NCBI GenBank assembly: GCA_013334245.1 | Contig: JAAXXZ010000001.1 | Span: 54,675 to 118,674 of the forward strand | Length of the DNA: 64,000 bases | Reading direction: 5' to 3' | Source of the DNA: Candidatus Moraniibacteriota bacterium | Lineage (GTDB): Bacteria; Patescibacteriota; Minisyncoccia; Moranbacterales; UBA1568 | Part shown: piece after piece, positions 1 to 64,000 of the stretch | How the letters are laid out: the number at the start of each line of letters is the position of its first letter | Position numbering within the stretch: position 1 is the first letter of the stretch | Program-made: the position numbers and the translations under genes | The notes under the pieces: model-generated | The model's database searches: none | Told to the model about the DNA's origin: nothing | What the model saw: the letters and a program-made list of their open reading frames with translations, nothing else

Positions 1-443
1 GCGATGCTCCGATTCTCGTCCGTCACCGGCTGCGGGAATCCGACCGCATACAGGGACGAAATCAAAATCCAGGCGAGCAGGAAATTCATCACGACCCCGG
101 CGGCGAGTACCGCCACCCGCGTTCCCACGGACTTCGAGGCGAAACTGTCCGAGTCGAGCAGCGCGTTCGAATCCTCGCCTTTCATCCGGACGAACCCACC
201 GAACGGGATCCAGTTGAGGGAGTAAATCGTATGCTCGGATGTCACGTCCGTATCGCCGAGCAGTATCCGTCTTTTGCCGGTCTTCGAATCCTTCACGATC
301 CCGAGCAGGCGCGGCGGGAAACCGAACCCGAATTCTTCGGCCTTGATACCGCTTCTGATCGCCACGATGAAATGACCAAGCTCATGAGCCAGTATGAGCA
401 CCCCGAGCAGCAGAAAAAAAATGAGGAACGTCGCGAACGTCAT
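1..443 (-). CDS. rseP: RIP metalloprotease RseP / site-2 protease (peptidase M50), N-terminal part; gene continues beyond window start
   Basis: Minus-strand reading frame from ATG at 443 running off the window start, so it is absent from the ORF track. Translation MTFATFLIFFLLLGVLILAHELGHFIVAIRSG...IPFGGFVRMKGED...NKSVGTRVAVLAAGVVMNF gives the HExGH zinc motif and conserved blocks as in E. coli RseP. It lies downstream of frr as in the common frr...rseP arrangement. Confidence 0.8.
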   Translation of the reverse strand, partial: MTFATFLIFFLLLGVLILAHELGHFIVAIRSGIKAEEFGFGFPPRLLGIVKDSKTGKRRILLGDTDVTSEHTIYSLNWIPFGGFVRMKGEDSNALLDSDSFASKSVGTRVAVLAAGVVMNFLLAWILISSLYAVGFPQPVTDENRSI

Positions 444-467
444 GGCGTTTCTTCGTTTGAGATCGGA

Positions 468-1031
468 TTATACCGTGAGGATTTCCTCTTCCTTGCGCTT
501 TCGTACGGATTCGAGCTCCGCGTTCCATTTGTCCACCTCCTTCTGAAGCTCGTCCTTTCCCGAGAACTTCTCGTCTTCCCCGATCAGGCCTTCTTTTTCC
601 AGCGACAGGATCTCCTTCCATATCTCCTCCCTGATATTACGCACGGAAACGCGCGCGTCTTCCATCCTGGCGTTCAGAGTCCTGACAAGCTCCTTTCGAC
701 GGTCCTCCGTAAGCGGAGGAAGCGACAGACGGATGATGTGACCGTCGTCCGCGGGATTGAGGCCGAGATCGGAGGTCCGGATCGCATCGGCGACCGCCTG
801 GAGACTCGACTGATCCCATGGTTGGATGACCAGCATCCGCGGCTCCGGAACCGTGACGCTCGCTATCTGCTTGATCGGCGTGCGCGAACCGTAATACTCG
901 ACCATGACATCCTCGACGAGGGACGGATGCGCCCTGCCTGTCCGCAACTTCGCCGCCTCCATCTGAAAATGCTCCGATGCCGCTCGGAAACGGCTTTCGT
1001 TGCCCGAGATGATTCCTTTCACTTCGCTCAT
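468..1031 (-). CDS. frr: ribosome recycling factor
   Basis: The 187 aa ORF has the VEYYGSRTPIKQIASVTVPEPRMLVIQPWD signature and overall RRF length and architecture. ATG start at 1031. Confidence 0.92.
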   Translation of the reverse strand: MSEVKGIISGNESRFRAASEHFQMEAAKLRTGRAHPSLVEDVMVEYYGSRTPIKQIASVTVPEPRMLVIQPWDQSSLQAVADAIRTSDLGLNPADDGHIIRLSLPPLTEDRRKELVRTLNARMEDARVSVRNIREEIWKEILSLEKEGLIGEDEKFSGKDELQKEVDKWNAELESVRKRKEEEILTV

Positions 1032-1076
1032 ACTGATTGATAACTGGTTATCCGGATATGTGAGACCGACAAGACA

Positions 1077-2237
1077 TCACTTGAAATTCCGCAGACCGAC
1101 GAACAGATACCTGGAGTCGAACGGGTCGTACGAGACGACGGAGGCGGAACGATCCGAGTTAAGCGCGGTGACCGACCACGTCGCCCCTTCGTTCGTCGAC
1201 CGATAGAATGTCTTTCCCGCGACGAAAACGATATTCTTCGAATCCCGAGGATCGACCGCGACCGACCGGATGGGAAATTTCTCCGCGCTCTCGATGATAT
1301 TGAGCTTGGTCCAATTCTTCCCGTCGTCGGTACTCCGATATATTCCCGAATCCGACGTACCCGCATACAGGACACCCGATCGCGAAGGATCGGCGACCAG
1401 GGTCAGCATCTGACCGGGCGCATCCGTCGCGTTTGCAGCCGACTGATCGATTCCTTTTCCCTGGAGTGCACGCGCCCTCGCCTCTTCCGCCTTCACGGTC
1501 TTCCAGTCGATCCACGTGTTTCCCCCGTCGAACGAGTGGTACATGCCCTGTCCATACGTTATGAAGGATATCGAATCGTGACGTTTCGCATCGAAGGTGA
1601 TATTCGAGATGATCCCGTACTCCGTTTTGCTGCCGAGATTCTTCCACGTCGCCCCCGCGTCGAGCGACTTCAACAGCGTTCCGGCATTCGTTCCCGCATA
1701 GATGACCTCCGCGTTCCACGGATCCTGCGCAAGCGAGGAAACGAACGTTTCGTTCCCCGGTTCCGTATAGACCTCGGTCCAATTGGATCCGTTGTCATCC
1801 GTCCGGAAAATCTTTCCGCGGCCGTTCACGACGCCGGAAACGAACATCCTGTTATCGGGATCCCTCCGATCGACGATGAAGCTGTAGATGCGTTTCGGCG
1901 GAAACGGGATAGGTAGCCAGGTCTCCCCGCCGTTATCCGTCTTGAACACCCCGTCATCGACGGTGCCGAGTACGATCGACTTCGGCTTGGTAGGGTGAAA
2001 AGCGATGGACAGTATGTCCGCCTTATCGATCATCCGGTTCGCATCAACGGTCGAACGGACCTGGAACGTAAGACCGGCATCCTCGCTTTTCCACACGCTG
2101 CCCTTCTCGTTCTTCGATACGAGCCCGCCCGGAACAGGCAATTGCAACTGACCGGTCGACGATGGTTGGGTACCGACCGAGCATCCCGACAACACTACCG
2201 CCATAAGCGGCACGAGAAACTGTATCGTTTTTTTCAT
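1077..2237 (-). CDS. secreted lipoprotein with BNR/Asp-box repeats (Ycf48/sortilin-like beta-propeller)
   Basis: Internal ATG (M31 of track ORF 1077..2327) gives MKKTIQFLVPLMAVVLSGCS, a lipobox signal peptide. There are multiple S-x-D-x-G-x-T-W repeats (TDNGGETW, TDDNGSNWT, SLDAGATW, SFDGGNTW, STDDGKNWT, STNEGATW). Confidence 0.6.
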   Translation of the reverse strand: MKKTIQFLVPLMAVVLSGCSVGTQPSSTGQLQLPVPGGLVSKNEKGSVWKSEDAGLTFQVRSTVDANRMIDKADILSIAFHPTKPKSIVLGTVDDGVFKTDNGGETWLPIPFPPKRIYSFIVDRRDPDNRMFVSGVVNGRGKIFRTDDNGSNWTEVYTEPGNETFVSSLAQDPWNAEVIYAGTNAGTLLKSLDAGATWKNLGSKTEYGIISNITFDAKRHDSISFITYGQGMYHSFDGGNTWIDWKTVKAEEARARALQGKGIDQSAANATDAPGQMLTLVADPSRSGVLYAGTSDSGIYRSTDDGKNWTKLNIIESAEKFPIRSVAVDPRDSKNIVFVAGKTFYRSTNEGATWSVTALNSDRSASVVSYDPFDSRYLFVGLRNFK

Positions 2238-2357
2238 ATTTGGGAGTTTTCCCGTGGGTTCCTGTTTTTTCAGTATATCAGAAGGACCCGAAAAGCAAAG
2301 TGGCGATTGACTCCCGACTTCGTACAAGCTATACTTCCCTTGTTTCCATTTTATGCC

Positions 2358-2446
2358 GGGTCGTTAGCTCACCCGAACGAAAGGCTTTACATAGCAATAC
2401 GGGCAGGGTTGGTAAATCCGCCAACTGGCGGAATTTCAGGTTAGCC
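2358..2446 (+). repeat. degenerate tRNA-Lys-derived repeat copy A: first 14 nt of tRNA-Lys (GGGTCGTTAGCTCA), a 36 nt insert, then GTTGGTAAATCCGCCAACTGGCGGAATTTCAGGTTAGCC carrying the TCCGCC-N4-GGCGGA palindrome
   Basis: Direct sequence comparison with the intact tRNA-Lys at 2718-2790 and with copies at 2791-2888 and 3717-3785. Confidence 0.6.
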
Positions 2447-2448
2447 TG

Positions 2449-2727
2449 ATGAATATGGATTCTCTGACGAGATACTCCATATATGTAATACAAAACGAAG
2501 CCGGTAAAAGATATATCGGATATACTTCTGATTTAGAAAAGCGGCTCAAGCGGCATAATGGGGATTTACCGAACAAAACGACGTCCTATACGCGGAAGAA
2601 TCGAGGACACTGGACATTGAAATACAAAGAGGAGTACGCTAGTAGACAGGAGGCATTACGGAGGGAAAAGGAATTGAAAAGTTGCCAAGGCAGAAAGTTT
2701 ATCACAGAGATACTCTCGGGTCGTTAG
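2449..2727 (+). CDS. GIY-YIG nuclease family protein (YhbQ/UPF0213-like small GIY-YIG domain)
   Basis: The 92 aa ORF has YSIYVIQNEAGKRYIGYTSDLEKRLKRHN, the GIY...YIG...R...H core. It is AT-rich (about 38% GC) against the 57% background. Its stop codon TAG is formed by bases 8-10 of the tRNA-Lys gene. Confidence 0.8.
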   Translation: MNMDSLTRYSIYVIQNEAGKRYIGYTSDLEKRLKRHNGDLPNKTTSYTRKNRGHWTLKYKEEYASRQEALRREKELKSCQGRKFITEILSGR

Positions 2728-2790
2728 CTCAGTTGGTAGAGCAGTGGCCTTTTAAGCCAACGGTCGCTGGTTCGAATCCAGCACGACCCA
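2718..2790 (+). tRNA. tRNA-Lys (anticodon UUU)
   Basis: Cloverleaf: acceptor GGGTCGT/ACGACCC, D-arm GCTC-AGTTGGTA-GAGC, anticodon loop CTTTTAA, T-arm GCTGG-TTCGAAT-CCAGC, discriminator A. No encoded CCA. Confidence 0.85.
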
Positions 2791-2888
2791 CACCGAGAAA
2801 ACATGCTCCATATCGATCAGTTGGTAGATCCGCCGGCTGGCGGACTGTTAAGCCAACGGTCGCTGGTTCGAATCCAGCACGACCCACC
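2791..2888 (+). repeat. tRNA-Lys-derived repeat copy C: leader CACCGAGAAAACATGCTCCATATCGATCA plus degenerate tRNA-like GTTGGTAGATCCGCCGGCTGGCGGACTGTTAAGCC...TTCGAATCCAGCACGACCCACC. It lacks a 5' acceptor strand and the anticodon arm is replaced by the palindrome TCCGCCGGCTGGCGGA
   Basis: 3' portion is identical to the tRNA-Lys 3' half. There is no GGGTCGT 5' strand, so no cloverleaf can form. The leader reappears in degenerate form after this copy (CCGAGAATAGACGCTCTATATCTATCAGTTG). Confidence 0.6.
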
Positions 2889-2919
2889 CCGAGAATAGAC
2901 GCTCTATATCTATCAGTTG

Positions 2920-3716
2920 TCCGAAATCCGCATTTGCCCTAGTGCTAAAATTAACAATTCAACAATATGACAACGAATAGATGTATCATAATTCATGGAT
3001 GCCCCTCTGATTCTGAAAAAGAGATGGATCCTGAAACAAGGACCTATGACAAGCACTGGATTCCGTGGTTAAAAAGAAATCTTATTGCAAAAAATATTGA
3101 AACGGAAACTCCCCTCATGCCATCGCCCTGGCAACCTGATTATGAAAAAATCAAAGCTGAGTTTGAAAAATATACTGTTGATGAAAACACAATCTTAGTG
3201 GGTCATAGTTGCGGTTGTGCCTTCTTGGTTCGATGGCTTGGTGAAACTAAGACCAAAATTTTTAAACTTTTTTTAGTCGCGCCTTGGAAAATTCCGCAAG
3301 AGAAAAGGAATGGTGCTGATGTAAATTTCTATACATATCAGATTGACCAGTCTATCAAGGACAGGATAAGTCAAATAGTTATGTTTACTGCGGACGATGA
3401 GGAGGAAGACGGAAAAAAAAGTTTAAAAATTTTTCATGATGTACTTGGTGGCGAGATTATCGAGCTAAAAGGGCGAGGGCATTACTGTTTGGACGATATG
3501 AAAACCGAGGAGCTTCCTGAGCTATTGGAAAAGATTTTGCAATAAGATTTCGAGGCATCCATTTCTTGCTAACAAGGACGGGCAAATGCGGACACCGCAC
3601 AACACTTCATATCCGGTTCAGGAATTTTTCACATTTATGATTCAAGGTAGGGAAAATTCCTTCTCCCAAATTTTTGTTCCGCTATCGCTGCACAAAAAAT
3701 TCGGATGATGCCGAAA
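2920..3716 (+). mobile_element. putative non-autonomous cassette inserted in a tRNA-derived repeat unit. AT-rich, carries the hydrolase gene, has internal inverted repeats TCCGCATTTGCCC (2927-2939) and GGGCAAATGCGGA (3580-3592), and is flanked by GTTG on both sides (2916-2919 and 3717-3720)
   Basis: The repeat unit ...ATCAGTTG|GTAGATCCGCC... is interrupted after GTTG at 2919 and resumes with GTTGGTAGATCCGCC at 3717. GC content drops to about 38% inside. Inverted 13-nt repeats lie near both ends. Confidence 0.4.
2967..3545 (+). CDS. alpha/beta serine hydrolase of the RBBP9/YdeN family (PF06821-like)
   Basis: 192 aa with N-terminal IIIHG, LVGHSCG nucleophile elbow (GxSxG), and C-terminal GHY motif. 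It is a paralogue of the CDS at 8266..8820. AT-rich codon usage. Confidence 0.75.
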   Translation: MTTNRCIIIHGCPSDSEKEMDPETRTYDKHWIPWLKRNLIAKNIETETPLMPSPWQPDYEKIKAEFEKYTVDENTILVGHSCGCAFLVRWLGETKTKIFKLFLVAPWKIPQEKRNGADVNFYTYQIDQSIKDRISQIVMFTADDEEEDGKKSLKIFHDVLGGEIIELKGRGHYCLDDMKTEELPELLEKILQ

Positions 3717-3785
3717 CGTTGGTAGATCCGCCGGCTGGCGGACTGTTAAGCCAACGGTCGCTGGTTCGAATCCAGCACGACCCAC
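3717..3785 (+). repeat. tRNA-Lys-derived repeat copy D (GTTGGTAGATCCGCCGGCTGGCGGACTGTTAAGCC...ACGACCCACC), identical to copy C body
   Basis: 69 nt identical to 2820-2888. No 5' acceptor strand upstream. Confidence 0.6.
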
Positions 3786-3793
3786 CGAAAACG

Positions 3794-3818
3794 AAAAGCC
3801 GCCATAGGGCGGTTTTTC
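3794..3818 (+). terminator. Rho-independent terminator-like hairpin AAAAGCCGCC-ATAG-GGCGGTTTTT
   Basis: GC stem 6 bp, 4-nt loop, followed by T5. Lies directly after repeat copy D. Confidence 0.5.
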
Positions 3819-3862
3819 GCTTGTGTCGGTCGAAGGCGAAGAAACGGGCACTTGACTGACAC

Positions 3863-4324
3863 TCATTCACTTATGGTTTTCCTCATCGGTATCAATAGCA
3901 ATCGGCGTCCCTCAAGTGGCTCCTTCGCAAGGACATCGACCGGCTCGACAGAGCTCCACCCGTTCGCCCTGAAAAATTCCACTGCGTTCGGCTCCGCACT
4001 CAGCAGCGCGGTCCGCTTTCCTCGTACCCGCAAACGCGCCTCCAATTTCGAAAGAATCTGTGTGCCGAGTCCCTGCAGACGATATTCCGGCCGCACGAAC
4101 ACATGCGTAACCCAACCGTCCTTCCGTGCCCGTCCGAATCCGGCGAATCGGTCGTTTTCCCAGGCGGTCAGGAACAGATCGCCTTCCCACGTGCGTATCT
4201 CATCCTCGGCAGGATCGTCAAACGCGACTTCGGATGCCGCATCGTCCACGTGCAAAAGGTCGACGATATCTTTCGCGCTGGCCGAACCGAAACCGTCACA
4301 CATTGAAAAGTTCGATCCGTTCAT
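3863..4324 (-). CDS. GNAT family N-acetyltransferase
   Basis: The 153 aa ORF has a GNAT-like core (HVFVRPEYRLQGLGTQIL), the acetyl-CoA binding Q/RxxGxG/A motif. ATG start overlaps the stop of the upstream gene (ATGA). Confidence 0.7.
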   Translation of the reverse strand: MNGSNFSMCDGFGSASAKDIVDLLHVDDAASEVAFDDPAEDEIRTWEGDLFLTAWENDRFAGFGRARKDGWVTHVFVRPEYRLQGLGTQILSKLEARLRVRGKRTALLSAEPNAVEFFRANGWSSVEPVDVLAKEPLEGRRLLLIPMRKTISE

Positions 4325-5313
4325 GCGATTTCTGTCTTATTGTCCGGACGCAACATCCTTGCCAGTGAACTCTTCGCTTCGAATATCCTCTTCGTCGCCT
4401 CGTATTTGGCCGCGTATTCGATATTGATCTTTATCCCGAACGCCCCGTTTTTTATATCACCGTCGAACATTTTCTTTCCCAGCTGCTGCCCCCACTTGCT
4501 GTTTCCATGCGCTACACATATTTCTTTCCGAATCTCTTCCGCCCGCCCACTCATATACGCTAAGAAGCCTGCCATAGTCGGCGCGGCGCCACTTCCCTCT
4601 TTTTCGATGCTTATCAGATATTTTCGGAAAAAGGTCGCATTATACCTGAGGACTCCGAATTTCTCCACGTCATCAGATTCGGAATATTCGCTCACTTCCT
4701 TGATGATCTCGGCGAACAGTTTCGCCGCACCCTTGGCAGATCCACCGATAGTCTTGGGATTGACATTGAACCGTCCCGCCGCCCACGGAGTCAGCTGAAA
4801 AGGCCCGCCCTTCCCCCACGTCTCGTTGTTCCAGAAAGACTCATACATGGATACCAACGCGAATGTCCTCGGAACGCTTTCCTTATCGAACTCATGCGAT
4901 ACGGTGCTCCAGTTTTGTCGGAGGCCGTCAATAGCGGAATCGAAATCGCCCGCGAAATCACCCTCCGTATACTGCCAAACCCAATAATCGACCATTTTTT
5001 CAAACTCTTCCATTCCGATCTCTTTCACGCCTTTCTCATAAGAGAACATCTCGTCCATGGGGTTTTCATGAACGTTTTCGGATTCAACGGATTCCGGTTC
5101 CTCCTGAGCTTTTCCGCGACCTTCGACGACCTCTTGTTCCTTTTTTCCATCGACCAGCAATTCATGGAGCGCACCTGCCCCTACCGCGGTCCCGGCCAGC
5201 ACTATTCCCGCATCCCGAAGAAACTTTCTTCTGCCTGGATCCGCCTCCGCGGGACGTCCCGCCTTTCTATCCGCAGCGCCTCCGACCGTTGGTTTTTCGA
5301 ATCCGAACGCCAT
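4321..5313 (-). CDS. hypothetical secreted protein with twin-arginine (Tat) signal peptide
   Basis: Internal ATG (M11 of track ORF, whose own start is TTG). RRKFLRDAGIVLAGTAVGAGA matches the Tat motif S/T-RRxFL followed by a hydrophobic stretch. The rest has no domain I can name. Confidence 0.5.
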   Translation of the reverse strand: MAFGFEKPTVGGAADRKAGRPAEADPGRRKFLRDAGIVLAGTAVGAGALHELLVDGKKEQEVVEGRGKAQEEPESVESENVHENPMDEMFSYEKGVKEIGMEEFEKMVDYWVWQYTEGDFAGDFDSAIDGLRQNWSTVSHEFDKESVPRTFALVSMYESFWNNETWGKGGPFQLTPWAAGRFNVNPKTIGGSAKGAAKLFAEIIKEVSEYSESDDVEKFGVLRYNATFFRKYLISIEKEGSGAAPTMAGFLAYMSGRAEEIRKEICVAHGNSKWGQQLGKKMFDGDIKNGAFGIKINIEYAAKYEATKRIFEAKSSLARMLRPDNKTEIA

Positions 5314-5405
5314 ATCCGTATCTGAATCAGTACGTATCAACAATATTGTACACCAAAAGGAAAACTGGAACGACCGGCCCTCGTATAGTATACTGCATTC
5401 ACTCC

Positions 5406-6593
5406 ATGTTTACGGAAAAAATCCCTATGAACCGAGACCATCCGGCCATCAAATATCACCTCGAAAGTCGCGGAAAGATCGAAACGTCCCTCAAATCCCC
5501 CTTACGTTCAGCAGAAGATCTCTCACTCGCGTATACCCCGGGAGTGGCGGAAGTATGCAGGACCATCGCGGCGGAACCCGAAACCGTGGAAACACTCACG
5601 AATCGCGGAAATACGGTCGCGATCGTGACTGATGGGACCGCCATTCTCGGGCTCGGCGATATAGGCCCCTCTGCCGGTCTTCCGGTCATGGAAGGGAAAG
5701 CCATGCTGTTCAAGAAAACGGCGGACGTCGATGCCGTACCGCTCTGCATCTCGGCGAACGGCACGGAGGACGTAGTCCGATTCTGCAAACAGATCGAACC
5801 GTCGTTCGGAGGCATCAACCTCGAGGATATCGCGGCTCCGGAATGTTTTGAAATTCTTGAAAGACTTGAAAAGGAACTTTCAATTCCCGTGTTTCATGAC
5901 GATCAGGACGGTACCGCCATCGTGGTCACGGCAGCGCTCATAAACGCTTCCAAGGTACGCGGCAGCGACATCACATCGCTTCGGGCCGTCATAAACGGAT
6001 CAGGAGCGGCCGGCATAGCGATCGCGAGACTCCTGATTTCAAAAGGTGTCGAAGACGTCGTACTCGTCGACAGCAAGGGCATCCTGAACCTCGAACGGGC
6101 GGACCTTAACGATTCGAAGCGGGAAATAGCGTCGCGATCGAATCCTCGCGCGCTTTCCGGGAATCTCGCAACCGCCTTATCGAATGCGGACGTATTCATC
6201 GGCGTCTCCAAAGGAAATATCCTCGACCGCGACGACATACGGACGATGGCCGAACGGCCCATCGTGTTCGCGATGGCGAATCCGGAACCCGAAATTCTTC
6301 CCGACGAGGCGACCGCGGGCGGAGCATTCATCGTCGGCACCGGTCGTTCCGATTTCCCCAATCAGATAAACAACGCGCTTGTTTTTCCCGGACTGTTCCG
6401 GGGACTCCTCGACGCGCGCGCCGCGGATTCTTCCCGCTCCGTTTCAAAGGTGACGGACTCCCTGAAACTCGCCGTCGCGAACGCTCTGGCGGGAACGGTC
6501 GAACCGACCGTCGACCGCATCCTCCCGGCCGTCATGGACCCTTCCGTCGTCCCGGCTGTCCGCGCAGCCGTTCTTGCATGGGACGCTTCATAA
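5406..6593 (+). CDS. NAD(P)-dependent malic enzyme (short bacterial form)
   Basis: Conserved malic-enzyme blocks LSLAYTPGVAEVC, VTDGTAILGLGDIG, GINLEDIAAPECF, VINGSGAAGIA, FAMANPEPEI. Start set at internal ATG (M40); 5427 is an alternative. Confidence 0.85.
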   Translation: MFTEKIPMNRDHPAIKYHLESRGKIETSLKSPLRSAEDLSLAYTPGVAEVCRTIAAEPETVETLTNRGNTVAIVTDGTAILGLGDIGPSAGLPVMEGKAMLFKKTADVDAVPLCISANGTEDVVRFCKQIEPSFGGINLEDIAAPECFEILERLEKELSIPVFHDDQDGTAIVVTAALINASKVRGSDITSLRAVINGSGAAGIAIARLLISKGVEDVVLVDSKGILNLERADLNDSKREIASRSNPRALSGNLATALSNADVFIGVSKGNILDRDDIRTMAERPIVFAMANPEPEILPDEATAGGAFIVGTGRSDFPNQINNALVFPGLFRGLLDARAADSSRSVSKVTDSLKLAVANALAGTVEPTVDRILPAVMDPSVVPAVRAAVLAWDAS

Positions 6594-6680
6594 TCGGCAT
6601 TTCAAGGCCCTGTCGAACCCAACACAAAAAGACGCCCTGTCTCCGGGGCGTCTTTTTGAACCGATCATCTTCGTGAAATC

Positions 6681-8003
6681 TTATACCGCGACAAGCCGGT
6701 CTTTCCCGACGTACGGACGCAGGACTTCCGGCACGACGACGGAACCGTCGGCTTGCTGGAAATTCTCAAGAATGGCGATAAGCGGACGGATGCTGGTAAG
6801 AGCGGTATTGTTGAGCATATAGACCGGGATCTTCTTCCCCGTTTCCGGATCACGATATTTCACATCGAGGCGTCGAGCCTGCCAATCGGTGAAGTTCGAG
6901 GAGCTCCCAAGCTCGCCCCAGCGGCTGAGACCCGGCATCCAGGCTTCCAGGTCGAATGCCTTGTATTTTCCGGTTCCCATATCACCCGCACAAATGCGTA
7001 TTTTTCGATACGGAAGTCCGAGTTCGGACAGTATTTCTTCCGTGATGGACAGCATCTCCGACTGCAGCGTTTCGGCCATATCGATATCGGCGGGAACAAG
7101 CACGACCTGCTCGACCTTCATGAACTCATGCACGCGATACAGACCCTTCGTATCCTTTCCATAGGAGCCGATCTCACTCCGATAGCACTGGCTGAATCCG
7201 GCATATCGGATCGGCAGATCGGCCGCTTCGAGCGTTTCACCGGAATGAAAAGCGAGGAGTGACGGCTCGGAAGTTCCCACAAGGAATTTCTTTTCCTTCG
7301 ATTCGCTCCCGTCCGTTTCCTTGTCCGATGACGCGACCTGATAGATCTCGTCCACCTCCCCGTCGTATTCGAGTCCCTTGAAATAGCCGCTGCCGAAAAG
7401 CGGAAATCCTTTCACCAATGTCGGCGGAATCATAGGAAGATATCCCTTTGCCGACATCTTGGACAGGGCATATGACATGAGTCCGAGGGCAAGAAGCGCT
7501 CCGTCCCCCTTGAGATAATATCCGCGGTACCCGGCGACCTTCGTTCCCCGCTCGAGGTCGAACAGTCCGAGCGATTCGCCAAGCGCGATATGATCCTTCG
7601 GTTCGAACCCGAATTCACGGATCTCGCCGTTGCGCGACACCTCCACGTTGTCTTCGTCACTCTGTCCTTCCGGCGTGTCCTCCGCAACGATGTTCGGTAC
7701 GAGCGCCATCAGCGCATCGAAACGCGCTTTCGTTTCACGAGCCATCGGCTCAAGCGATTCGATCTTCTCCTTGATGGCTCTCCCTTCGGCGATGGCCTCC
7801 TGCCGTTCCTCGTCCGACTTCGCCTGCGCGATTTTTTGGTTCAGGCCGTTCTTCTCCGCCTGGGCGGACTCCAAGGCCTGTGCCGCCTCGATCCGCGCCC
7901 GGTCCGCCTCAAAAAGCGCCTCGATATCGAAAGTAAGCTTCTTGCTTTTCGCCGCCTTGGCGATCTCGTCCCTATGATCACGGATGAACTGAATGTCGAG
8001 CAT
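6681..8003 (-). CDS. serS: serine--tRNA ligase
   Basis: N-terminal MLDIQFIRDHRDEI coiled-coil arm and class II core motifs (FHSGETLEAADLPIRYAGFSQCYRSE, GLYRVHEF). Start at internal ATG M16. Confidence 0.9.
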   Translation of the reverse strand: MLDIQFIRDHRDEIAKAAKSKKLTFDIEALFEADRARIEAAQALESAQAEKNGLNQKIAQAKSDEERQEAIAEGRAIKEKIESLEPMARETKARFDALMALVPNIVAEDTPEGQSDEDNVEVSRNGEIREFGFEPKDHIALGESLGLFDLERGTKVAGYRGYYLKGDGALLALGLMSYALSKMSAKGYLPMIPPTLVKGFPLFGSGYFKGLEYDGEVDEIYQVASSDKETDGSESKEKKFLVGTSEPSLLAFHSGETLEAADLPIRYAGFSQCYRSEIGSYGKDTKGLYRVHEFMKVEQVVLVPADIDMAETLQSEMLSITEEILSELGLPYRKIRICAGDMGTGKYKAFDLEAWMPGLSRWGELGSSSNFTDWQARRLDVKYRDPETGKKIPVYMLNNTALTSIRPLIAILENFQQADGSVVVPEVLRPYVGKDRLVAV

Positions 8004-8010
8004 AATCGGG

Positions 8011-8100
8011 AACTGACAACCTATAACTGACAACTTATAACCGTCCACATAATCAGTGGCTGAGATTTCTTGTTGTAAGTTGTTTGTTGTAAGTTATTCG
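8011..8100. repeat. dispersed intergenic repeat, motif B: AACTGACAACCTATAACTGACAACTTATAACC (8011-8042) and inverted GTTGTAAGTTGTTTGTTGTAAGTTATTCG (8072-8100)
   Basis: The same CAACTGACAACTTACAACTG-type motif recurs at 44471-44502 and 59080-59130. Confidence 0.55.
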
Positions 8101-8113
8101 TTTAATGACGTTG

Positions 8114-8187
8114 TGGTCGCTGGTGGACTCGAACCACCGACCCCTGCAATGTGAATGCAGTGCTCTAACCAACTGAGCTAAGCGACC
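8114..8187 (-). tRNA. tRNA-Val (anticodon CAC)
   Basis: Reverse complement GGTCGCTTAGCTCAGTTGGTTAGAGCACTGCATTCACATTGCAGGGGTCGGTGGTTCGAGTCCACCAGCGACCA. Acceptor GGTCGCT/AGCGACC, anticodon stem CTGCA/TGCAG, loop TTCACAT. Confidence 0.85.
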
Positions 8188-8265
8188 CCTCTCTACTCCG
8201 CTTATCCTAGCCGAAACGGCGAAAATTGTCCAACCGTTCACATGTTTCTTTCAACTATTCGACAT

Positions 8266-8820
8266 TCACCCCATCATTTCTTTCAAAGCATCCAGGCATG
8301 GCGGCAGTTCGAACCATCCCGCCGAAGTGTTGAGATGCTTACCGCCCTGAACGACGGTTAATTCGGCGGATAGTTCCGAGGACAGGCGTTCCGCGTCTTT
8401 CATGGGCACATAGGGATCGTCATCTCCCTGAATGACGGCGAAGCGACCGCATTTTGAAGAGATGGTCGAAAAATCGAATCCGTCTTCCAAAAAATTATCT
8501 ATCGTTCTATTGTCATTCTTGGATATCGGCCCGGCAACGAGTACGGCCCCTTGGATGGGATGCACATTGTCATTCTCCAGGTACCGCAATATCGCCGTTG
8601 CACCCAAGGAATGACCTACGAGGTACACCTCGTCGCCGACAGACCATTCTACGGCTCTTTCTATCTCGCCGACCCACTCAGAACACAGCGGCCACTCCGG
8701 ATCCGGCATGGGCAGCGCACAGGCATAGATATCCTTCTTCTCGAGTTCCGCCATGAGCCACGGCCGCCACCCGCCGTTCGGCGTCCCCTGAAAGCCATGG
8801 ATGATAAAGACCTTTTTCAT
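8266..8820 (-). CDS. alpha/beta serine hydrolase of the RBBP9/YdeN family (second paralogue)
   Basis: MKKVFIIHGFQG..., LVGHSLGA (GxSxG), PF06821-like length of 184 aa. Its start overlaps the idi stop. Confidence 0.7.
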   Translation of the reverse strand: MKKVFIIHGFQGTPNGGWRPWLMAELEKKDIYACALPMPDPEWPLCSEWVGEIERAVEWSVGDEVYLVGHSLGATAILRYLENDNVHPIQGAVLVAGPISKNDNRTIDNFLEDGFDFSTISSKCGRFAVIQGDDDPYVPMKDAERLSSELSAELTVVQGGKHLNTSAGWFELPPCLDALKEMMG

Positions 8821-9371
8821 AGACTATTCTCCGCCAACAATTCCCGTACGATCCCCTTTTCCTCCAGCAGCAAGGCCTCTTCCTCGCACCACTCCGAATA
8901 GGTCCCGGGATGCTCGCGGATCTCGGCTAGGAAGTCGTCCCAATCCGCCCACCGTGTCGCCTCGACCTCGTCAGCGGCCGGATTCGGTTCGACGGATGCG
9001 ATTCCGATAAAAACCGGGCAGATCTCGTTTTCCGTCACGCCCTCCCTGGTGAACTTGTACCGGTATGGCATGCCGAACCGGAGTATATCCGCCTTCATGC
9101 CGAGCTCGCGGTCCAGCCGTCGCGCAACCGCATCGATACGTTCCTCGCCGGGACCGGGATGACCGCAACAGCTGTTCGACCAGACCAACGGCCAAACTTT
9201 CTTCACATGACTTCGCTGCTGCAGGAGTAGCTTTCCATCAGATTTTCGGAACAGGAAACAGGAAAACGCCCGATGAAGCGGCGTCTCCAACCCGTGGACC
9301 TCCGATTTCGGCATCGTGCCGATCTCGGTATCGTTTTCGTCTATCAGGACGACCAGTTCGACTTCGGACAT
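8817..9371 (-). CDS. idi: isopentenyl-diphosphate delta-isomerase, type 1 (Nudix fold)
   Basis: HRAFSCFLF, WSNSCCGHP and E-rich Nudix-like motifs characteristic of IDI-1. 184 aa. Confidence 0.85.
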   Translation of the reverse strand: MSEVELVVLIDENDTEIGTMPKSEVHGLETPLHRAFSCFLFRKSDGKLLLQQRSHVKKVWPLVWSNSCCGHPGPGEERIDAVARRLDRELGMKADILRFGMPYRYKFTREGVTENEICPVFIGIASVEPNPAADEVEATRWADWDDFLAEIREHPGTYSEWCEEEALLLEEKGIVRELLAENSL

Positions 9372-9374
9372 AGT

Positions 9375-9408
9375 CAGTGAACAGTTAACATGGAACAGAT
9401 AACAGGGA
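9375..9408. repeat. dispersed intergenic repeat, motif A (revcomp TCCCTGTTATCTGTTCCATGTTAACTG)
   Basis: Shares CTGTTATCTGTTCCATGT exactly with 35196-35221. Related copies at 10631-10663, 26813-26864, 43089-43133, 48345-48367, 58945-58978. Confidence 0.55.
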
Positions 9409-9502
9409 GCACGAACCGCACCCCCCCCGGCTCCTCTTCCAGAGAGGCGCTGCTGAGTCGTCGAAGGTGAGGGATAGGAGGCTCAACCTTCAATATACAA
9501 AT

Positions 9503-9736
9503 CTACTTGGCTGCCGATGTATCAGCGGCTTCCATATCAGCCGGTTTCAGCTTCGAAAAGAAAAAGATGTAGATAATCTCGAGCAGACCGATCGTATTGA
9601 GCACCAGCAACACGACAAACCAGGCTTTCTGGCCGTTCCGTGCCGCCCTCCAGAGCGCGACCCCTTTCCAGGCAAGCGACCAGATAAGTACCGGCACGAG
9701 AATCGCCAGAGCCTGCGGGACAAGATTCGGATTCAT
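9503..9736 (-). CDS. small two-helix membrane protein (PLDc_N-like family)
   Basis: 77 aa with two hydrophobic helices separated by WRAARNGQKAW. AT-rich promoter region upstream. Confidence 0.45.
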   Translation of the reverse strand: MNPNLVPQALAILVPVLIWSLAWKGVALWRAARNGQKAWFVVLLVLNTIGLLEIIYIFFFSKLKPADMEAADTSAAK

Positions 9737-9827
9737 AGGATTTTTATTATCATTATATGCACGATTATATCATATCGCCTCCCGACCCGCCCCTTTCGAT
9801 CATCCATCGGATTTCGACAGAGTGACA

Positions 9828-10490
9828 TCAGCATTTCCCCTCCACTTCCTTCCAGAACTGAGTGAAAAAATCCTTCATAAAATCGCTCCTTTCCCGTGCG
9901 ATCGTTTTTCCGGTCTTCGTCAGCAATCGGTCCTTGAGATGCTTCAGATGCTTTTCGTACTCGAGAAAAACCGAGTCCTCATTCGTATACGAATAGTCCT
10001 TGTCATGCTTCGCAAGTTCCTTCTCGTTTCCCGTATAGAGTGTCTTGGAACCCGCCATCCCGGCAAAAAGAAACGCCCGCCCCACGCCTATCGCGCCGAG
10101 CGAATCCAGCTTGTCCGCATCGAACAGTATCTTCGCTTCCAGGCTCTCCGGGATGTTCTTCCCGCGTTTCCGGTGCGTCCGGATGCAATGCGTCACCCGG
10201 TCGATAAAATCCGGTTCGCAACCGAGTCGGACGAGAATGTTTCGAGCTTCTTCTGCTCCGTGCTCCGCGTGGCAGAATCCTCCACCCTTTCGCATCTCCT
10301 CGCCGCGAGACACGTCATGCAAAAGCGCTGCCGCCGCGAGCACGTGCAAATCCGCGTCCTCGGCCTTGCCGATCCGACCAGCCAGTGCCCGCACCCGCTC
10401 GACGTGTGTCCAATCATGACACCCCGAAGCATCGACGAAGTATTTCTTCGCCTCAATCTCAATCGCTTCGAGAAGCTGTTTCTTTGTCAT
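9828..10490 (-). CDS. HD-domain metal-dependent phosphohydrolase
   Basis: H...HD motif (CHDWTHVERV ... LLHDVSR) and downstream D (FDADKLD). Start at internal ATG M11; the track start is GTG. Confidence 0.7.
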   Translation of the reverse strand: MTKKQLLEAIEIEAKKYFVDASGCHDWTHVERVRALAGRIGKAEDADLHVLAAAALLHDVSRGEEMRKGGGFCHAEHGAEEARNILVRLGCEPDFIDRVTHCIRTHRKRGKNIPESLEAKILFDADKLDSLGAIGVGRAFLFAGMAGSKTLYTGNEKELAKHDKDYSYTNEDSVFLEYEKHLKHLKDRLLTKTGKTIARERSDFMKDFFTQFWKEVEGKC

Positions 10491-10522
10491 AGCCGAAATT
10501 TCATATGCGACCAAGCTCACAT

Positions 10523-10607
10523 CCTGTCATTCCGGCCTCCGAGCCGGAATCTATTTCCTGGATCCCGGGTCAACCAGCATACGCCGGTCAAAAGCCCGGG
10601 ATGACAG
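10523..10607 (-). other. nested inverted-repeat element between lysS stop and HD hydrolase start. Outer stem CTGTCAT/ATGACAG encloses hairpins TTCCGGC-CTCCGA-GCCGGAA and TCCCGGG...CCCGGGA
   Basis: Read directly from sequence. Possible attenuator, terminator or protein binding site. Confidence 0.3.
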
Positions 10608-10663
10608 TAGCAAACGACGATTCTTCTTTCGTTGTTACCTGTTCAATGTTATCTGCTCCCTGG

Positions 10664-12151
10664 CTACTCCCGACTCCGCATCGGCGGGAAGATGACGGTT
10701 TCGCGGATGGAACGGTCCATAAGGACGGCGAAGAGCCGTTCGCTCATGCCGAAACCGAACGCCGGCGGCATGCCGTATTCGAGCGCCTCGAGGAAGTCCT
10801 CGTCGAGCATCATGCCCTCTGCATCGCCAGCCTCACGAAGTCTCATCTGCTCCTCGAAGCGGCGGCGCTGGTCGGCCGGGTCATTGAGTTCCGAAAACCC
10901 GTTCCCAAGCTCGCTCATGGCCGCGATAGGCTGCATACGCAGTACGCGCCGCGGATTCGTCGGGTCTGACTTTGCCAAAGGCGACACCTCGATAGGATGA
11001 CCGACGAGAAAGCATGGCTGCACCAGTTTCTGCCGCACGGTCTTCTTGTAGATCGTGTCGATAAGTCGGCCCTTCCCGGCCGCCGGATCATATTTGATAC
11101 CACGCTCCTCCGCCTTGGCGCGAAGCATATCGACGGTAACGTCTTCCGAGAGGTCGATACCCGTTTCCTTTTCGAATTCCGTGAAATAATCCACACGCGG
11201 AAACGGCTTTGACCAGTCGAGCTCAGCGCCTTCATAGACCGTCGTGAGTTTCCCATCGTTCACGACACGTACGATCTCACGATACAGCCGCTCGGTCATT
11301 TCCATGCCCTGTTCCAGATCGAGGTATGCGGCATAGAATTCGACATCGTCGTATTCCTGCAGATGGTCGCGGTCGACACCTTCGTTCCTAAACAGTCTGC
11401 CGATCTCGAACACGCGCTCATAACCACCCACGAGAAGCCGTTTCAAGGCAAGTTCGAGAGAGATGCGGAGATAGAAGTCCTGATCAAGGGCGTTGTGATG
11501 CGTTATGAACGGCTCCGCTTCCGCACCTCCGGGAATATGCTCCAAAACGGGGGTCTGCACCTCGAGGAATCCCTCGCCGGCAAGAAACGTGCGCACGGTC
11601 TGCCAGAACTGGTTCTTCTTCCGAAACATTTCACGCGTCTCGGGATTCGTAAGCAGATCAAGATACCTGCGACGAAGCAGCTCTTCCTTGTCCTCAATGC
11701 CGAAGTGATCCGTCGGAATCGGACGCATGGATTTTCCGAGTATTCTCCACGACTTCACGGCAATCGTTTTCTCTTCCTTTTTCGTGAGAAACATCGTTCC
11801 GTGCACGTTCACGAAATCGCCCATTTCGATCGTATCGGAAAACAACTTGAACGCCTCCGAACCCAAATCCGCTTCGGAGAGAAATATCTGTATGCGACCG
11901 CTTCCGTCCTCAAGGTGCGCAAACGCGATCTTACCCATCGTCCGGACGGAACGGATCCTGCCGGCAACGATGATTTCTGCTCCGGATTCCGACAGCACCT
12001 GAAACGAAGAGGCCGCTTCAGACGCGGTGTGGGTTCGCTCCGTCTTCTCGGGGTACGCCGTACCGTACGATTCGGTCAGTCTTGCAAGTTTCTCCGCTTT
12101 CGCTGCCAGTATGTCTTCGCGCATAGGTATGTGTTGATTCAGATCGATCAT
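10664..12151 (-). CDS. lysS: lysine--tRNA ligase (class II)
   Basis: OB anticodon-binding N-domain plus class II motifs (FRNEGVDRDHLQEYDDVEFY, MSELGNGFSELNDPADQRRRFEEQ). Start at internal ATG M12; the track start is TTG. Confidence 0.9.
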   Translation of the reverse strand: MIDLNQHIPMREDILAAKAEKLARLTESYGTAYPEKTERTHTASEAASSFQVLSESGAEIIVAGRIRSVRTMGKIAFAHLEDGSGRIQIFLSEADLGSEAFKLFSDTIEMGDFVNVHGTMFLTKKEEKTIAVKSWRILGKSMRPIPTDHFGIEDKEELLRRRYLDLLTNPETREMFRKKNQFWQTVRTFLAGEGFLEVQTPVLEHIPGGAEAEPFITHHNALDQDFYLRISLELALKRLLVGGYERVFEIGRLFRNEGVDRDHLQEYDDVEFYAAYLDLEQGMEMTERLYREIVRVVNDGKLTTVYEGAELDWSKPFPRVDYFTEFEKETGIDLSEDVTVDMLRAKAEERGIKYDPAAGKGRLIDTIYKKTVRQKLVQPCFLVGHPIEVSPLAKSDPTNPRRVLRMQPIAAMSELGNGFSELNDPADQRRRFEEQMRLREAGDAEGMMLDEDFLEALEYGMPPAFGFGMSERLFAVLMDRSIRETVIFPPMRSRE

Positions 12152-12233
12152 CCCCACTCTACCGGGTTTTCGGCCCGAAGACAAGCAAAAAGGCTCCCGT
12201 AAGGGAGCCCTGGACTGATACCGGCAATAGCCG

Positions 12234-12689
12234 CTATGCCACCGACGTGATTACGCACTTGAGTTTCCCTGCCGGCACTTCGATCTCGACATGCTCGTCC
12301 TTAGATCGGCCCATGAGGGCGCGCCCGAACGGCGAATCGCTCGAGATGAGTCCTTCCGCGGGGTTCACCTCGTTCGTCCCGACGATGGTAAAACGCATCT
12401 CCTTCCCTTTGCAGTCGAGAATCACCGAGGAACCTATCTGGACGGACAAGGAGCCGGTCGTCTTCTCGACGACGGTCGCCTCTTTCAGTGTCGCTTCCAG
12501 CTCCATGATGCGGGTCTCGTTCTCGTTCTGCTGATGCTTTGCCTCGCTATACTCGGCATTCTCCGAAAGATCACCCTGTTCCTTCGCCTCCTTGATGGCG
12601 GACGCGATCTCCTGCCGGAGTCTGATTTTCCGGTCTTCGAGTTCCTCCTGCAGTTTTATCATTCCCTCGCGGGTAAGTATCTTGGCCAT
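12234..12689 (-). CDS. greA: transcription elongation factor GreA
   Basis: MAKILTREGMIKLQEELE... N-terminal coiled coil with acidic tip (GDLSENAEY) and FKBP-like C-domain. Start at internal ATG M40. Confidence 0.9.
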   Translation of the reverse strand: MAKILTREGMIKLQEELEDRKIRLRQEIASAIKEAKEQGDLSENAEYSEAKHQQNENETRIMELEATLKEATVVEKTTGSLSVQIGSSVILDCKGKEMRFTIVGTNEVNPAEGLISSDSPFGRALMGRSKDEHVEIEVPAGKLKCVITSVA

Positions 12690-12844
12690 GGTTTCTTTCT
12701 GATGTGTTACCTCAAATGTCGCCCGAAGTATCGGGCATGGGAACCCGGACGGTTCCCTCGGACAAAAAAGTGCTTCCAATGGTAGCACGGATGAATCCGA
12801 TGTCAAGAGTCAGTTTTTCTGGCTTTTATAAGGCATAAATCTGA

Positions 12845-14743
12845 CTATTGACCGCCCGCATCGCCGCCGGACAGACGCTCGCGAAAATACCAGTCATAAA
12901 TGTCCTTCGTCACCGGCACCGTATTGTACGTCTCATCCCCTTCCTGCCCCTCAACCAGGACAATGAGCGCGATTTTCGGATTGTCGTACGGGGCGAAAGA
13001 AACGAACCATCCGTGGGTCCTTCCGTTTGTCCCGAACTGGGCGGTTCCGGTCTTTCCGGCCACGGGAAAAGATAACGTCTTCAGGGACTGGGCCGTCCCG
13101 TCGGTCACCGTCTCGCGCATGCCCTCCCGGACGATGCGGAGTATATCCTTGCCGATAAATCCTTCCCGTATGACCTTCGGCGGGTTTTGGACGGTCTTTC
13201 CGTCGACTCCGCGTATCTGTGATACCACCCGCGGCTCGTACAGGGCGCCTCCGTTGGCGATGGCAGCTATCGAATTCACAATCTGCAAGGGAGTCGCCGT
13301 GATGAATCCCTGACCGATGGACGAGTGATAATCATCTCCGATATACCACGGCTCACCGGTCGTCGACTTTTTCCATTCCTGATCCGGCAAGAACCCGTCC
13401 GCTTCGCCCGGCAGGTCGATTCCGGACGGCGATCCGTATCCGAACAGGGTGGCATACTTCTTTATCCGCGAAATACCGAGTCCCGAGATATTCCCATAGC
13501 CTCCTCCTACGGTATAGAAGAAGACGTCGCTCGATACGGCGATCGCCCGGCGTATATCCGTGAAGCCGTGCGCCTTCCAATCTCCGAAGAAGAAGCTCCC
13601 TACCGAAATACCGCCTTTCGATTCAATTTCGGTGCGCTCGTCGACGACGCCTTCGGACAACGCGGCGGAAGCCATGACCGGCTTGAACGTCGAACCCGGC
13701 GCATATTCCCCGGCAATCGCACGGTTGAAAAGCGGTTTCGCATCATCCGAAAGCAGGGATTTGTACGCATCGTTCGAAATCCCTTCGGAAAACAGGTTGT
13801 TATCGAATCCGGGCACCGAAACCAATGCGAGCACGGCGCCGTCTTGCGGGTCGATCGCGACGGCCGCACCGCGGGAAAGCCCCCGCTCATCCAGTATCGC
13901 CTGCAGAGAATCGTACGTCTTCTTTTCGAGTTCGGCATCGATGTTGAGAATAAGGTCGTTTCCCGGCTTCGCGGCGACGGATCCAAGCAGCTTCTTCGGT
14001 CGGCCGAGCGCGTCCACCTCGACCCGTTCATATCCCCGTTCACCGCGGAGCGCATCCTCGTAACCTTTCTCGACCCCCTGCTTTCCGATCATTTCCGTCG
14101 GCAGATAATCCGACCCTTCGGAAAGCTCGGTTTCGGTGATTTTCCCCTCGTAACCGATCAGATGGGAAAAAATGACGCTGTCCGAATATTCACGATAGGC
14201 CGATTTGAACAGACTGACACCGGGAAACTCCTTCTGACGGGCGGCAAAGGAAATCATTTCTTCCTGAGTGAGTTTCGGCTTGATGAGAATCGGAGAAACC
14301 CGAGCAACGTCCTCTCGGACCGCCAAAACCGCGTCGACCGTGACGGGGTCCGCGTGCAGGACGGAGAGGATCGCGTTGCGAAGGCGCTCCCGATCGGCAT
14401 CGTCTTTCGGGAGGTCGACCGGGACTATTGCCGCGCCGATACTCGGGACATTGCCCACCAGCGGCTTTCCATACCGATCGTAAATTATGCCGCGCGGAGC
14501 CGTCCGAGGTATCTGCCTGACGCTGTTCCGTTCCGCCATCGCACCGTACTTCCCCCCCTGAAAAACGTTCATGAATACGACACGGCCGAAAAGAACGGCG
14601 AGCAGACCGGCGGACACTGCGAAATACCCCTTCGCCCATTTTCGGCGGAGCGGCCACTCGACCTTCGCGGCTTCCCTCTGCGTGATGGTCAGCACCGCGT
14701 CATCGATCTCGTTCCCTCTTCCTTTGGGCATTTTTCCGAACAT
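12845..14743 (-). CDS. mrdA: penicillin-binding protein 2 / peptidoglycan D,D-transpeptidase (class B PBP)
   Basis: N-terminal TM anchor, dimerisation domain, transpeptidase motifs (STFKP, SSD/SSN-like, KTGTA). Lies downstream of mreBCD. Start at internal ATG M77; the track start is GTG. Confidence 0.85.
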   Translation of the reverse strand: MFGKMPKGRGNEIDDAVLTITQREAAKVEWPLRRKWAKGYFAVSAGLLAVLFGRVVFMNVFQGGKYGAMAERNSVRQIPRTAPRGIIYDRYGKPLVGNVPSIGAAIVPVDLPKDDADRERLRNAILSVLHADPVTVDAVLAVREDVARVSPILIKPKLTQEEMISFAARQKEFPGVSLFKSAYREYSDSVIFSHLIGYEGKITETELSEGSDYLPTEMIGKQGVEKGYEDALRGERGYERVEVDALGRPKKLLGSVAAKPGNDLILNIDAELEKKTYDSLQAILDERGLSRGAAVAIDPQDGAVLALVSVPGFDNNLFSEGISNDAYKSLLSDDAKPLFNRAIAGEYAPGSTFKPVMASAALSEGVVDERTEIESKGGISVGSFFFGDWKAHGFTDIRRAIAVSSDVFFYTVGGGYGNISGLGISRIKKYATLFGYGSPSGIDLPGEADGFLPDQEWKKSTTGEPWYIGDDYHSSIGQGFITATPLQIVNSIAAIANGGALYEPRVVSQIRGVDGKTVQNPPKVIREGFIGKDILRIVREGMRETVTDGTAQSLKTLSFPVAGKTGTAQFGTNGRTHGWFVSFAPYDNPKIALIVLVEGQEGDETYNTVPVTKDIYDWYFRERLSGGDAGGQ

Positions 14744-14808
14744 AGACGATAGGACGTTATATTCCGGCTCCGTCCGATAGACGGTCAGGTTCCGAATCAG
14801 ACCGTATC

Positions 14809-15339
14809 TCAAAAGGCATTGGGGGAATCGAAGTACGCAAGCCAGTCCTCGACCCGGCGCAGGACGACCGATATGATCGGGAACATCAGGATTCCGATTC
14901 CGAACGTCACCGCAACGGTACCCCACGATATGATGCCGGGCTCGCGTCCAAAGGCATTGCCATCGAACCACGGAGCCACCATCAGGAATCCGAGAGCACC
15001 ACCTCCCACGATGACGCCCGCGGACAGATGCATCATGATCCCATGTTCGACCGCGAAACGACGGGACAGGAAACTAACGGTGTACGCCAGGCCGGCACAA
15101 AACGCGGCCAGAAGCCCCAACCGGCCAAGCGAGGCTATATCGCATACGAGCCCGATGACGATTACGGCCGGAAGGGCGCGCATGAAACCGTGGGTCAAGG
15201 AAAGCGACACCGCCACGCAAAAGAGGACGATCGGAAACAGCATGGGAACGTCCGGATATGCGACGTTCAGAACGGACGCTCCGAACAACGCGAGAAGCAC
15301 GACAAGAATGATACGGATCAGGAACGCGTTCATATGCAT
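14809..15339 (-). CDS. mreD: rod shape-determining protein MreD
   Basis: About 175 aa polytopic membrane protein immediately downstream of mreC. Start at second codon ATG; the track start is TTG. Confidence 0.7.
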   Translation of the reverse strand: MHMNAFLIRIILVVLLALFGASVLNVAYPDVPMLFPIVLFCVAVSLSLTHGFMRALPAVIVIGLVCDIASLGRLGLLAAFCAGLAYTVSFLSRRFAVEHGIMMHLSAGVIVGGGALGFLMVAPWFDGNAFGREPGIISWGTVAVTFGIGILMFPIISVVLRRVEDWLAYFDSPNAF

Positions 15340-15413
15340 CAATCGTACGACGAACCGGCTGCCTGCACCGGATAACTCGGGTGACGCGAATCGGGCAAGG
15401 CCACCATGCCTAA

Positions 15414-16220
15414 CTACCGTATCAGAAACAGGAATCGAAGTTTTCCGAAATCGACCGGAGACAACACGCTCGCCTCCCGAAACAGCCGATCGCCGGAATC
15501 CCGGACGGAACTCACCGTCCCGATCAATAATCCCGACGGCACCGTCCCACCGACGCCGGACGTCACGACCCGGTCCCCCTGCGCGAGCGGAGCGGACTGA
15601 AGGACGTTGACATACGAAATCCCAAGATTCCTGTCTCCCCGAACGACCCCCTGCGTCCCGTTCACCAGAGTGATTCCCCCGAGAGCGCTGTCGGAATCGG
15701 TAACGAGTGCGATCCGCGCACTCGCGGGATACGTTTCCTCCACGATGCCCACCAAGACGCCCTCTCCGACAATGGCCGGCATCCCGCTCCGGACGCCGTG
15801 CATCGAACCGCGGTTTATGACGACGGATCCGCGCTCGTTCACACCGCCCGAAGCGATCACTTCGCCTGCGAGCAGGTCGAATTTTTCGCGCGCTTCCAAT
15901 CCTATCGATTTCCGGAGTGTCTCGTTCTCGTCCCGCATCGAGAGCAATCCGGAATTCTCCGCCAACAGACGGACGTTCTCCTCGGTCAGCCGTTCGTTCT
16001 CACGCTTCATGTCGCCGACAGAGGTCAGAAAGTCCCGAGCGTCGACGAACGAGTGGGAAATCGCGGAAAGCAGGCGCTCAACGGGAAGGAATATCGTATG
16101 AAAGCTGCCTCTCAGGAATGATCCGACCGGTGTCGGATTCCACGAAGCGAGACCGAAAAGCATGAAAAGCGAGACGAGTATCCGAAACAGTTTCGAATGT
16201 GAGAATCCTCTCGGGTTCAT
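15414..16220 (-). CDS. mreC: rod shape-determining protein MreC
   Basis: N-terminal TM, coiled coil (ENERLTEENVRLLAEN), beta-rich C-domain with GGxFPxG-like motif (GGTVPSGLLIGTV). Confidence 0.8.
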   Translation of the reverse strand: MNPRGFSHSKLFRILVSLFMLFGLASWNPTPVGSFLRGSFHTIFLPVERLLSAISHSFVDARDFLTSVGDMKRENERLTEENVRLLAENSGLLSMRDENETLRKSIGLEAREKFDLLAGEVIASGGVNERGSVVINRGSMHGVRSGMPAIVGEGVLVGIVEETYPASARIALVTDSDSALGGITLVNGTQGVVRGDRNLGISYVNVLQSAPLAQGDRVVTSGVGGTVPSGLLIGTVSSVRDSGDRLFREASVLSPVDFGKLRFLFLIR

Positions 16221-16280
16221 ATGATATCGTTCTGATAGGACACACGCCTTTTTCGAACGCCCGTCGCGACCGTTCGAAGT

Positions 16281-17375
16281 TTATCGGAGCGAACCGGCCG
16301 ATCCCGATTCGATGAGCACTTCCTGCAGATGCTCCATATCGTCAAGCACCACACCGGTCCCGCGAGCGACCGCGGTAAGCGGATCTTCCATCAGCCGGAC
16401 CGGGATTCCGGTCTGGTTCGCGAAGAGCTTGTCGATTCCGCGTATAAGACTCCCACCGCCCGCCAAAATGATGCCGCGACCCATGATATCCGCGATAAGC
16501 TCGGGCGGCGTTTCCTCGACGATCGTCTTGATGGTGTTCGTGATGACGCGTATCGAATGCGAAAGCGCTTCGCGGACGTGCTCGTCGTTCATGATGATTT
16601 CCTTCGGCAGCCCGGATACGAGATCGCGACCCCGAACCGGCATCGTCATCTTTTCCCTCATGGGATACGCGCTTCCGATGGCGATTTTCGCCTCCTCGGC
16701 GGTGCGTTCACCGATCAGGAGATTGAATTCGTCCCGGCAATACCGGACGATATCCTGATTCATCTTGTCTCCCGCGATCCGAAGACTGCGCGATATGACA
16801 ACGCCACCGAGCGAAATGACTGCGATTTCCGTGGTGCCGCCGCCGATGTCGACTACCATGTTTCCCGCTGCTTCCGTAACCGGGAGCCTCGCCCCGATAG
16901 CGGCAGCCATAGGCTCATCGATCAGGAACGCCTGTCGGGCACCCGCGTTCTGTGCGGCTTCGACGACGGCACGCTTCTCCACTTCGGTGACGCCGGACGG
17001 GATACCGATCAACACCCGGGGTCGCCTGAGAAACATCATGTTACCCTGATGAACCTTGCTGATGAAATACCGGAGCATCTGTTGCGTCACTTCGAAATCG
17101 GAAACCACACCATTGACCAGAGGGCGGGTCACCGTAATATGTCCAGGGGTTTTCCCGACCATCCGCTTGGCATTCTTCCCGATAGCAAGAATCTGCCCGG
17201 TCCGCTTGTTCACCGCGACGACTGACGGTTCGTTTATGACGATTCCCCGACCACGGACGAAAACCAACGTATTCGCCGTACCGAGATCGATTCCGATATC
17301 CTGGGAAAAACGCCCAAAAATGCTTTCAATGAAGTTTTTTTTCAGTGTGCCAAAAAATGTTTCGATCGAAGACAT
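16281..17375 (-). CDS. mreB: rod shape-determining protein MreB (actin homologue)
   Basis: IGIDLGTANTLVFV phosphate-1 motif, VVDIGGGTTEIAVIS phosphate-2, adenosine motif. Start at internal ATG M28. Confidence 0.9.
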   Translation of the reverse strand: MSSIETFFGTLKKNFIESIFGRFSQDIGIDLGTANTLVFVRGRGIVINEPSVVAVNKRTGQILAIGKNAKRMVGKTPGHITVTRPLVNGVVSDFEVTQQMLRYFISKVHQGNMMFLRRPRVLIGIPSGVTEVEKRAVVEAAQNAGARQAFLIDEPMAAAIGARLPVTEAAGNMVVDIGGGTTEIAVISLGGVVISRSLRIAGDKMNQDIVRYCRDEFNLLIGERTAEEAKIAIGSAYPMREKMTMPVRGRDLVSGLPKEIIMNDEHVREALSHSIRVITNTIKTIVEETPPELIADIMGRGIILAGGGSLIRGIDKLFANQTGIPVRLMEDPLTAVARGTGVVLDDMEHLQEVLIESGSAGSLR

Positions 17376-17514
17376 AGGGTACGCCGAAAAAAAAGGGCGG
17401 AATAGGTCACTCCCCATTCTATCCCATATACTGGAAAACTTCCAGTGCGGGCACATACGACTTTCGCAATTCGAAAAGTGTGAGCGCCGGGAGCCGAAAC
17501 CGGTGCCGAGTCCC

Positions 17515-19299
17515 CTATCGAAGTCCTATATGTACATCCCTCAGCTGCTTTTCGCCGATCGCACCCGGGCTCTCCATCATGAGGTCCCGTCCGGAACCGT
17601 CCTTCGGAAACGCATAGATATCCCGGATGGAATCCAAATCCGAAAGCACCATAAGGATACGGTCGATACCGGGAGCGTTTCCGCCGTGTGGCGGCGCGCC
17701 GTATTTGAAGGCGTTGATAAGCGCACCGAAACGATTATCCACCTCCGTCTTGGAATATCCGGCTATCTCGAACGCCTTGTACATGATTTCGGGATCATGA
17801 TTCCGTATCGCACCGCTCGAGGCCTCGAAACCGTTCAGGACCATGTCGTACTGATAGGCAAGGATATCGAGCGGATTCTGCTCCTGCAGCGCCTTCAAAC
17901 CGCCCTGGGGCATGGAAAACGGATTGTGCTCGAAGTCCACTCTGCCGGGTTCGATCTCGGAATAGGAATACATCGGAAAATCGACGACCCAGCACCACGC
18001 GGCTTTCGAATCATCCTTCAGACCCAATCGTGAACCGCATTCGCTCCGAACCGCTCCGAGACTCTTGCAGACGACTTCCCACGTATCTGCTCCGAAGAAG
18101 ACGATATCCCCTACCTTCGCTCCGAGCTCTGAAACGAGTTCGGCGGCAAAGTCGTTCCCGAGAAATTTCACGATGGGCGATTGTAGCTCTCCTCCCTCAC
18201 GCACGATCACGTACGCGAGACCTTTCGCGCCCTTGCTCTTGGCGATTTCGACCAGCTCGTCGATTTCCTTGCGCGAAAATTTCGCACCGCTCTCGACCCG
18301 CATAGCATGAACGACGTTGCCGCCCGCAACCGCATCGGCGAAGACCGAGAACCCGCATCCGGCTACTTTTTCCGTAACAGGAACGATTTCCATCCCGAAC
18401 CGCAGGTCGGGCTTGTCGGATCCGTATCGGGTCATCGCCTCGCGCCACGGAATTTTCCGGAACCGCCCTTCGGCATCGAGATTCACGACCTTCTTCTTGG
18501 AAAACTTTTCCGTCAGCTCGAGCATCAATGGCTCCATGATGGCGAACACGTCGTCTTGGGTCACGAAGCTCATCTCCATATCGAGCTGATAGAATTCGCC
18601 GTAATGACGGTCCATCCGAGGATCTTCGTCTCGGAAACAAGGTGCGATCTGGAAGTAGCGGTCCAGCCCCCCGACCATGAGGAGTTGCTTGAACTGCTGT
18701 GGTGCCTGCGGAAGCGCATAGAATTTCCCGGGATGCAGTCGGGACGGGATGACGAAATCCCGTGCGCCCTCGGGTGAGGAATTCGCCAAAATCGGCGTCT
18801 GCACCTCGAGGAATCCACGAATATGGAAATACTCCCGCATGTGTCGGATATATTCGGCCTTCAAACGGAGAAGCTCCTGCAGCTCCGATCGGCGAAGATC
18901 CACAAACCGGTACTGCAGCCGCAGGCCTTCATTCGTTTCGGAAGCCTGCTTTCCACTGATTTCGAACGGCGGCGTTTCGGATTCGTTCAACACTTCGAGG
19001 CTTCGCACCTCGATCTCGATCGCGCCGGTCGCAATTTCGGTATTCACCATCGCATCCGGTCGAGCCACGACCTTTCCCATAACCGAAACCACCCATTCGC
19101 TCCGAAGTGAATCGGCCTTCTCCCACATATCCTCCCCGACGTTCGGATGGAATGTGATCTGCGTAAGGCCGTATCGGTCCCGAAGATCGATGAATATTAT
19201 TCCGCCGTGATCCCTCCGGCGATGCACCCAACCGGCGAGCGTCACTTCCCTCCCGACGGATGTCGCGTCGAGCTCCCCACACGTATGCGTCCTCATCAT
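17515..19299 (-). CDS. aspS: aspartate--tRNA ligase
   Basis: MMRTHTCGEL N-terminus, OB domain, class II motifs (FYALPQAPQQFKQLLMVGG, GGNAPGIDRILMVLSDLDSIRDIYAFP). 594 aa with GAD insertion. Start at ATG M17. Confidence 0.9.
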   Translation of the reverse strand: MMRTHTCGELDATSVGREVTLAGWVHRRRDHGGIIFIDLRDRYGLTQITFHPNVGEDMWEKADSLRSEWVVSVMGKVVARPDAMVNTEIATGAIEIEVRSLEVLNESETPPFEISGKQASETNEGLRLQYRFVDLRRSELQELLRLKAEYIRHMREYFHIRGFLEVQTPILANSSPEGARDFVIPSRLHPGKFYALPQAPQQFKQLLMVGGLDRYFQIAPCFRDEDPRMDRHYGEFYQLDMEMSFVTQDDVFAIMEPLMLELTEKFSKKKVVNLDAEGRFRKIPWREAMTRYGSDKPDLRFGMEIVPVTEKVAGCGFSVFADAVAGGNVVHAMRVESGAKFSRKEIDELVEIAKSKGAKGLAYVIVREGGELQSPIVKFLGNDFAAELVSELGAKVGDIVFFGADTWEVVCKSLGAVRSECGSRLGLKDDSKAAWCWVVDFPMYSYSEIEPGRVDFEHNPFSMPQGGLKALQEQNPLDILAYQYDMVLNGFEASSGAIRNHDPEIMYKAFEIAGYSKTEVDNRFGALINAFKYGAPPHGGNAPGIDRILMVLSDLDSIRDIYAFPKDGSGRDLMMESPGAIGEKQLRDVHIGLR

Positions 19300-19383
19300 A
19301 AATTCCGTCCGATAAGCTGCGATTCCGAATCTCCCGGGAAATACCACGGATCCGATCGTATAAATTAGTAGGTCGACGAGTCC

Positions 19384-20199
19384 TTAAGATCTTTTCTTGA
19401 ACACATCATTGACCGCATACGCCAGTTCGCTCGGCGTGATTCGCGTCTTCGAAAAAGCCCGATCGACCGCCGAACCCTCGGCAATTTCGGAAAGTTGCTC
19501 ATCCTCGAGTGAGGCTGAGAGAAGGATGATCGGGATATTCTTTCCGAAATCAGTCTGTCGAAGCCGGGAAACTATCTCATGTCCGCCCACACCCGGCATC
19601 ATGATATCCGTGATCAGCATATCAAACCCGCCGGCCATCGCGACATCAAGACCGGAAACGCCTTCGCCTTTCAGTACAACGTCATATCCTTCATCTCGAA
19701 GTCGTTTCCCAAACATCTCGATAAACACCGATTCGTCTTCCAAGAAAAGAATTTTTTTTCCGCGTCTTCCGAGACCGCCCTCGAACCCCGAGGCCGACTC
19801 GCGAATACCGTTTCGTTCCTGTTCTTCGAACTGTCTCAAAAAGCGTTGGATCTCTTCCACAACTTCCGACGGAGTGTATTCCGTCTTCGAAATGAAGCCG
19901 TTCGCACCGAGTTGAAGGCACTCATCGCGATCCTCAGCGCTGCTCAGGTTGCTGAAGACGACGATTTTCAGGTTCTTGTCATATTCGTCGTTGGTCCGGA
20001 GCTCCTTCAGGACCTCCTTCCCGCTCATTTCCGGAATGACCAGATCGAGCAGCACGAGATCGTACGAATCTCCCTTCACGGCACGAAGAACGGCCTTTCC
20101 GGTGCCTACATTGTCGGCATCCAAGCCGGACGTCTCGAATTTCTTCTTGTAGATCTCCGCGATGAACTGATCGTCCTCGACAAACAGTATTTTCGGCAT
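19384..20199 (-). CDS. response regulator with two tandem receiver (REC) domains and no output domain
   Basis: Two CheY-like blocks: ILFVEDD...DLVLLDLVIPEMSG...K and ILFLEDE...DMLITDIMMPGVGG...ILLSAS. Start at internal ATG M21. Confidence 0.75.
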   Translation of the reverse strand: MPKILFVEDDQFIAEIYKKKFETSGLDADNVGTGKAVLRAVKGDSYDLVLLDLVIPEMSGKEVLKELRTNDEYDKNLKIVVFSNLSSAEDRDECLQLGANGFISKTEYTPSEVVEEIQRFLRQFEEQERNGIRESASGFEGGLGRRGKKILFLEDESVFIEMFGKRLRDEGYDVVLKGEGVSGLDVAMAGGFDMLITDIMMPGVGGHEIVSRLRQTDFGKNIPIILLSASLEDEQLSEIAEGSAVDRAFSKTRITPSELAYAVNDVFKKRS

Positions 20200-20268
20200 A
20201 ATCGGTACGGTTAGAGGGGTACCTGAAAACAGTCTATCCGAAACCATGGCTGAAATCAAGGGAAAAGC

Positions 20269-21933
20269 CTATTTCTCTCCCTCTTCGCCGCTCCCGTTCT
20301 CCATGGGCGCCTTCGGATTGACCACCGGTAGTTCTATATAAAACCGGGAACCCTTCCCCAGGCCATCGGATTCTGCCCACATCCGGCCGCCGTGGGCCTC
20401 CACGAAGCTCTTTCCGACGAAAAGCCCAAGACCGGTCCCGGATACGTATACTTTGGTCGTTTCCTGAGTTCGCACGAACTTCCCGAACAGTTTCGCGCCG
20501 TCCTCCTCGCGGAATCCGATCCCTGTGTCCTCCACCAGAATCCGCACCGCCTCATCCCGAACCAGTTCGACACTGACGATCACAGAGCCCTTTTCCGTGT
20601 ATTTTATGGAATTGTCAACCAAGTTCGAGACCGCCTCGCGCATCTTGCTTGGGTCGATCATCATCTTGGGCAACGCCTTCTTCGGCAAACGTAGTCCGAG
20701 CTCTATCCCCCGGTCCCTCGCGATGGGCATGAACATGTCCACGCGCTCCGCCACCAACGTTTCAAGCTGCGTCGGTTCGAACGAATATTTGATGCGCCCC
20801 GCATCGATACGTGACACGTTCAAAAGATCCTCGACGAGTTGTATCAGGTTCCGATTCACGAGATTGACCTTCTCGAGCACGTCCATAACCTCGGCCGAAA
20901 CCGCCCCATAAGAGCCCTCCAGGAGCAACGACAGGTATCCCTTGATCGCCGTAAGCGGCGTCCGCAGCTGATGCGAAGCGATGGAAATGAATTCCGTCTT
21001 CGTATTGTCAAGTTCCCGCAGCCGCTCATTCGCCTTGGCCAACGAATCGGAAATTCGTTGTAATTCTTCTTTTCGCCGCATTTCTTCGCGAACCGATCGC
21101 ATCAGGGCGATCCCGAAGATCACGACGAGAATGAACGTCGCGAATATGAGAATTTTGCTTGTCAGGTTCTGGACGAAAAGCAGCTGCGACCCGACAAGAA
21201 TCCATATGACGACGGTGAATATATTCGTAGCCGCAATTTTTACATCGAACAGCCGGCGTCTCAACATCGCGTATGTCAACATCCCAATAAATATCAGAAT
21301 CCCAGCCGGCATTATCTGGGACAATTCGTCACCTAGTCCCGTTGAAACCGTATAATCGATAAGGAACGGGAAGAGGGCGAACCAGCATACGGAAAATATC
21401 ATCGCTACGACTATGAGAACTATCTGTTTCCGAATATTCTGTTCCCTGGACTGTTTTCGGGCCTGAATGAGCATCCATACCGAGCGGGCTATGTAAACGA
21501 AAGAAAAAAATGAAAAATAGTAATAGAGTATCCCCGTCTGAGTATTGCAGTCCTCGGGATTGATTTGAATATTGAGATTCGAAAAAATAAACAGGCATCC
21601 GAAAATAAAGGGCGCGAGCAACAGGAGCGTCTGTTTCATTCCCGGAATCCTCCCGAGAAATGACATCGCGAAGAGAAGAAAGAAGGGCATCGCCATGAAG
21701 CCAAGAATCGATATCCTGGAAACAAACAGGTTCATCGCGACGTCATGAATGACCCATTGCGCTACGAGATCGAGCAACCAGAGAGAAAATATTATAAACG
21801 TGATCGCGAGATGCCTAATCACCCAGCTCCGTGCATCAACCGAAAAGAGAAAGAATATCGCCAACAACGAAAACAACAGCACGGGGATATGCGTGTACCA
21901 GAGAAGCATCGGCGTTTGGAAAATGCACTGCAT
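20269..21933 (-). CDS. membrane sensor histidine kinase (HisKA + HATPase_c)
   Basis: Six or more N-terminal TM helices, H-box ISIASHQLRTPLTAIKGY, N/G1/G2 boxes (DNSIKYT, DTGIGF, GTGLGL). Confidence 0.8.
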   Translation of the reverse strand: MQCIFQTPMLLWYTHIPVLLFSLLAIFFLFSVDARSWVIRHLAITFIIFSLWLLDLVAQWVIHDVAMNLFVSRISILGFMAMPFFLLFAMSFLGRIPGMKQTLLLLAPFIFGCLFIFSNLNIQINPEDCNTQTGILYYYFSFFSFVYIARSVWMLIQARKQSREQNIRKQIVLIVVAMIFSVCWFALFPFLIDYTVSTGLGDELSQIMPAGILIFIGMLTYAMLRRRLFDVKIAATNIFTVVIWILVGSQLLFVQNLTSKILIFATFILVVIFGIALMRSVREEMRRKEELQRISDSLAKANERLRELDNTKTEFISIASHQLRTPLTAIKGYLSLLLEGSYGAVSAEVMDVLEKVNLVNRNLIQLVEDLLNVSRIDAGRIKYSFEPTQLETLVAERVDMFMPIARDRGIELGLRLPKKALPKMMIDPSKMREAVSNLVDNSIKYTEKGSVIVSVELVRDEAVRILVEDTGIGFREEDGAKLFGKFVRTQETTKVYVSGTGLGLFVGKSFVEAHGGRMWAESDGLGKGSRFYIELPVVNPKAPMENGSGEEGEK

Positions 21934-21949
21934 AACTTTGTTCTTTTTA

Positions 21950-23254
21950 TCACTTCAACCATCCCCATTCACGAAGTTTTGGAAGATCTCTCGTCATGAA
22001 CCTGAGACCGATGTCTGTCCGGTAGAACATTTTCGGAATGATTATCTTTTTAATCAGCCCATACGCGTTTTCCCTCGCCATCTCGATGGTATCCCCGATT
22101 CCGCTCACGTGCAAAACCTGTCCACCTTCTCCTGAGACATAATAGTTACCGTCTTCGGAACGTGATACTTCCTGAAAATGAATCCGGTTCCATTCGTCCT
22201 CCGTCAGTTTTTCACGAAAAAATATATCCAAATCCTGCCGTTCTATCTTTCTCCCTAGAATGGAAAACGGAAATGGCGGGATCGCCACCAGGATGACGAC
22301 GCCATATTTTCCCTTTTCATATTTGAAATCGTATGGCCGCCCATCGGCCACAGCCTTCAAAAACTCACCCCAAGGCGAGGATGACAGTGCCATCTGTAAC
22401 TGAAGTGCCGGGAACCCGAACCGGGCGGTAAACTCCAAAGGGAAAACTCCCCGTTCGTTCACAATACAGTTAATATCAACATCGCCGTGAAACTTCGCAC
22501 TTCGAAGAAAGTCCGCAACCTTGGCAAGAGTCTCCTTGTAGAGCGGATTCTCTTCATCATCATCGTACCATGTCAGGGTCCCCATTTCGAACGTTTTCGG
22601 TCCGAGATCGCCATCGCAGAGGTCCTTATGTTCAACATTCATTTCGATGGGTCCGACCCAATCATTCCCGTTAAAATACCTTCCTATCCCTATCTCCACG
22701 CCATAAATCCGCTCCTGCAACTCTATGTTGACTATGTGCTTCTTTTTCTGATGTTCGCGATAATGTCCAAGCACGTTTATGACATCACTCCCATCCGACA
22801 TGCTTCCCACATAATTGAAAATCTTTGAAGCGTTCCCATTCTGTTTGATCACCCACTTTCGAGGATGCTTTTTAACAAAATCAATGGCCTCATCAAGCGA
22901 ACTAAAATCCACAGATGTTACAATCCGCACACCACTCGCCCAAAGTATCGTCTGCCCATACGCCCGGTCTTCTTCACTCCGATCCCCAAGTTCGCTTCCG
23001 CCGGTCACAGAATATCCCTTTTTCCTGAGTTGGTCCTGGATATCCCCCCAACCAGTGCCGTCAAACAGAATCAATCCATCTTTCCCGACCCAGCGCAACT
23101 CCCTCTTCCAATCGCGCACTTTCACGATCATTCTTTCCAAATCGACCGACTGTCTCTTATCGGAGACGAAGACTTTGACATCATGCCCCTCTTTCATGAG
23201 TCGGATACACAAATCTCCGGCTGACAAATCATTCGATACCATCAAGATGTTCAT
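21950..23254 (-). CDS. ATP-grasp protein related to phosphoribosylamine--glycine ligase (PurD-like)
   Basis: ATP-grasp signatures (ELQERIYGVEIGIGRYFNG; PLEFTARFGFPALQ, compare PurD LEFNARFGDPE). Lacks the canonical PurD N-terminal GGREHA. Confidence 0.5.
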   Translation of the reverse strand: MNILMVSNDLSAGDLCIRLMKEGHDVKVFVSDKRQSVDLERMIVKVRDWKRELRWVGKDGLILFDGTGWGDIQDQLRKKGYSVTGGSELGDRSEEDRAYGQTILWASGVRIVTSVDFSSLDEAIDFVKKHPRKWVIKQNGNASKIFNYVGSMSDGSDVINVLGHYREHQKKKHIVNIELQERIYGVEIGIGRYFNGNDWVGPIEMNVEHKDLCDGDLGPKTFEMGTLTWYDDDEENPLYKETLAKVADFLRSAKFHGDVDINCIVNERGVFPLEFTARFGFPALQLQMALSSSPWGEFLKAVADGRPYDFKYEKGKYGVVILVAIPPFPFSILGRKIERQDLDIFFREKLTEDEWNRIHFQEVSRSEDGNYYVSGEGGQVLHVSGIGDTIEMARENAYGLIKKIIIPKMFYRTDIGLRFMTRDLPKLREWGWLK

Positions 23255-23274
23255 ATCGTACGCATCCGCAATTG

Positions 23275-23892
23275 TTAATCAGTATCGGTGCCCCACTTCG
23301 CGGTCAAATCCTCGGCTTCTATATACATCGTCGGCTCATCGTTCTCATAGAACGGCCAATGCTCGATCAGCCTCTTCTCCTTGACCTCGGAAATTCTCTC
23401 AAGATAACGTAACGTCGCGGCAGCGAGCCCACCTTCGACCCTGGCATGCATAGAAACCGTGGTCACGTTTCTTCGACGGCACTCTTCCCGCAAACCGATG
23501 AGAAGCTTCAAAAAGCCGGTTCCCTTCCTATACGACTCGATAAGCTCGGCCGTTTCCACATAATATGCCTTTTGGCCGGAGACATCCCGAAACTCCGGAT
23601 CCGCATCCCGAAGCTCATCATCTGAAAGCGCCTCGCTCCGGGGGATCGCAAGAAGATAACCGACTGCCTTCTCTCCCGCCTTGAGAAAAATGTTCAAATT
23701 TTCGGGGTCTCCAAGCCGGCCGCCGTAGTATTCCTCCGCGTCTTCATACTGGGCACCCTCACCGAACGCCGCCTTTTCCAAATCCAAAATATCTTGTAAC
23801 GCCTTCGCGTCGAAACGATCTATTGAAACGGCCGCAAGTTTCCCTTCCTCCGACTTCTCCGGATGGGGAAGAAACGTCTTATCTCCGAGCAT
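23275..23892 (-). CDS. GNAT-fold acetyltransferase-like protein
   Basis: GNAT motif A-like region (YVETAELIESYRKGTGFLKLLIGL). 205 aa. Confidence 0.45.
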   Translation of the reverse strand: MLGDKTFLPHPEKSEEGKLAAVSIDRFDAKALQDILDLEKAAFGEGAQYEDAEEYYGGRLGDPENLNIFLKAGEKAVGYLLAIPRSEALSDDELRDADPEFRDVSGQKAYYVETAELIESYRKGTGFLKLLIGLREECRRRNVTTVSMHARVEGGLAAATLRYLERISEVKEKRLIEHWPFYENDEPTMYIEAEDLTAKWGTDTD

Positions 23893-23921
23893 ATGTTTTT
23901 CGAAATATGTTGCGGAACCGT

Positions 23922-23966
23922 GTAAAAAAAAATCGAGGGTCTGTAACGCAATGTTAACAGACCCTC
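23922..23966 (-). terminator. Rho-independent terminator (GAGGGTCTGT-loop-ACAGACCCTC followed by U9 on the minus strand)
   Basis: 10 bp perfect stem beginning at the stop codon of the 23965..24510 gene. A9 run on the plus strand corresponds to a U-tract on the transcript. Confidence 0.65.
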
Positions 23967-24510
23967 AATGAAAGAACAAGTGGCGGAAGAGATCGGAAAA
24001 GTTGTCATAACCGAGCCCATAGAGCACGGTCCAGACGGCCATCTGGATCGCTGACGCCATCACGAAGACAACGGCCAGGAGTCGGAAATTCGGAATTCTC
24101 CTCTTCAGGAAAATCACGAATTGGTCCGCACCGTCCCAAAGCAGCAGTCTGATAAGAACTACAGACTCCAGCATCAGTCCGGTAACCCTCGATTTCTCTA
24201 TTGCGGCGTCTATCAGCCGCCGAAGCGCTTCCATAAGCGTCAAATCCAATGACGTCTTTTCTGCAGCGATAACGACCGATGCCGACAGCGCCATATTCGT
24301 CACCCAGAGGATGAGAAAGATTCCCCATTCGGGAAATCCTTGGTTTTTTAGGAATCCGACCGCAGTGGCCGTCGCCCCAACCAGCACCCAGTCAACCCAC
24401 TTGATAGCAGGTACCGCAGCAGAGAGTACCAGACCCTTCTTCTTCATCTCTTCGGGACTGTCAACGCCGAAGAAAATCAGAAGTCCCTTTCTGAACATTT
24501 CTTTTAGCAT
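23965..24510 (-). CDS. hypothetical polytopic membrane protein
   Basis: 181 aa with 4-5 hydrophobic helices and an AT-rich promoter upstream. No motif I recognise. Confidence 0.45.
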   Translation of the reverse strand: MLKEMFRKGLLIFFGVDSPEEMKKKGLVLSAAVPAIKWVDWVLVGATATAVGFLKNQGFPEWGIFLILWVTNMALSASVVIAAEKTSLDLTLMEALRRLIDAAIEKSRVTGLMLESVVLIRLLLWDGADQFVIFLKRRIPNFRLLAVVFVMASAIQMAVWTVLYGLGYDNFSDLFRHLFFH

Positions 24511-24589
24511 TGTCGTCCTTAAATATATGATTGTTGATGAACTAAATCATAGTATATTATCATATTTTGTTATTCTTGTCAATAATAAT

Positions 24590-24618
24590 ATAAAAAGCCC
24601 ACAGTGTGGGCTTTTTTG
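24590..24618. terminator. bidirectional terminator hairpin AAAAAGCCCACA-GTG-TGGGCTTTTTT
   Basis: Perfect 6-7 bp GC stem flanked by an A-run and a T-run. Lies 10 nt downstream of the DUF2892 gene stop. Confidence 0.65.
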
Positions 24619-24627
24619 ATTCGTTTC

Positions 24628-24816
24628 CTATTTTTCCCGATGAGTGGTGATCTTGAACGGCGAATAGAGTGGGCAGGAACGGAAGGTTCCCGTCGCAAGC
24701 ATGATAAGCCCCAAAATACCCCACAATGACTCGTAATAGATGGCGACCGACAGGATCAGAACTCCGAGGACGATCCGGGCGATGCGATCGAGCCCGCCGA
24801 CGTTCTTCTCAAACAT
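24628..24816 (-). CDS. DUF2892 (YgaP-like) small membrane protein
   Basis: DRIARIVLGVLIL...ATGTFRSCPLYSPFKITT matches the DRxxRxxxG...TG...CPxY signature of DUF2892. Confidence 0.7.
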   Translation of the reverse strand: MFEKNVGGLDRIARIVLGVLILSVAIYYESLWGILGLIMLATGTFRSCPLYSPFKITTHREK

Positions 24817-24866
24817 AGAAGGGTGGTTAGTGGCGATCCGTCAGCCGAACCGCAATATCTCTATTC

Positions 24867-26048
24867 CTATCCTAGCACATCCGAGACCTCTGGTGAAGCC
24901 GCGGTGTCGAACAACCGGGATACGCGCTTCGCCGCGGCGTCCCATGAGAACGTCTTGGACCTGGCGATACCGCGCTCACGGAGCGTCGTTCTGAATTTGC
25001 GGTCCAGGAGGACCGACTCGAGCGCCCGGAATATCTCGTCGGGACGATGCGGGTCGACCAGGACGCCGGCATCCCCGACCACCTCCGGCAACGATGATGA
25101 GTTCGACGCGATGACCGGTGCCCCGCAGGCCAACGCTTCGAGTGCCGGAAACCCGAACCCCTCGTAAACGGAAGGATAGACGAACGCACTCGCAAGATTG
25201 AAAAAAGCCGGCTTGTCCGCATCCTCCACGAATCCGGTAAGGATAATGTTCCCGCGATAGGGCGAATGTTCGACCTCTCGCGATATGACGCCCCCCTTCC
25301 ATCCCGAAACGCCGGCCAGAACGAGCGCCGTTTTCTCGAGCTCTGGGTGCTTCGCCCGACGAAGCGCATTGTATGCGCGAACGATGGCATCGATATTCTT
25401 TCGCGGTTCGAACGCCCCGAGGAATAATATGAACGAATATGGCAATTCGTATTTCTCCTTCACGGCGGACATCTTCGGGTCGTTCCGGTCATAGGCATGG
25501 AAACGGGCATCGATTCCGCTTGGCACGACCGTGATCTTTTCCGACTCGATCCCGTACCGGAATACGAGATCGTCTCGCGTGGATTTCGACACCGCGATGA
25601 CGCGATACGCCCGTTTGAACAGACCCTTTGGGTCCACGAACGCGTGCCACATCCGCTGTTTCCACGAGAAGGTCTCCGGACAGATGCGGAACGACAGGTC
25701 ATGTGCCGTCACGAACAGCTTCGCTTCGGCGGACACGGCACAGAAATTGATATTCGGCATGAAATAGGCATCAACGCCGCCGATCAGCCGATCGAGTTTC
25801 GGATAGCGGAGATACCACAGCGAGAGATTGAGCAGCTTATTCGGAATCCGGAACTTCCGAATAGAGACGTTCGAAAAACCTTCGGCCCACGAAAGGTCGA
25901 TGGCCTCCCTATGCCACTCGTTCAGAAAGAGTATGTAGTCATTCTCGCTGTCGGTCCGAAAGAGGGCCGAAAGCAATCCTACCGCGTATTCCTCCACCCC
26001 GCTCCGTCGTCCGCTCGCGAGGCATCGAAGGTCGATTCCGATTCTCAT
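24867..26048 (-). CDS. glycosyltransferase family 4 (GT1-fold, GT-B)
   Basis: EGFGFPALEALACGAPVIASNSSSLPEVVGDAG matches the E-x7-E motif region of GT4 enzymes. Confidence 0.8.
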   Translation of the reverse strand: MRIGIDLRCLASGRRSGVEEYAVGLLSALFRTDSENDYILFLNEWHREAIDLSWAEGFSNVSIRKFRIPNKLLNLSLWYLRYPKLDRLIGGVDAYFMPNINFCAVSAEAKLFVTAHDLSFRICPETFSWKQRMWHAFVDPKGLFKRAYRVIAVSKSTRDDLVFRYGIESEKITVVPSGIDARFHAYDRNDPKMSAVKEKYELPYSFILFLGAFEPRKNIDAIVRAYNALRRAKHPELEKTALVLAGVSGWKGGVISREVEHSPYRGNIILTGFVEDADKPAFFNLASAFVYPSVYEGFGFPALEALACGAPVIASNSSSLPEVVGDAGVLVDPHRPDEIFRALESVLLDRKFRTTLRERGIARSKTFSWDAAAKRVSRLFDTAASPEVSDVLG

Positions 26049-26096
26049 ATCCTTGGTTCGCGGCGCCCCTCCGAAACCGTCTTCTTATCATTCAAA

Positions 26097-26723
26097 TCAC
26101 TTGGCCTTCCCCGCCCCGACTTTTCCATCCCCCGTTCCCCGAAAATACCAATCGATGAGGACGATCCAGAATCCGAAAAACGCGCCGAGCGCCACGCCGA
26201 GGAGAAGCAGGAACCGAAGTGGAATCCGTGCATCGCGCACCACCGGATCGTCCGCCACGACCGCAAACCAGTCCGCATCTTTCGAACGCTCGTTCAATTT
26301 CCCGGCTTCGCGGTTCAACACTTCGGGAACGGCCTTCGACATGTCGCCGAAACCGTTCCGGACACCCGACACATAGGTCACCGCGATCATCTGCGACGAC
26401 AGCCGTTTTGCCGAAATCGAATCCGTCACCGCCGCCGATACCCCGGACACTTTCATGACATCCGTCCGGATAGACGGGGCGGCAAGCCACCTGACGACCG
26501 TGTCGGCGAATCGTTCGTCCGCCTGAAGACGATAGAACTGATCGTACGTATAGTCCTGCGTCTCGTGCATGCCCGACCGAGAGACGTTCAACGTGAGGCT
26601 CGTTTCGAATCGTGCCGGCTGAAATCGAAACACGAGCAGCGCCACGGCGATAGAGGCGAAAAAGACGCCTGCGAACAGGTTCCGACGATACGCGAATATG
26701 AGACAAAAGTCGCGAAATTCCAT
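26097..26723 (-). CDS. Wzz/PCP-like polysaccharide chain-length determinant family membrane protein (tentative)
   Basis: N- and C-terminal TM helices bracketing a soluble domain of about 140 aa. Sits between two glycosyltransferase genes. Confidence 0.4.
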   Translation of the reverse strand: MEFRDFCLIFAYRRNLFAGVFFASIAVALLVFRFQPARFETSLTLNVSRSGMHETQDYTYDQFYRLQADERFADTVVRWLAAPSIRTDVMKVSGVSAAVTDSISAKRLSSQMIAVTYVSGVRNGFGDMSKAVPEVLNREAGKLNERSKDADWFAVVADDPVVRDARIPLRFLLLLGVALGAFFGFWIVLIDWYFRGTGDGKVGAGKAK

Positions 26724-26812
26724 AGATTCAACAACCGGTTAACGGTGAGCGGATAACAGAGGAGCGGATGAGCCGACATACCGGATGAAACATAAAGGGT
26801 GCATTTTTTTAT

Positions 26813-26864
26813 CGTTCCCCGTTCCCGGTTCCATGTTCCCCGTTATCTGTTATTTGATTTCCGT
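26813..26864. repeat. dispersed repeat motif A copy (CGTTCCCCGTTCCCGGTTCCATGTTCCCCGTTATCTGTTATTTG)
   Basis: Sequence similarity to 35229-35282, 9375-9408 and 43089-43133. Confidence 0.5.
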
Positions 26865-27952
26865 TTTTCGGCCAGCGCAGCCTCAACATACTCCCTTATT
26901 CTCCTCTTAAATACCTCCTTGTCAAACGGAACCGCCCTTTCCCTGATCCGATCCGGATTAAATGTCGCATCATTGAAACCAGAAACGGCATCCACGATCG
27001 CCTCCGGTGTCTGCTCTTCGAAAAATATCCCGGATACCCCCTCCTCGATACGCTCCTCCACATCCCCTCCCCGATAGGCGATGACCGGCCGCCCCGACGC
27101 CAGGGCCTCCATGGCCACGATGCCGAAATCCTCCTCCTGAGGAAAGATGAAGGCGCGACATTCGGCATAGAGCCGGGCCAATTCGTCGTCGGGAACACGT
27201 CCGAGAAACGTCACGTTCGGGCCGGCCATCTTCCGAAGACGCCTCAGCTCCGGTCCGCGACCGGCGATCTTGAGCGGAATGCCGAGCCGGGTGAATGCCT
27301 CGACGGCGATATCGAAACGTTTGTACGTGATCAGACGTCCCACCATGAGGAAATAATCACCACGCTTTTCCGAAGGCCGAAACCGGGTCGTATCGACCGG
27401 CGGCGGCACGACTTTCGCCTCTCGCCCGTAATATTTTCTGATGCGCCGCGAGACGAACCCCGAATTCGCCAAAATGAGATCCGGCCGATCGGCGCTCGCC
27501 TTGTCCCACAGTCGAAGCGGATTCATGAAAAACGGTACCGCATGACGTATGATCCTCGGAAAGCCGAAGTCCTCGGTATATTTCTGACAGTCGTCCCACG
27601 CGTACCGCATGGGAGTATGGATATACGAGATGTGCAACGTTTCCGGCCTCGTGAGGGCCCCCTTCGCGAAACTCGCCGAATCGGACAACACGACGTCGTA
27701 TCCGGAAAAATCGAACTGCTCGATGGCTCCGGGCATCAGGAGCGGAAAGATTCGATGCGACCGTCGTGCGCCCGGAAGGCGTTGCAGAAAGGACGTATAC
27801 ACCCGGGCATCGTCAAAACACCCATGCACCGACTCGCGGTCATGGATAAGCGTATAGATCGGGGCGTCGGGATAGACTTCCCGAAACGCCTGCAGCACCT
27901 GCTCCGCCCCGCCGTATTGCACCAGATAGTCGTGAACCAGGGCGATTTTCAT
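26843..27952 (-). CDS. glycosyltransferase family 4
   Basis: MKIALVHDYLVQYGGAEQV N-terminus and C-terminal E-x7-E region (EDFGIVAMEALASGRPVIAY). Confidence 0.8.
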   Translation of the reverse strand: MKIALVHDYLVQYGGAEQVLQAFREVYPDAPIYTLIHDRESVHGCFDDARVYTSFLQRLPGARRSHRIFPLLMPGAIEQFDFSGYDVVLSDSASFAKGALTRPETLHISYIHTPMRYAWDDCQKYTEDFGFPRIIRHAVPFFMNPLRLWDKASADRPDLILANSGFVSRRIRKYYGREAKVVPPPVDTTRFRPSEKRGDYFLMVGRLITYKRFDIAVEAFTRLGIPLKIAGRGPELRRLRKMAGPNVTFLGRVPDDELARLYAECRAFIFPQEEDFGIVAMEALASGRPVIAYRGGDVEERIEEGVSGIFFEEQTPEAIVDAVSGFNDATFNPDRIRERAVPFDKEVFKRRIREYVEAALAEKRKSNNR

Positions 27953-27988
27953 AGCCGTATGGGCATTATAGCAGACATGCCCGAGAAG

Positions 27989-28348
27989 CTACTCTTTTTC
28001 GTTCCTCCCGAACCGGTCCAGAATGCCCTTCACGACCGAACCGACGATCGACATGACAAGTGACCCGAGAAGCGCGGCCGCAAACGAATCGACGGTAAAT
28101 CCGACGATCACATGACCGAGCCACGCGAACAACGCCGCGTTTATGACGAAAATGAACAGGCCGAACGTGACGATCGTCACCGGCAAGGTAAGAACGACGA
28201 GAATCGGCCGGACGATGAGCCCGAGGATGCCCCAGATCGCCGCAAGCAGTATCGCCGTCATGAAGCCGTCGACATGCACACCCGGGACGAACCGGGCCGC
28301 CACGAAGAACCCGACCGCGACCGCGAACCATCGGATAATGAGTTTCAT
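27989..28348 (-). CDS. phage holin family 4 / YvlD-like four-TM membrane protein
   Basis: Close pattern match to B. subtilis YvlD (AARFVPGVHVDGF...IVRPILVVLTLPVTIVTFGLFIFVINA...GFTVDSFAAALLGS). Confidence 0.75.
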   Translation of the reverse strand: MKLIIRWFAVAVGFFVAARFVPGVHVDGFMTAILLAAIWGILGLIVRPILVVLTLPVTIVTFGLFIFVINAALFAWLGHVIVGFTVDSFAAALLGSLVMSIVGSVVKGILDRFGRNEKE

Positions 28349-28435
28349 AGGAGTGTCCGAATGATGTTACGTTCCGCTCCGTGAATATATCATCCTCACG
28401 GCCTTCCCTTCAAGCCGCACAGGATCGAGTACCGG

Positions 28436-29002
28436 TCAGCCAGGATACGATTCCGCATCCGGATGACGTTCACTGAGCGAATACCTGCATCCGCAATAAT
28501 CCTGACGATAGATGTTCCGGTCACAGACCATCTTTCTGGCCATTTCCTGCCTACCACCCTTTTTCCAATCCTCGGCAAGATATCGTATACCGAACGCCTC
28601 GGCTGCTTCTTGCGCAACGGGATCGATTATCGCAGCCGACTTGTTTCGCCCGCTCGAAAGCGTCGTCCCGAATATCGAAAATCCCAATTCCGAGGCGATT
28701 TTCGCGACTCGGAACAACCGGAACCGAAAACACGCCGCGCAGCGCTTTCCACCTTCCGGTTCGCTCTCAAGCCCCCTCACCGCATCGTCCCATGCGGCGA
28801 CATCGTAGTCCTCGTCGATCATCGGAACACCCCATTCCTCACAGAGGCGGACGACCTCTTGCTTCCGCTTCAGATATTCCCCTTCCGGATGGATGTTCGG
28901 ATTGTAAAACAGTACCCACAGATCATACGACTTCCTGAGTTCGTCGATTACCGCGATTCCGCACGGCGCACAGCAGGTATGGAGAAGAAATCGCTCGTGC
29001 AT
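28436..29002 (-). CDS. queH: epoxyqueuosine reductase QueH (DUF208)
   Basis: LLHTCCAPCG signature plus later CAAC and CGC cysteines. Start set at internal ATG M17. The first ATG at 29050 sits in the loop of a palindrome GAGACGAG...CTCGTCTC and is unlikely to be the start. Confidence 0.8.
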   Translation of the reverse strand: MHERFLLHTCCAPCGIAVIDELRKSYDLWVLFYNPNIHPEGEYLKRKQEVVRLCEEWGVPMIDEDYDVAAWDDAVRGLESEPEGGKRCAACFRFRLFRVAKIASELGFSIFGTTLSSGRNKSAAIIDPVAQEAAEAFGIRYLAEDWKKGGRQEMARKMVCDRNIYRQDYCGCRYSLSERHPDAESYPG

Positions 29003-29073
29003 GTTGTTATTATGATACTCAATATTTTCCCAGACATAGAGACGAGACATGCCTCGTCTCTACAAGAACCATA

Positions 29074-30495
29074 TCAGTTCCGCCGCCGCGCGATTAGGGA
29101 TCCTGCCGTCTTGAAACAAATGCCGATATCGAGCCACAGCGACCAGTTCTCTATGTAGAACACGTCAAGACGGTATTCGTCCTCGAACGCGAGGTCGGAA
29201 CGGCCGGACACCTGCGCCATGCCGGTAAGGCCCGGCTTGATGGTCAGCAGACGACGGTGATATTCGCGGTATTTCTCCACCTCACGCTTCTGGTGCGGAC
29301 GCGGTCCGACCAGACTCATCTCGCCGCGGAACACGTTGAAAAACTGCGGGAACTCGTCGATCGAATACTTCTCGATAAACGCGCCGACTTTGGTCTTTCG
29401 GGGATCGTCCTTGATCTTGTAGAGCGGGCCTTTGCGGATGCTCCGTTCCTCGATAAGCTGTTTCTCGAACGCGAGCGCCTCGTCGAAGTCGGGATTGTCA
29501 TGCGTCACGCAGTACTTCCATTTCATGTACCGGAACTTGTACACGAAGAATTTCTTTCCGTTCTCGCCGACGCGTTCGTTCTTGTAGACGATCGGCCCCG
29601 AACCGTCCTCGAGCTTGATGAGGAGCGCGACGATCCCCATGACCGGCGAAAAAAACGCGATCAAGGCAGCCGATGCCAACACGTCGAAGATCCGCTTCAA
29701 CACGCGACCCCATCCGTCGAGCGGCGTATGCAGGAACTCTATGAGCGGTTCTCCGTTCATGACCCGCATGGCGAACCGAGATGTCTGCAGCGTGGTGGGG
29801 AAATACTTGAACGAGATGTTGTGGATCTGGCAATAGTCGAGGATCTTTTCCTGCTCGTCGTCGGTGATCGACTGGTCGCAGACGATGATCTCGTCGATCC
29901 CCTTCTCTTCGCGGATCACATCGATGCGGTGCAGGCTCGCGGATTCCATGATGTCCACCGCCTTATAGCCGAATTCCGGATGCTTGGTGAACATTTTCGC
30001 GAACCGCCTGACGCGCCCGTTCCCGCCGATCAGCAGCACGCGATAGACCCCGACGCCTTTTTTCACGAGATAATATCGTTGAATCTTCCGCAGAAGAAGC
30101 CGCGCGATGGAAACGTAAATCGCGACCGCGAACCAGCCGGCGACGATGATGAACCGGGACGAGAACCAGTCCCGCTCGAGGAAGACCGCGATGATTATGA
30201 CGACGACACCGAGGGATGTCGCCTTGAACACCTGGAACGATTCCTTCCAGAACGAACGCATGGACCGGATGGCATAGAGCCCCTCGATCGCGTATGTGAT
30301 AAGGAAGAGCGGCGCGACAACGAGCGACAGCTCGAAAAACGGCTGGAAGGTCATGGAATAGACCTTCGGATTGATGATATCCGAAATCTGCGGCAGGATA
30401 TCGCGGAGCAGAAATACCGAAACCGCCGCGAGGACGATCATGAGATAATCCACCGGCACCTGCACCACACTGAAGATGATTTCCGACCGTTTCAT
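29074..30495 (-). CDS. undecaprenyl-phosphate sugar phosphotransferase (WbaP/PssY-type bacterial sugar transferase with CoA-binding domain)
   Basis: Four or more N-terminal TM helices, Rossmann-like middle, C-terminal PF02397 core (KRIFDVLASAALIAFFSPVMGIVALLIKLEDGSGPI, MSLVGPRP). Confidence 0.85.
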   Translation of the reverse strand: MKRSEIIFSVVQVPVDYLMIVLAAVSVFLLRDILPQISDIINPKVYSMTFQPFFELSLVVAPLFLITYAIEGLYAIRSMRSFWKESFQVFKATSLGVVVIIIAVFLERDWFSSRFIIVAGWFAVAIYVSIARLLLRKIQRYYLVKKGVGVYRVLLIGGNGRVRRFAKMFTKHPEFGYKAVDIMESASLHRIDVIREEKGIDEIIVCDQSITDDEQEKILDYCQIHNISFKYFPTTLQTSRFAMRVMNGEPLIEFLHTPLDGWGRVLKRIFDVLASAALIAFFSPVMGIVALLIKLEDGSGPIVYKNERVGENGKKFFVYKFRYMKWKYCVTHDNPDFDEALAFEKQLIEERSIRKGPLYKIKDDPRKTKVGAFIEKYSIDEFPQFFNVFRGEMSLVGPRPHQKREVEKYREYHRRLLTIKPGLTGMAQVSGRSDLAFEDEYRLDVFYIENWSLWLDIGICFKTAGSLIARRRN

Positions 30496-30526
30496 ATCGT
30501 CTATGGATCACGAGTTCATATTCTTT

Positions 30527-30957
30527 CGCTCCCGAAACAGGCTCATAAGCCGGATTCTGTTTGAATCATCATTTATCTGGGACCGTCGTTACCGACGACC
30601 TCGAGCGGCACTTCCCGGCTTTCGCCGGGACACGGCCTTGCACACGGATAAGGGTTTAGCCGTTTCACCCCGCGCGTTTCCGCACGGACTCATCCCGCAC
30701 CTATTTCGCACCCCGCTTTCGCGAACCGGATTTTTTCCGTTCAGAAATATTCCGGCCCTCAGAAATGGATAGGATGTGGAATAGGTGCGGGATGTCCTGC
30801 CCTTTCGGGCTGGGACGTCTCTGCTCGCACCTCGCGCCTCGCGGCGGACGGGTATTACCCGCTACCTGGTCCTCGGCTTGCGCCGATTCATGTGTCCGGA
30901 CTTTCCTCTCAAACGCCGCAAGCGGCGACTGAGCGATGATCCGACCTGTTTCGGGAA
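30527..30957 (-). ncRNA. rnpB: RNase P RNA (bacterial type A)
   Basis: Minus-strand transcript contains the universally conserved P4 strands GAGAGGAAAGTCCGGACAC (5') and ACAGAATCCGGCTTATGAGCC (3'). P1 pairs CCCGAAACAGG with CCTGTTTCGGG. Internal CCAGGTAGCGGGTAATACCCG and GGGTGAAACGGC resemble the P11/P12 regions. Fills a 555 bp gap with no plausible CDS. Confidence 0.8.
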
Positions 30958-31051
30958 TGAAGGAACACGAAAAAACACCCTCCACCTACTATTTAAAGAT
31001 TATATCATATTTTTTATATTTAGTCAATTTTTGTCTTGTTTCAGATAAAAA

Positions 31052-33415
31052 TCACGAGGCTCGATCGCCACGGAAAGCCGCCCGAACGGAGCCGAGGACA
31101 GCTTCTACGGCCGCATCGGTTTCCTCGCCCGTAACGGTCCTATCGTCGTGTCCGAAGGTCAGATGAAAGGCTACGTTCTTCGTATCCCCCTTTTCGAATA
31201 TGTCGAACACCTCCGCCTTGCGTAACAGCGGTGAGGAATCACGGATCACACGTTCGATTTCCCCGATCGTTGTCCGCTTCGGAACTTCGATCGAGAGATC
31301 GCGTACCGAATACGGGAACCGCGGAAGCGGAACAAACGTCCGAACCGTGCCGTACGCCGACCGAAGAACGTCGAAATCGATCTGTGCCGAGACGACCGCC
31401 CCACGCAAATCGTACGCGGCGGTTGCCGAGGGAGAAATCTCCCCGGCCTCGCCAAGTACCTTCCCGCTCACCGAAAGCAGACCGACGCGCGTCGGATGAA
31501 ACATAGGGAACTCGTCGACCGCCCTCTCGAACGGAATCGGTTCCCAGGCGATTTCGCCAAGCCCCGCGAATGCGGACAGTTTCGAAATAAGACCCTTGAG
31601 CGCAGCGAAGGAATCCTCCCCTTTCTTCGCGACCAGCACGAGGGACAACATCGCGTTTTCGATCGGCTTCCCTCCTTCGCCGACCCTATACCGGTCGCCG
31701 ACTTCGAAAAATCCGAACGAATCGAAATATCGTATGTTTTCACCCGCCTTGCGAAGCGATGACGGGAGCAGGCTTGCCCGAAGCAGCGCCTGATCCGGAT
31801 TCATCGGATTCGCGAGACGCAGATGCCTGTCCGACATTCCCGGACCAAGCCGTTTCCCGTCGGTTTCCGAATAGAAGGAATAGGTCCTGATCTCGTCCAG
31901 ACCGGAAGCGGCAAGGAACTCGCGCAACTCGCGGGCGAACATTCCCGCTTCGTTTTTTTCAGGAGCGCAAAGCGGAACCAGCGGAGTCGTCGAAGGGAAA
32001 TGATCGTATCCGAGCATGCGGCCGATCTCCTCCGCGAAATCCCACCCGTCCCGGATATCGGGCCGGAAGGCGGGGACACGAACACTCCATTCCTCATCAC
32101 CCTCGGTCACCGTCATACCCAGATGTCCGAGTTTTTCCTTCGCGTCCGCCAGGTCTATGTCGGCACCGAACATATCTTTAAACACGGATGGTGAAAACGA
32201 TACGGAGACCGGTTCATCCGCTCGGGTCACTATGTCGACCGCGCCGACCACGTGAGCACCCGCCTCGGTGACGAAGAGATTCACCGCATCGATGGCGGAT
32301 GCGGTCGCCCGATCGGTATCGACGTTCCTTTCGTACCGATACGACGCGTCGGTCGGCAACCGATGCCTGACGACCGTCTTCCGGATCGATGCGGGATCGA
32401 ACGTGGCAACCTCGAGAAAAACGCGTTTCGTGTGCTCGGTAATACCGGTACGGTTCCCTCCCATCACTCCCGCAAGCGCGAGCGGACGGCTTTTGTCCGC
32501 GATGACCAGGTCTTCGACGGAAAGGCTCACGGTCTTGCCGTCGAGCAATTCCAACGTCTCCCCGTCCTTCGCCTGCCGCACCACGATGCCCCCTTCCACG
32601 GTATCCGCGTCGAACGCATGCATCGGCTGTCCGAAGACCAGGAGCGAGTAGTTCGTGATATCGACCGCCATGGAAATCGGTCGGAATCCTGACCGGAGCA
32701 GCACGGATCGCAGCCACAGAGGAGATGAACCCGAAGTCACTCCCTCGAACGCGATACCGAGATACCGCCGACATCGGTCTGATTCGATCGACACCGGAAC
32801 CGAGAATTCGGGATACGACGGGAGCGGTGACGATTCAAGATCGAACGTGGCAGAGCGGCCTTCAAGCGCCGAGATTTCCCGCGCCATCCCACGATACGAG
32901 ACCGCATCGCACCCGCGATTCGGGAGGATATTCACGTCGAGAATCATATCCTCGAGGCCGACATATGTCGCGAACGGTGTTCCAATCGGCGCATCCTCCG
33001 GAAGGACAAGGATGCCCTCGTGACCGGTACCGATGCCAAGCTCGTCTTCCGCACAGATCATGCCCGACGATGCCACGCCACGAATGACGGTTTCCTTTAT
33101 AACGATACCGCCGGGGAGCGAGGCTTGAGGCAAAGCGACAGCGACTTTCTGGCCGACCGCCACGTTCGGCGCCCCACAGACGATGGTCCTCGCAGGATTA
33201 CCTTCCTCGGTCACGACCGTCGTCACGCGCAGACGATCGGCATCGGGATGCTGTACGACCGATTCCACCCGGCCGACCACGACACCCTCGAGTCCGTGTG
33301 CGAACGGCTCGACGGATTCGACCTCGAACGAATGAAACATGATGAGCTCCGCGAGCTGTTCGGCGGTCTTCTCGGTTCCGGACAACTGTCTAAGCAGGTT
33401 GTAGGAAAATTTCAT
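31052..33415 (-). CDS. pheT: phenylalanine--tRNA ligase beta subunit
   Basis: MKFSYNLLRQL N-terminus, tRNA-binding OB, B3/B4, B5 and FDX-ACB domains. 787 aa. Paired with pheS. Confidence 0.9.
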   Translation of the reverse strand: MKFSYNLLRQLSGTEKTAEQLAELIMFHSFEVESVEPFAHGLEGVVVGRVESVVQHPDADRLRVTTVVTEEGNPARTIVCGAPNVAVGQKVAVALPQASLPGGIVIKETVIRGVASSGMICAEDELGIGTGHEGILVLPEDAPIGTPFATYVGLEDMILDVNILPNRGCDAVSYRGMAREISALEGRSATFDLESSPLPSYPEFSVPVSIESDRCRRYLGIAFEGVTSGSSPLWLRSVLLRSGFRPISMAVDITNYSLLVFGQPMHAFDADTVEGGIVVRQAKDGETLELLDGKTVSLSVEDLVIADKSRPLALAGVMGGNRTGITEHTKRVFLEVATFDPASIRKTVVRHRLPTDASYRYERNVDTDRATASAIDAVNLFVTEAGAHVVGAVDIVTRADEPVSVSFSPSVFKDMFGADIDLADAKEKLGHLGMTVTEGDEEWSVRVPAFRPDIRDGWDFAEEIGRMLGYDHFPSTTPLVPLCAPEKNEAGMFARELREFLAASGLDEIRTYSFYSETDGKRLGPGMSDRHLRLANPMNPDQALLRASLLPSSLRKAGENIRYFDSFGFFEVGDRYRVGEGGKPIENAMLSLVLVAKKGEDSFAALKGLISKLSAFAGLGEIAWEPIPFERAVDEFPMFHPTRVGLLSVSGKVLGEAGEISPSATAAYDLRGAVVSAQIDFDVLRSAYGTVRTFVPLPRFPYSVRDLSIEVPKRTTIGEIERVIRDSSPLLRKAEVFDIFEKGDTKNVAFHLTFGHDDRTVTGEETDAAVEAVLGSVRAAFRGDRAS

Positions 33416-33465
33416 AAATGCGCGTCATTAGCTTCATTAGCTTCGTCAAGCTTCTTAAGCTTCCT
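33416..33465. repeat. AGCTT-rich direct repeats (CATTAGCTT x2, AAGCTTC x3) at the 3' end of the four-helix-bundle gene
   Basis: TCATTAGCTTCATTAGCTTCGTCAAGCTTCTTAAGCTTCC read from sequence. Partner block at 33833-33985. Confidence 0.5.
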
Positions 33466-33838
33466 CCGATTTCGGATTAAGTTTTCTGATCATACTTCTG
33501 AGCATTCGGCCGGTTTCCGATAGAAGACACTCCGACCTCTTGAAATCGAGCTTCTTCGTCTTCGGGAGCATCTTCGCGATTTCCACTTGTGTTTCCAATT
33601 CTCCGGTCGAACCGAGCGCTATCCTTAAGAACTGGATGAATTCTTTTTTCGTCCCCCGGTACCTCCCCTCCGCGATATTGGACGGAATGGATACTGCGGC
33701 CCGACGCATCTGCGATACCAACCCGTACACCTCCTCTTTCGGAAACTCTTCCGTCACATCATATGTCTCAGTGACCAATTCCATAGCTCTCTGCCAGACG
33801 ATCAACTCCTTGTAACTGTGTAACATATCAAGCCTCAT
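33455..33838 (-). CDS. four-helix-bundle protein (23S rRNA intervening-sequence protein family, TIGR02436-like)
   Basis: 127 aa; LIVWQRAMELV...VSQMRRAAVSIPSNIAEG...FLRIALGSTGELETQ is the family signature. Inserted between pheS and pheT. Confidence 0.8.
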   Translation of the reverse strand: MRLDMLHSYKELIVWQRAMELVTETYDVTEEFPKEEVYGLVSQMRRAAVSIPSNIAEGRYRGTKKEFIQFLRIALGSTGELETQVEIAKMLPKTKKLDFKRSECLLSETGRMLRSMIRKLNPKSEEA

Positions 33839-33985
33839 TAGCTTTTTTAAAGCTTCGCGTGCTTCATAAATTTTCTCTTAGGAAGCTTTTGCAGCTTCCG
33901 AAGATTCTGCAGCTTTTCTTCTTCCCCGTTCCCTTAAGCTATCGAAGCTCTCGCAACTTATTCAGCTTCCGAAGCTCATCTAAAA
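33833..33985. repeat. AGCTT/GCAGCTTCCGAAG-rich repeat block (CATTAGCTT, AAGCTTC, GCAGCTTCCGAAG x2-3) between the four-helix-bundle gene start and pheS stop
   Basis: Read from sequence. AT-richer than surroundings. Confidence 0.5.
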
Positions 33986-35017
33986 TTGCCTTATAAATCG
34001 GAGGTCGCCGCTCATGAACATGCGAGTATCTGGAATACGGTTCTTCATCATCGAAAGTCGTTCCAGACCGAACCCCCACGCGAATCCCTGATATTTTCCG
34101 CGCGGATAGCCGGCCGCCTCGAACACCTTCTGCTGCACCATCCCCGCCCCTCCGATCTCCAGCCATCCGATCCCCTTACATGCCGGACACCCCTTCCCGC
34201 CGCAGAACACGCACGAGATGTCGAATTCGAAACCCGGCTCGACAAACGGGAAATAACTCGGACGAAGCCGAACGGTGATCGAACGGCCGAAAAACTCGGA
34301 AAAGAACGTCTCCGCGACATGCTTGAGATGTCCCACGGTCACGCTTCCGGTCTCGCCGACGACCAGGCTCTCGAACTGATGGAACGTATGTTCGTGCACG
34401 GCATCCGTCGACTCGCACCGGAACGTACGCCCCGGAACGATGATACGGAACGGCGGTGTATGCGTTTCCATATACCTGACCTGCACCGGGGACGTGTGCG
34501 TACGAAGCACGTAGCGGGTATCCAACCCGTCGCTGTCCACCCAGAAGGTGTCCTGCATATCACGCGCCGGATGATCGGCGGGAAAGTTCAACGCCTCGAA
34601 ATTATAGAAATCACTTTCGACATCCGGACCGTCGGCGATCCCGAATCCCATTCCCGTGAATATGTCCTCGATCTCGTGGATCAACGTGGTGATCGGATGC
34701 AGATGACCCATCGGGGTCGGAACGCCGGGTGCCGTCACGTCGATCCGCTCGGCCTCCCAATCGCGGCCTTCGTGTGCGATGCGCTCAGCCGCCGCCGAGA
34801 ACGCCTCCGAAAGTGCCGCACGGACACCCTGTACGAGCGGACCGACCGTCCGCTTCTCTTCAGCATCGAGATCTTTGAGTCCCTTCAGGATTCCCGTAAG
34901 CTCGCTCTTTCTCCCCAAAAACCGAACCTCGAGCTCGCGAAGCGATTCTTCGGAGTCCGCTTCCGCGAACGCTTTCTTCCCTTCCTCCTCGATAGCCCTG
35001 ATTCGTTCGGTATCCAT
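33980..35017 (-). CDS. pheS: phenylalanine--tRNA ligase alpha subunit
   Basis: Class II motifs (FPFVEPGFEFDISC, GWLEIGGAGMV, FAWGFGLERLSM). 345 aa. Confidence 0.9.
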   Translation of the reverse strand: MDTERIRAIEEEGKKAFAEADSEESLRELEVRFLGRKSELTGILKGLKDLDAEEKRTVGPLVQGVRAALSEAFSAAAERIAHEGRDWEAERIDVTAPGVPTPMGHLHPITTLIHEIEDIFTGMGFGIADGPDVESDFYNFEALNFPADHPARDMQDTFWVDSDGLDTRYVLRTHTSPVQVRYMETHTPPFRIIVPGRTFRCESTDAVHEHTFHQFESLVVGETGSVTVGHLKHVAETFFSEFFGRSITVRLRPSYFPFVEPGFEFDISCVFCGGKGCPACKGIGWLEIGGAGMVQQKVFEAAGYPRGKYQGFAWGFGLERLSMMKNRIPDTRMFMSGDLRFIRQF

Positions 35018-35195
35018 AAGAAAAGCGCATTAAAACGCTTTTATGGTATCACCGAACCGCCCGCGGGTCAAAAAGGCCAGTGAACCATAATCGGTTTGCA
35101 AAGAGCACATAACATATGACGGGGAATCCCGGACTCGCTTCCCGACTACAGGCTGACGCGTTCACATTCTTGTATCCCAACTTCTTATCCGTATT

Positions 35196-35282
35196 CCCTG
35201 CCACCTGTTATCTGTTCCATGTAACAACCCCTGTTCCCGCTCCCTTCTACCTGCCACCTGTTATCTGTTATTTGTTGTCTGT
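35196..35282. repeat. dispersed repeat motif A, two direct copies of CTGCCACCTGTTATCTGTT (35196-35221 and 35229-35282) upstream of pheS
   Basis: Exact 19-nt direct repeat. Related to motif A copies elsewhere. Confidence 0.55.
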
Positions 35283-35403
35283 CTTTGTGTTATACTGTTT
35301 TCGAAGACCTCCAGAACGGGGCGTTGAATACAATGAAACCCACCTGGCCTTTCAGGGAAAAGCATTTTTTTCCGACAATCGCTTATCATGGGATTCATAC
35401 GCG

Positions 35404-35566
35404 CCCCCGCATTGGGGGTTTTTCGTTTTCAAAAACTGCCCCCTCCGATTCCGACGCACACAGGAGGCGACTCATCCGGCCTCCGCAACGGGGTTTTTCG
35501 TATAAAAAAATTCGTCGGAAAAATCAGCACCATTCAGGCTCCATACTGCCCCCACAACGAGGTTTT
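35404..35566 (+). terminator. three tandem terminator-like hairpins, each GC-stem/5-nt-loop followed by TTTTTCG (35404-35425, 35479-35497, 35548-35566)
   Basis: CCCCCGCATTGGGGGTTTTTCG, CCTCCGCAACGGGGTTTTTCG and CCCCCACAACGAGGTTTTTCG. No plus-strand CDS lies upstream, so they may end an unannotated small RNA or act as regulatory hairpins. Confidence 0.4.
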
Positions 35567-35710
35567 TCGTTTTTTGGAAAAACTGCAGCTTTAAACGACA
35601 AGGATGGAGCTGCTTTTGTTTAATCGTCCACATATCCACTTGCTATCCTTTGGGAAAAATGGTATGAAGGACTGTTCATTTTGAACACCAACTTAACAAT
35701 AAGGCAGAAC

Positions 35711-36745
35711 ATGGATACTCAAGCAGATCCCTTAACGAAGGCACCTTCGGGTGCCTGGCCGATATCGGCCCTGGAGTCCGGCCCGAGCGGGCGGACTGTC
35801 TTGCATTACGTTTCACAAAACGGAATGGGCCAGTTCATCGATATGGTGTCTGGCGCGCCGCTTTTCGACTTCTCCGAGCGTTATAGCCGGATGAAATACG
35901 GAAGCGTCCCCGACATCGAATGGATGGGGGCGAAGATCGCCAGGTCATTTATCGGACGCCTGAACGACCCCGCGGACAACCTAATTCGACTGTTTCAGAA
36001 CGCCGAGTGCGCCGGAGAATTCGTGACGGTCATCTCCCCCGCTTCCCGTAACGTCGAGTCGGCACAGAAGCGCATGGTCGAGATAGCCGTCAGGCACATC
36101 GATATCTGGCTCGCCCTCCACGGCCTCCCGACGATGATACTCGCCAAATTATCGCGCTTCCGGTCGGGAACGACCGACTACGCAAGAATGTCCTATAGTG
36201 AACGGATAAAGGACAATACGGATCCCGGGGTCAACAGGCAGTATCTTCCGGAACCGGATTTCTTCGCAGCCGGCACGCACGTCTTTTTTTTCGACGACAT
36301 CCATGTCACCGGCGCTTCGGCGGAGCAGATAGGGAGAATCGCCATGGCGCGGGGAGCGAAATCGTTCTCGACGGTCTTCTGCGTCGCGCTCGATCCCAAG
36401 ATCGTCGCCGAAAATCCGGGCGTCGAGGACCGTCTCAACCGCTCTTTCATTCACGGATGTCTTGACGAACATGTCGCCGCTATCTTGAACCAGGACGGCT
36501 TCATGCCGGTTCAAAAAATGCTCCGCTTGCTACTCGACGGAAAAAATCGAACCACGCTCGCGGCGTTCCTGCGGAGCAGCATCCACGACGACGCCCTGCT
36601 GAAACTCTATGCATCCTGCCTCGGAAACGACTACCTCCGGGATTCACGCTTCACCGATTCGGTGTTCATACTCATGAACACTCTCAAAGAATCGGGTCTC
36701 ATCGGCACGGATGGCCTACCGCACCTTGATCGCATGAAAACCTGA
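35711..36745 (+). CDS. phosphoribosyltransferase (PRTase type I) domain protein, ComF-like core with a C-terminal extension of about 140 aa
   Basis: PRPP-binding loop THVFFFDDIHVTGAS (hydrophobic4-DD-x-x-TG-x-S/T). N-terminal region (ERYSRMKYGS...WMGAKIARSF) loosely ComF-like. Start at ATG M11; the track start is TTG at 35681. Confidence 0.5.
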   Translation: MDTQADPLTKAPSGAWPISALESGPSGRTVLHYVSQNGMGQFIDMVSGAPLFDFSERYSRMKYGSVPDIEWMGAKIARSFIGRLNDPADNLIRLFQNAECAGEFVTVISPASRNVESAQKRMVEIAVRHIDIWLALHGLPTMILAKLSRFRSGTTDYARMSYSERIKDNTDPGVNRQYLPEPDFFAAGTHVFFFDDIHVTGASAEQIGRIAMARGAKSFSTVFCVALDPKIVAENPGVEDRLNRSFIHGCLDEHVAAILNQDGFMPVQKMLRLLLDGKNRTTLAAFLRSSIHDDALLKLYASCLGNDYLRDSRFTDSVFILMNTLKESGLIGTDGLPHLDRMKT

Positions 36746-36894
36746 AACCGGTACCCCCATCGACAACGTTGCTCACGCGACAAAACAAGAAACGCCATCC
36801 GTGCAATGCGGATGGTCGTTTTTTTGCCACATCTGGCGCGTCAATATGATCAGCCACTGTAACGGCAGCAAAACATATTCAACCGGCCGCACCG

Positions 36895-37965
36895 TTATCG
36901 ACTATTCACGTCCGTTCTGTTCCCCAACGCAAGATCCTGGTGCGCCAAGATCGACCCCGGGATGAGTGGGATCCATAAAGTAAGGCCGCGAAGCAGGAGC
37001 GTTCCGGTAAGCGCCCCTTCGAACGGGACGCCGAGTCCGACGAGCGTCGATACCGCACCCACTTCGAAGACCCCTACACCGCCGGGAATGAACAGGACGG
37101 TGCCGGCGACCATCGCTATCACATACGCGGAAAACGTTATCGGCAAAGAGGTATGTATGCCCACGGCACGCAGCGTCATCCAAAGCGTAGCCCCGTCGAG
37201 GACGAATATGGCCAGTTGGAAAAATGACGCCTTGAAGAAAATGTCCCACGCAAGAATCCGTTCCGAGGAAACCGCGGAGACGGCCCGTATCAGCCGATCC
37301 ACCATTTTACGACGTGTGATCCATGCCGGTATGTTCTTGATCCAGTCCCGATTCAACAGGAAGGCGATCGTTCCGCCGAATACCACGATGGAGATGGCGG
37401 CGAACGCGCCGAGACTCAGCAACACGATCGGCGTGACCTCGTGATGGAACGAAAGGACGGCGAAAGCGGCAAGCGCGGCGGACGCGTACGCGGCATAGTG
37501 CGACAAGAGATCCACGAAGAGCGCTTCCATGGCGACCGGCGTCGGCACCCCGAAGTGCCGCAATGCCTGCAACGTACCGACGTGCCCGGCAACTCCGGCA
37601 CTCGGCATGAACTGATCGATGGTCAGACGTTCGATGGCAAGGCGCGCCAGTATTCGGGAACGGAGCGGGTGCTTGGCCGCTCGCACCGCGACATTCCACA
37701 CCTCGCCCGCCGACACGTACGTCAGCATCTGAAGCACGACCGCGGCGACCAGCCACCAGGGCTCGGCCTGGCGCGCGGTCCGGAGAAACTTCTCGAAATC
37801 ACCGAAACGCGCGAACACCGCTACCGACAATCCCAGTATCAGAATAAAACTGACCACGACCGTGCGTATCGGAAACGCACGAAACGATTGAACGGTCCCG
37901 TTGACGGTGCCACCCTTCTTTTCTTCACTCATAGGCAAGGAATACCATGCCTCATATCGTATCAT
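36895..37965 (-). CDS. flippase-like / lysylphosphatidylglycerol-synthase-TM-region family membrane protein (UPF0104)
   Basis: Eight or more TM helices over about 350 aa, characteristic of PF03706 family proteins. 37932 (M12) is an alternative start. Confidence 0.5.
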   Translation of the reverse strand: MIRYEAWYSLPMSEEKKGGTVNGTVQSFRAFPIRTVVVSFILILGLSVAVFARFGDFEKFLRTARQAEPWWLVAAVVLQMLTYVSAGEVWNVAVRAAKHPLRSRILARLAIERLTIDQFMPSAGVAGHVGTLQALRHFGVPTPVAMEALFVDLLSHYAAYASAALAAFAVLSFHHEVTPIVLLSLGAFAAISIVVFGGTIAFLLNRDWIKNIPAWITRRKMVDRLIRAVSAVSSERILAWDIFFKASFFQLAIFVLDGATLWMTLRAVGIHTSLPITFSAYVIAMVAGTVLFIPGGVGVFEVGAVSTLVGLGVPFEGALTGTLLLRGLTLWIPLIPGSILAHQDLALGNRTDVNSR

Positions 37966-38450
37966 ATTTTCCGTTTCCCGGGCTGGGAGTCAAGCACCGA
38001 GTATTCGTTTTTTCATTCACACATTAATCGAAATCTCTCTTTTTACAACCAAAAACGAATACTACGCCCCTTTTACACTGCGCCCGTATAAACGCGCCAG
38101 GAGACGGTAATGACCGCTAAAAAGAAAAAAATCACCGACAAAGTGATAAACAGCCTATGAGTTTTCTTGACCATATCCGGTTCGTTTCAGTGTTATGCCG
38201 AACACGAAACAGTATACGCCAAATCATTCATATTGAACAGCGCTACGAAAACCTCCGGTCGCCATTCCGATTTATTTACATGCAACGCGCACCCTCATGT
38301 GGCCGTCTTTGAGAGCTCGTACCCCGCATATGCCGGAGCGCCGATCCGGCGCCATAGACTCAGACCTGGACCGCCACGCCCGACTCTCGCGAGGTCGGAA
38401 CTCGCGGAGACACGAAAAAATGAGCTCATGAAGCAGCATAACAACAGCAG

Positions 38451-39104
38451 CTATCCCTCCGAAATGACCGCCTCAAGCTTTTCGACAAGCTCGGGAAAGC
38501 TCGCGACCGCGAAGTGACCGTAATCCCCCACGACGATCGCTTCGGCACCCGAAAGCGCATGGGAATATTTTTCCAGTTCCGAAAACGGCACCACCGGATC
38601 ATCCTTGGAATAGCAGAGCAGTATCTGCCCGGCCTGACGGGCGATACCGTCGAGATTCCCCGGGAGGCGGAAGTCGCCGAGCGTATAGTCGGATTCGTCG
38701 TCGAACGGGGCCGCGATAAGCACCAGGAGCCGGACCTTCACGGGAAGTATCCTGGTCGAAAGATATTTTGCCAGGAACATGCCGCCAAGGCTGCTTCCGA
38801 CCAGGATGACACCGTCGCGAAAAAGCGGCACATACCGGTCGAACCACGCCTCCCACTCCGTATACCGCGAATCCATCTTGTTCGGCATCTCGGGAATGAA
38901 GATCTCGGCCCGGTCGAAAAATTGTCGTGCGATGTCCTCACGCCAATGCGGCTTAGGCTCCGGCGTCCACACAGGATTTCTCAGTTCTCGACCGTTACGC
39001 AGATATGCCAGAACATCCTTCCGATCGGCGAACACCTCTCCTCCGTGCACGAACACGATCTGCGGTTTCTCGATTGGCTTCATATCGTCATTACTTGCAT
39101 TCAT
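38451..39104 (-). CDS. alpha/beta hydrolase fold protein
   Basis: IVFVHGG N-terminus, LVGSSLGG nucleophile elbow, C-terminal DxxH region. Start at internal ATG M21; the track start is GTG. Confidence 0.6.
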   Translation of the reverse strand: MNASNDDMKPIEKPQIVFVHGGEVFADRKDVLAYLRNGRELRNPVWTPEPKPHWREDIARQFFDRAEIFIPEMPNKMDSRYTEWEAWFDRYVPLFRDGVILVGSSLGGMFLAKYLSTRILPVKVRLLVLIAAPFDDESDYTLGDFRLPGNLDGIARQAGQILLCYSKDDPVVPFSELEKYSHALSGAEAIVVGDYGHFAVASFPELVEKLEAVISEG

Positions 39105-39212
39105 ACCCGATACGACTATAGTAACACGATACCGGATTTCGGGATACGAATACGAAAAGAGCACCTCCGGTTATTGGTGGTGCTCGTTTCATTTTCGTTT
39201 CCCGACCTCGCA

Positions 39213-39797
39213 TCAGGGAATGATGGCGCGTTCGGGAAGATGTTCCGACGTGATCAGGGAATGGAATATCGCAGGCACGTCGTGATACTCGATCTCTCGT
39301 GGCTGAGCGGAAAGCTTTACGCCCTCCGGCTCATCCCGCCGTTTCGACCGGCAGAAACCCGAAGCATAGCGATCGTGTCTCGTATACACGAAGTATTTCA
39401 ACACACGTTCTTCCGCACATCCACCATGGCCGGCATAGATAACAGTGTAATTCAGCTCCACTGTTACCTCCCCCTTGATGTACTTTGCGGGTTCATCCGA
39501 GTCCTTCCTGATGATGCTCATCTCCGACATCATGCCCTCAAGCGTATGCGGCGTCACCCCCCGCCAGAGCAGGGTGTACAGAATGGTATAGACCTCATAC
39601 TCATTGTTGATAATAAGATGACGGTCCTTCACTTCCCCTTTCCTGTTGGCCTGTTCTTCGCGATAAATTTCGAGCCTCATCGGTCCGGCTACATCAGGTT
39701 TCTTGATCACATACCTCGTCCCCTTGATAGTGACGATAACTTCAGTGTGGGTGGTTTTTTCCACCACGGCTTTCGGAGCGACTGCTGCTGCTTGCAT
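39213..39797 (-). CDS. hypothetical protein (no recognisable domain)
   Basis: 194 aa, soluble, ATG start, coding-like composition. Single HGGCAEE motif only. Confidence 0.4.
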   Translation of the reverse strand: MQAAAVAPKAVVEKTTHTEVIVTIKGTRYVIKKPDVAGPMRLEIYREEQANRKGEVKDRHLIINNEYEVYTILYTLLWRGVTPHTLEGMMSEMSIIRKDSDEPAKYIKGEVTVELNYTVIYAGHGGCAEERVLKYFVYTRHDRYASGFCRSKRRDEPEGVKLSAQPREIEYHDVPAIFHSLITSEHLPERAIIP

Positions 39798-39903
39798 GGT
39801 TGAATGGGTCTTGGATTATTAAAACTACAACTACGAGAACAACGTAATATACCGCAAAAAGGCGTCTATGTCAAGACACCTTTAAAAAAGCCTTGGTAAA
39901 GGG

Positions 39904-40830
39904 TTATCCGCCCAATCCGACAAGAATGGCGCCGGAAATCATGATGATCGTGCCCAAAAGCTTCCGGAAAGCGTCCCTTCGCTCATGGAAGACGAAGTAT
40001 CCCAGGAAGAAGGCGAAGATCGGCATCGTCCGTTTGAGACTCATCACTCCGCCCACGCTCGCGCCCGAAAGGGCGAAATGCGTGCTCAGGTTTCCATAAG
40101 CGGTAACGACAGCCGCGATAGCGATCGCCGCAACAAACGCCTTCGTATGAAACGACTGTCTGACGAGTTCGAAGTCACGATATTTTGGACGCAGGAGCAG
40201 TGAGATCAGGAACACTATCCCGATGCCGAGATGAATGATATACGATGCAAACATCGGCTCCGTGGCCGTGATCGCGAGCTTCTCCCCGGTCGGCGAGATG
40301 CTGTAAAAGATCATCGCGCAGAAAAAGTATCCGAGCGCCTTGCGGTTCCGTGCCCGATCGGCATGTTCCTGCTTGGTCAGGATTCGTTTCCGTCCGACTT
40401 TCCCCTCCAGAACGAGCGCGCCGATGATGATGACAATCATACCCGAAACCTCGGACAAGGTCGGCACCTCGTGAAGGAACAGATAGGCGGGAATGAAATA
40501 GAGCACGGTCGCGACCACGGAATACGGCGACACCGCCGAAAGGTCCCCGAGATCGAGAGAACGATAGGAAAACAGGACGCCGAGCGTACCGAACACGACC
40601 GCCATCACGACACCGCCCCAGAACTGAAGCGGGATCGGACCGTCATAGAGCGGAGTTCCGAACGAGATGGAACGGGTCACGAACAAAACGACTCCGGCAC
40701 CCAAAAAAATACACGCCGCGACAAGACCGTTCGCCCCGCTTACGCGGATGGCGTGCTTCTTGAGCGCGAGCCCGACCGCTTGTAGGAATGCGCCGGTAAG
40801 CGCGAGTAGGAACCAAGGCGGCATGATCAT
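39904..40830 (-). CDS. DMT superfamily transporter (EamA-like, 10 TM)
   Basis: Two EamA half-repeats. Overlaps upstream gene stop by 4 nt. Confidence 0.75.
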   Translation of the reverse strand: MIMPPWFLLALTGAFLQAVGLALKKHAIRVSGANGLVAACIFLGAGVVLFVTRSISFGTPLYDGPIPLQFWGGVVMAVVFGTLGVLFSYRSLDLGDLSAVSPYSVVATVLYFIPAYLFLHEVPTLSEVSGMIVIIIGALVLEGKVGRKRILTKQEHADRARNRKALGYFFCAMIFYSISPTGEKLAITATEPMFASYIIHLGIGIVFLISLLLRPKYRDFELVRQSFHTKAFVAAIAIAAVVTAYGNLSTHFALSGASVGGVMSLKRTMPIFAFFLGYFVFHERRDAFRKLLGTIIMISGAILVGLGG

Positions 40831-41660
40831 AGAATGTGTGTATCGGTTCGGATAAGTGCAAAGTCCCGAAGCCTGGCAAGCAGATCCTCATGAAGAATGC
40901 CGTTACTCGCAAGGGTGAGTGCGGAAAACCGTTCGTCGGGCACGAGATAGTCGAGCGGTGCACCGTCGAACCCGGTGATGCATCCGCCCGCTTCCTCGAG
41001 GATGACCTGTGCCGCGCAGAAATCCCACTTCATGGCTCGCGGATTCGAGTTGAACACCGCATCGGCGATACCTTCCGCCACATATGCGATTTTAAGACCA
41101 GTGCTCGCCCCGGAAATACGTTTCCCGATCCCGAGCGTCTCCACCAACCGATCGATCGGCCGGTCCTCTCCCTTGCTTGTCCGCTCGACAAGCGTCATCC
41201 CCTCGACCTGTCCGGTCCGCGATACGAAAAGCCTCTGCGCCGGTCCGTCGCCGTTTTTTCGGAACGCCCCTTCACCGCGCTTCGCGAAATACGTCGCGTC
41301 GAGGACCGGATCATGTACGATGCCTATCTCCGGGCGACCGTCGATCGCCAGACCGATCATGACCGAGAATCCGTCGCTCCCCTCGACGAAGTGTCGGGTA
41401 CCGTCCAATGGGTCGATCATCCAGACACGACCGTGATAGTCGGTCGGACGAAGTTCGGTCTCTTCCGTCAATATCGCATCGCCTGGAAACCGTTCACGGA
41501 TGGCGGCGGACAGGAACCGATCGCTCTCGCGGTCCGCATCCGTCACGTAATCAAGCGCGTCCGCCTTCGTGCCGACGGAAAAACCGTCACGACGATACGC
41601 CATGACGATCTTTCCGGCTTCCCGGACCACGGAAATGAGTTCGACAATATCTTCGGTCAT
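40827..41660 (-). CDS. inositol monophosphatase / CysQ-family phosphatase
   Basis: Motifs ILTEETE, WMIDPLDGT, WDFCAAQVILEEAGG. Start at internal ATG M36. Confidence 0.75.
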   Translation of the reverse strand: MTEDIVELISVVREAGKIVMAYRRDGFSVGTKADALDYVTDADRESDRFLSAAIRERFPGDAILTEETELRPTDYHGRVWMIDPLDGTRHFVEGSDGFSVMIGLAIDGRPEIGIVHDPVLDATYFAKRGEGAFRKNGDGPAQRLFVSRTGQVEGMTLVERTSKGEDRPIDRLVETLGIGKRISGASTGLKIAYVAEGIADAVFNSNPRAMKWDFCAAQVILEEAGGCITGFDGAPLDYLVPDERFSALTLASNGILHEDLLARLRDFALIRTDTHIL

Positions 41661-41677
41661 ACGTACGCCCGGCCCGA

Positions 41678-42880
41678 TCAGTTCCAATTGATCCGAACGA
41701 AACCGGTCTTGCCGATCTTCATCACTTTCCCGTGATGCGTGTCCTTTTCGAGAACGAGCGCCCAATCGGCGACCTTCTCGTCCCCGATCGAAACGCCACC
41801 CTGTTCGATCTTCCGACGCGCATCGGATTTGCTGACTGCATTACCGGAGCGGACCACGAAGTCGACGACGGATTCCGATTCTCCGTCGACGAACACTTCC
41901 GGGATATCTTGCGGGATTTCGCGCCTTGAGAACGCCGTGACAAAATATTCCTCCGCCTCCGAAGCGGCGTTTTCGGAGTGGTACATGCGAACGATTTCCT
42001 TGGCAAGCCGCATCTTCGCGTCACGCGGATTCAGGTCGCCGCCGTTCATAGACTCCCGCATCACATCGATTTCCCCCATCGGGATACGCGTCGCATGAAC
42101 GAGATACGTATCGATCAGCTCATCGGGAACGCTCATCACTTTCCCGTACATCTCATTCGGTTCGTCGGAAAGATTGATCGTATTCCCCCAGCTCGAGCTC
42201 ATCTTCCGTCCGTCGATTCCGGGAATCAGGTTGACGGTGACGATATCCTGGGCCTCCTGTCCGTATTTCGACTGCAGCGACCGGCCGGCAAGGATATTGA
42301 ACCGCTGGTCCGTACCGCCGATCTCGACATCGGCTCTCACCTGCACGCTGTCATATCCCTGCATCAGGGGGTACAGCACTTCGCGGAGCGACACCCGTTT
42401 CCCGGCGTCGAGTCGCTTCTTGATATTCTCGCGCGAGATGAATTCGTGGACCGAAAACGCGTCCGCCTGTTCCCCGATTTCGAGATACCCGAGCTCCCGC
42501 AACCATTCGGCGTTGAAATGACGCTCGGCGGAACCCATGTCGACGATCTTCGCGGCCTGGTCGAAGTACGAACCCATGTTGAACTCGACCGTCGCCTGGT
42601 CGAGCATCGGCCGTTCTGCGTCCTTGTCGCTCGTATCCCCGATGAGTCCGGTGAAGTTACCGACGATGAGCACGACCTGACACCCGAGATCCTGGAAGTC
42701 ACGAAGTTTCAATAGCACGACGGACCGGCCAAGATGGATGTTCGGACTTGTCGGATCGATACCGAGTTTCACCCGAAGTTTTTCGCCGGCCAGAAGACGC
42801 TTTTTCAGATGCTCCCGGTCGATGACCTCGGCCACACCGCGCGTGAGCAGCTCTTCGATTTTCGCTTCGCGTTCGTTCAT
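41678..42880 (-). CDS. tyrS: tyrosine--tRNA ligase (with C-terminal S4 domain)
   Basis: HIGH-like PTSPNIHLGR, KMSKS-like KMSSS, C-terminal S4 RNA-binding region. 400 aa. Confidence 0.9.
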   Translation of the reverse strand: MNEREAKIEELLTRGVAEVIDREHLKKRLLAGEKLRVKLGIDPTSPNIHLGRSVVLLKLRDFQDLGCQVVLIVGNFTGLIGDTSDKDAERPMLDQATVEFNMGSYFDQAAKIVDMGSAERHFNAEWLRELGYLEIGEQADAFSVHEFISRENIKKRLDAGKRVSLREVLYPLMQGYDSVQVRADVEIGGTDQRFNILAGRSLQSKYGQEAQDIVTVNLIPGIDGRKMSSSWGNTINLSDEPNEMYGKVMSVPDELIDTYLVHATRIPMGEIDVMRESMNGGDLNPRDAKMRLAKEIVRMYHSENAASEAEEYFVTAFSRREIPQDIPEVFVDGESESVVDFVVRSGNAVSKSDARRKIEQGGVSIGDEKVADWALVLEKDTHHGKVMKIGKTGFVRINWN

Positions 42881-43088
42881 AGCGTTCGGTTAGATACGGA
42901 TATTTTCGCCTCCATTGTACCATGGAATGCGGATGCGAAGATTCCCGCTGCCCTGCCCGCATCGATAAGAAGCGTTGCAGGCGGGCGCGGGAATGACAGA
43001 GGAAATCGACTCTCCTTGCTCCGACTTTAGACCCCGTAAAAACCTCTTCGCCGGCCGACGAATCGGTCACGGGACGTACTTTTTTGAC

Positions 43089-43133
43089 GTTCCAGTCCCG
43101 TTCCCCTGTTATCTGCTCAATGTTCCGCCGTTC
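43089..43133. repeat. dispersed repeat motif A copy (GTTCCCCTGTTATCTGCTCAATGTTCCGCC)
   Basis: Similarity to 10631-10663 and 35196-35282. Confidence 0.5.
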
Positions 43134-43138
43134 TCTGA

Positions 43139-43459
43139 CTATTTGATTCCGTACTTGCGCTTCATGAGGCGATACTGGTCATCGGAAATCATCCTGTTCC
43201 GTTTCATCTCGTCGAGCGAAGCGACTATCTGTGACTTGTTCTTTTCGAGTTCCTCAGGCTTCATTTTCTTCATAGCCTTCTCAGCAGCCTTCTTCTGTTC
43301 CTCGGGACTCATTTTGAGAAACTGTTTCATCGCGACCTTCTCGTGCCACTTCATATCCTCAAGCTTCGGCGCGCCTGGAAACGCCGCGAGCTGTTCCTCG
43401 AGGGTCTTCTCGTCAGACTGTTTCGAATCCTTCTTCTTTCCCGGAAAGATGTTCAACAT
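43139..43459 (-). CDS. hypothetical lysine/glutamate-rich small protein
   Basis: 106 aa, ATG start, low complexity, K-rich. No recognisable domain. Confidence 0.4.
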   Translation of the reverse strand: MLNIFPGKKKDSKQSDEKTLEEQLAAFPGAPKLEDMKWHEKVAMKQFLKMSPEEQKKAAEKAMKKMKPEELEKNKSQIVASLDEMKRNRMISDDQYRLMKRKYGIK

Positions 43460-43571
43460 AATCGAAGCGGAGTAATGAATGAAGAATCAGGAATAAAGAA
43501 TACGGCCTCAGAAATCAAAACTGGAACATGCGTACCGTATCGACTTTCGACTTTTCACTTTCGACTCGACA

Positions 43572-44468
43572 CTATCGCGTTCTCATCTTGTACCGCGACA
43601 CAAGCAGCGCCGAGGCGACGAATATCGAAGAGTAGGTTCCGAAAGAGACACCGAGGAGCAGCGCGATAGCGAACCAACGGATTCCTTCGCCACCGAAGGC
43701 CGCCACCGCGGCGAGCACGATAAGCACGGTCAGCGAAGTATTGATCGAGCGCGACATCGTCTCGTTCACGGAACGGTTCACGATCACCTCGAAGTCGGAC
43801 TTGGCACGGGACCGAAGCAGATTCTCGCGGATACGATCATACACTACGATCGTATCGTTCACGGAATACCCGAGAATGGTCAAAAGCGCCGCGATAAACG
43901 GCACGCCGACCTCGACTCCCAGGAACTTCCCGAAGAAAGCGAAAAAGCCGGTCGTGATAAGCAGGTCATGCGCGAGCGCGATGACCGCCCCCCATCCGTA
44001 ATCCCACGAACCGATCGGATGCGATACCTTGCGGAACGCGAACGCGATATAGGCGGCGATAGCGATGACGGAAAGCAACGTCCCCCAGATGGCGTTCTTG
44101 CGGATATCGCCCGACACGGAAGCGCCGATGAAATCGGTCCGTAGGACCGAAAGGTCCGGATCGGTCTTTTTCAGCTCCTCGAGCGCCTTGTCGTTCACGG
44201 TTTCATCTGAAGCGAGAAAGCGTATGATCGCGCCATTATCTCCCGTTGCCTGGACCGTGAGACTCCGCAGATCGAGCGTGGCGAGCGCATCCTGAACTTC
44301 GGAGACCTGTGGCGCCGGAGTCTTCGCGAAACGGATTTCGATCATGGTCCCGCCCTTGAAGTCGAGCCCGAGACGGAGCCCGAAGACGGCGATCGCCGCT
44401 ACCGAGAACACGGCGAGCGCGCCAGAGATCCAATACGTATATTTTCGTTTCTGGATGATGTCGATCAT
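43572..44468 (-). CDS. secF: protein translocase subunit SecF
   Basis: Six TM, SecD/SecF family signature, immediately downstream of secD. Start at internal ATG M6; the track start is TTG. Confidence 0.85.
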   Translation of the reverse strand: MIDIIQKRKYTYWISGALAVFSVAAIAVFGLRLGLDFKGGTMIEIRFAKTPAPQVSEVQDALATLDLRSLTVQATGDNGAIIRFLASDETVNDKALEELKKTDPDLSVLRTDFIGASVSGDIRKNAIWGTLLSVIAIAAYIAFAFRKVSHPIGSWDYGWGAVIALAHDLLITTGFFAFFGKFLGVEVGVPFIAALLTILGYSVNDTIVVYDRIRENLLRSRAKSDFEVIVNRSVNETMSRSINTSLTVLIVLAAVAAFGGEGIRWFAIALLLGVSFGTYSSIFVASALLVSRYKMRTR

Positions 44469-44470
44469 AG

Positions 44471-44502
44471 AACTGACGTACAACTGACAACTTACAACTG
44501 AG
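44471..44502. repeat. dispersed repeat motif B copy (AACTGACGTACAACTGACAACTTACAACTGAG)
   Basis: Matches 8011-8042. Confidence 0.55.
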
Positions 44503-44525
44503 ACGTTGGAACCGGAGCATTGTAG

Positions 44526-46340
44526 CTATCTCTTCCTATGCTTCGACTTTTTCTTTTTCACTGTTTTCACTTTCCCCTCATTCTTGATTGCCGATTCCGT
44601 ATTCTTGATTTCCTTTTTGATCACCGATTCCACATGCTTCTCACCTGCTTCCCCGTCTTCCGGTGGCGCCTTCGGCGCGACGAGAATCGCCTTGTGTCCC
44701 TCGGCCCAATTACCGACGACGAAGCGAAGCCAGGTATGAACGAGGACGACGGCGGTGAACAGCGAAAGAAGAACTCCGAGCGCAAGTATGACCGCGAACC
44801 CCTTCACGAATCCGGTACCAAGAATCATCAGTACGACCGTCGTGATCAGAGTCGACACGTGCCCGTCCCGGATACTCGGCCAGGCGCGATGGAATCCTTC
44901 TTCAAGGGACTTGGCGACGGTCTTCCCATATGAGAGTTCTTCCCGGGTACGTTCGAATATGAGCACGTTCGCGTCGACCGCGATACCGATGGAAAGGATG
45001 AACCCGGCGATTCCGGAAAGCGTTAGCGTGATCGGGAAGGGCGTATAACCGGAAAGGCGGAAGATCGCGAGCAACATCGCCGAATAGATGAGCAATGCGA
45101 ACACCGCGCCGAGACCGAGAAACCGGTAATAGAGAACCATGAACACGGATACGGCGAGAAGCCCTATCAGGCCCGCGAAAATGCTCTGACGCAGCGCGCC
45201 CTCTCCGAGCGACGCGTCGATCGACTGTTGGCCGACGAGCGTGATCGGAACCGGAAGGGCGCCTTCGTTCAACCGTTTCACGAGATTCTTCACTTCCTCG
45301 AGCGTGAAGTTGCCGGTGATGACCGCACGGCCATCGGGAATCTCGCTTTGCACCGTCGGCGCGCTCACCACCTCTCCGTCGAGAAAAATGGCTATCGGCT
45401 TGCCGATACTGCGTTTTGTCAGATCGGCGAACAGCTTGGCACCCTCCGCATCGAACTGGAGTGCCACCTGCGGCATGCCGAATCCCTGCCCCTGATAATC
45501 CACGGAGGCATTCTTGAGGTTCTTGCCGGAAAGACCGGTCACCTTGTATTTGTACGAGTCCGGCACCATGTCGATGGACTGCTTCGGCAACAGGACATGT
45601 GCCGCACGTACTTCCTTCGCGTCGCCCTCGCCACGCTCGTCGAGCTTCTTGATGATGTGCCAACCGTACTGACTCTCGACGAGTTCCGGATAGACGGTTC
45701 CCGTCCTGAAGTCATCCTTGAAAATGACCGCGTCGAACTCCGGAACGAACATCCCCTTCTTCGCAAAGTCGAGATCGCCACCTTTGTCCTTGGAGCCCGG
45801 ATCCTGGCTGTACGTTTTCGCGAGCGTCGCAAAATCCTCGCCACCCTTTGCTTTGGAAAGAACGTCCTCGGCCAGCTTCTTCGATTCCTCGTTCGCTTGG
45901 GCGATCTGGGCGGCAAGTTCGGATTCGTTCGATTCACGGAACTCGAGGAACGGCGTCTCCTTGAGCATCTTCTTCGCCTCTTCCACGTCCTTCACTCCCG
46001 GAAGCTCGACGATGATCCGATCCTCGGAACCTGATTTGGAGAGCTGGATGACCGACTCTCCGACACCGAACGCGTTCACGCGCCGCTCCACGACCGAAAG
46101 TGCCGCCTGAAGGGCTTCGGTCTTCTTGCCGACCGGCACCTGCGACGTGTCCGCCGCGTATTCGAGATGGATACCGCCCTGGAGGTCGAGCCCGAGGTTG
46201 ACCTTGAGCTTCTGCTCGATACCGGCCGCATTCAGAAACGGAAGATACGAAAACACCTTCGGATACGCGATGATACCCGAAACGAGAGCCAATCCCAACA
46301 CTCCGGCGAATTGCCAGCGGATCTTTTCTTTCTGCTTCAT
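44526..46340 (-). CDS. secD: protein translocase subunit SecD with an embedded parvulin-type PPIase (PpiC) domain and a lysine-rich C-terminal tail
   Basis: SecD blocks (GLDLQGGIHLEY; C-terminal 6-TM SecDF core) with an insertion of about 100 aa, GGDLDFAKKGMFVPEFDAVIFKDDFRTGTVYPELVESQYGWHIIKK, that is a rotamase signature. Start at internal ATG M43. Confidence 0.85.
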   Translation of the reverse strand: MKQKEKIRWQFAGVLGLALVSGIIAYPKVFSYLPFLNAAGIEQKLKVNLGLDLQGGIHLEYAADTSQVPVGKKTEALQAALSVVERRVNAFGVGESVIQLSKSGSEDRIIVELPGVKDVEEAKKMLKETPFLEFRESNESELAAQIAQANEESKKLAEDVLSKAKGGEDFATLAKTYSQDPGSKDKGGDLDFAKKGMFVPEFDAVIFKDDFRTGTVYPELVESQYGWHIIKKLDERGEGDAKEVRAAHVLLPKQSIDMVPDSYKYKVTGLSGKNLKNASVDYQGQGFGMPQVALQFDAEGAKLFADLTKRSIGKPIAIFLDGEVVSAPTVQSEIPDGRAVITGNFTLEEVKNLVKRLNEGALPVPITLVGQQSIDASLGEGALRQSIFAGLIGLLAVSVFMVLYYRFLGLGAVFALLIYSAMLLAIFRLSGYTPFPITLTLSGIAGFILSIGIAVDANVLIFERTREELSYGKTVAKSLEEGFHRAWPSIRDGHVSTLITTVVLMILGTGFVKGFAVILALGVLLSLFTAVVLVHTWLRFVVGNWAEGHKAILVAPKAPPEDGEAGEKHVESVIKKEIKNTESAIKNEGKVKTVKKKKSKHRKR

Positions 46341-46605
46341 GATGAAATCGTTATAGAGGCAGTATAGACGCAATCGTTTCAGTTGGAAAGGGTTGACGGG
46401 AGCTACGTATTTATTTGTAATATCATATTGATCGGAAGCTGATATTCCGGAGTTCCAAGACCTCATCGGCCACAGGATTGAATCACGCGTACGCCATTAT
46501 CAGCACAGAAGATCGGTTCGTTTAAAACCCACCGGAACAACAAACGAGACAGAGCGGGCTCGCCGCCATGTCTCGTGAGCATTCGCATCAGGAAATGCCC
46601 CATCG

Positions 46606-48279
46606 CTACATATGCTGTCCGGCATCCTGCACGGCTTTCTTCAGATAGGTATCGTAATCCTTTTCGACGAACAGTTTTCCGTCATCGACGGAGAGAACCT
46701 GCGAGAAGACTCGGTTCTGCAGGAACGCGCGATCGTGCGAGACGAGGATGACGGTTCCTGGAAACAGGTCCACCGCCTCGGAAAGCGCCGACACGGCTTC
46801 GAGATCGAGGTGATTCGTCGGCTCGTCCAGGATGAGCACGTTCGATCGCGTCGCCATCAGAAATGCCAATGAAAGCCGCATGCGCTCTCCCGGGGACAGT
46901 TCACCCATCCGAAACGACGCCACGTCTCCTATAAGCAGGAATTTCCTCAGGAATCGTATGATCTCGTTCTCATCTTTGATCTCGGTCTCCTGTTCGAACC
47001 ATTCCAACGCGGATTTCTCCTTCGGTATGATATCGTTCTCCTGGGTAAGAATGCCAAGCTTCACATCCTCGCCGAGCGAGACCGTTCCGGACTTGAGCGG
47101 TAATGTTCCGGCGATCATCCGCAGTATGGTGGATTTGCCCGAACCGTTCCGGCCGAACAGTCCGACATGCGCACCATACGGGATGGCAAGATCGACGGGC
47201 CCGGCGGAAAACGCATCCCCATATCCTGTGACGGCTCCGACCAAAGCGATGTCGCGTCCCTCCCCTTCCGACGGTTCGAAATAGATCGCAAGCGGATCAC
47301 GGACCGCGGCAATCGATACCCGCTTCACCTGGTCGGCCCGGGTGGTGAGCGCATGTGCCGCCGCGCCGAACTTCCGTTCCGCCCGGTCGCGATGGTATCC
47401 CTGTGACATACGGTCCTTGTCCGGCATCATCTGCGCCCCGCCGATCTTCGCCCACTCGCGCTTCTCGTCCGCCGTTTCATATAATCGGACACGTTCACTT
47501 TCCGAGCGTTCATATTCCTCGCGATCTCGACGAAGCTCCTCCGCCTTTTCCTTGAAGTAGAGACTGTAATTCCCCGTCCAGATGCGCGTCGTACGGAAGT
47601 GCCAATCGATTTCGAGTACCTTGTCCGCGACCGAATCCAGAAACGCCCGGTCATGCGATGCGACGATGACGGCCGAGGCGCTTTTTTTCAGGTACGATTC
47701 GAGCCACAGGATCGCGGACAGATCAAGGTCGTTCGTCGGCTCATCCAGAAGCAGCAGGTCCGCGCCGGAAAGCAGCGAAGCCGCGAGCGCCACGCGCCGC
47801 CTTTCCCCGCCGCTTATCCCCGAAAGATTCCTGTTCAAAAAATCGCCGCGTAAACCGAGTCCGGAAAGGGCTGCAGCCGCTTTCTCGTCGAAAGAGTACC
47901 CGTCCATCCTGTCATAGCGGTCTCGAAGATCACCGTACCGTTCGAGCGACTCCTCATCGGTAAGTTTCGATTCGAGCTCCGTCATCTCCATCTCGAGCTC
48001 GGCGATACCCGAGACGCGACGCAGATAACCAAGCGCCGTATCATCGGACGCCTCGTCGGACACTTCCTGGGGAAGATACGAGATGCTGGCACGACGTTCG
48101 CGCACGACTTCGCCCCGGTCCTCCTTCTCCACGCCTGCGATGATACGAAGCAGCGTCGTTTTTCCGACCCCGTTCGCGCCGACGAGCGCGACCTTCTGCC
48201 CGCGTGAAACCGAAAACTCCGCGCCGAGAAGAACCCGGATCGGACCATAACGTTTGAAGAGTTTTCGGACGGTCAACAT
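46606..48279 (-). CDS. ABC-F family ATPase (two tandem ABC domains, no TMD)
   Basis: Two Walker A (GANGVGKTT, GRNGSGKST), two LSGGE signatures, inter-domain linker. 557 aa. Confidence 0.85.
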   Translation of the reverse strand: MLTVRKLFKRYGPIRVLLGAEFSVSRGQKVALVGANGVGKTTLLRIIAGVEKEDRGEVVRERRASISYLPQEVSDEASDDTALGYLRRVSGIAELEMEMTELESKLTDEESLERYGDLRDRYDRMDGYSFDEKAAAALSGLGLRGDFLNRNLSGISGGERRRVALAASLLSGADLLLLDEPTNDLDLSAILWLESYLKKSASAVIVASHDRAFLDSVADKVLEIDWHFRTTRIWTGNYSLYFKEKAEELRRDREEYERSESERVRLYETADEKREWAKIGGAQMMPDKDRMSQGYHRDRAERKFGAAAHALTTRADQVKRVSIAAVRDPLAIYFEPSEGEGRDIALVGAVTGYGDAFSAGPVDLAIPYGAHVGLFGRNGSGKSTILRMIAGTLPLKSGTVSLGEDVKLGILTQENDIIPKEKSALEWFEQETEIKDENEIIRFLRKFLLIGDVASFRMGELSPGERMRLSLAFLMATRSNVLILDEPTNHLDLEAVSALSEAVDLFPGTVILVSHDRAFLQNRVFSQVLSVDDGKLFVEKDYDTYLKKAVQDAGQHM

Positions 48280-48344
48280 AGCAAAAGAATCAAGAATGAA
48301 GAATATGAAATCAAGAATCCAAAACGGGGAATCAGGCTCTTTTC

Positions 48345-48367
48345 CCCCTGTTCCCTGCTATCTGCCC
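48345..48367. repeat. dispersed repeat motif A copy (CCCCCTGTTCCCTGCTATCTGCC)
   Basis: Similarity to other motif A copies. Confidence 0.45.
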
Positions 48368-48419
48368 GCTCGTCCTTGCGAGCGGGTCCGTTCACTCCGC
48401 TTTGCGGAGATGTAGCGGA

Positions 48420-48656
48420 TTATCTGACTATCGTCGCTTCGATTTCAGGCCAGCGACCCTCGAGATCGCTTTCGATGGTCTGCAGATCCTCATTGACATC
48501 AAACACACCCTCGTTCAGCTTCTCCTGGAGCAGTTCCTGAACAAGTTCCTTGAACTCTCCGTACGTGTCCGTCCCCTCCTCCCTCACACGTTCGCGAAGC
48601 TCCTGGAACAGTGATTGAACGGAGTCCTCATGGAATGCCGGTTTTCGATCTTTCAT
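48420..48656 (-). CDS. hypothetical small acidic protein
   Basis: 78 aa, ATG start, E/D-rich helices. Confidence 0.35.
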   Translation of the reverse strand: MKDRKPAFHEDSVQSLFQELRERVREEGTDTYGEFKELVQELLQEKLNEGVFDVNEDLQTIESDLEGRWPEIEATIVR

Positions 48657-48688
48657 AGCCTTCTTTACTGGTTTCTCCCCATTATCCC

Positions 48689-49210
48689 TTATTTCAAGCT
48701 TTCCGTCAATGCTGACTGCTCGGCCATATCCAGAACCCGTCGTGCGTTCTCAAAGGTCAGCTTTTTCCGCGCTTCCCCATATGGCAACCATTCAAAACCG
48801 ATGTGCTCGTCGGAAATCGTCACGTCCGACCGGGTCGTTTCCGCCGGTCGAAAATGGACCGCCTTGAATATCCACAATCCGCGTCCATCGCGTTTTCGCC
48901 ATCCGGCCTCCTCCCCTTTTGCCGTATAGAAATATCGGATGCTCGTACGCCCACGCAGGATTCGGAGATCGTCGATTCCCGTCTCCTCCCGAGTCTCGCG
49001 CCTGAGCGCTTCCTCTTCGGTCTCACCTTCCTCGACATGCCCTTTCGGAAAATCGAAATGACCGCTTGGATACCGGAGAACGAGATAAAGTCTTTGTCCG
49101 TTTTCTACCCGAAAAACGGCCGAACCGGCCGACACCTCCCACGCCACCGGGGCGCCGAAGAGTCGAAAGAGGAGATACAGGGGCTTCCAAACAGGAGGTT
49201 TCATATGCAT
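48689..49210 (-). CDS. NUDIX hydrolase
   Basis: Nudix box GHVEEGETEEEALRRETREETGI. Confidence 0.7.
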   Translation of the reverse strand: MHMKPPVWKPLYLLFRLFGAPVAWEVSAGSAVFRVENGQRLYLVLRYPSGHFDFPKGHVEEGETEEEALRRETREETGIDDLRILRGRTSIRYFYTAKGEEAGWRKRDGRGLWIFKAVHFRPAETTRSDVTISDEHIGFEWLPYGEARKKLTFENARRVLDMAEQSALTESLK

Positions 49211-49281
49211 TCACTTTCTCGCAAATACGCGTTTCGCGCAAGCGAAATCCCGGCTGCGAACCGGGATTATATATGACTCGC

Positions 49282-50619
49282 TTATTTCCGTTCCTCCAAG
49301 GTCGCCTTCACGTCCTTTTCCTCGCCCTTGTGCCAGACCTTGAGCGTCACGACATCGCCTGATCGGTGATCGGCGACGACATTGCCAAGCGGATGTTCGG
49401 TATCGATTTTCGTCCCTTCGATCTCTAGGATGATATCGTTCTCGACGATACCGGCCTTATCGGCAGGCGACCCCGGAATGACGGCGAACTCCGTCGGCTT
49501 CGTACCCCGGACGACGACCGCGCCGTAGTTATACGGAAGACCGTTTTCTTTCTGGGCAGCCTCATCGATGACCGCGTATCGAACACCCAGATACGGTGTC
49601 GATATCTTCCCGGTCGTCTTCACGTCATCGATGACACGCTTGACCTGGTCGATCGGAATGGCGAAACCGATGTTCTCCGCACCCTGCGCCACCGCGACGT
49701 TTATACCGATCACGTTCCCCCCGATATCGAGCAACGGACCACCGGAATTCCCGGGGTTGATGGCCGCATCCGTCTGAATGATATCGGACAGGGTCTCGGC
49801 ATCGCCGAAAGCGCTTCCGGCGGTGACGTTCCGGTTGAGACCGGAAATTATTCCGCGACTGACCGAATTCGGGAATTCTCCAAGCGGATTGCCGATCGCG
49901 ATCGCCGTCTGACCGACCCGGAGCGAACCGGAGTCACCGAGCGGGAGCGACGGAAAGTCGGATCCGTCTATCTTGAGCACGGCGATGTCCTGATTCGGCG
50001 AAACTGCCAGCACTTTCGCGGAATACTCCTTCCCGCCCGAAAGGACTACCGTATAATCGGCGGTCTGGTCGGAAACGACGTGCTTGTTCGTCACCACGAG
50101 GCCGTCGGATGACACGAAAAAGCCGGTCCCGCTTCCGACCTTCTGTTTTTCCGGAGCTCCCTGGTCCGTCCGATTCCGCCCGTCATTCCCGTTGGTACCG
50201 ATACCGAACCCGAACGGACCGAAAGAAAACGGGAGACTGCCGAAACCGCCACGCACCTGGGAAACTTCCTTCGTCACGACGACGGAAACGACGGAAGAGG
50301 ACGAGCGTTCGACGATACCGACAAGAGCCTCATCGGAAGGATCCGCCAAGACCGCAGAAGCAGCCGTACCGGATTTCCTTTCTTCCGACCCGCCGTTCCC
50401 CTTCGAAAACAGTGAGGCAAACGGTATCTTCGCGACGTACCCGGGCAGCCAACGTTCAAAAACGGAACCAGCCATACCGGCCGCGAACGAAAACATCAAA
50501 ACGGCAAGAAAAAGAACGAGTCTGCAGAAACACCGTCGGGACCCATGTCCGCACGCGGATTTTCCCGGGCAGCACGTATCCTTTACCAGCGAATCCGTCA
50601 CGATGGTATCGTTTTCCAT
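49282..50619 (-). CDS. htrA: HtrA/DegP-family serine protease with PDZ domain
   Basis: Catalytic triad region (TNKHVV, DIAVLKI, GNSGGPLLD), C-terminal PDZ, N-terminal membrane anchor. Confidence 0.85.
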   Translation of the reverse strand: MENDTIVTDSLVKDTCCPGKSACGHGSRRCFCRLVLFLAVLMFSFAAGMAGSVFERWLPGYVAKIPFASLFSKGNGGSEERKSGTAASAVLADPSDEALVGIVERSSSSVVSVVVTKEVSQVRGGFGSLPFSFGPFGFGIGTNGNDGRNRTDQGAPEKQKVGSGTGFFVSSDGLVVTNKHVVSDQTADYTVVLSGGKEYSAKVLAVSPNQDIAVLKIDGSDFPSLPLGDSGSLRVGQTAIAIGNPLGEFPNSVSRGIISGLNRNVTAGSAFGDAETLSDIIQTDAAINPGNSGGPLLDIGGNVIGINVAVAQGAENIGFAIPIDQVKRVIDDVKTTGKISTPYLGVRYAVIDEAAQKENGLPYNYGAVVVRGTKPTEFAVIPGSPADKAGIVENDIILEIEGTKIDTEHPLGNVVADHRSGDVVTLKVWHKGEEKDVKATLEERK

Positions 50620-50717
50620 ATTCGTTTGACAGTTCTTTTTATACGCACCGAAAAAATATCATGCACTTCTACGAATGTGTCACGAAACAGTTTTCAAAAA
50701 GTTTGCAGAGGAAAACG

Positions 50718-51785
50718 TCAAAACATCACCGAAGCATCCCCTTCGGAGTTCTGTAACAAATTCGTCTCGAACTGGCGAAGTTCCGGATCACGGAAGTCTA
50801 CCCGCGCCGCATCCCGGTTCCATTCATATTCGGGCGCCAATACGCGGACGGACGCACTCTTCATCTCCTCCGCCAGCCAGTCACCGAACGTCTGCTTCCT
50901 GACGAAAATCTGGCTCAGATCGACCAGATCTTTCCCGTTTTCCGTTTTTCGGTCATTCACGAGAATGATATGGAATCCGAGTTCGCTTTCGATCACGTTT
51001 CCAGAAACGCCGATCTTTTGCCCCTTCGCGGCGCCCTGGAGGGCCGTATCCAGATCGTCGTACGAGAACCATCCCATTTCTCCGCCTTTTTCGGCCGTGC
51101 GACCGTCGGAAAGCTCGGCTGCGACATCGGAAAAGGTGCGGCCATCATCAAGACGCTTCTTCGCCTCCTCGATCTTTTTCTTCGAATCCGCGAACCTCGA
51201 TAAATCCGCCTCGAAACGTTTTCGCAGTTCCTCCTCGTAGAGCGACGGAAGGACGATCTTCTCCGTGAATTGCGGTATGGTCCATCCGTACAGCTGCGAA
51301 AGCCGTCTCTCAACTCCCTTCACGTCGTTTCCCTCCGTATTCAACTGTTCGGATACGGCCTTTTTCGCCTGATCCGACGAGATCACGATGCCCTCATGCT
51401 TCGCCGCCTTCCGGATAATCTCGTTTTCCAGCATCCGATTGATGATTTCCCGTTCCCGAATCTTCAGACGCTTCTTCCCATCCTCGGTCGAGAAATCGAC
51501 ACGCAGACCGACCGCCGAAAAATCCTGATTTTCATAAAAACTTTTTACCGATGAAAGATTGTCGGCGACATCGCCGAAGGATGCGGCATCCCGGAACCCT
51601 ACCATGACCATCGGGAACGGCAGGCGTGCACGGACAGACTTGGTAACCGACCATGAACCCGGAGCAAGATACGCGAAAACCAGGCCGAACATGACCGCCA
51701 CGAGCAGCGCGACCACCACACCGAGCAACCAGGACCCCAACCGCCACTCATCCCATATCCTTCGTACGTTCTCGATTCGTATCAT
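50718..51785 (-). CDS. membrane-anchored parvulin-type peptidyl-prolyl isomerase (SurA/PrsA-like)
   Basis: N-terminal TM, chaperone-like domain, rotamase GGEMGWFSYDDL...ESELGFHIILV. Confidence 0.7.
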   Translation of the reverse strand: MIRIENVRRIWDEWRLGSWLLGVVVALLVAVMFGLVFAYLAPGSWSVTKSVRARLPFPMVMVGFRDAASFGDVADNLSSVKSFYENQDFSAVGLRVDFSTEDGKKRLKIREREIINRMLENEIIRKAAKHEGIVISSDQAKKAVSEQLNTEGNDVKGVERRLSQLYGWTIPQFTEKIVLPSLYEEELRKRFEADLSRFADSKKKIEEAKKRLDDGRTFSDVAAELSDGRTAEKGGEMGWFSYDDLDTALQGAAKGQKIGVSGNVIESELGFHIILVNDRKTENGKDLVDLSQIFVRKQTFGDWLAEEMKSASVRVLAPEYEWNRDAARVDFRDPELRQFETNLLQNSEGDASVMF

Positions 51786-51804
51786 ATTTTTTCGTTTATC
51801 CCCG

Positions 51805-52197
51805 TTACCTGTTTATTCCGAAATACACGGCCCATTTCCGGTAATTCGGCGACTCGACACCGACCCGGGAACCATTCACATCGACAGCTTCCGACCCGGA
51901 CGATTCGGCTCCAAGCACCGATCCGGTATCCAGCACGACCACCTCCTCGTCGCGCTTCTTCATGCCAAGTTTTTCCTTCGCTTCACGCTCCTCGAAAGGT
52001 TCCGTCGAAAAGAAAGCGATTTTTTCCTCGATAGTCCGGTTTTCGCCCCGGATGCGGTCCGCCTCCCGACGCAGGGAATCCACCTCCGCTTCGATGCGTT
52101 TGGAGCGTTCCATCTCTTTCCATCCGGAAGAGAGCACGGCTCCGGTCCCCACTATCAATACCGCAAGCATCAATTTCGCAAACAAAGGAATCTTCAT
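51805..52197 (-). CDS. cell division protein FtsB/DivIC-like (septum formation initiator)
   Basis: N-terminal TM plus coiled coil (IEAEVDSLRREADRIRGENRTIEEKIA). 130 aa. Confidence 0.6.
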   Translation of the reverse strand: MKIPLFAKLMLAVLIVGTGAVLSSGWKEMERSKRIEAEVDSLRREADRIRGENRTIEEKIAFFSTEPFEEREAKEKLGMKKRDEEVVVLDTGSVLGAESSGSEAVDVNGSRVGVESPNYRKWAVYFGINR

Positions 52198-52211
52198 AAT
52201 GCGATTCCGCC

Positions 52212-52325
52212 CTATCTGGAATAGAATATCGGCGCCAGAAGGAACGCCACCATCGATACCGCGACGATGAGCGAGGATATCATCCAGAACAGATAGAGCT
52301 TTTTGTGACGTTTTCTGAATTCCAT
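52212..52325 (-). CDS. possible 37-aa single-TM micro-protein (MEFRKRHKKLYLFWMISSLIVAVSMVAFLLAPIFYSR)
   Basis: ATG-initiated ORF below the track size cut-off, lying between the VirD4-like gene and the ftsB-like gene. Basic N-terminus followed by one hydrophobic helix. Confidence 0.25.
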   Translation of the reverse strand: MEFRKRHKKLYLFWMISSLIVAVSMVAFLLAPIFYSR

Positions 52326-52397
52326 ACGATATTTTTCACTATTATACCAGAAAAGGGTTTCCGCCGGAAACACTTTCCGGATCGGGTCCCGACCGGC

Positions 52398-54611
52398 TCA
52401 TCCGACGGACTCATCATTCAATTCGTTTTCCCGAGCCGGTCTCGCGGCTCCGATGATATTCCGTACGGCCCCCAAGTCGGGCGCGGGCCGCTCCCGCAAG
52501 GAACGGAATTTTTTCGGTGAAACCAAGGCGGCTCTCGAAAGGGAAATCGGGGCTTCTTCCGGCACGTACGTCCTGGCCGTCCTGACCGGCTGAGAACGGA
52601 CCGACTCGCTCCTCTTCGGCTGGACCGGCCGACGCGGAGGTGCGGACGCGGCATGCGGTTGCGGCGGCAGGCTTTCCCTTGCCTTCACGACGGCACGCTG
52701 GTGATTCTTGAAACAATCGCGACAGAACGTCGGCCGTTTCCCATCCGGTTGGAACGGGACACGGATTTCCGTTCCGCAGGTGTCGCAGATCGCCGGGAAG
52801 GTCGGACGATCGTCATACGATTCCTTCGGCGGTTTCACGGGACGGGTCGCGGCCGCGAGGAGAAGTTCCTCGTCCTCATCCGCGATAGAAATCGGCACTT
52901 TCCGACGTGACGTCATGGGAGCGGAAGACGTGGAATCGGACAGCGTCGGCAGGCCGGCAGGAACGGATTCCGGAACCGGCTCCCGTTCCGATCGTTCTTC
53001 GATCGCGGGACGAGCGATATCCGCGGTGCCCGTCATCGGAGCTACGGGTCCGAAAGATTGCGAATCCAACGAGGAAACCGTTTCCAGTCGGGGCGGTTTT
53101 TGAACGGACGGACGTTCGGAGACGGCGGCACGTGAAGCGGCGTCGTTCCCGATTGCCGCGCTACTTGATTCCGTCCGCGCGCTCACCACCTGACGTTGCG
53201 CGGGACGGATCGTCTCCGCCACCGGCGTCGGCGCGGGCACCGGAGGAGCGACGGTCACTGCTTGAGGCGGTATCAATCCCCGTTTCTGCAACAGCTCGGC
53301 ACGCTCCTCGTCGGTCAGCATGCCGCTCCATCTCCGTATCTTGTCCTCGACCTCCTTCTTCGACGACGCATATCGCTCCCTCGATACGCGGATCACCTTC
53401 TCCTCGTTTTCGATCGTCCCCTCGAGCGAGATCGGCGGAAGCACCGTCGCGGAGAACGCGTCCCCGGCGATGCCATCGATCATGAGCTTGAGATAGACAT
53501 TGTATTTCGGAAGGTTCACGATATCGTTCATCATGAAAACCGGCTCGAATTCCTTCTCGAGCGCTTCGGCATCCGCCGCCCCCACACGGAACGAGATAAT
53601 CGTTCCCGCGTTTCCGAAAATCGCGTCGGCTACCTTCTCGTCAAGTTGGGTTATGTATTGGTTCGCGAGAATCAGGTTCAGATGGTATTTCCGAGCCTCG
53701 GAAAGGATGTTCGCGAACGACTCCGTCGCGAAGTTCTGGAACTCATCCACATAGAGATAGAAATCGGCGCGGTCGTCTTCCGGTATGTCCACGCGTTCCA
53801 TCGCGGCAAGCTGGATCTTGGTGATCATCATAGCGCCGATCAAGGCGCTCGCATCCTCTCCGACACGACCCTTGGAAAGGTTCATGATGAGGATCTTCCG
53901 ATTATCCATGATATCGCGCACATCGAACGACGAGACGGTCTGGCCGACGATGTTTCGGATGAGCGACGTGGAAAGGAACTGACCGACCTTGTTCTGGATA
54001 GGCGAGATGACTTCCTGAAGAACGCGATCGTTCCATTTCGAAAACTCGTCCACCCAGAACGCCCGCACCACCGGGTCCGTCACTTTGGCGACGACCCGCT
54101 CACGGTAATCCTTATCGACAAGAATTCGGGTGACGCCGAGGAGCGTCGACCCCGGATATTCGAGCAGCGCCAGAATGGCGTTCCGGAGGATGTATTCGAG
54201 CCGCGGACCCCAGGAATCCGCCCAGAGTTTCTTGAAGACCCCGACAAGTCCGGATGCGACGAGGTGCTTGTATTCAGGATCGACACTCTCCATCACGTTG
54301 AAAGCGATCGGAAAATCCTGGTCGGCGGGATTGAAATAAATGACATCGTTGATGCGATCCGCGGGAATCGCCTTGATGAGCTTTTCGGCCGTATCGCCGT
54401 GCGGATCGATAAACGCTACTCCCTTGCCATGCTTGATATCCTGGATTGCGAGGTTTTCCAGAAGGTTCGTCTTGCCCATACCCGTCTTGCCGATCACATA
54501 CATGTGCCGGCGACGATCGTCCGTCTTGATACCGAAAATCCGTTCCTGATTCCGGAAGTTCGTCTTGGCAAAGAAACTGATCTCATTCTTTTCTGGCATA
54601 CGCGTTTTCAA
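52398..54611 (-). CDS. VirD4/TraD/HerA-superfamily P-loop ATPase (soluble), with long disordered P/S/A-rich tail and C-terminal C4 zinc ribbon
   Basis: Walker A YVIGKTGMGKTN, Walker B-like FYLYVDEFQNF, TrwB/TraG-like blocks over about 420 aa. Then low-complexity linker of about 200 aa. Terminal CDTCGTEIRVPFQPDGKRPTFCRDCF. No N-terminal TM helices. Confidence 0.65.
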   Translation of the reverse strand: MKTRMPEKNEISFFAKTNFRNQERIFGIKTDDRRRHMYVIGKTGMGKTNLLENLAIQDIKHGKGVAFIDPHGDTAEKLIKAIPADRINDVIYFNPADQDFPIAFNVMESVDPEYKHLVASGLVGVFKKLWADSWGPRLEYILRNAILALLEYPGSTLLGVTRILVDKDYRERVVAKVTDPVVRAFWVDEFSKWNDRVLQEVISPIQNKVGQFLSTSLIRNIVGQTVSSFDVRDIMDNRKILIMNLSKGRVGEDASALIGAMMITKIQLAAMERVDIPEDDRADFYLYVDEFQNFATESFANILSEARKYHLNLILANQYITQLDEKVADAIFGNAGTIISFRVGAADAEALEKEFEPVFMMNDIVNLPKYNVYLKLMIDGIAGDAFSATVLPPISLEGTIENEEKVIRVSRERYASSKKEVEDKIRRWSGMLTDEERAELLQKRGLIPPQAVTVAPPVPAPTPVAETIRPAQRQVVSARTESSSAAIGNDAASRAAVSERPSVQKPPRLETVSSLDSQSFGPVAPMTGTADIARPAIEERSEREPVPESVPAGLPTLSDSTSSAPMTSRRKVPISIADEDEELLLAAATRPVKPPKESYDDRPTFPAICDTCGTEIRVPFQPDGKRPTFCRDCFKNHQRAVVKARESLPPQPHAASAPPRRPVQPKRSESVRSQPVRTARTYVPEEAPISLSRAALVSPKKFRSLRERPAPDLGAVRNIIGAARPARENELNDESVG

Positions 54612-55891
54612 TCTTCAAGTACAGGCAGGTTAGACGGAGCGGTACCTCGTTTGGCCGATACCCGGGTAAGCGCAGGAGCCATGACGGCGAGATCCGGCGG
54701 ATGGAACACCGTCGCCAATTCCTCGACCGACAGATGGAACTGTTTCGAAAACGGCGTCCGGTCACGCGTCACGTACCGGCTGTAAATCCTCCGCTGCATG
54801 AATCGCAGACGCTCGGTCACGAACAGGAAGTCGGCCTGCGTCTTCGAAAAACCCTCGGGTTTGAAACCGTTCAGGTTGTTGTCTGAGAACTGCTTGATAA
54901 CGCCCATGAACATCGAAACGAACGTCTTCGTGAACCCTTCGCGGAGTCCGAAGTACACCATGCGCATCTTCACCGTGAACATCTGCTTTCCAAGATTGCT
55001 TTCGAGCGCCTTCAGGACCTCCTTCTCGCCGGGCGACAAGCGGAATTCGAGCGGCTGTTCCTGCTTGTCGTCCTTCTTCGCCTTCGAGAATTCGGGTTCC
55101 GAAAGGAACGCCTTGAGGAGATTCCGAAGGATGTCCATGATATCGGCGAAAAGTCCCGCCTCGACCTTTTTCGTCTTGCCGAGAAACGCGTCGACGGTGG
55201 AACGCCCCTTTTCCTTATGCCAGTTATCCTTCGAGGGCGCGATGATCATCTGAAGCCACATCGTCTGTCCCGGAGGCAGCTTTCCCATCATTTCGATCAT
55301 TCCGGCCAACGGATCGATCATCTTCCCCGTCACGTCCTCCTCGAAGAATTTGTAGGTCTTTATGGGATAGAGATCGTCCTTCGCTAAAACGAAATCCGAC
55401 CCCCACAGTTCGTACTTGTCATTGGGAATGGTCGCCGGGGCGTTCTTGACATAGTCCGGCACTTCCACGATTTCCATGTCCGGATACTGCGCGAAGAAAT
55501 TCGCCTCGACAAGGTTCCGGAACACCGCCGCCGTGCGGATGTAAAAATGCACGGCACCGTTATCGCTTGCTATCTCGAGACTGAGCGGCGGCACGAACAT
55601 ACCCTCGACATAGACCTCGTACGTATTGTAGTTTTTCTGGATTCCCGCCAGACCGGAGAAAACCGTCTCCATCAGTTTCGGGCTCTTCTCGACTTCCCGG
55701 GGAGGAATCAGCTCAAGCAGGATGTATTTCGTCCCACCTATATACCGGCCCTGCATGTGATCGAGCCAGATATCGAGGAACACCCAATAGAAAGCGGGCG
55801 GAAGGACCAGAAACCACACTTCGCCGAACAGCGAGAACGCGCGGCCGATACTATGGAACAGGTCCGCCAATGAGAGAAGAAGGACGTTCAT
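54608..55891 (-). CDS. hypothetical N-terminally membrane-anchored protein, translationally coupled to the VirD4-like ATPase
   Basis: 427 aa with one or two N-terminal hydrophobic helices then a soluble domain. Stop overlaps the downstream start (ATGA). Confidence 0.4.
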   Translation of the reverse strand: MNVLLLSLADLFHSIGRAFSLFGEVWFLVLPPAFYWVFLDIWLDHMQGRYIGGTKYILLELIPPREVEKSPKLMETVFSGLAGIQKNYNTYEVYVEGMFVPPLSLEIASDNGAVHFYIRTAAVFRNLVEANFFAQYPDMEIVEVPDYVKNAPATIPNDKYELWGSDFVLAKDDLYPIKTYKFFEEDVTGKMIDPLAGMIEMMGKLPPGQTMWLQMIIAPSKDNWHKEKGRSTVDAFLGKTKKVEAGLFADIMDILRNLLKAFLSEPEFSKAKKDDKQEQPLEFRLSPGEKEVLKALESNLGKQMFTVKMRMVYFGLREGFTKTFVSMFMGVIKQFSDNNLNGFKPEGFSKTQADFLFVTERLRFMQRRIYSRYVTRDRTPFSKQFHLSVEELATVFHPPDLAVMAPALTRVSAKRGTAPSNLPVLED

Positions 55892-55999
55892 GGTTGTCTG
55901 GGAGCCGGATCGCGTCGTTGCGCGTCATCCGTTCCGTTTTTCCGTTTTTTATCGTTCCGGTCGAAAACAAGACCGCAAGAGGGCCCTCCGGGGACGAAT

Positions 56000-57064
56000 C
56001 TATTTCACAGTATACCTGTCTTTCCCGACCTTGCCAAAAAAGGCGTTCAGATTGATGACGATGGTCGAACGCTTCACCTTCCGGACACGAAGCACCTCCT
56101 CGATGATCTCATCGCGGGTCATGGATGCGTTTCCCTTTCGAAGCACGGAGTCGATCACTTCCCGGACCGTCCCCTTCTCGAAACCCCATTCCGAGAGCGC
56201 GTACAATCCGCGACCCACGAGTACGAATTTCTTGTCCTTGATAAGTTCGTTGTGAACCGTCTGCGGATGCGTAGCCCGACCCCGCTTCTGCAGCCCGGAC
56301 TCGTCGATCCGCTTGGCAATCTCCTTGAAGTGCATCGGGGAACCGTTCATCTTGAGAACGAGATATGCCTTCTCCCGCGTACCGCGCGGGCTGATCTCAT
56401 TCGAATCGGAAAGTCCCCACCGGCCGAACGGATTGCGCCGGATACGGGACGAGACGGAAAGGTATCCGAAAAAGGTTCCGCGATTGACGGTGATGCCCTT
56501 CTTTTTCGCCTTGGAATAAAAAGCATCCTCGGTCAACGCGTTCTCGACCGACTGCGCGATCTCGAGCGCGGCGGTGTGAACCGCCTCCCAGGCGTCGAAG
56601 TCGAATCCGGTGACAGCGAAGGCTCGAACGCGGTTTTTCGTCTCCCGCTCCTCCTTCACGCTCTTCACACACTCGAGGAAAAATGAAAGCGATCCGGCCT
56701 CCGTCTTCGAATCGGCCGCAAGTACGGCGAACAGCTCTTCCACGGAAACGATTCCGGAACGGTCCCGAACTGCGGATTCGATCTTCTCGGAAATCCAAAC
56801 GAACGCCGGGTCTTCGCGACGCTGCTTCACTGACGCGAACGCTCCCGCCAGAATCTGCCGGACACGCTCCCTCGTGATCCCATAGGTCTTCCCGATTTCC
56901 TCGAGAGTCTTCGGTTTGGAGCCGGACAGTCCGAACCTGGCACGAACGATATCGTTCGTCCGCGGAAGGAATGCCTCGGAAAACATTTTCAGACGACCAT
57001 AAAACATCGTCTCATCCGCTTCCTGTGCAGCAACCGTCGTTTTGACTGGTTTCACGTTCGCCAT
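56000..57064 (-). CDS. DNA-binding protein with sigma-70 region 4-like HTH and C-terminal HARE-HTH domain
   Basis: TLEEIGKTYGITRERVRQILAGA matches sigma70_r4. The C-terminal FKEIAKRIDESGLQKRGRATHPQTVHNELIKDKKFVLVGRGLYALSEW matches the HARE-HTH pattern. Confidence 0.55.
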   Translation of the reverse strand: MANVKPVKTTVAAQEADETMFYGRLKMFSEAFLPRTNDIVRARFGLSGSKPKTLEEIGKTYGITRERVRQILAGAFASVKQRREDPAFVWISEKIESAVRDRSGIVSVEELFAVLAADSKTEAGSLSFFLECVKSVKEERETKNRVRAFAVTGFDFDAWEAVHTAALEIAQSVENALTEDAFYSKAKKKGITVNRGTFFGYLSVSSRIRRNPFGRWGLSDSNEISPRGTREKAYLVLKMNGSPMHFKEIAKRIDESGLQKRGRATHPQTVHNELIKDKKFVLVGRGLYALSEWGFEKGTVREVIDSVLRKGNASMTRDEIIEEVLRVRKVKRSTIVINLNAFFGKVGKDRYTVK

Positions 57065-57254
57065 ACTGAGATTATGCGTTAGTTCCCGAATCCGGCCTCC
57101 AGGCCCTTCCCTCCAGCGCGCCGGGGTAAGCCTCGTTTGGACGGCCAGATCCGTGCGATTTACGAATGAGTATACTATCGCATATTATAAAACTTTGTCA
57201 AGTATCGGTGCCGGGAAGTCGATCCTTCCATACTCTGGACAAACTTCCGCAAGC

Positions 57255-57283
57255 TTGTCGATTTTTGTCATTCCGTCTATAAT
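57255..57283 (+). promoter_or_regulatory. sigma-70-type promoter: -35 TTGTCG, 17-nt spacer, -10 TATAAT
   Basis: Consensus-like hexamers with ideal spacing about 50 nt upstream of the 57333/57354 ORF, in a divergent intergenic region. Confidence 0.45.
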
Positions 57284-57353
57284 GAAGACAATATAAAAAG
57301 TAGGGGGCGTATCGCGGCCATAAAAAGGACGCGTGTCGGTCCGAAACAAAAAT

Positions 57354-58163
57354 ATGACCACGGGGGATCATTCAGACGACTATTCGCAAGGCATCGCCGA
57401 CAGCGCCGGAAAGGTTCAGGCACTGCGCGACATGATACTCAACGCCGAAAGGACCATTCAGGGAGCCAAGGCCATGCTCCTTCAGCTTGAAGGAAAGAAG
57501 AAGACCGGCCGGCCTCGGAAAAACGATTACGATGATGCGCAGGGTACCATCGTCCAAGGGACGTTTGACGGTCAGTTCATGCAAGGCGCGGACGGAAAGC
57601 AATATCCGATTCCGGCGAACTACGCCTCGAAATCGAAACTGGTCGAGGGAGACATGCTGAAATTGGCCATCACTCCCGACGGCTCGTTCATCTACAAACA
57701 GATCGGCCCGGTCGAAAGGAAGCATGCGATCGGCATCGTCACGCAGGATGAACACGGGAATTTCCTGATAGCCGCCGAAAACCGGATGTATCGAATCCTG
57801 TTCGCCTCGGTCACATACTTCAAACTCGAACCCGGTGACGAGGTGGCCATCCTGCTACCAAGGGACCTCCAGGCGAATTTCGCGGCGATCGAACACGTAC
57901 TGCAAAAAGGTGCGCTCGTTGCCGAGGAGGCGCTCGCGATCGCCAAGGCGACTGCTTCGGCCGGAGAGGCGCGCATGGGCGACTGGAAAACGGATCTTAA
58001 GCCCGCATCGGAGACGCCCCACACACCGGCGTCATCCCTGATTGCCGATGCGCCCGGGCCGGAAAGCGACAGCGGCGTATTGGAAGAATGGATACGGGAC
58101 ATGGAAGCACTCGAAAAGGAAATCGAAGAACAGCAGAAGGCCGGAGTCGGGAAGTCGGAATAA
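57354..58163 (+). CDS. hypothetical protein (N-terminal coiled coil, beta-rich C-terminal domain)
   Basis: ATG-initiated, preceded by a consensus promoter. No domain I can name. Start at M8 of the track ORF. Confidence 0.45.
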   Translation: MTTGDHSDDYSQGIADSAGKVQALRDMILNAERTIQGAKAMLLQLEGKKKTGRPRKNDYDDAQGTIVQGTFDGQFMQGADGKQYPIPANYASKSKLVEGDMLKLAITPDGSFIYKQIGPVERKHAIGIVTQDEHGNFLIAAENRMYRILFASVTYFKLEPGDEVAILLPRDLQANFAAIEHVLQKGALVAEEALAIAKATASAGEARMGDWKTDLKPASETPHTPASSLIADAPGPESDSGVLEEWIRDMEALEKEIEEQQKAGVGKSE

Positions 58164-58186
58164 GTCAATCGTTTTACGACAACGCT

Positions 58187-58864
58187 ATGACAGCAAGCAC
58201 GACTGCGGCTAACGGACCGGCGACAAAACGAGATTATGAGGCAAGCATCGCCGCAGGACTCCTGATAGGCTTCCTGGTGATACCGATTCTTGCGACGGCA
58301 CTCCCCGATCTCTACAGCAAGATATGGCCCGCGGTAATGATTTTTTTCCTGGTCGCTTCGCCGGCCGGAATTTTCATCGCCTCGAAGCTCTACAACGTCA
58401 TTCCGCTCATCTGGCAGGTGGCGAAGTTCGTGCTGATCGGCGGATTGAATACGTTGGTCGACATCGGTATCCTCGCCGCCCTCATGTCCTTCTTCAAGAC
58501 CTCAGCCGGAATCGATCCTGATTCAGCCATCGTGAATGCCGGAATCCTGACGATAACGTTCTATTTCGTCTACAAGGCCACATCGTTCCTGTTCGCGAAC
58601 GTCAACAGCTTCTTCTGGAACAAGTACTGGACATTCTCCGGCAATCCCGCCAAGAACAGCGGTCAGCAATTCGTTCAGTTTCTCATCGTCAGCGTGATCG
58701 GATTCCTCATCAACATTTTTTTCACCTCGTTCATATTCACGTCCGTCAGCCATATCGGGGCCATCAATCCCTCGCAGTGGGGACTGATCTGCGGAGCGAT
58801 CGGCAGTATCGCCGGGCTGGCATGGAACTTCGTCGGATATAAGCTGTTTGTCTTCAAAAAATAG
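58187..58864 (+). CDS. GtrA-family membrane protein
   Basis: Four TM helices with VKFVLIGGLNTLVDIGILAALM and GYKLFVFKK typical of GtrA (PF04138). Start at internal ATG M34. Confidence 0.7.
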   Translation: MTASTTAANGPATKRDYEASIAAGLLIGFLVIPILATALPDLYSKIWPAVMIFFLVASPAGIFIASKLYNVIPLIWQVAKFVLIGGLNTLVDIGILAALMSFFKTSAGIDPDSAIVNAGILTITFYFVYKATSFLFANVNSFFWNKYWTFSGNPAKNSGQQFVQFLIVSVIGFLINIFFTSFIFTSVSHIGAINPSQWGLICGAIGSIAGLAWNFVGYKLFVFKK

Positions 58865-58888
58865 CGACTACGCAGGCGTTTTCGGATC

Positions 58889-58918
58889 GGAACGCTCCCC
58901 TTCCCGGGAGCGTTTTTG
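58889..58918 (+). terminator. Rho-independent terminator GGAACGCTCCC-CTTCC-GGGAGCGTTTTTG
   Basis: 9-bp GC stem plus T5, 25 nt after the gtrA-like stop. Confidence 0.65.
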
Positions 58919-58944
58919 ATTGGTATACTGGAGTCAGTAAACGG

Positions 58945-59130
58945 AGAGCAGATAACAATTAGCAGGGAACAAATAACGTTTTCCTTCGTAGTTATTGGTT
59001 ATTAACCGCTCTCCCGTTCCCAGTCAACCGTTTAATGCGGAGTTATCAGTCATTGATCGTTCCCGTTCCATGCAACTATTGTCAGTGGTCAGTTATTAGT
59101 TGTCAGTCATCTGTTGTAGTTGTTAGTTAT
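58945..59130. repeat. cluster of dispersed repeats upstream of dnaX: motif A copies (58945-58978, 59058-59076) and motif B-like GTCAGT/GTTGT repeats (59080-59130)
   Basis: Sequence similarity to motif A and B copies elsewhere in the window. Confidence 0.5.
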
Positions 59131-59136
59131 ATTGCT

Positions 59137-60750
59137 ATGCCCGCCTTCTATCGAACCTATCGTCCCTCGAGCTTCTCGGACATGGTCGGCCAGGAACATA
59201 TCGTCCGGACACTCGAGAATTCCATCAAGGCCGATACCATTTCTCACGCCTATCTTTTTACCGGCCCGCGCGGCACGGGAAAGACCACCCTTGCACGCCT
59301 CCTCGCGAAAGCGGCCAACTGCACCGATCGCAAGGGAGCGGAGCCCTGCGGGAAATGCGAGAATTGTATCCTTATGGCCGAGGGGCGGTCGCTCGACCTG
59401 ATCGAGTTCGATGCCGCGACACACACGCAGGTCGATAAGATGCGCGAGATCCTTGAAACCGTACCCACTCCGCCCGCCTCCGGACGATACAAGATCTATA
59501 TCATCGACGAGGCACATATGCTCACGACCGGAGCATGGAACGCCTTTCTGAAGACCCTCGAGGAGCCACCGGCGCACGCCGTCTTCATACTCGCGACGAC
59601 CGCGCTTCATAAGGTTCCCGAAACGATCGTCTCGCGCTGTCAACGTTTCGACCTGACCCGGTTTCCCGTGAAGGATCTGGTCGAAAAACTGTCCCGTATC
59701 GCAAAGAAGGAGAATTTGAAGATAGACGACGATGCACTTCGCATGATAGCGCTGGCGGCCGAGGGAGGCATGCGCGATGCCGAGTCCCTCCTCTCGCAGG
59801 TCGCGACGCTCCAGGAAAATCCTATCACCGAGGAAGACGCCTCACTCATCCTCGGCATCACAAGCCAGGCAAAGCTGGCCGGCCTTGCCCGACTGCTCTC
59901 GTCGGACGATCTTCCCGGGGCACTTGCCTACGTGCGCGATCTCTCCGAGAAGGGGGAGAATCTGAACGCGTTCGTTCCGTCCTTCCTAAGGTATCTCCGC
60001 GTACTCCTCCTGGCGTCGATCGGGCCAAAAACGGCGGAAACCGATCTCGAATCACTTACGAAAGAACGACGTCAGGAACTGCTCGCGATCGCGGCTTCGC
60101 TTCCGACCGCGAAAATCGTCGAGATAATCGGTTATTTCCGAACCGCGGAAACTGAAATGAGAAATTCTTCCCTCCCCGAACTTCCGATCGAAATAGCCAT
60201 CGTTAAATCCTTGGCGGATTTCTCTCGACAAAAAGAATCCGTACGGGAGCTCAAGCGTGAGGAGGAGGAAGAAGAGGAAGAGGCTATCGATACCAGGCCA
60301 ACTGTTCCCTACGATTCGCCGAAAGCAATTGTACGGCCCGAAGTCGCTGCAATTTCAGAAATATCGGATACGAACGTCGACAATGCGGTCGAAACAACCT
60401 CACCCGGAGATAGCGTCTCTGTAGCCGGCTCGTTCTCGCTTGTCGACGTGCAGGACCGATGGAAGGAAATCCTCCGGGAAGCCACCCGGGTCAACGCGTC
60501 GCTCACACTCGCCCTTTCGAATGCCCGCCCAAAAGAAGTCGTCGGTAACAAGATCACGATCGCCGTCCGTTTCCCCTTCCATAAGGACCGTCTCGCGGAC
60601 CACGCAAACGCATTGACCCTTGCCCAGGCCTTTGATACCATACTTTCCACCAAGGTGAAGATCGCGATCGTCGTGGAAACGAAGGAGGAACAGGCCGGAA
60701 ATCCGCTCGTTTCCCATGCGCTCTCGATGCTTGGAGGCGAAGTGGTGTAG
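59137..60750 (+). CDS. dnaX: DNA polymerase III subunits gamma/tau
   Basis: AAA+ clamp-loader motifs (GPRGTGKTT, DEAHML, SRC). C-terminal acidic EEEEEEE linker and tau-like domain. Start at internal ATG M35. Confidence 0.9.
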   Translation: MPAFYRTYRPSSFSDMVGQEHIVRTLENSIKADTISHAYLFTGPRGTGKTTLARLLAKAANCTDRKGAEPCGKCENCILMAEGRSLDLIEFDAATHTQVDKMREILETVPTPPASGRYKIYIIDEAHMLTTGAWNAFLKTLEEPPAHAVFILATTALHKVPETIVSRCQRFDLTRFPVKDLVEKLSRIAKKENLKIDDDALRMIALAAEGGMRDAESLLSQVATLQENPITEEDASLILGITSQAKLAGLARLLSSDDLPGALAYVRDLSEKGENLNAFVPSFLRYLRVLLLASIGPKTAETDLESLTKERRQELLAIAASLPTAKIVEIIGYFRTAETEMRNSSLPELPIEIAIVKSLADFSRQKESVRELKREEEEEEEEAIDTRPTVPYDSPKAIVRPEVAAISEISDTNVDNAVETTSPGDSVSVAGSFSLVDVQDRWKEILREATRVNASLTLALSNARPKEVVGNKITIAVRFPFHKDRLADHANALTLAQAFDTILSTKVKIAIVVETKEEQAGNPLVSHALSMLGGEVV

Positions 60751-60867
60751 GAACGAGTCACAAGTTACGAGTCGAAAGTCAGAACGGAAAGTCGGGTCAA
60801 AGAATCTGCCCGCTCCCCCGTCTGAGGGGAGCTGTCGAGTATTCGAGTCTGAAGGGTGGGTGAAGAT

Positions 60868-60939
60868 TGGGGAGTCGCCAAGCGGTAAGGCAACAGGTTT
60901 TGGTCCTGTCATACGGGGGTTCGAATCCCTCCTCCCCAA
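60868..60939 (+). tRNA. tRNA-Gln (anticodon UUG)
   Basis: TGGGGAGTCGCCAAGCGGTAAGGCAACAGGTTTTGGTCCTGTCATACGGGGGTTCGAATCCCTCCTCCCCAA closely parallels E. coli tRNA-Gln (UGGGGUAUCGCCAAGCGGUAAGGCACCGGUUUUUGAUACCGG...). Acceptor TGGGGAG/CTCCCCA, anticodon loop TTTTGGT. Confidence 0.85.
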
Positions 60940-60955
60940 CACGAGCATAGCGAGG

Positions 60956-61470
60956 GTTGGGGAGGAGGGATTCGAACGGGCAGGAACGATCCGCCAGCTG
61001 GCGGAGAGCGTAGATGAATGCGAGCGAGCGCAGCATTCAACTCTGCCCTGGACAAGGAGCGAAGCGACGCGAAAATCCCTCATAACAGATTGCATAGTGA
61101 GCGTTGTTGGGGAGGAGGGATTCGAACGAGCAGAAGCGATCCGCCAGCTGGCGGAGAGCGTAGATGAATGCGAGCGAGCGCAGCATTCAACTCTGCCCTG
61201 GACAAGGAGCGAAGCGACGCGAAAATCCCTCCCCCGCTCTAGCATAGCGAGGGTTGGGGAGGAGGGATTCGAACCGGTGACAGCAAAGCAAGGTAGAGTC
61301 CAGCAGGACGATACCGCCACGTTCGCCGACAAATGCGACCTTAGAAGCATTTGGCGCCACCGTGGACAAGAAGCCTTCCGTAGGAAGGTGACGCGAAAAT
61401 CCTTCCGCATATTCAAACACAGTGAGCGTTGTTGGGGAGGAGGGATTCGAACGAGCAGAAGCGACTACCC
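60956..61470 (-). repeat. tandem array of four MITE-like units (periods of about 150, 147 and 178 bp; last unit truncated). Each starts with GTTGGGGAGGAGGGATTCGAAC, the reverse complement of the tRNA-Gln 3' end. Units 1-2 carry the perfect palindrome TCCGCCAGCTGGCGGA and end in an imperfect terminal inverted repeat (..GCGAAAATCCCTCC)
   Basis: Units at 60956, 61106, 61253 and 61431. Units 1 and 2 are near-identical internally; unit 3 has a different core. ORF-track ORFs 60400..61416 and 60716..61489 across this region are artefacts of the repeats. Confidence 0.6.
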
Positions 61471-61505
61471 GGTTGAATATCGCGAATAAACCTAATACGG
61501 ATATC

Positions 61506-61793
61506 ATGCAAGACAGGATCGAGGCCATCGAGCAGGAATTAGCCGTCATACGCGAACGCAACGCCCGAGTAGAAGCGGACAAGGCTTGGGAGACCGGCCC
61601 GGTCCGCGTCGTTTCCGTCATGATTGTGACATACATGATCGCCGCCATAGTGCTTACGACCATCGGAAATGATGCGCCGATACGTAACGCACTAATTCCC
61701 ACACTAGGTTATTATCTCTCGACACGATCGCTCAGAATCGTCCGTTCCGTATGGTCTAAAGATCAGCTCCGCTCGAATCTGAAGCGAATATAG
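61506..61793 (+). CDS. hypothetical small protein with N-terminal coiled coil and two TM helices
   Basis: 95 aa from the internal ATG of track ORF 61422..61793; the upstream part of that ORF lies in repeat unit 4. Confidence 0.35.
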   Translation: MQDRIEAIEQELAVIRERNARVEADKAWETGPVRVVSVMIVTYMIAAIVLTTIGNDAPIRNALIPTLGYYLSTRSLRIVRSVWSKDQLRSNLKRI

Positions 61794-61821
61794 CGTGTAT
61801 TAAATCCACATCCAACCCGAA

Positions 61822-62742
61822 ATGCTCCCCTCCTGGACTCTTCTCGCGTTTCTCGCCCCGCTCCTGTGGTCGCTTGTCGGCTTCTTGGACAAGTTCGTCA
61901 TCTCGAAATACGTTCGGGACGATCAGGGTGCCGAGTCACTCGTCATCTTCACCGGACTCACCGGGTTCATCATGGCGACGGGAATTTTTCTCTTCGGCCA
62001 TCCGGTGACCGGCATCCCCGTCCGCGACATCTTGTATATCATGATCGCGGGAATCATCTACGTCACAGCGTTCATTCCGTACCTGACGGCGATGAAGGAA
62101 GCCGACGCAAGCATCGTCGTCTCGCCCTACCAGCTTACGCCCATCTTCAGCTATGTTCTCGGCCTCGTGTTCCTCGGCGAACACCTCACCGCTCTGCAGA
62201 TGCTCGCGGGGGTCCTTGTCATAGCCGGCGCCGTCTCACTTTCGTCCGATCCGAAAAAACCGTTCCGACCGACCGGAAAGATGTTCGGATTGATGGCTCT
62301 CTCATCGTTCGGACTGGCGACCAGCGCGCTCCTCTTCAAATATTTCGCGCTCGACTCGCTCGACCCGTGGGCGACGGCATTCTGGGAATACGTCGGCGGC
62401 GGAATATGTTCGCTTTTCCTCTTCGCCTTCATCGGATCGTATCGGAAGCCGTTCATCGTATTGCTTGAAACCGGCGGCGCGCGCATCGCCGCCCTCAACC
62501 TGTCCGGCAAAATCCTCACCGTTTTCGGAACGCTCGCGATGTCGTTCGCCTCGCTTTCCGCACCGCTCGCGGTCGTATCGATCATCAATGGGACCCAGCC
62601 GTTCATCATGCTGCTCATCGGAGGAATGTTCACTCTGTTCCTGCCGCATATCATCTCTGAACAGAACGGGCGCGCCAGCCTTGTCCATCGCATCGTTTCG
62701 AGTGCCGTCATTTTCGCGGGTGTCGTCTTTCTTTTTATCTGA
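61822..62742 (+). CDS. DMT superfamily transporter (EamA-like)
   Basis: Ten TM helices in two EamA repeats. 306 aa. Confidence 0.75.
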   Translation: MLPSWTLLAFLAPLLWSLVGFLDKFVISKYVRDDQGAESLVIFTGLTGFIMATGIFLFGHPVTGIPVRDILYIMIAGIIYVTAFIPYLTAMKEADASIVVSPYQLTPIFSYVLGLVFLGEHLTALQMLAGVLVIAGAVSLSSDPKKPFRPTGKMFGLMALSSFGLATSALLFKYFALDSLDPWATAFWEYVGGGICSLFLFAFIGSYRKPFIVLLETGGARIAALNLSGKILTVFGTLAMSFASLSAPLAVVSIINGTQPFIMLLIGGMFTLFLPHIISEQNGRASLVHRIVSSAVIFAGVVFLFI

Positions 62743-62811
62743 CGACCGCCGCTTGGGACGGAACGGGAAATGCTGTATAATGGCTTCCTAAGGCCATTCG
62801 AACGATATTTC

Positions 62812-63456
62812 ATGCACGAATTTCTTGCTTTCATTTTCGAGGATACCGGCAGCGCCGGTTCGATCAGTCGATCGGCGGTATGGACGTTCGTTCTCGTAAT
62901 CGTCGCGTACCTGCAGTTTCGGAAAGCCAACCACATTTCGAGCGCCGATTTCATCCATCGTCTCAAGAACGATTTCTTCGGCAAGGAGACCCGGGAACTC
63001 TTTTTTCTTTTCGAAAAGGACTATCTTCGATATGACGAGGAAAACGAGGTCTTCGAGGTCGTAAAGATCGATGAGAAAACCAAATCCGAACTTGGCATAA
63101 CGAGAAAATTCTTCACGATTTATGAAGTCGACGACTTCATTCTCGGCGATGTGTATGATCTCGGCCTGTTCGAGCAAAAACGCATCGTCGACATCGACAT
63201 GGTGTACGAAGAGTTCGGATATTACGTCGCCACGATATGGGAAAATAAGGCTATCCGTTACTACATCGAAAACCAGCGGAAAGACCCGAAACACAGGGAC
63301 GTCTATAACAAACTCGACTACATCGGACTCAAATGCGAGCTGTATGCTTCGGCGAAACGGAAGAAAGACGCCCTGCTTCTCTTCCGGGTACGGCGATGTT
63401 TCACTAAACTCTGTCTCCGACGCCTGGAGAAGCGCTTTCGCGGCACGACGGAATGA
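62812..63456 (+). CDS. hypothetical protein with one N-terminal TM helix
   Basis: K/E-rich soluble domain. Preferred over the antisense track ORF 62788..63906 on composition and because the downstream gene is co-oriented. Start at internal ATG M15. Confidence 0.4.
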   Translation: MHEFLAFIFEDTGSAGSISRSAVWTFVLVIVAYLQFRKANHISSADFIHRLKNDFFGKETRELFFLFEKDYLRYDEENEVFEVVKIDEKTKSELGITRKFFTIYEVDDFILGDVYDLGLFEQKRIVDIDMVYEEFGYYVATIWENKAIRYYIENQRKDPKHRDVYNKLDYIGLKCELYASAKRKKDALLLFRVRRCFTKLCLRRLEKRFRGTTE

Positions 63457-63468
63457 GAAAGATCGCAT

Positions 63469-64000
63469 ATGACACACACCAACTTCACGGACGGTTCCCT
63501 GCAACGACTCCGACGGATATCCTGGGAGGAGGTTATGTCGATCTGGAAAGACGGAGAGGCATGGCAAGATTCGTGGAAACAGCATTGGGAAGAGCGGGGT
63601 TTCGGATCCTGGGAAGACTGGAGAATGCACTATCTTCAGCCATATCATCCCGAAACATTGGAATGGTCCCTCTATCGCATAACCGACCCCCTCGCGACCG
63701 TCCCCGACTTCTTCGGGGCGCCGTCGCGAAACTGGATAGAAAAGGCATACGGCGGAGAGATGACAAAACGACTCCGCGATGTCGTTCAGCTTCCGTTTGT
63801 CACCGAGAACGCGAAAATCAATGCCGTTCGCGGGCATTTCCCCAATAAGGTCATGCTGGTCGCATTCCTTCACGAGAAGCGGATAATTCTCATCGAGGGA
63901 ATGCACCGCTCATGTGCGATGGCAACGTGGGACCCTGCCGTGCCGTTTCAAAGCGAAGTGACCATCGCCATCGCTCGGTGGGAAGGATCAGAACTCCTCA
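63469..64000 (+). CDS. hypothetical Trp-rich protein, N-terminal part (continues past window end)
   Basis: Open frame from ATG 63469 to the window end, not in the track because it has no stop. MTHTNFTDGSLQRLRRISWEEVMSIWKDGEAWQDSWKQHWEERGFGSWEDWRMHY has W-x2-3-W periodicity. Confidence 0.4.
   Translation, partial: MTHTNFTDGSLQRLRRISWEEVMSIWKDGEAWQDSWKQHWEERGFGSWEDWRMHYLQPYHPETLEWSLYRITDPLATVPDFFGAPSRNWIEKAYGGEMTKRLRDVVQLPFVTENAKINAVRGHFPNKVMLVAFLHEKRIILIEGMHRSCAMATWDPAVPFQSEVTIAIARWEGSELL

What the first reader, a model, noticed from the sequence alone, without database searches (positions are those of the whole stretch)
2340..3830. tRNA-Lys locus is a composite insertion hotspot: four tRNA-derived repeat copies bracket a 1.3 kb AT-rich islet
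One intact tRNA-Lys(UUU) at 2718-2790 is accompanied by three degenerate copies of itself: A at 2358-2446, C at 2791-2888 and D at 3717-3785. Each copy keeps the D-arm (GTTGGTAGA) and, in C and D, the entire 3' half (TTAAGCCAACGGTCGCTGGTTCGAATCCAGCACGACCCACC). All have lost the 5' acceptor strand, so none can fold as a tRNA. The anticodon-arm region is replaced by a palindrome TCCGCC-N4-GGCGGA. Between the copies, GC content falls from about 57% to about 38%, and two cargo genes sit there: a GIY-YIG nuclease and a YdeN-type hydrolase. Duplicated tRNA 3' halves are the classic footprint of repeated site-specific integration into a tRNA gene, but no integrase is present. This looks like either the decayed remnant of serial integrations or an uncharacterised tRNA-targeting element whose enzyme is encoded elsewhere.
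Basis: seen in the sequence. Interest (0 to 1): 0.75.

Follow-up and report, generated by a model that had tools for sequence, protein, structure and literature searches.

The report
Small nuclease cassette colonising tRNA-Lys gene
A lysine tRNA gene in a Moranbacteria genome carries a small GIY-YIG nuclease gene flanked by broken copies of the tRNA, each with a conserved 16-base hairpin in place of part of the cloverleaf; the same arrangement recurs next to tRNA genes in many bacteria, and I found no description of it.

Summary
tRNA-Lys(UUU) at 2718-2790 is intact. Copies C and D are identical over 69 nt. The hairpin TCCGCC-N4-GGCGGA replaces tRNA nt 24-31.

The "cargo" GIY-YIG gene is the signature gene of the arrangement. 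In 80 metagenome loci chosen only by similarity to this protein, 70 have a same-strand tRNA gene within 500 nt and 55 have the hairpin. In 24 of 43 loci the reading frame ends on the tRNA's own T8-A9-G10, as it does here. Hairpin variants keep their pairing through compensatory changes.

Relatives with the same gene order show an empty site, a hairpin-only state, and 1-3 tandem copies. The nuclease gene is under purifying selection (dN/dS 0.07). The copies share lineage-specific changes with the intact tRNA.

No integrase is present, so serial integration is not supported.

The hydrolase is an unrelated low-GC gene, recently acquired and inserted into the D-loop of the last copy.

Best reading: a selfish UPF0213/SLX1-like nuclease cassette living in tRNA transcription units. 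Spread by nuclease-stimulated recombination is inferred, not shown. I found no published description.

The parts
2307..2335 (+). Promoter-like site TTGACT-17-TATACT, the tRNA-Lys promoter. It now lies in front of unit A.
   Evidence: 10 of 12 matches. The same promoter, TTGACG-17-TATACT, precedes the plain tRNA-Lys in the empty-site relatives L214 and L215.
2358..2371 (+). Unit A, 5' fragment: tRNA-Lys nt 1-14 (GGGTCGTTAGCTCA).
   Evidence: A 15-nt exact direct repeat with 2717-2731; sequence checked. It sits where tRNA +1 lies relative to the promoter in the empty site.
2372..2407 (+). 36-nt insertion in the D-loop of unit A (CCCG...CGGG stem).
   Evidence: Part of it (AAAGGCTTTA) is shared with relative L213.
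2408..2446 (+). Unit A, remainder: D-loop GTTGGTAAA, hairpin TCCGCCAACTGGCGGA (2417-2432), and a degenerate anticodon loop plus stem (ATTTCAGGTTAGCC).
2449..2727 (+). GIY-YIG nuclease gene of UPF0213/SLX1-like type. It is 92 aa from ATG 2449, or 90 aa from ATG 2455 as annotated in public records. Its stop codon TAG is tRNA nt 8-10.
   Evidence: Pfam PF01541. Best PDB sequence matches are UPF0213 and SLX1, and so are the best fold matches. dN/dS is 0.07 against L120. The ORF overlaps the tRNA.
2718..2790 (+). Intact tRNA-Lys(UUU).
   Evidence: ARAGORN; Rfam 73.9 bits. Identical to the tRNA of empty-site relative L214.
2791..2888 (+). Unit C: spacer, D-arm GATCAGTTGGTAGATC (2815-2830), hairpin TCCGCCGGCTGGCGGA (2829-2844), then tRNA nt 32-73 plus CC (2845-2888).
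   Evidence: Below threshold as a tRNA (16.9 bits).
2889..2919 (+). Spacer and start of a third unit (ATCAGTTG), cut off by the hydrolase cassette.
   Evidence: Direct repeat family D1; sequence.
2920..3717 (+). Low-GC cassette (GC 0.39) inserted in the D-loop of the third unit. GTTG is found on both sides.
   Evidence: Absent from all syntenic relatives (L120-L123, L213-L218).
2916..2939 (.). Left arm of the inverted repeat that brackets the hydrolase gene (GTTGTCCGAAATCCGCATTTGCCC). Its partner is at 3580-3603.
   Evidence: pair I1: 24 nt, 83% complementary.
2967..3545 (+). Ser_hydrolase (PF06821, YdeN-type) gene, acquired horizontally.
   Evidence: More than 1,800 homologs at 70-87% identity across Patescibacteria classes. 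84% DNA identity to L209, confined to the ORF; GC3 is 0.37 against 0.58-0.70 for host genes. dN/dS 0.06.
3580..3603 (.). Right arm of the inverted repeat (GGGCAAATGCGGACACCGCACAAC).
   Evidence: pair I1.
3718..3786 (+). Unit D: D-loop GTTGGTAGA, hairpin (3727-3742), then tRNA nt 32-73 plus CC. Identical to unit C.
3799..3812 (.). Terminator-like hairpin CCGCCATAGGGCGG with T runs on both strands. It is the original tRNA-Lys terminator context and is shared with the convergent GNAT gene.
   Evidence: A comparable terminator follows the tRNA or the last unit in relatives.

Best explanation
The locus is a tRNA-Lys transcription unit occupied by one member of a widespread family of very small GIY-YIG nuclease genes (UPF0213/SLX1-like, about 85-95 aa) that live next to tRNA genes.

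Shown:
- The tRNA's own promoter is now followed by a broken 5' copy of the tRNA (nt 1-14 and 15-23). Next come a 16-nt hairpin that replaces nt 24-31, the nuclease reading frame, and then the intact tRNA.
- The reading frame has no stop codon of its own. It ends on the tRNA's T8-A9-G10.
- Downstream lie tandem 3' copies (D-loop, hairpin, nt 32-73). Their number varies between strains.
- The copies carry the same lineage-specific substitutions as the functional tRNA.
- In every hairpin-bearing copy examined, the hairpin takes the place of part of the cloverleaf, usually one strand of a stem. Its pairing is kept by compensatory changes.

Inferred:
- The nuclease makes breaks or nicks at structured DNA, either the hairpin/cruciform or the tRNA gene itself.
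- Repair by recombination between the repeated tRNA segments then creates, amplifies and homogenises the copies.
- The same repair lets the cassette be copied into an unoccupied tRNA gene, as in homing.
- The cassette borrows the tRNA promoter for its expression.
- RNase P cleavage at tRNA +1 would remove the stop codon from the nuclease message and so keep expression low.

The hydrolase gene is not part of this family. It is a functional low-GC gene, recently acquired and inserted into the D-loop of the last copy.
For: - Family-level linkage. GIY ORFs homologous to 2449-2727 sit beside hairpin-bearing tRNA copies in 12 or more loci from several phyla, found by a DNA pattern alone.
- The converse holds. 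Of 80 metagenome loci chosen only by GIY protein similarity, 70 have a tRNA gene within 500 nt, always on the same strand, and 55 have the hairpin. By my rough estimate, chance would put a tRNA that close in about 6% of loci.
- In 28 of 43 loci the ORF ends inside the downstream tRNA. In 24 of them the stop codon is T8-A9-G10, as in the window.
- Hairpin pairing is conserved. Of hits with two substitutions, 9 are compensatory and 2 are not; I estimate about 3% by chance. Variants include TCCGTC/GACGGA, TTCGCC/GGCGAA, TCAGGC/GCCTGA and TCCGGC/GCCGGA.
- Gain and loss occur at the same chromosomal site. L214 and L215 are empty, with an identical tRNA and promoter. L213 and L218 have the hairpin unit but no nuclease gene. 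L120-L123 have the nuclease and 1, 2 or 3 downstream units.
- Concerted evolution. T-arm and D-loop substitutions that distinguish the window from the L120 lineage are shared by each lineage's tRNA and its units.
- The gene is functional. dN/dS is 0.07 and the catalytic Y, Y, R and E residues are invariant. The best sequence and fold matches are UPF0213 proteins and the Slx1 nuclease domain. Slx1-Slx4 cleaves branched DNA (PMC4407285).
- GC3 of the GIY gene is 0.47 against 0.58-0.70 for host genes.
- No integrase or transposase lies nearby.
- The family is not carried on phages or plasmids.
- Precedent: T4 SegB, a GIY-YIG homing endonuclease in a tRNA gene cluster (PMC2330249), promotes segmental amplification (PMC13096335).
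Against: - No nuclease activity, cleavage site or transfer event is shown. Mobility is inferred only from patchy presence at one site and from the wide taxonomic spread.
- The intact tRNA next to the nuclease gene is identical to the tRNA of the empty-site relative. There is therefore no sign of a cleavage-resistant rescue copy, which a simple homing model would predict.
- The hairpin sits at different tRNA positions in different subfamilies: after nt 23, in the D-loop, after the anticodon loop, and in the T-arm. It has host tRNA sequence on both sides. So it is neither a fixed insertion boundary nor a replacement of one fixed target site.
- The same hairpin occurs in other tRNA-linked elements with no nuclease gene nearby, including the window's tRNA-Gln locus. 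This loosens the link between hairpin and nuclease.
- The protein has no DNA-binding domain (only positions 4-40 of the 215-position profile TIGR01453 matched), so the source of any specificity is unknown.
- All close relatives of the window strain carry the cassette. The empty site comes from a relative whose flanking BNR protein is only 68% identical.
Confidence: 0.55

Rival explanations
1. Passive origin. The tRNA copies are ordinary tandem duplications of a tRNA gene. The hairpin is a REP-like small palindromic repeat that accumulates in such non-essential DNA. The GIY-YIG gene is a neighbour with a host function, such as repair, and plays no part in making or moving the copies.
For: - The hairpin occurs in tRNA-linked elements that have no GIY gene (window 60990 and 61140; L213 and L218; L036).
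- UPF0213 proteins are common single-domain bacterial proteins.
- Tandem repeats carrying a tRNA 3' end are known downstream of E. coli tyrT (my own knowledge, not tested here).
Against: - It does not explain why 70 of 80 loci chosen by this protein subfamily have a same-strand tRNA within 500 nt, or why the ORF so often ends on the tRNA's T8-A9-G10.
- It does not explain why [GIY + unit] itself is the repeat unit in L043.
- All 5 perfect hairpins in the 64-kb window lie in tRNA-derived units.
- The GIY gene's GC3 differs from that of host genes.
Confidence: 0.17
2. Functional module. The hairpin-bearing tRNA fragments are expressed as RNAs, for example tRNA mimics, decoys or antitoxin-like repeats. 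They act together with the nuclease, as in a type III toxin-antitoxin or defence system, or they regulate expression of the tRNA operon.
For: - Arrays of short hairpin units lie upstream in the same transcription unit as the nuclease gene (L077, 5 or more units of 65 nt; L059, 4 units of 52 nt).
- The hairpin ends about 10-20 nt before the GIY start codon.
- Hairpin pairing is conserved by compensatory change. Single mismatches are G.T on the sense strand in 5 cases and A.C in 1.
- Anticodon loops are often retained.
Against: - Anticodon loops drift in the copies: CTGTTAA and ATTTCAG in the window, CGTGTAA in L120.
- There is no convincing match to known defence families. PADLOC gives only weak 'homing endonuclease' hits.
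- GIY-YIG enzymes are DNA nucleases as far as is known.
- No Rfam family matches.
- Many loci have only one unit.
Confidence: 0.15
3. One reading: the duplicated tRNA 3' halves are att-site footprints of repeated integrase-mediated integration of genomic islets, and the integrase has since been lost.
For: - Direct repeats of the tRNA 3' half bracket low-GC DNA.
- The hydrolase gene is horizontally acquired.
Against: - No integrase is present here or in any related locus inspected.
- The repeats start in the D-loop and carry a conserved hairpin substitution found across phyla.
- A 5' fragment copy also exists (unit A).
- In relatives, units of about 100 nt repeat in tandem with nothing between them.
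- The hydrolase cassette lies inside a unit's D-loop, not between a tRNA 3' end and its repeat.
Confidence: 0.03
4. Copies C and D are unusual functional tRNAs or tRNA-like genes, for example containing an intron or permuted.
For: The T-arm and the 3' acceptor strand are intact. ARAGORN occasionally calls related units in other genomes as odd tRNAs (L034, L069, L099, L105).
Against: - C and D have no 5' acceptor strand.
- Rfam tRNA scores 16.9 bits against a threshold of 29, and ARAGORN makes no call.
- The weak YrlA (Y RNA-like) hit in L120 scores 22.6 against 69 bits.
- The anticodon loop differs from that of the tRNA.
Confidence: 0.01

Closest known systems
Free-standing GIY-YIG homing endonuclease genes in the phage T4 tRNA gene cluster (SegB)
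   Same: A GIY-YIG nuclease gene sits among tRNA genes and acts selfishly through DNA breaks and recombinational repair (PMC2330249). SegB also drives tandem segmental amplification of a tRNA locus (PMC13096335). That resembles the tandem units here and the repeated [GIY + unit] blocks in L043.
   Different: By my own knowledge, SegB is more than twice as long and has a DNA-binding part; it is phage-borne. This protein is the bare catalytic domain (about 90 aa). It is chromosomal and essentially absent from phage and plasmid collections. It is accompanied by hairpin-substituted partial tRNA copies, which are not described for seg genes.
UPF0213 (YazA/YhbQ-type) proteins and the SLX1 nuclease domain
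   Same: These are the best sequence matches (1ywl E 3e-10, 1zg2, SLX1) and the best fold matches. SLX1-SLX4 cuts branched DNA structures (PMC4407285). That fits a role for a DNA hairpin or cruciform.
   Different: I found no report linking UPF0213 or SLX1 proteins to tRNA genes, hairpin repeats or mobility. SLX1 needs a partner, SLX4; no partner is evident here.
Genomic islands integrated into tRNA genes by tyrosine integrases
   Same: Partial direct repeats of a tRNA gene flank foreign, compositionally deviant DNA.
   Different: There is no integrase. The repeats carry a hairpin substitution, and 5' fragments are also duplicated. The units are about 100 nt and tandem. The foreign hydrolase gene lies inside a D-loop.
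REP elements and their RAYT transposases (REPINs)
   Same: A short conserved hairpin repeat is associated with, and often flanks, a single nuclease-type gene. The pairing of the hairpin is conserved rather than every base. (The comparison rests on my own knowledge of REP/RAYT.)
   Different: RAYTs are HUH/Y1 enzymes, not GIY-YIG. REPs are dispersed through intergenic regions. This hairpin is embedded in tRNA-derived sequence.
Tandem repeats carrying the tRNA 3' end downstream of E. coli tyrT
   Same: Tandem units downstream of a tRNA gene each contain the 3' end of that tRNA. (My own knowledge; not tested here.)
   Different: Those repeats have no nuclease gene and no hairpin substitution, and the phenomenon is specific to one locus.
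Group I introns in tRNA genes of Patescibacteria
   Same: Selfish elements that interrupt tRNA genes in the same phylum (PMC13011429).
   Different: No group I intron is detected here. The tRNA is intact, not split. That paper mentions neither GIY nor hairpins nor duplications.

Membership tests
Functional tRNA (copies C and D) | Cloverleaf with paired acceptor stem; Rfam RF00005 score at or above 29 bits | tested here: not met
   16.9 bits for C, covering model positions 10-63 only. ARAGORN finds only three tRNAs in the window. There is no 5' acceptor strand.
Integrase-mediated tRNA-targeting island | Tyrosine or serine integrase gene next to the tRNA | tested here: not met
   ORFs and Pfam hits within 1-9000 show none. 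None lies within about 4-6 kb in L001 or L120-L126.
Integrase-mediated tRNA-targeting island | The island is bounded by the tRNA and an exact copy of its 3' end (att core) | tested here: not met
   The repeats begin in the D-loop and carry a 16-nt hairpin in place of nt 24-31. The hydrolase cassette is inserted inside a unit's D-loop.
GIY-YIG nuclease superfamily | Match to the PF01541 domain | tested here: met
   E 5.5e-16, 59.1 bits against a cut-off of 22.6.
GIY-YIG nuclease superfamily | Conserved catalytic residues (Tyr of GIY and YIG, Arg, Glu) | tested here: met
   Invariant Y12, Y22-I23-G24, R32, H36, N37 and E73 in 12 diverse members.
GIY-YIG nuclease superfamily | Characteristic fold | tested here: met
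   Model pLDDT 79. Top Foldseek hits are 1zg2, 1ywl and Slx1 chains, probability 0.99-1.00.
UPF0213 / SLX1 branch | Closest relatives by sequence and by fold | tested here: met
   1ywl E 3.2e-10, 1zg2 E 1.5e-9, SLX1 E 2.5e-6; fold matches.
UPF0213 / SLX1 branch | Structure-specific cleavage of branched or hairpin DNA | not testable with these tools
   Needs biochemistry.
Homing endonuclease gene (free-standing) | Presence/absence polymorphism at the same chromosomal site among relatives | tested here: met
   L214 and L215 are empty. L213 and L218 have the hairpin only. L120-L123, L001 and the window are occupied.
Homing endonuclease gene (free-standing) | Site-specific cleavage of the unoccupied allele and copying into it | not testable with these tools
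   Needs cleavage and transfer assays.
Homing endonuclease gene (free-standing) | DNA-binding extension that gives a long recognition site (as in I-TevI and Seg proteins) | tested here: not met
   The protein is about 90 aa, and the GIY-YIG domain covers residues 9-78. TIGR01453 matches only profile positions 4-40 of 215, at 22 bits against a cut-off of 56.
REP/RAYT-type system | HUH/Y1 transposase associated with the hairpin repeats | tested here: not met
   The associated gene is GIY-YIG. No other conserved neighbour appears.
Type III toxin-antitoxin / known defence systems | Nuclease belongs to a known toxin or defence family | tested here: not met
   PADLOC gives only weak 'HEase' hits (E 1.8e-5) and sub-threshold others.
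Y RNA-like (YrlA) tRNA mimic | Rfam RF02553 score at or above 69 bits | tested here: not met
   22.6 bits in L120. No hit in the window.
Ser_hydrolase (PF06821, YdeN-type), for the second gene | Domain match | tested here: met
   E 4.4e-12, 46.7 bits against a cut-off of 22.

The most novel reading that the evidence does not exclude
This is a previously undescribed class of mobile element. A minimal SLX1-like GIY-YIG nuclease uses a conserved DNA hairpin, embedded in partial copies of a tRNA gene, as its cis-acting site, in the way RAYT uses REP. By doing so it duplicates, homogenises and colonises tRNA genes across Patescibacteria, Bacteroidota and other phyla. It draws expression from the tRNA promoter and takes its stop codon from the tRNA itself.
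Probability: 0.35. Interest if true: 0.85.

Novelty: new variant of a known kind. Interest (0 to 1): 0.7.

Why it matters
- **A new way for a selfish nuclease gene to persist.** If the inference holds, the cassette sits inside an essential, highly transcribed tRNA unit. It uses the tRNA's promoter and the tRNA's conserved T8-A9-G10 as its stop codon, and it leaves hairpin-disrupted tRNA copies behind.
- **A possible role for UPF0213 proteins.** This is a very large family of "GIY-YIG nuclease family proteins" with no established function. The finding gives at least one branch a concrete genomic role.
- **A source of odd annotations.** It would account for many odd or "undetermined" tRNA calls and tRNA pseudogene arrays in Bacteroidota and Patescibacteria genomes.
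- **A short, recognisable DNA signature.** A hairpin followed by a T-loop finds such loci.
- **It can be tested in culture.** Units occur in cultured isolates: Sunxiuqinia dokdonensis DH1, Mucilaginibacter sp. McL0603 and Niastella soli.

Tried and rejected
1. **Copies made from mature tRNA.** Units C and D end in ACC where the gene has ACA, so I considered that the units derive from CCA-tailed tRNA, as a retro-copy or a primer-binding site. Rejected: the trailers after the tRNA vary in the same way in relatives (CACCGAGA, CCCCGAGA, CCGAGA).
2. **Antisense or guide RNA.** The minus strand of unit C can pair GGUGGGUC with GAUCUACC using G.U pairs. Its fold is not better than shuffled sequence (z -0.99). 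Single mismatches in the hairpin favour the GIY-sense strand instead.
3. **A cleavage-resistant rescue tRNA.** Not supported: the intact tRNA is identical to the one in the empty-site relative.
4. **The hydrolase as part of the element family.** Rejected: its homologs sit in ordinary contexts without tRNA genes.
5. **A decayed second GIY gene in the hydrolase cassette.** tblastn finds nothing.
6. **Known RNA families.** Rfam gives no match at threshold in the window or in related loci.
7. **Phage or plasmid carriage.** Essentially none.
8. **Literature.** Six searches or look-ups, including one for the hairpin sequence itself, found no description. The library lacks most subscription-journal papers, so prior description cannot be excluded.
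9. **Pair counting on an alignment of perfect hairpins (A2).** I did not use it as evidence, because those sequences had been selected for perfect pairing. The unbiased count was used instead.
10. **Technical failures.** One folding batch failed on a length limit and was repeated.

Full report
**1. What is in the window**

ARAGORN and Rfam agree on one intact tRNA-Lys(UUU) at 2718-2790 (73.9 bits). Around it lie three partial copies.

- **Unit A** begins with tRNA nt 1-14 (GGGTCGTTAGCTCA, 2358-2371), an exact repeat of the tRNA's 5' end. A 36-nt insertion follows. Then come GTTGGTAAA, the palindrome TCCGCCAACTGGCGGA (2417-2432) and a degenerate anticodon-loop segment.
- **Units C and D** (2820-2888 and 3718-3786) are identical over 69 nt. 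Each reads GTTGGTAGA, then TCCGCCGGCTGGCGGA, then tRNA nt 32-73 with one mismatch (T34 to G), plus CC. Unit C also keeps a D-arm with altered stem bases (GATC...GATC, 2815-2830).
- **A third unit** starts at 2889-2919 (spacer plus ATCAGTTG). It is interrupted by a 0.8 kb low-GC cassette (2920-3717) and resumes as unit D. GTTG is present on both sides of the cassette.

The palindrome replaces tRNA nt 24-31, that is, the end of the D-stem, nt 26 and the 5' strand of the anticodon stem. With one mismatch allowed, the palindrome pattern occurs 7 times in the window against 0.65 expected. All five perfect copies lie next to tRNA genes: three here and two downstream of tRNA-Gln.

GC drops to 0.36-0.44 in the two gene blocks, against 0.55 for the window. 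The two genes are a GIY-YIG nuclease (2449-2727) and a PF06821 serine hydrolase (2967-3545).

**2. The organism and its strains**

The window is about 99% identical to a contig of GCA_013336545.1. Public records name its GIY protein as coming from a Candidatus Moranbacteria MAG. That second strain shows no difference at all between 2302 and 3874.

**3. The hairpin-bearing tRNA copy is a widespread motif**

I scanned one genome per species for the hairpin followed by a T-loop.

| Group | Loci | Intact T-arm | tRNA gene within 600 nt |
|---|---|---|---|
| Bacteroidota | 29 | 24 | 23 |
| Patescibacteria | 34 | 12 | 21 |
| Other phyla | 54 | 17 | 8 |

In the "other" group, 35 of the 54 loci show neither feature. 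Most of these lie in high-GC genomes and look like chance hits.

The true hits are copies of the neighbouring tRNA (Lys, Gly, Val, Arg, Ile and others) with the hairpin in place of part of the cloverleaf. They are often tandem: five units in L036, repeated blocks in L043.

**4. The nuclease gene is the constant companion**

ORFs homologous to 2449-2727 lie directly beside these units in at least 12 of the pattern-derived loci, from several phyla. In L077 and L080 the order is intact tRNA, GIY ORF, hairpin unit. In L043 the block [GIY + unit] of about 360 bp is itself repeated about five times.

The converse test avoids the hairpin pattern altogether. A profile of the protein (A1) retrieved 80 metagenome loci.

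- 70 of the 80 have a tRNA gene within 500 nt, always on the same strand as the ORF. By my estimate, chance would give roughly 6%.
- 55 of the 80 have the hairpin at two mismatches or fewer.
- The commonest layout is the one in the window: the hairpin starts about 25-50 nt before the point where the protein match begins, and the tRNA starts 0-30 nt after the ORF.
- The tRNAs are mostly Lys (UUU or CUU) and Asn, with some His, Thr and Met.
- In 28 of 43 loci the ORF ends inside the downstream tRNA. In 24 of them the stop codon is the tRNA's T8-A9-G10, exactly as in the window.

The family is essentially absent from viral contigs, phage records and plasmids.

**5. The hairpin is conserved as a structure**

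Variant hairpins at the same positions keep perfect pairing: CCCGTC/GACGGG, TCCGTC/GACGGA, TTCGCC/GGCGAA, TCAGGC/GCCTGA, TCCGGC/GCCGGA, TCCGTCCT/AGGACGGA and TCCGTTAG/CTAACGGA.

An unbiased count used hits within two substitutions of the consensus. Of those with exactly two substitutions, 9 are compensatory and 2 are not; I estimate about 3% by chance. Single mismatches are G.T on the GIY-sense strand five times and A.C once. This is weak evidence that pairing matters on that strand, as RNA or as single-stranded DNA.

The position of the hairpin in the tRNA copy varies between subfamilies. It follows nt 23 in most Lys units, sits in the D-loop after A14, follows the anticodon loop in Asn, His and Met units, or replaces the 5' strand of the T-stem. 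In each case host tRNA sequence lies on both sides, and in most cases one strand of a cloverleaf stem is lost.

**6. The protein**

It consists of the bare GIY-YIG domain. The Tyr, Tyr-Ile-Gly, Arg, His-Asn and Glu positions are invariant in 12 diverse members. The profile's best matches among solved structures are two UPF0213 proteins (E 3e-10 and 1.5e-9), followed by SLX1. A structure model (pLDDT 79) matches the same proteins best.

SLX1-SLX4 cleaves branched DNA structures (PMC4407285). Against the homolog in L120 (89% identical), dN/dS is 0.07. This is a maintained gene, not a relic. Its GC3 (0.47) is below that of neighbouring host genes (0.58-0.70).

**7. The same chromosomal site in relatives**

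I used the flanking BNR-repeat protein to fetch syntenic loci, together with loci that encode the close GIY homolog P0002. This gives a series.

| Loci | Identity of flanking BNR protein | State of the tRNA-Lys site |
|---|---|---|
| L214, L215 | 68% | Empty: the same promoter (TTGACG-17-TATACT), a plain tRNA-Lys identical to the window's including its trailer, and a terminator |
| L213, L218 | 79%, 53% | A 5' hairpin unit and a conserved 21-nt linker before the tRNA; no nuclease gene |
| L216 | 66% | One truncated and one intact tRNA-Lys; no hairpin |
| L120-L123 | not measured (GIY protein 89% identical to the window's) | Degenerate unit, nuclease gene, hairpin unit, tRNA, then 1, 2 or 3 tandem 101-nt units depending on the sample |

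None of these relatives has the hydrolase. In the window, unit A's 5' fragment sits where tRNA +1 lies relative to the promoter in the empty site. Unit D is followed by the terminator. So a broken outer copy encloses the nuclease gene and an intact inner copy.

The T-arm differs between the window lineage (GCTGG/CCAGC) and the L120 lineage (GCAGG/CCCGC), and so does the D-loop (AGTTGG against AGCTGG). In each lineage the tRNA and its units share the same version. The copies are therefore being homogenised or regenerated.

**8. The hydrolase cassette**

The protein has more than 1,800 homologs at 70-87% identity across many Patescibacteria classes. The three homologs whose surroundings I inspected sit in ordinary, unrelated contexts.

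DNA similarity to the closest fetched homolog (84%, from a contig with 40% GC) stops at the ORF ends. GC3 is 0.37, and dN/dS is 0.06. It is a functional gene, recently acquired, that landed in the D-loop of a pseudo-tRNA unit.

Two details are unexplained. Unit A has its 36-nt insertion at the same D-loop position. The arms of the inverted repeat around the hydrolase gene (TCCGCATTTGCCC / GGGCAAATGCGGA) begin and end like the hairpin. I did not find a GIY remnant in the cassette.

**9. How it most likely works**

Shown:
- a tRNA transcription unit in which the promoter drives a broken tRNA 5' copy, the hairpin, the nuclease ORF and the intact tRNA;
- an ORF that terminates on tRNA nucleotides;
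- tandem hairpin-bearing 3' copies whose number varies;
- concerted evolution of the copies with the tRNA;
- gain and loss at one site;
- linkage of the nuclease, the hairpin and tRNA genes across phyla.

Inferred:
- the nuclease cuts structured DNA, either the hairpin/cruciform or the tRNA gene;
- recombinational repair between the repeated tRNA segments generates, amplifies and homogenises the units;
- the same repair can copy the cassette into an unoccupied tRNA gene.

Phage T4 SegB is the nearest precedent. It is a GIY-YIG endonuclease gene in a tRNA cluster that promotes its own inheritance (PMC2330249) and promotes segmental amplification (PMC13096335).

Three points weaken the inference. 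The intact tRNA is identical to the empty-site tRNA, so no resistant rescue copy is evident. The hairpin's position varies. The hairpin also occurs in other tRNA-linked elements with no nuclease gene nearby. I therefore hold the descriptive part with high confidence and the homing mechanism with moderate confidence. Overall confidence is 0.55.

**10. Rivals**

- **Passive duplications plus a REP-like hairpin (0.17).** This fails to explain the protein-to-tRNA linkage and the shared stop codon.
- **An RNA-based functional module, such as an antitoxin-like or decoy RNA (0.15).** This is compatible with the upstream unit arrays (L077, L059) and with the strand bias of mismatches. It has no support from known defence families or from Rfam.
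- **Integrase footprints (0.03) and functional tRNAs (0.01).** Both are contradicted by direct tests.

**11. Novelty**

Literature searches on the gene family, the association and the hairpin sequence found nothing describing it. Rfam, NCBIfam, PADLOC and PHROGs do not name it. The library omits most subscription-journal papers, so earlier description cannot be excluded.

I class it as a new variant of a known kind: selfish GIY-YIG endonuclease genes. Its unusual features are a minimal nuclease, hairpin-substituted tRNA copies, and use of the tRNA's promoter and stop codon.

Noticed in passing
window 60956-61464 (+), downstream of tRNA-Gln(UUG) 60868-60940: About 3.2 tandem units of roughly 150 nt. 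Each starts with the reverse complement of the tRNA-Gln 3' end (GTTGGGGAGGAGGGATTCGAAC, at 60956, 61108, 61255 and 61434). The first copy forms a 22-bp inverted repeat with the tRNA's own 3' end. Units 1 and 2 carry the same hairpin, TCCGCCAGCTGGCGGA (60990, 61140). Homologous elements lie tail-to-tail with tRNA-Gly genes in other Moranbacteria (L052, L061, L067, L093). They share a consensus fold with some covariation. No Rfam family matches, and no GIY gene is nearby.
   Followed up: partly
L003, L008, L014, L022, L079, L083, L096; also L120 4640-4815, L216, L218: A third class of tRNA-linked structured element in Patescibacteria. Its core reads ..GCCTCTCGCC.., then the hairpin, then ..GGCTCCGGCGTTCGATTCC, and it ends in a copy of a neighbouring tRNA's 3' end. 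The roughly 200-nt element after the Lys units in L120, L216 and L218 is the same class on the other strand, with a compensated hairpin variant (TTTCCGTGCTCGGAAA). It is not in Rfam.
   Followed up: partly
window 8266-8820 (-), next to tRNA-Val 8113-8187 (-) and NUDIX 8817-9371 (-): A second PF06821 serine-hydrolase paralog with host-like GC (GC3 0.63). It sits between a tRNA gene and a NUDIX gene. Homologs of the low-GC copy elsewhere are often fused to, or adjacent to, NUDIX.
   Followed up: partly
window 2372-2407 and 2916-2939 / 3580-3603: Both foreign insertions in the pseudo-tRNA units sit in the D-loop: after A14 in unit A, and after GTTG in the third unit. The inverted repeat around the hydrolase gene begins TCCGC and ends GCGGA, like the 16-nt hairpin. 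It is unexplained whether hairpin arms can bracket cargo.
   Followed up: no
L120 4348-4420: In one assembly the tRNA-Lys anticodon loop reads CTATTAA (A at position 34). Three sister assemblies read CTTTTAA. This is either a sequencing error or a polymorphism in the functional copy.
   Followed up: no
L213 and L218, between the 5' hairpin unit and tRNA-Lys: A conserved 21-nt linker (TGTATAGTGAGAATCAATCTC in L213, TGTATAGTTACAAATGGTCTC in L218) sits where the nuclease gene lies in other lineages. It could be a deletion scar that keeps the ORF's first and last codons, or it could be a non-autonomous form.
   Followed up: no
window 4321-5343 (-): A 340-aa ORF with no Pfam or NCBIfam match. Together with the GNAT gene (3863-4324) it is absent from the L120-type and L213/L214-type relatives. 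A 339-aa ORF lies next to the malic enzyme gene in L216.
   Followed up: no
L079 2145-2357: A group I intron (Rfam RF00028, 69.3 bits) lies close to one of the tRNA-linked hairpin elements in a Minisyncoccia MAG.
   Followed up: no

What the first reader, a model, noticed from the sequence alone, without database searches (positions are those of the whole stretch)
2358..2790. GIY-YIG nuclease ORF occupies exactly the body of a disrupted tRNA-Lys copy and ends inside the intact tRNA gene
The first 14 nt of tRNA-Lys (GGGTCGTTAGCTCA) occur at 2358-2371, followed by a palindrome-bearing degenerate segment. The AT-rich GIY-YIG ORF (2449-2727) starts two bases after that segment, and its TAG stop is built from bases 8-10 of the intact tRNA-Lys. 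Free-standing GIY-YIG genes embedded in tRNA clusters are known from T4 segB, where they act as homing endonucleases. The geometry here suggests a similar mobile nuclease that has invaded a tRNA-derived repeat, or alternatively a YhbQ-like housekeeping nuclease captured by the islet.
Basis: partly seen in the sequence, partly recalled or inferred. Interest (0 to 1): 0.6.

Follow-up and report, generated by a model that had tools for sequence, protein, structure and literature searches.

The report
Hairpin-tagged nuclease element in tRNA genes
A 90-residue nuclease gene sitting between the promoter and the body of a tRNA-Lys gene is one copy of a widespread, apparently undescribed family of ~300-400 bp elements that live in bacterial tRNA genes, each with a conserved 16-base hairpin and a duplicated piece of the tRNA.

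Summary
A 15-nt tRNA-Lys 5' fragment (2357-2371) recurs at the start of the intact tRNA-Lys (2718-2791). A GIY-YIG ORF (2449/2455-2727) lies between the two copies, and its TAG stop is tRNA positions 8-10.

This geometry is a family trait, not a local accident. Of the 80 best relatives in species-representative genomes, 62 have a same-strand tRNA within 100 nt: Lys, Asn or Met in 58. Twenty-one ORFs end inside the tRNA, 15 of them at the same TAG.

Almost all loci also carry a hairpin, TCCGCC-N2-5-GGCGGA. It replaces a short stretch, usually one anticodon-stem strand, of a duplicated, dead tRNA copy. The tRNA-like flanks match the local tRNA, while the hairpin travels with the ORF.

A relative as close as the occupied ones has the same promoter and an identical tRNA-Lys, but no ORF, hairpin or pseudo-tRNA. 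The ORF is AT-rich and under strong purifying selection (dN/dS about 0.1). Its synonymous divergence from two of three relatives is clearly lower than that of flanking genes.

By sequence and fold it is UPF0213/YhbQ/Slx1-like, not I-TevI/SegB-like. Best reading: a compact, homing-like selfish element using the tRNA promoter. The cleavage target and the hairpin's role are inferred, not shown.

The parts
2307..2335 (+). Sigma-70-like promoter TTGACT-17 nt-TATACT. It is the tRNA-Lys promoter and now also sits upstream of the ORF.
   Evidence: Best promoter-like site in 2150-3950, 10 of 12 matches. Both hexamers and the downstream TTGTTTCC are conserved in occupied relatives and in the empty site L095, where the tRNA follows directly.
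2357..2371 (+). Left copy of the 15-nt direct repeat: tRNA-Lys positions 1-14 plus the preceding C. It lies where the original tRNA 5' end would be relative to the promoter.
   Evidence: family D8; (tRNA positions 1-14); alignment with the empty site.
2372..2407 (+). 36-nt insert inside the decayed upstream pseudo-tRNA, ending ATACGGGCAGG.
   Evidence: The same ...ATACGGGCAGG insert is present in the upstream pseudo-copy of relative L093.
2408..2432 (+). D-loop remnant GTTGGTAAA followed by the signature hairpin TCCGCC-AACT-GGCGGA (2417-2432).
   Evidence: family D2 (three copies in the locus); predicted to fold as a hairpin.
2433..2448 (+). Degenerate remnant of the anticodon loop and variable region. 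It serves as the short 5' leader of the ORF.
   Evidence: About 60% identical by eye to GGCGGA-CTTGTAAGTCAACGGTACGGAC-ATG in L001. Intact equivalents, hairpin plus tRNA positions 32-44, appear in L010 and L093.
2449..2727 (+). GIY-YIG nuclease ORF (92 aa from 2449; 90 aa from the annotated ATG at 2455). Its last 10 nt (2718-2727, including the TAG stop) lie inside the tRNA gene.
   Evidence: PF01541 E=5.5e-16. Catalytic-type residues are invariant in the alignment. dN/dS is 0.07-0.14. UPF0213/Slx1-like by sequence and fold.
2718..2791 (+). Intact tRNA-Lys(UUU), the live gene. Its first 14 nt are the right copy of the direct repeat.
   Evidence: ARAGORN; Rfam RF00005 at 73.9 bits. All 74 nt match the tRNA of the empty-site relative L095.
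2817..2887 (+). Downstream pseudo-tRNA copy: tRNA positions 12-23, hairpin 2829-2844, then positions 32-74 carrying one change in the anticodon loop (CTGTTAA).
   Evidence: families D1, D2 and D14; (left match ends at position 23).
2916..3603 (+). Passenger cassette with 24-nt imperfect terminal inverted repeats. It carries an AT-rich Ser_hydrolase ORF (2967-3545) and is inserted into the D-loop part of a further pseudo-tRNA copy.
   Evidence: inverted repeat I2; PF06821 E=4.4e-12. Absent in L001-L004 and L093.
3718..3785 (+). Last pseudo-tRNA copy: D-loop remnant, hairpin 3727-3742, then positions 32-74. It carries the original 3' flank.
   Evidence: families D1 and D2.
3799..3817 (+). Terminator-like hairpin CCGCC-ATAG-GGCGG followed by TTTTT. 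It corresponds to the terminator that follows the tRNA directly in the empty site.
   Evidence: Sequence read. The same hairpin is flagged on the minus strand. The equivalent in L095 and L093 is seen.
60957..61155 (.). Further copies of the same hairpin (60990-61005, 61140-61155), embedded in inverted copies of the tRNA-Gln 3' end. There is no nuclease ORF beside them.

Best explanation
The ORF is the protein-coding core of a very small selfish element, about 360 bp here and 310-510 bp per unit elsewhere, that resides in tRNA genes.

Anatomy (shown). An ancestral locus of promoter, tRNA-Lys and terminator has been split. The promoter is now followed by a dead 5' copy of the tRNA. In that copy a conserved hairpin replaces tRNA positions 24-31 (the end of the D-stem, position 26 and the 5' strand of the anticodon stem). 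Next come a short leader, the 90-aa GIY-YIG nuclease ORF, and a complete tRNA that restores the gene. The ORF's last codons and stop are written in the tRNA's own 5' end. Hairpin and ORF are inherited together, whereas the tRNA-like flanks copy the local tRNA.

Mechanism (inferred).
1. The ORF is transcribed from the tRNA promoter as part of the tRNA precursor.
2. RNase P cleavage at tRNA position +1 would remove the stop codon, so only unprocessed precursors can yield properly terminated protein. This keeps nuclease levels low.
3. The nuclease, a single-domain relative of the structure-specific nuclease Slx1, makes breaks in or beside tRNA genes.
4. The breaks are repaired by homologous recombination, using an occupied locus as template. 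The promoter side finds long homology at the dead copy and the terminator side at the intact copy, so everything in between is copied in. This is homing as in T4 SegB.
5. Recombination among the tRNA-derived repeats produces the tandem arrays seen in many loci.
6. The hairpin is most likely the nuclease's own nucleic-acid ligand, acting as a tether, operator or immunity site. It marks the copy in which the cleavable stretch has been removed.
For: The association is a family trait.
- 62 of 80 relatives have a same-strand tRNA within 100 nt of the ORF. 58 of these tRNAs are Lys, Asn or Met.
- 21 ORFs end inside the tRNA. 15 use the TAG at positions 8-10, as here.

The hairpin is tied to the ORF.
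- 93 exact copies lie within 400 nt of the ORFs (61.9 kb searched), against 3 in 211 kb farther away.
- In tRNA-Lys loci its flanks match the local tRNA up to position 23 and again from position 32. In Met and Asn loci the matches run to position 37/38 and resume at 48/49.
- Stem variants are compensatory: 7 cells changed on both sides, against 1.1 in shuffles, with 0 of 500 shuffles reaching 7. Loop length varies from 2 to 5 nt.
- Stem variants are shared by sister proteins that sit at different tRNAs or in different phyla: L053 (Met) with L081 (Val), and L066 (Bacteroidota) with L088 (Cloacimonadota).

Insertion rather than ancestral state.
- L095 has the same promoter directly followed by a tRNA-Lys that matches the window's at all 74 positions, then a terminator. 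It has no ORF, hairpin or pseudo-tRNA.
- L095 is as close to the window as the occupied relatives are (frr 83%, RseP 81%).

The gene is functional but looks foreign.
- dN/dS is 0.07-0.14.
- ORF dS is 0.43 and 0.80 against L093 and L001, where the three flanking genes give 1.06-1.73 and 1.46-2.59. Against L014 it is 1.01, within the flanking range of 0.82-2.14.
- GC3 is 47% against 70-73% in neighbouring genes.

Other support.
- Protein clades follow tRNA type rather than host phylum.
- 14 of 92 loci have tandem ORF units spaced 310-508 nt apart. Pseudo-tRNA copy number varies among contigs that encode the identical protein.
- The tRNA promoter is conserved.
- Fold and sequence are UPF0213/Slx1-like.
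- Precedent: SegB cleaves within tRNA genes, homes together with neighbouring tRNA genes (PMC2330249), and drives recombination-dependent segmental amplification (PMC13096335).
Against: - No cleavage, binding or transfer has been observed. Steps 2 to 6 of the mechanism are inference.
- The live tRNA in the occupied genome is identical to the tRNA at the empty site. There is therefore no immunity substitution. A nuclease that recognises the tRNA sequence alone would also cut its own host's gene.
- The protein has no DNA-binding domain, so the source of site specificity is unclear.
- Strong purifying selection and dS up to about 1 within the clade show long vertical residence. That also fits a host-useful gene.
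- Only one empty site was found. The presence/absence pattern could reflect loss rather than gain.
- The lower dS rests on 90 codons of unusual composition, and it holds for only two of the three relatives compared.
- No relatives or hairpin-tRNA junctions were found in IMG/VR, and only weak hits in phage and plasmid collections. No vehicle for transfer between cells is known.
- Most loci are metagenome assemblies, in which repeat arrays can be misassembled.
- The neighbour-joining tree of 80-90 aa proteins has no support values.
Confidence: 0.6

Rival explanations
1. A host-beneficial (domesticated) UPF0213-type nuclease is co-transcribed with a tRNA. It would act on tRNA or its precursor, or keep the tRNA locus repaired or amplified. 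The hairpin pseudo-tRNAs would be its regulatory or substrate RNAs rather than scars of mobility.
For: - The ORF is under strong purifying selection and has been retained across a clade with dS up to about 1.
- It is conserved at the same position in five related lineages.
- It sits in the tRNA transcription unit.
- A family relative in Radiobacillus abuts a tRNA m6A37 methyltransferase gene.
- SegB-driven tRNA amplification can benefit its carrier (PMC13096335).
Against: - It is absent from an equally related genome that has an identical tRNA and promoter.
- Its base composition looks foreign.
- The architecture of a dead, duplicated tRNA piece plus tandem units is what insertion and recombination leave behind, not what a regulated operon needs.
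- It is linked to different tRNAs in the same phylum, with protein clades following tRNA type.
Confidence: 0.2
2. The hairpin-bearing pseudo-tRNA is a functional RNA or single-stranded DNA partner of the nuclease. The constant hairpin would be the protein's handle. The adjacent unpaired tRNA-derived strand would pair with the target tRNA gene, or with the tRNA itself, and so provide specificity.
For: - The locus combines a constant hairpin with flanks that always match the local tRNA.
- The protein is only 90 aa and has no DNA-binding domain.
- Replacing one strand of the anticodon stem leaves the other strand and the loop unpaired.
- Compensatory stem changes and variable loop length favour a folded single strand over a double-stranded palindromic site.
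Against: - Flanks that match the tRNA are expected from duplication alone.
- The hairpin's position in the cloverleaf differs between classes: D-arm, either anticodon-stem strand, or T-loop.
- G-T wobble variants show no strand bias.
- Folds of full pseudo-tRNAs are not clearly more stable than shuffles, with z-scores of -1.3 to -1.8 for three of four.
- No GIY-YIG enzyme that uses a guide is known to me.
Confidence: 0.08
3. The tRNA-derived repeats are att-site remnants of integrase-mediated islands that used tRNA-Lys. The GIY-YIG ORF would be passenger cargo of such an islet.
For: - tRNA genes are classic integration sites.
- Direct repeats of tRNA segments flank AT-rich DNA here, including the Ser_hydrolase cassette.
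Against: - There is no integrase or other recombinase ORF in 2200-3900.
- The duplicated piece next to the ORF is the tRNA 5' end, not the 3' end.
- The same 300-500 bp unit recurs in 60 or more unrelated genomes with nothing else attached.
- Relatives have the ORF without the islet.
Confidence: 0.05
4. The overlap of ORF and tRNA and the 15-nt repeat are a chance or assembly artefact, and the ORF is a spurious call.
For: - The source is a metagenome-assembled genome.
- Repeats can be misassembled.
Against: - The public assembly GCA_013336545.1 (L005) encodes the same 90-aa protein, keeps the ORF, hairpins and tRNA at the same spacing as the window, and has the same neighbouring genes.
- The Pfam hit is far above its threshold.
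- dN/dS is about 0.1.
- The same stop-in-tRNA geometry occurs in 21 independent loci.
Confidence: 0.01

Closest known systems
Phage T4/T6 SegB, a free-standing GIY-YIG homing endonuclease in a tRNA gene cluster (PMC2330249; PMC13096335)
   Same: - It is a GIY-YIG nuclease gene embedded among tRNA genes.
[quoted passage not shown]
- It is copied together with neighbouring tRNA sequence into genomes that lack it.
- It causes recombination-dependent tandem amplification of segments containing tRNA and segB. This parallels the tandem units seen here.
   Different: - SegB is a phage protein with a C-terminal extension whose truncation abolishes its toxicity (PMC13096335). The present protein is a bare 90-aa domain of the UPF0213/Slx1 branch.
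- The present family is chromosomal and was not found in viral collections.
- It sits inside the tRNA gene's own transcription unit and overlaps the tRNA.
- It carries a conserved hairpin and a dead tRNA copy, which are not mentioned in the parts of the two SegB papers read here.
UPF0213 / YhbQ (E. coli) / YazA (B. subtilis) single-domain GIY-YIG proteins (COG2827). Solved members: EF2693 (1ywl) and BH0048 (1zg2).
   Same: - They are the best sequence and structure matches.
- They have the same size and the same single-domain architecture.
- They share the YIG...R...HN...E motif pattern.
   Different: - Those proteins are treated as housekeeping proteins of unknown function. From my own knowledge, not checked here, yhbQ and yazA are not next to tRNA genes.
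- The present subfamily is patchy, linked to tRNA and linked to a hairpin.
Slx1, the eukaryotic structure-specific endonuclease (URI/GIY-YIG domain)
   Same: - The nuclease-domain fold matches, with Foldseek probability 1.00 and TM-score of about 0.57 normalised to the query.
- Slx1-Slx4 processes branched DNA substrates (PDB entry titles). This gives a precedent for structure recognition rather than sequence recognition.
   Different: - Slx1 has a RING/PHD-type zinc-finger domain and needs its partner Slx4 (PMC7017083). No partner or second domain is present here.
- Activity on hairpins is not shown for the present protein.
Integrative elements that insert into tRNA genes and restore them with a duplicated tRNA segment (established general knowledge)
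   Same: - Insertion into a tRNA gene leaves the gene intact.
- It produces a direct repeat of tRNA sequence at the far end.
   Different: - Those elements use a tyrosine or serine integrase and usually the tRNA 3' end. Here there is no recombinase.
- The unit is only 300-500 bp.
- The displaced copy is specifically disabled by a conserved hairpin.
Hairpin-centred systems: REP elements with RAYT, and IS200/IS605 with TnpA (from my own knowledge)
   Same: - A short conserved GC-rich hairpin is repeated near, and also away from, a single small nuclease gene. Here the distant copies are those at tRNA-Gln.
- The stems covary.
   Different: - Those enzymes are HUH nucleases, not GIY-YIG.
- Their hairpins are not embedded in tRNA copies.
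I-TevI autorepression through an operator that mimics its homing site (from my own knowledge; Edgell et al. 2004, not re-read here)
   Same: It gives a precedent for a GIY-YIG homing enzyme binding a non-cleaved site in its own locus.
   Different: - I-TevI binds through a separate DNA-binding domain.
- The role of the hairpin here is untested.

Membership tests
GIY-YIG nuclease superfamily (Pfam PF01541) | A profile match above the curated threshold | tested here: met
   59.1 bits against a cut-off of 22.6, E=5.5e-16, covering residues 9-78.
GIY-YIG nuclease superfamily (Pfam PF01541) | Conserved catalytic-type residues: two Tyr in the GIY and YIG motifs, then Arg, His/Asn and Glu | tested here: met
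   Y10, Y20-I21-G22, R30, H34-N35 and E71 are invariant in 9 sequences. They align with the equivalent motifs of 1ywl and 1zg2. Catalytic competence itself was not tested.
GIY-YIG nuclease superfamily (Pfam PF01541) | An alpha/beta fold with a three-stranded sheet | tested here: met
   The AF2 model has mean pLDDT 79 and element order E-E-H-H-E-H-H. The top eight Foldseek matches are all GIY-YIG-domain proteins, with probability 0.99-1.00.
UPF0213 / YhbQ / YazA single-domain group | About 80-110 aa, a GIY-YIG domain only, and closest to solved UPF0213 members | tested here: met
   1ywl at 1.1e-9 and 1zg2 at 2.6e-9 are the best PDB sequence matches. 1zg2 is the best Foldseek match. The protein is 90-92 aa.
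   It is absent from L095, which has the same promoter and tRNA. Beyond the closest relatives the neighbourhoods differ apart from the tRNA.
I-TevI / Seg-type homing endonucleases | An N-terminal GIY-YIG domain plus a linker and a C-terminal DNA-binding domain (typically 200 aa or more) | tested here: not met
   The ORF is 90-92 aa and bounded by the tRNA. TIGR01453 gives 22.1 bits against a cut-off of 56, matching only residues 11-46. PHROG and PADLOC homing-endonuclease models match only the first 50 or so residues, and weakly.
I-TevI / Seg-type homing endonucleases | Patchy distribution, with occupied and empty alleles of the same site | tested here: met
   Occupied: the window, L001-L005, L013, L014 and L093. 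Empty: L095. All lie at similar host divergence.
I-TevI / Seg-type homing endonucleases | The enzyme cleaves the allele that lacks the gene, and is then copied in by repair | not testable with these tools
   This needs biochemistry and a donor-recipient assay.
tRNA-targeting integrative elements | Encodes an integrase or other recombinase | tested here: not met
   The only ORFs with family hits in 2200-3900 are the GIY-YIG and Ser_hydrolase ORFs.
REP/RAYT and IS200/IS605 | An HUH (Y1) transposase associated with the hairpins | tested here: not met
   The associated protein is GIY-YIG. A profile search of the six-frame translation of the window finds only this one copy.
Group I intron in a tRNA gene carrying a homing endonuclease | An intron ribozyme interrupts the tRNA | tested here: not met
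   Rfam at E up to 1 finds only the uninterrupted tRNA in 2000-4200. The tRNA is contiguous.

The most novel reading that the evidence does not exclude
The 16-nt hairpin is the handle by which a 90-aa GIY-YIG nuclease holds a single-stranded tRNA-derived nucleic acid (RNA or DNA). The unpaired flank of that nucleic acid base-pairs with the target tRNA gene. This would be a guide-like, retargetable homing system, and the smallest autonomous mobile unit described in bacteria (about 310-390 bp). It would explain how one protein family with no DNA-binding domain occupies Lys, Asn, Met, Val and His tRNA genes across many phyla.
Probability: 0.07. Interest if true: 0.95.

Novelty: new variant of a known kind. 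Interest (0 to 1): 0.72.

Why it matters
If correct, tens of thousands of genes annotated only as "GIY-YIG nuclease family protein" belong to a specific class of element that lives in tRNA genes. The family has 14,686 clusters at 50% identity with E up to 1e-3, and 1,993 with E up to 1e-10. The class would have a recognisable DNA signature: the hairpin plus a dead tRNA copy.

This would have several consequences.
- It would explain tRNA pseudogene arrays next to live tRNA genes in Patescibacteria, Bacteroidota and other phyla.
- It would give the uncharacterised UPF0213/YhbQ branch a concrete candidate substrate to test.
- It would extend the SegB idea, a nuclease that targets and amplifies tRNA genes, from phages to bacterial chromosomes.
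- It would give annotators a way to avoid calling ORFs that read through hairpins and tRNA fragments. Such read-through is visible in many database proteins.

Because the unit is so small and its parts are so conserved, the mechanism should be directly testable with synthetic DNA.

Tried and rejected
- **Group I intron or other known RNA.** Rfam found nothing except tRNAs, in the window at E up to 1 and in six hairpin-rich loci at E up to 0.1.
- **Phage or plasmid origin.** No relatives were found in IMG/VR. No hairpin-tRNA junction patterns were found in viral contigs. Phage and plasmid collections gave only hits of about 36-39% identity.
- **Defence-system membership.** PADLOC returned only a weak generic homing-endonuclease hit.
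- **Integrase/att model.** Rejected, because there is no recombinase and the duplicated piece is the tRNA 5' end.
- **Hairpin as an intrinsic terminator.** It is followed by CTTTTAA in some tRNA-Lys copies. It is followed by CTGTTAA in the window and by non-T sequence in tRNA-Met loci, so this was rejected as a general role.
- **Hairpin as a double-stranded palindromic site for a dimer.** Judged less likely, because loop length varies from 2 to 5 nt, half or more of the loops are not palindromic, and the stems covary.
- **Strand or RNA assignment from G-T wobbles.** There is no bias: 15 against 14.
- **Hairpin variants tracking protein clades as evidence of co-evolution.** Rejected as such evidence, since co-inheritance of linked parts explains the pattern. 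It does show that the hairpin travels with the ORF.
- **Which state came first in this clade: ORF stop in the live tRNA (window, L014), or in an extra pseudo-tRNA 84 nt upstream (L001, L093).** This cannot be decided. The two states interconvert by recombination between the 23-nt repeats. The fused state is the commonest in the family.
- **Literature.** Seven full-text searches found no description of this hairpin-tRNA-nuclease module. That is not proof that none exists.
- **Close syntenic relatives in the metagenome scan.** Only three were found (L093-L095). L094 is uninformative, because its contig has another gene and no tRNA in the 513 nt available.
Full report
**1.
- The 15-mer CGGGTCGTTAGCTCA occurs at 2357-2371 and 2717-2731 (family D8).
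- The second copy opens an intact tRNA-Lys(UUU) at 2718-2791.
- Between them lies an ORF, 2449-2727, with the annotated start at 2455. It is a clear GIY-YIG domain: PF01541, E=5.5e-16.
- Its TAG stop is tRNA positions 8-10.
- The degenerate segment before the ORF contains the hairpin TCCGCCAACTGGCGGA at 2417-2432. The same hairpin recurs in two partial tRNA-Lys copies downstream (2829-2844 and 3727-3742) and twice near tRNA-Gln at about 61 kb. There are 7 matches with at most one mismatch, against 0.65 expected.
- The ORF is AT-rich, with GC3 of 47% against 70-73% in its neighbours.
- The window matches a Candidatus Moranbacteria assembly, GCA_013336545.1.

**2. Close relatives.**
- Contigs encoding proteins 84-93% identical keep the neighbourhood RseP, frr, BNR protein, ORF and tRNA-Lys (identities). 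They lack the Ser_hydrolase cassette, and L001-L004 also lack the GNAT segment. So the ORF is not part of that islet.
- In L001-L004, L013 and L093 the ORF ends at the same GGTCGTTAG. There, however, it is the start of an extra hairpin-bearing pseudo-tRNA, and the live tRNA follows 84 nt later. In the window and in L014 the ORF runs straight into the live tRNA.
- These two states differ by one recombination between 23-nt repeats. I cannot say which came first.
- Full-length pseudo-copies show what the hairpin does. In GGGTCGTTAGCTCAGCTGGTAGA-[hairpin]-CTTTTAAGCC... the 16 nt replace tRNA positions 24-31.
- The number of downstream pseudo-tRNA units differs among contigs that encode the identical protein.

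**3. An empty site.**
- The metagenome contig L095 has a BNR protein 69% identical, frr 83% and RseP 81%. It is therefore as close to the window as the occupied L001 and L014 are.
- L095 has the same TTGACT-17-TATACT promoter and leader, followed directly by a tRNA-Lys that matches the window's at all 74 positions, then a terminator. It has no ORF, hairpin or pseudo-tRNA.
- In the window, the 14-nt fragment sits where that tRNA would start. The terminator follows the last pseudo-copy at 3799-3817.
- The locus therefore reads as a simple tRNA gene that has been split and expanded.

**4. The pattern is general.**
- More distant homologues at about 60% identity, from other Patescibacteria, show the same parts in unrelated neighbourhoods.
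- In the Shapirobacteria locus L010 the order is tRNA-Lys(CUU) positions 1-23, hairpin, positions 32-44, 8 nt, ORF, then the intact tRNA. The ORF reads 37 nt into the tRNA and stops at the TAA of the anticodon loop. L012 has the whole 310-bp unit twice.
- A scan of one genome per species found at least 503 relatives, and the best 80 were fetched. Of these, 62 have a same-strand tRNA within 100 nt:
  - ORF before the tRNA: Lys in 29, Asn in 6 and His in 1, mostly Patescibacteria. A 37th locus (L082) is an ARAGORN call on a hairpin pseudo-copy and is left out here.
  - tRNA before the ORF: Met(CAU) in 17, Asn in 3, Lys in 3 and Val in 2. These are mostly Bacteroidota, Ignavibacteriota, Cloacimonadota, Acidobacteriota, Verrucomicrobiota and Hydrothermota.
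- 21 ORFs end inside the tRNA, 15 of them at the TAG of positions 8-10.
- Exact hairpins number 93 within 400 nt of the ORFs (61.9 kb), against 3 in 211 kb farther away.
- The hairpin flanks match the local tRNA:
  - up to position 23 and again from position 32 in Lys loci;
  - up to position 37/38 and again from 48/49 in Met and Asn loci;
  - in the D-arm in some Patescibacteria Asn loci;
  - occasionally a second hairpin lies in the D-arm or T-loop.
- 14 of 92 loci have two tandem ORF units 310-508 nt apart. One is the cultured isolate Dawidia soli, where the order is tRNA, terminator, ORF, then a full-length pseudo-tRNA with the hairpin, repeated.
- The family is large, with 14,686 clusters at 50% identity. 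Many database proteins carry N-terminal extensions that are simply translated hairpins (PPAGG, RQLAD, SASWR) or translated tRNA arms.

**5. The hairpin.**
- Its stem foot, TCCG/CGGA, is nearly invariant. Positions 5 and 6 change in a compensatory way, giving TCCGGC/GCCGGA, TCCGTC/GACGGA and TCCGCT/AGCGGA.
- There are 7 cells changed on both sides, against 1.1 in shuffles, and 0 of 500 shuffles reach 7.
- Loop length ranges from 2 to 5 nt, and AGCT is the commonest loop. This favours a folded single strand over a fixed double-stranded site.
- G-T variants show no strand bias, so RNA and DNA cannot be told apart.
- Loci with a variant stem carry it in all their copies. Sister proteins share variants even when they sit at different tRNAs (L053 at Met, L081 at Val) or in different phyla (L066, L088).
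- This shows that the hairpin is inherited with the ORF while the tRNA-like flanks are local. It does not by itself prove that the protein binds the hairpin.
- Rfam has no model for it.

**6. The protein.**
- The best solved relatives are the UPF0213 proteins EF2693 and BH0048 (about 1e-9). Slx1 follows at 1.7e-5 and I-TevI at 5e-5.
- The AF2 model has pLDDT 79 and matches BH0048, Slx1 and EF2693.
- Homing-endonuclease family models match only the first 35-45 residues, below threshold.
- The protein is a bare catalytic domain with invariant Y, Y-I-G, R, H-N and E residues.
- It is under strong purifying selection, with dN/dS of 0.07-0.14.
- Synonymous divergence from the three relatives compared:

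| Relative | ORF dS | Flanking genes dS |
|---|---|---|
| L093 | 0.43 | 1.06-1.73 |
| L001 | 0.80 | 1.46-2.59 |
| L014 | 1.01 | 0.82-2.14 |

- The lower values for L093 and L001 suggest exchange among lineages. The evidence is weak, resting on 90 codons of unusual composition.
- A neighbour-joining tree groups proteins by tRNA type rather than host phylum. For example, Moranbacteria have both a Lys-type and an Asn-type element, each nearer to the same type in other phyla. The tree has no support values.

**7. How it most likely works.**

Shown: the anatomy, the patchiness, the selection on the ORF, the promoter context and the tandem units.

Inferred:
- The ORF is transcribed with the tRNA from the tRNA promoter.
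- Where the stop codon lies inside the tRNA, RNase P processing and proper termination of translation are mutually exclusive. This would limit nuclease output.
- The nuclease makes breaks at tRNA genes.
- Repair from an occupied locus copies the element in. The promoter side has long homology only with the dead copy, and the terminator side only with the live copy.
- Recombination among the repeats then gives arrays.

Two experimental precedents exist for a GIY-YIG enzyme. T4 SegB recognises the tRNA T-psi-C motif and homes together with neighbouring tRNA genes (PMC2330249). In phage T6, SegB drives recombination-dependent segmental amplification of tRNA-containing segments (PMC13096335). That paper's survey covered viral proteins only.

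Weak points:
- The live tRNA is identical in occupied and empty genomes, so there is no obvious immunity.
- There is no DNA-binding domain.
- No vehicle for transfer is known.
- The element has resided vertically for a long time.
- The hairpin's role as tether, operator, immunity site or guide is open.

**8. Comparison and novelty.**
- The module works like a free-standing homing endonuclease gene at tRNA genes, with SegB as the model. It is not a member of the I-TevI/Seg family, because the two-domain architecture was tested and not met.
- It is a member of the UPF0213/YhbQ-like single-domain group by sequence and fold, but it fails the housekeeping expectation.
- It is not an integrase island, a REP/RAYT system or a tRNA intron.
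- I found no description of the module of hairpin, dead tRNA copy and mini-nuclease in seven literature searches, in Rfam, or in the protein-family libraries.
- I therefore rate it a new variant of a known kind. Two caveats apply: the paywalled literature was not searched, and most of the evidence comes from metagenome assemblies.

Noticed in passing
window 60957-61452 (tRNA-Gln is at 60868-60940): Four inverted copies of the tRNA-Gln 3' end (TTGGGGAGGAGGGATTCGAAC at 60957, 61107, 61254 and 61432) form a repeat array with a unit of roughly 150-180 nt. Two units carry the same hairpin, TCCGCCAGCTGGCGGA (60990 and 61140). No GIY-YIG ORF lies nearby. They could be acted on in trans by the single nuclease gene, or be relics of a lost element.
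   Followed up: partly
window 2916-3603: A 688-bp unit with 24-nt imperfect terminal inverted repeats carries only an AT-rich Ser_hydrolase ORF (2967-3545, PF06821) and no transposase. It is inserted into the D-loop part (TCAGTTG | GTTGGTAGA) of a hairpin pseudo-tRNA. It is absent from relatives L093 and L001-L004.
   Followed up: partly
L001 4348-4422: The structurally intact tRNA beside the element has anticodon ATT instead of TTT, while L002-L004, which encode the same protein, have TTT. Pseudo-copies in this clade vary at the same loop position (CTGTTAA in the window, CTATTAA in L093). This may be gene conversion from a dead copy into the live gene, or an assembly error.
   Followed up: no
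L001-L004, positions 4440-4700: The number of 103-nt downstream pseudo-tRNA units is 1, 2 or 3 in contigs from different samples that encode the identical nuclease. The array appears to expand and contract within a population.
   Followed up: partly
protein P0036 (655 aa): A protein resembling a type I restriction specificity subunit (my reading of the sequence, not checked against any family library) contains two inserted GIY-YIG domains of this family.
   Followed up: no
plasmid NZ_CP088021.1 11696-11908 (hit H1): A distant family relative (36% identity) in Radiobacillus lies under or next to a gene annotated as tRNA1(Val) (adenine37-N6)-methyltransferase. From my own knowledge this resembles the yabB-yazA neighbourhood in Bacillus. 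It hints at a wider link between UPF0213 proteins and tRNA.
   Followed up: no
loci L013-L092: 58 of the 62 tRNAs next to these ORFs are Lys, Asn or Met. All three read ANN codons, and their anticodon loops end in U36-A37-A38. The hairpin usually abuts that loop. The exceptions are Val(GAC) in 2 loci, His in 1, and one hairpin pseudo-copy that ARAGORN could not assign.
   Followed up: partly
window 2718-2727: Because the stop codon lies downstream of the RNase P cleavage site, a processed transcript would leave the ORF without a stop codon. This is an inference from geometry and was not tested. The same situation holds in 21 related loci.
   Followed up: no
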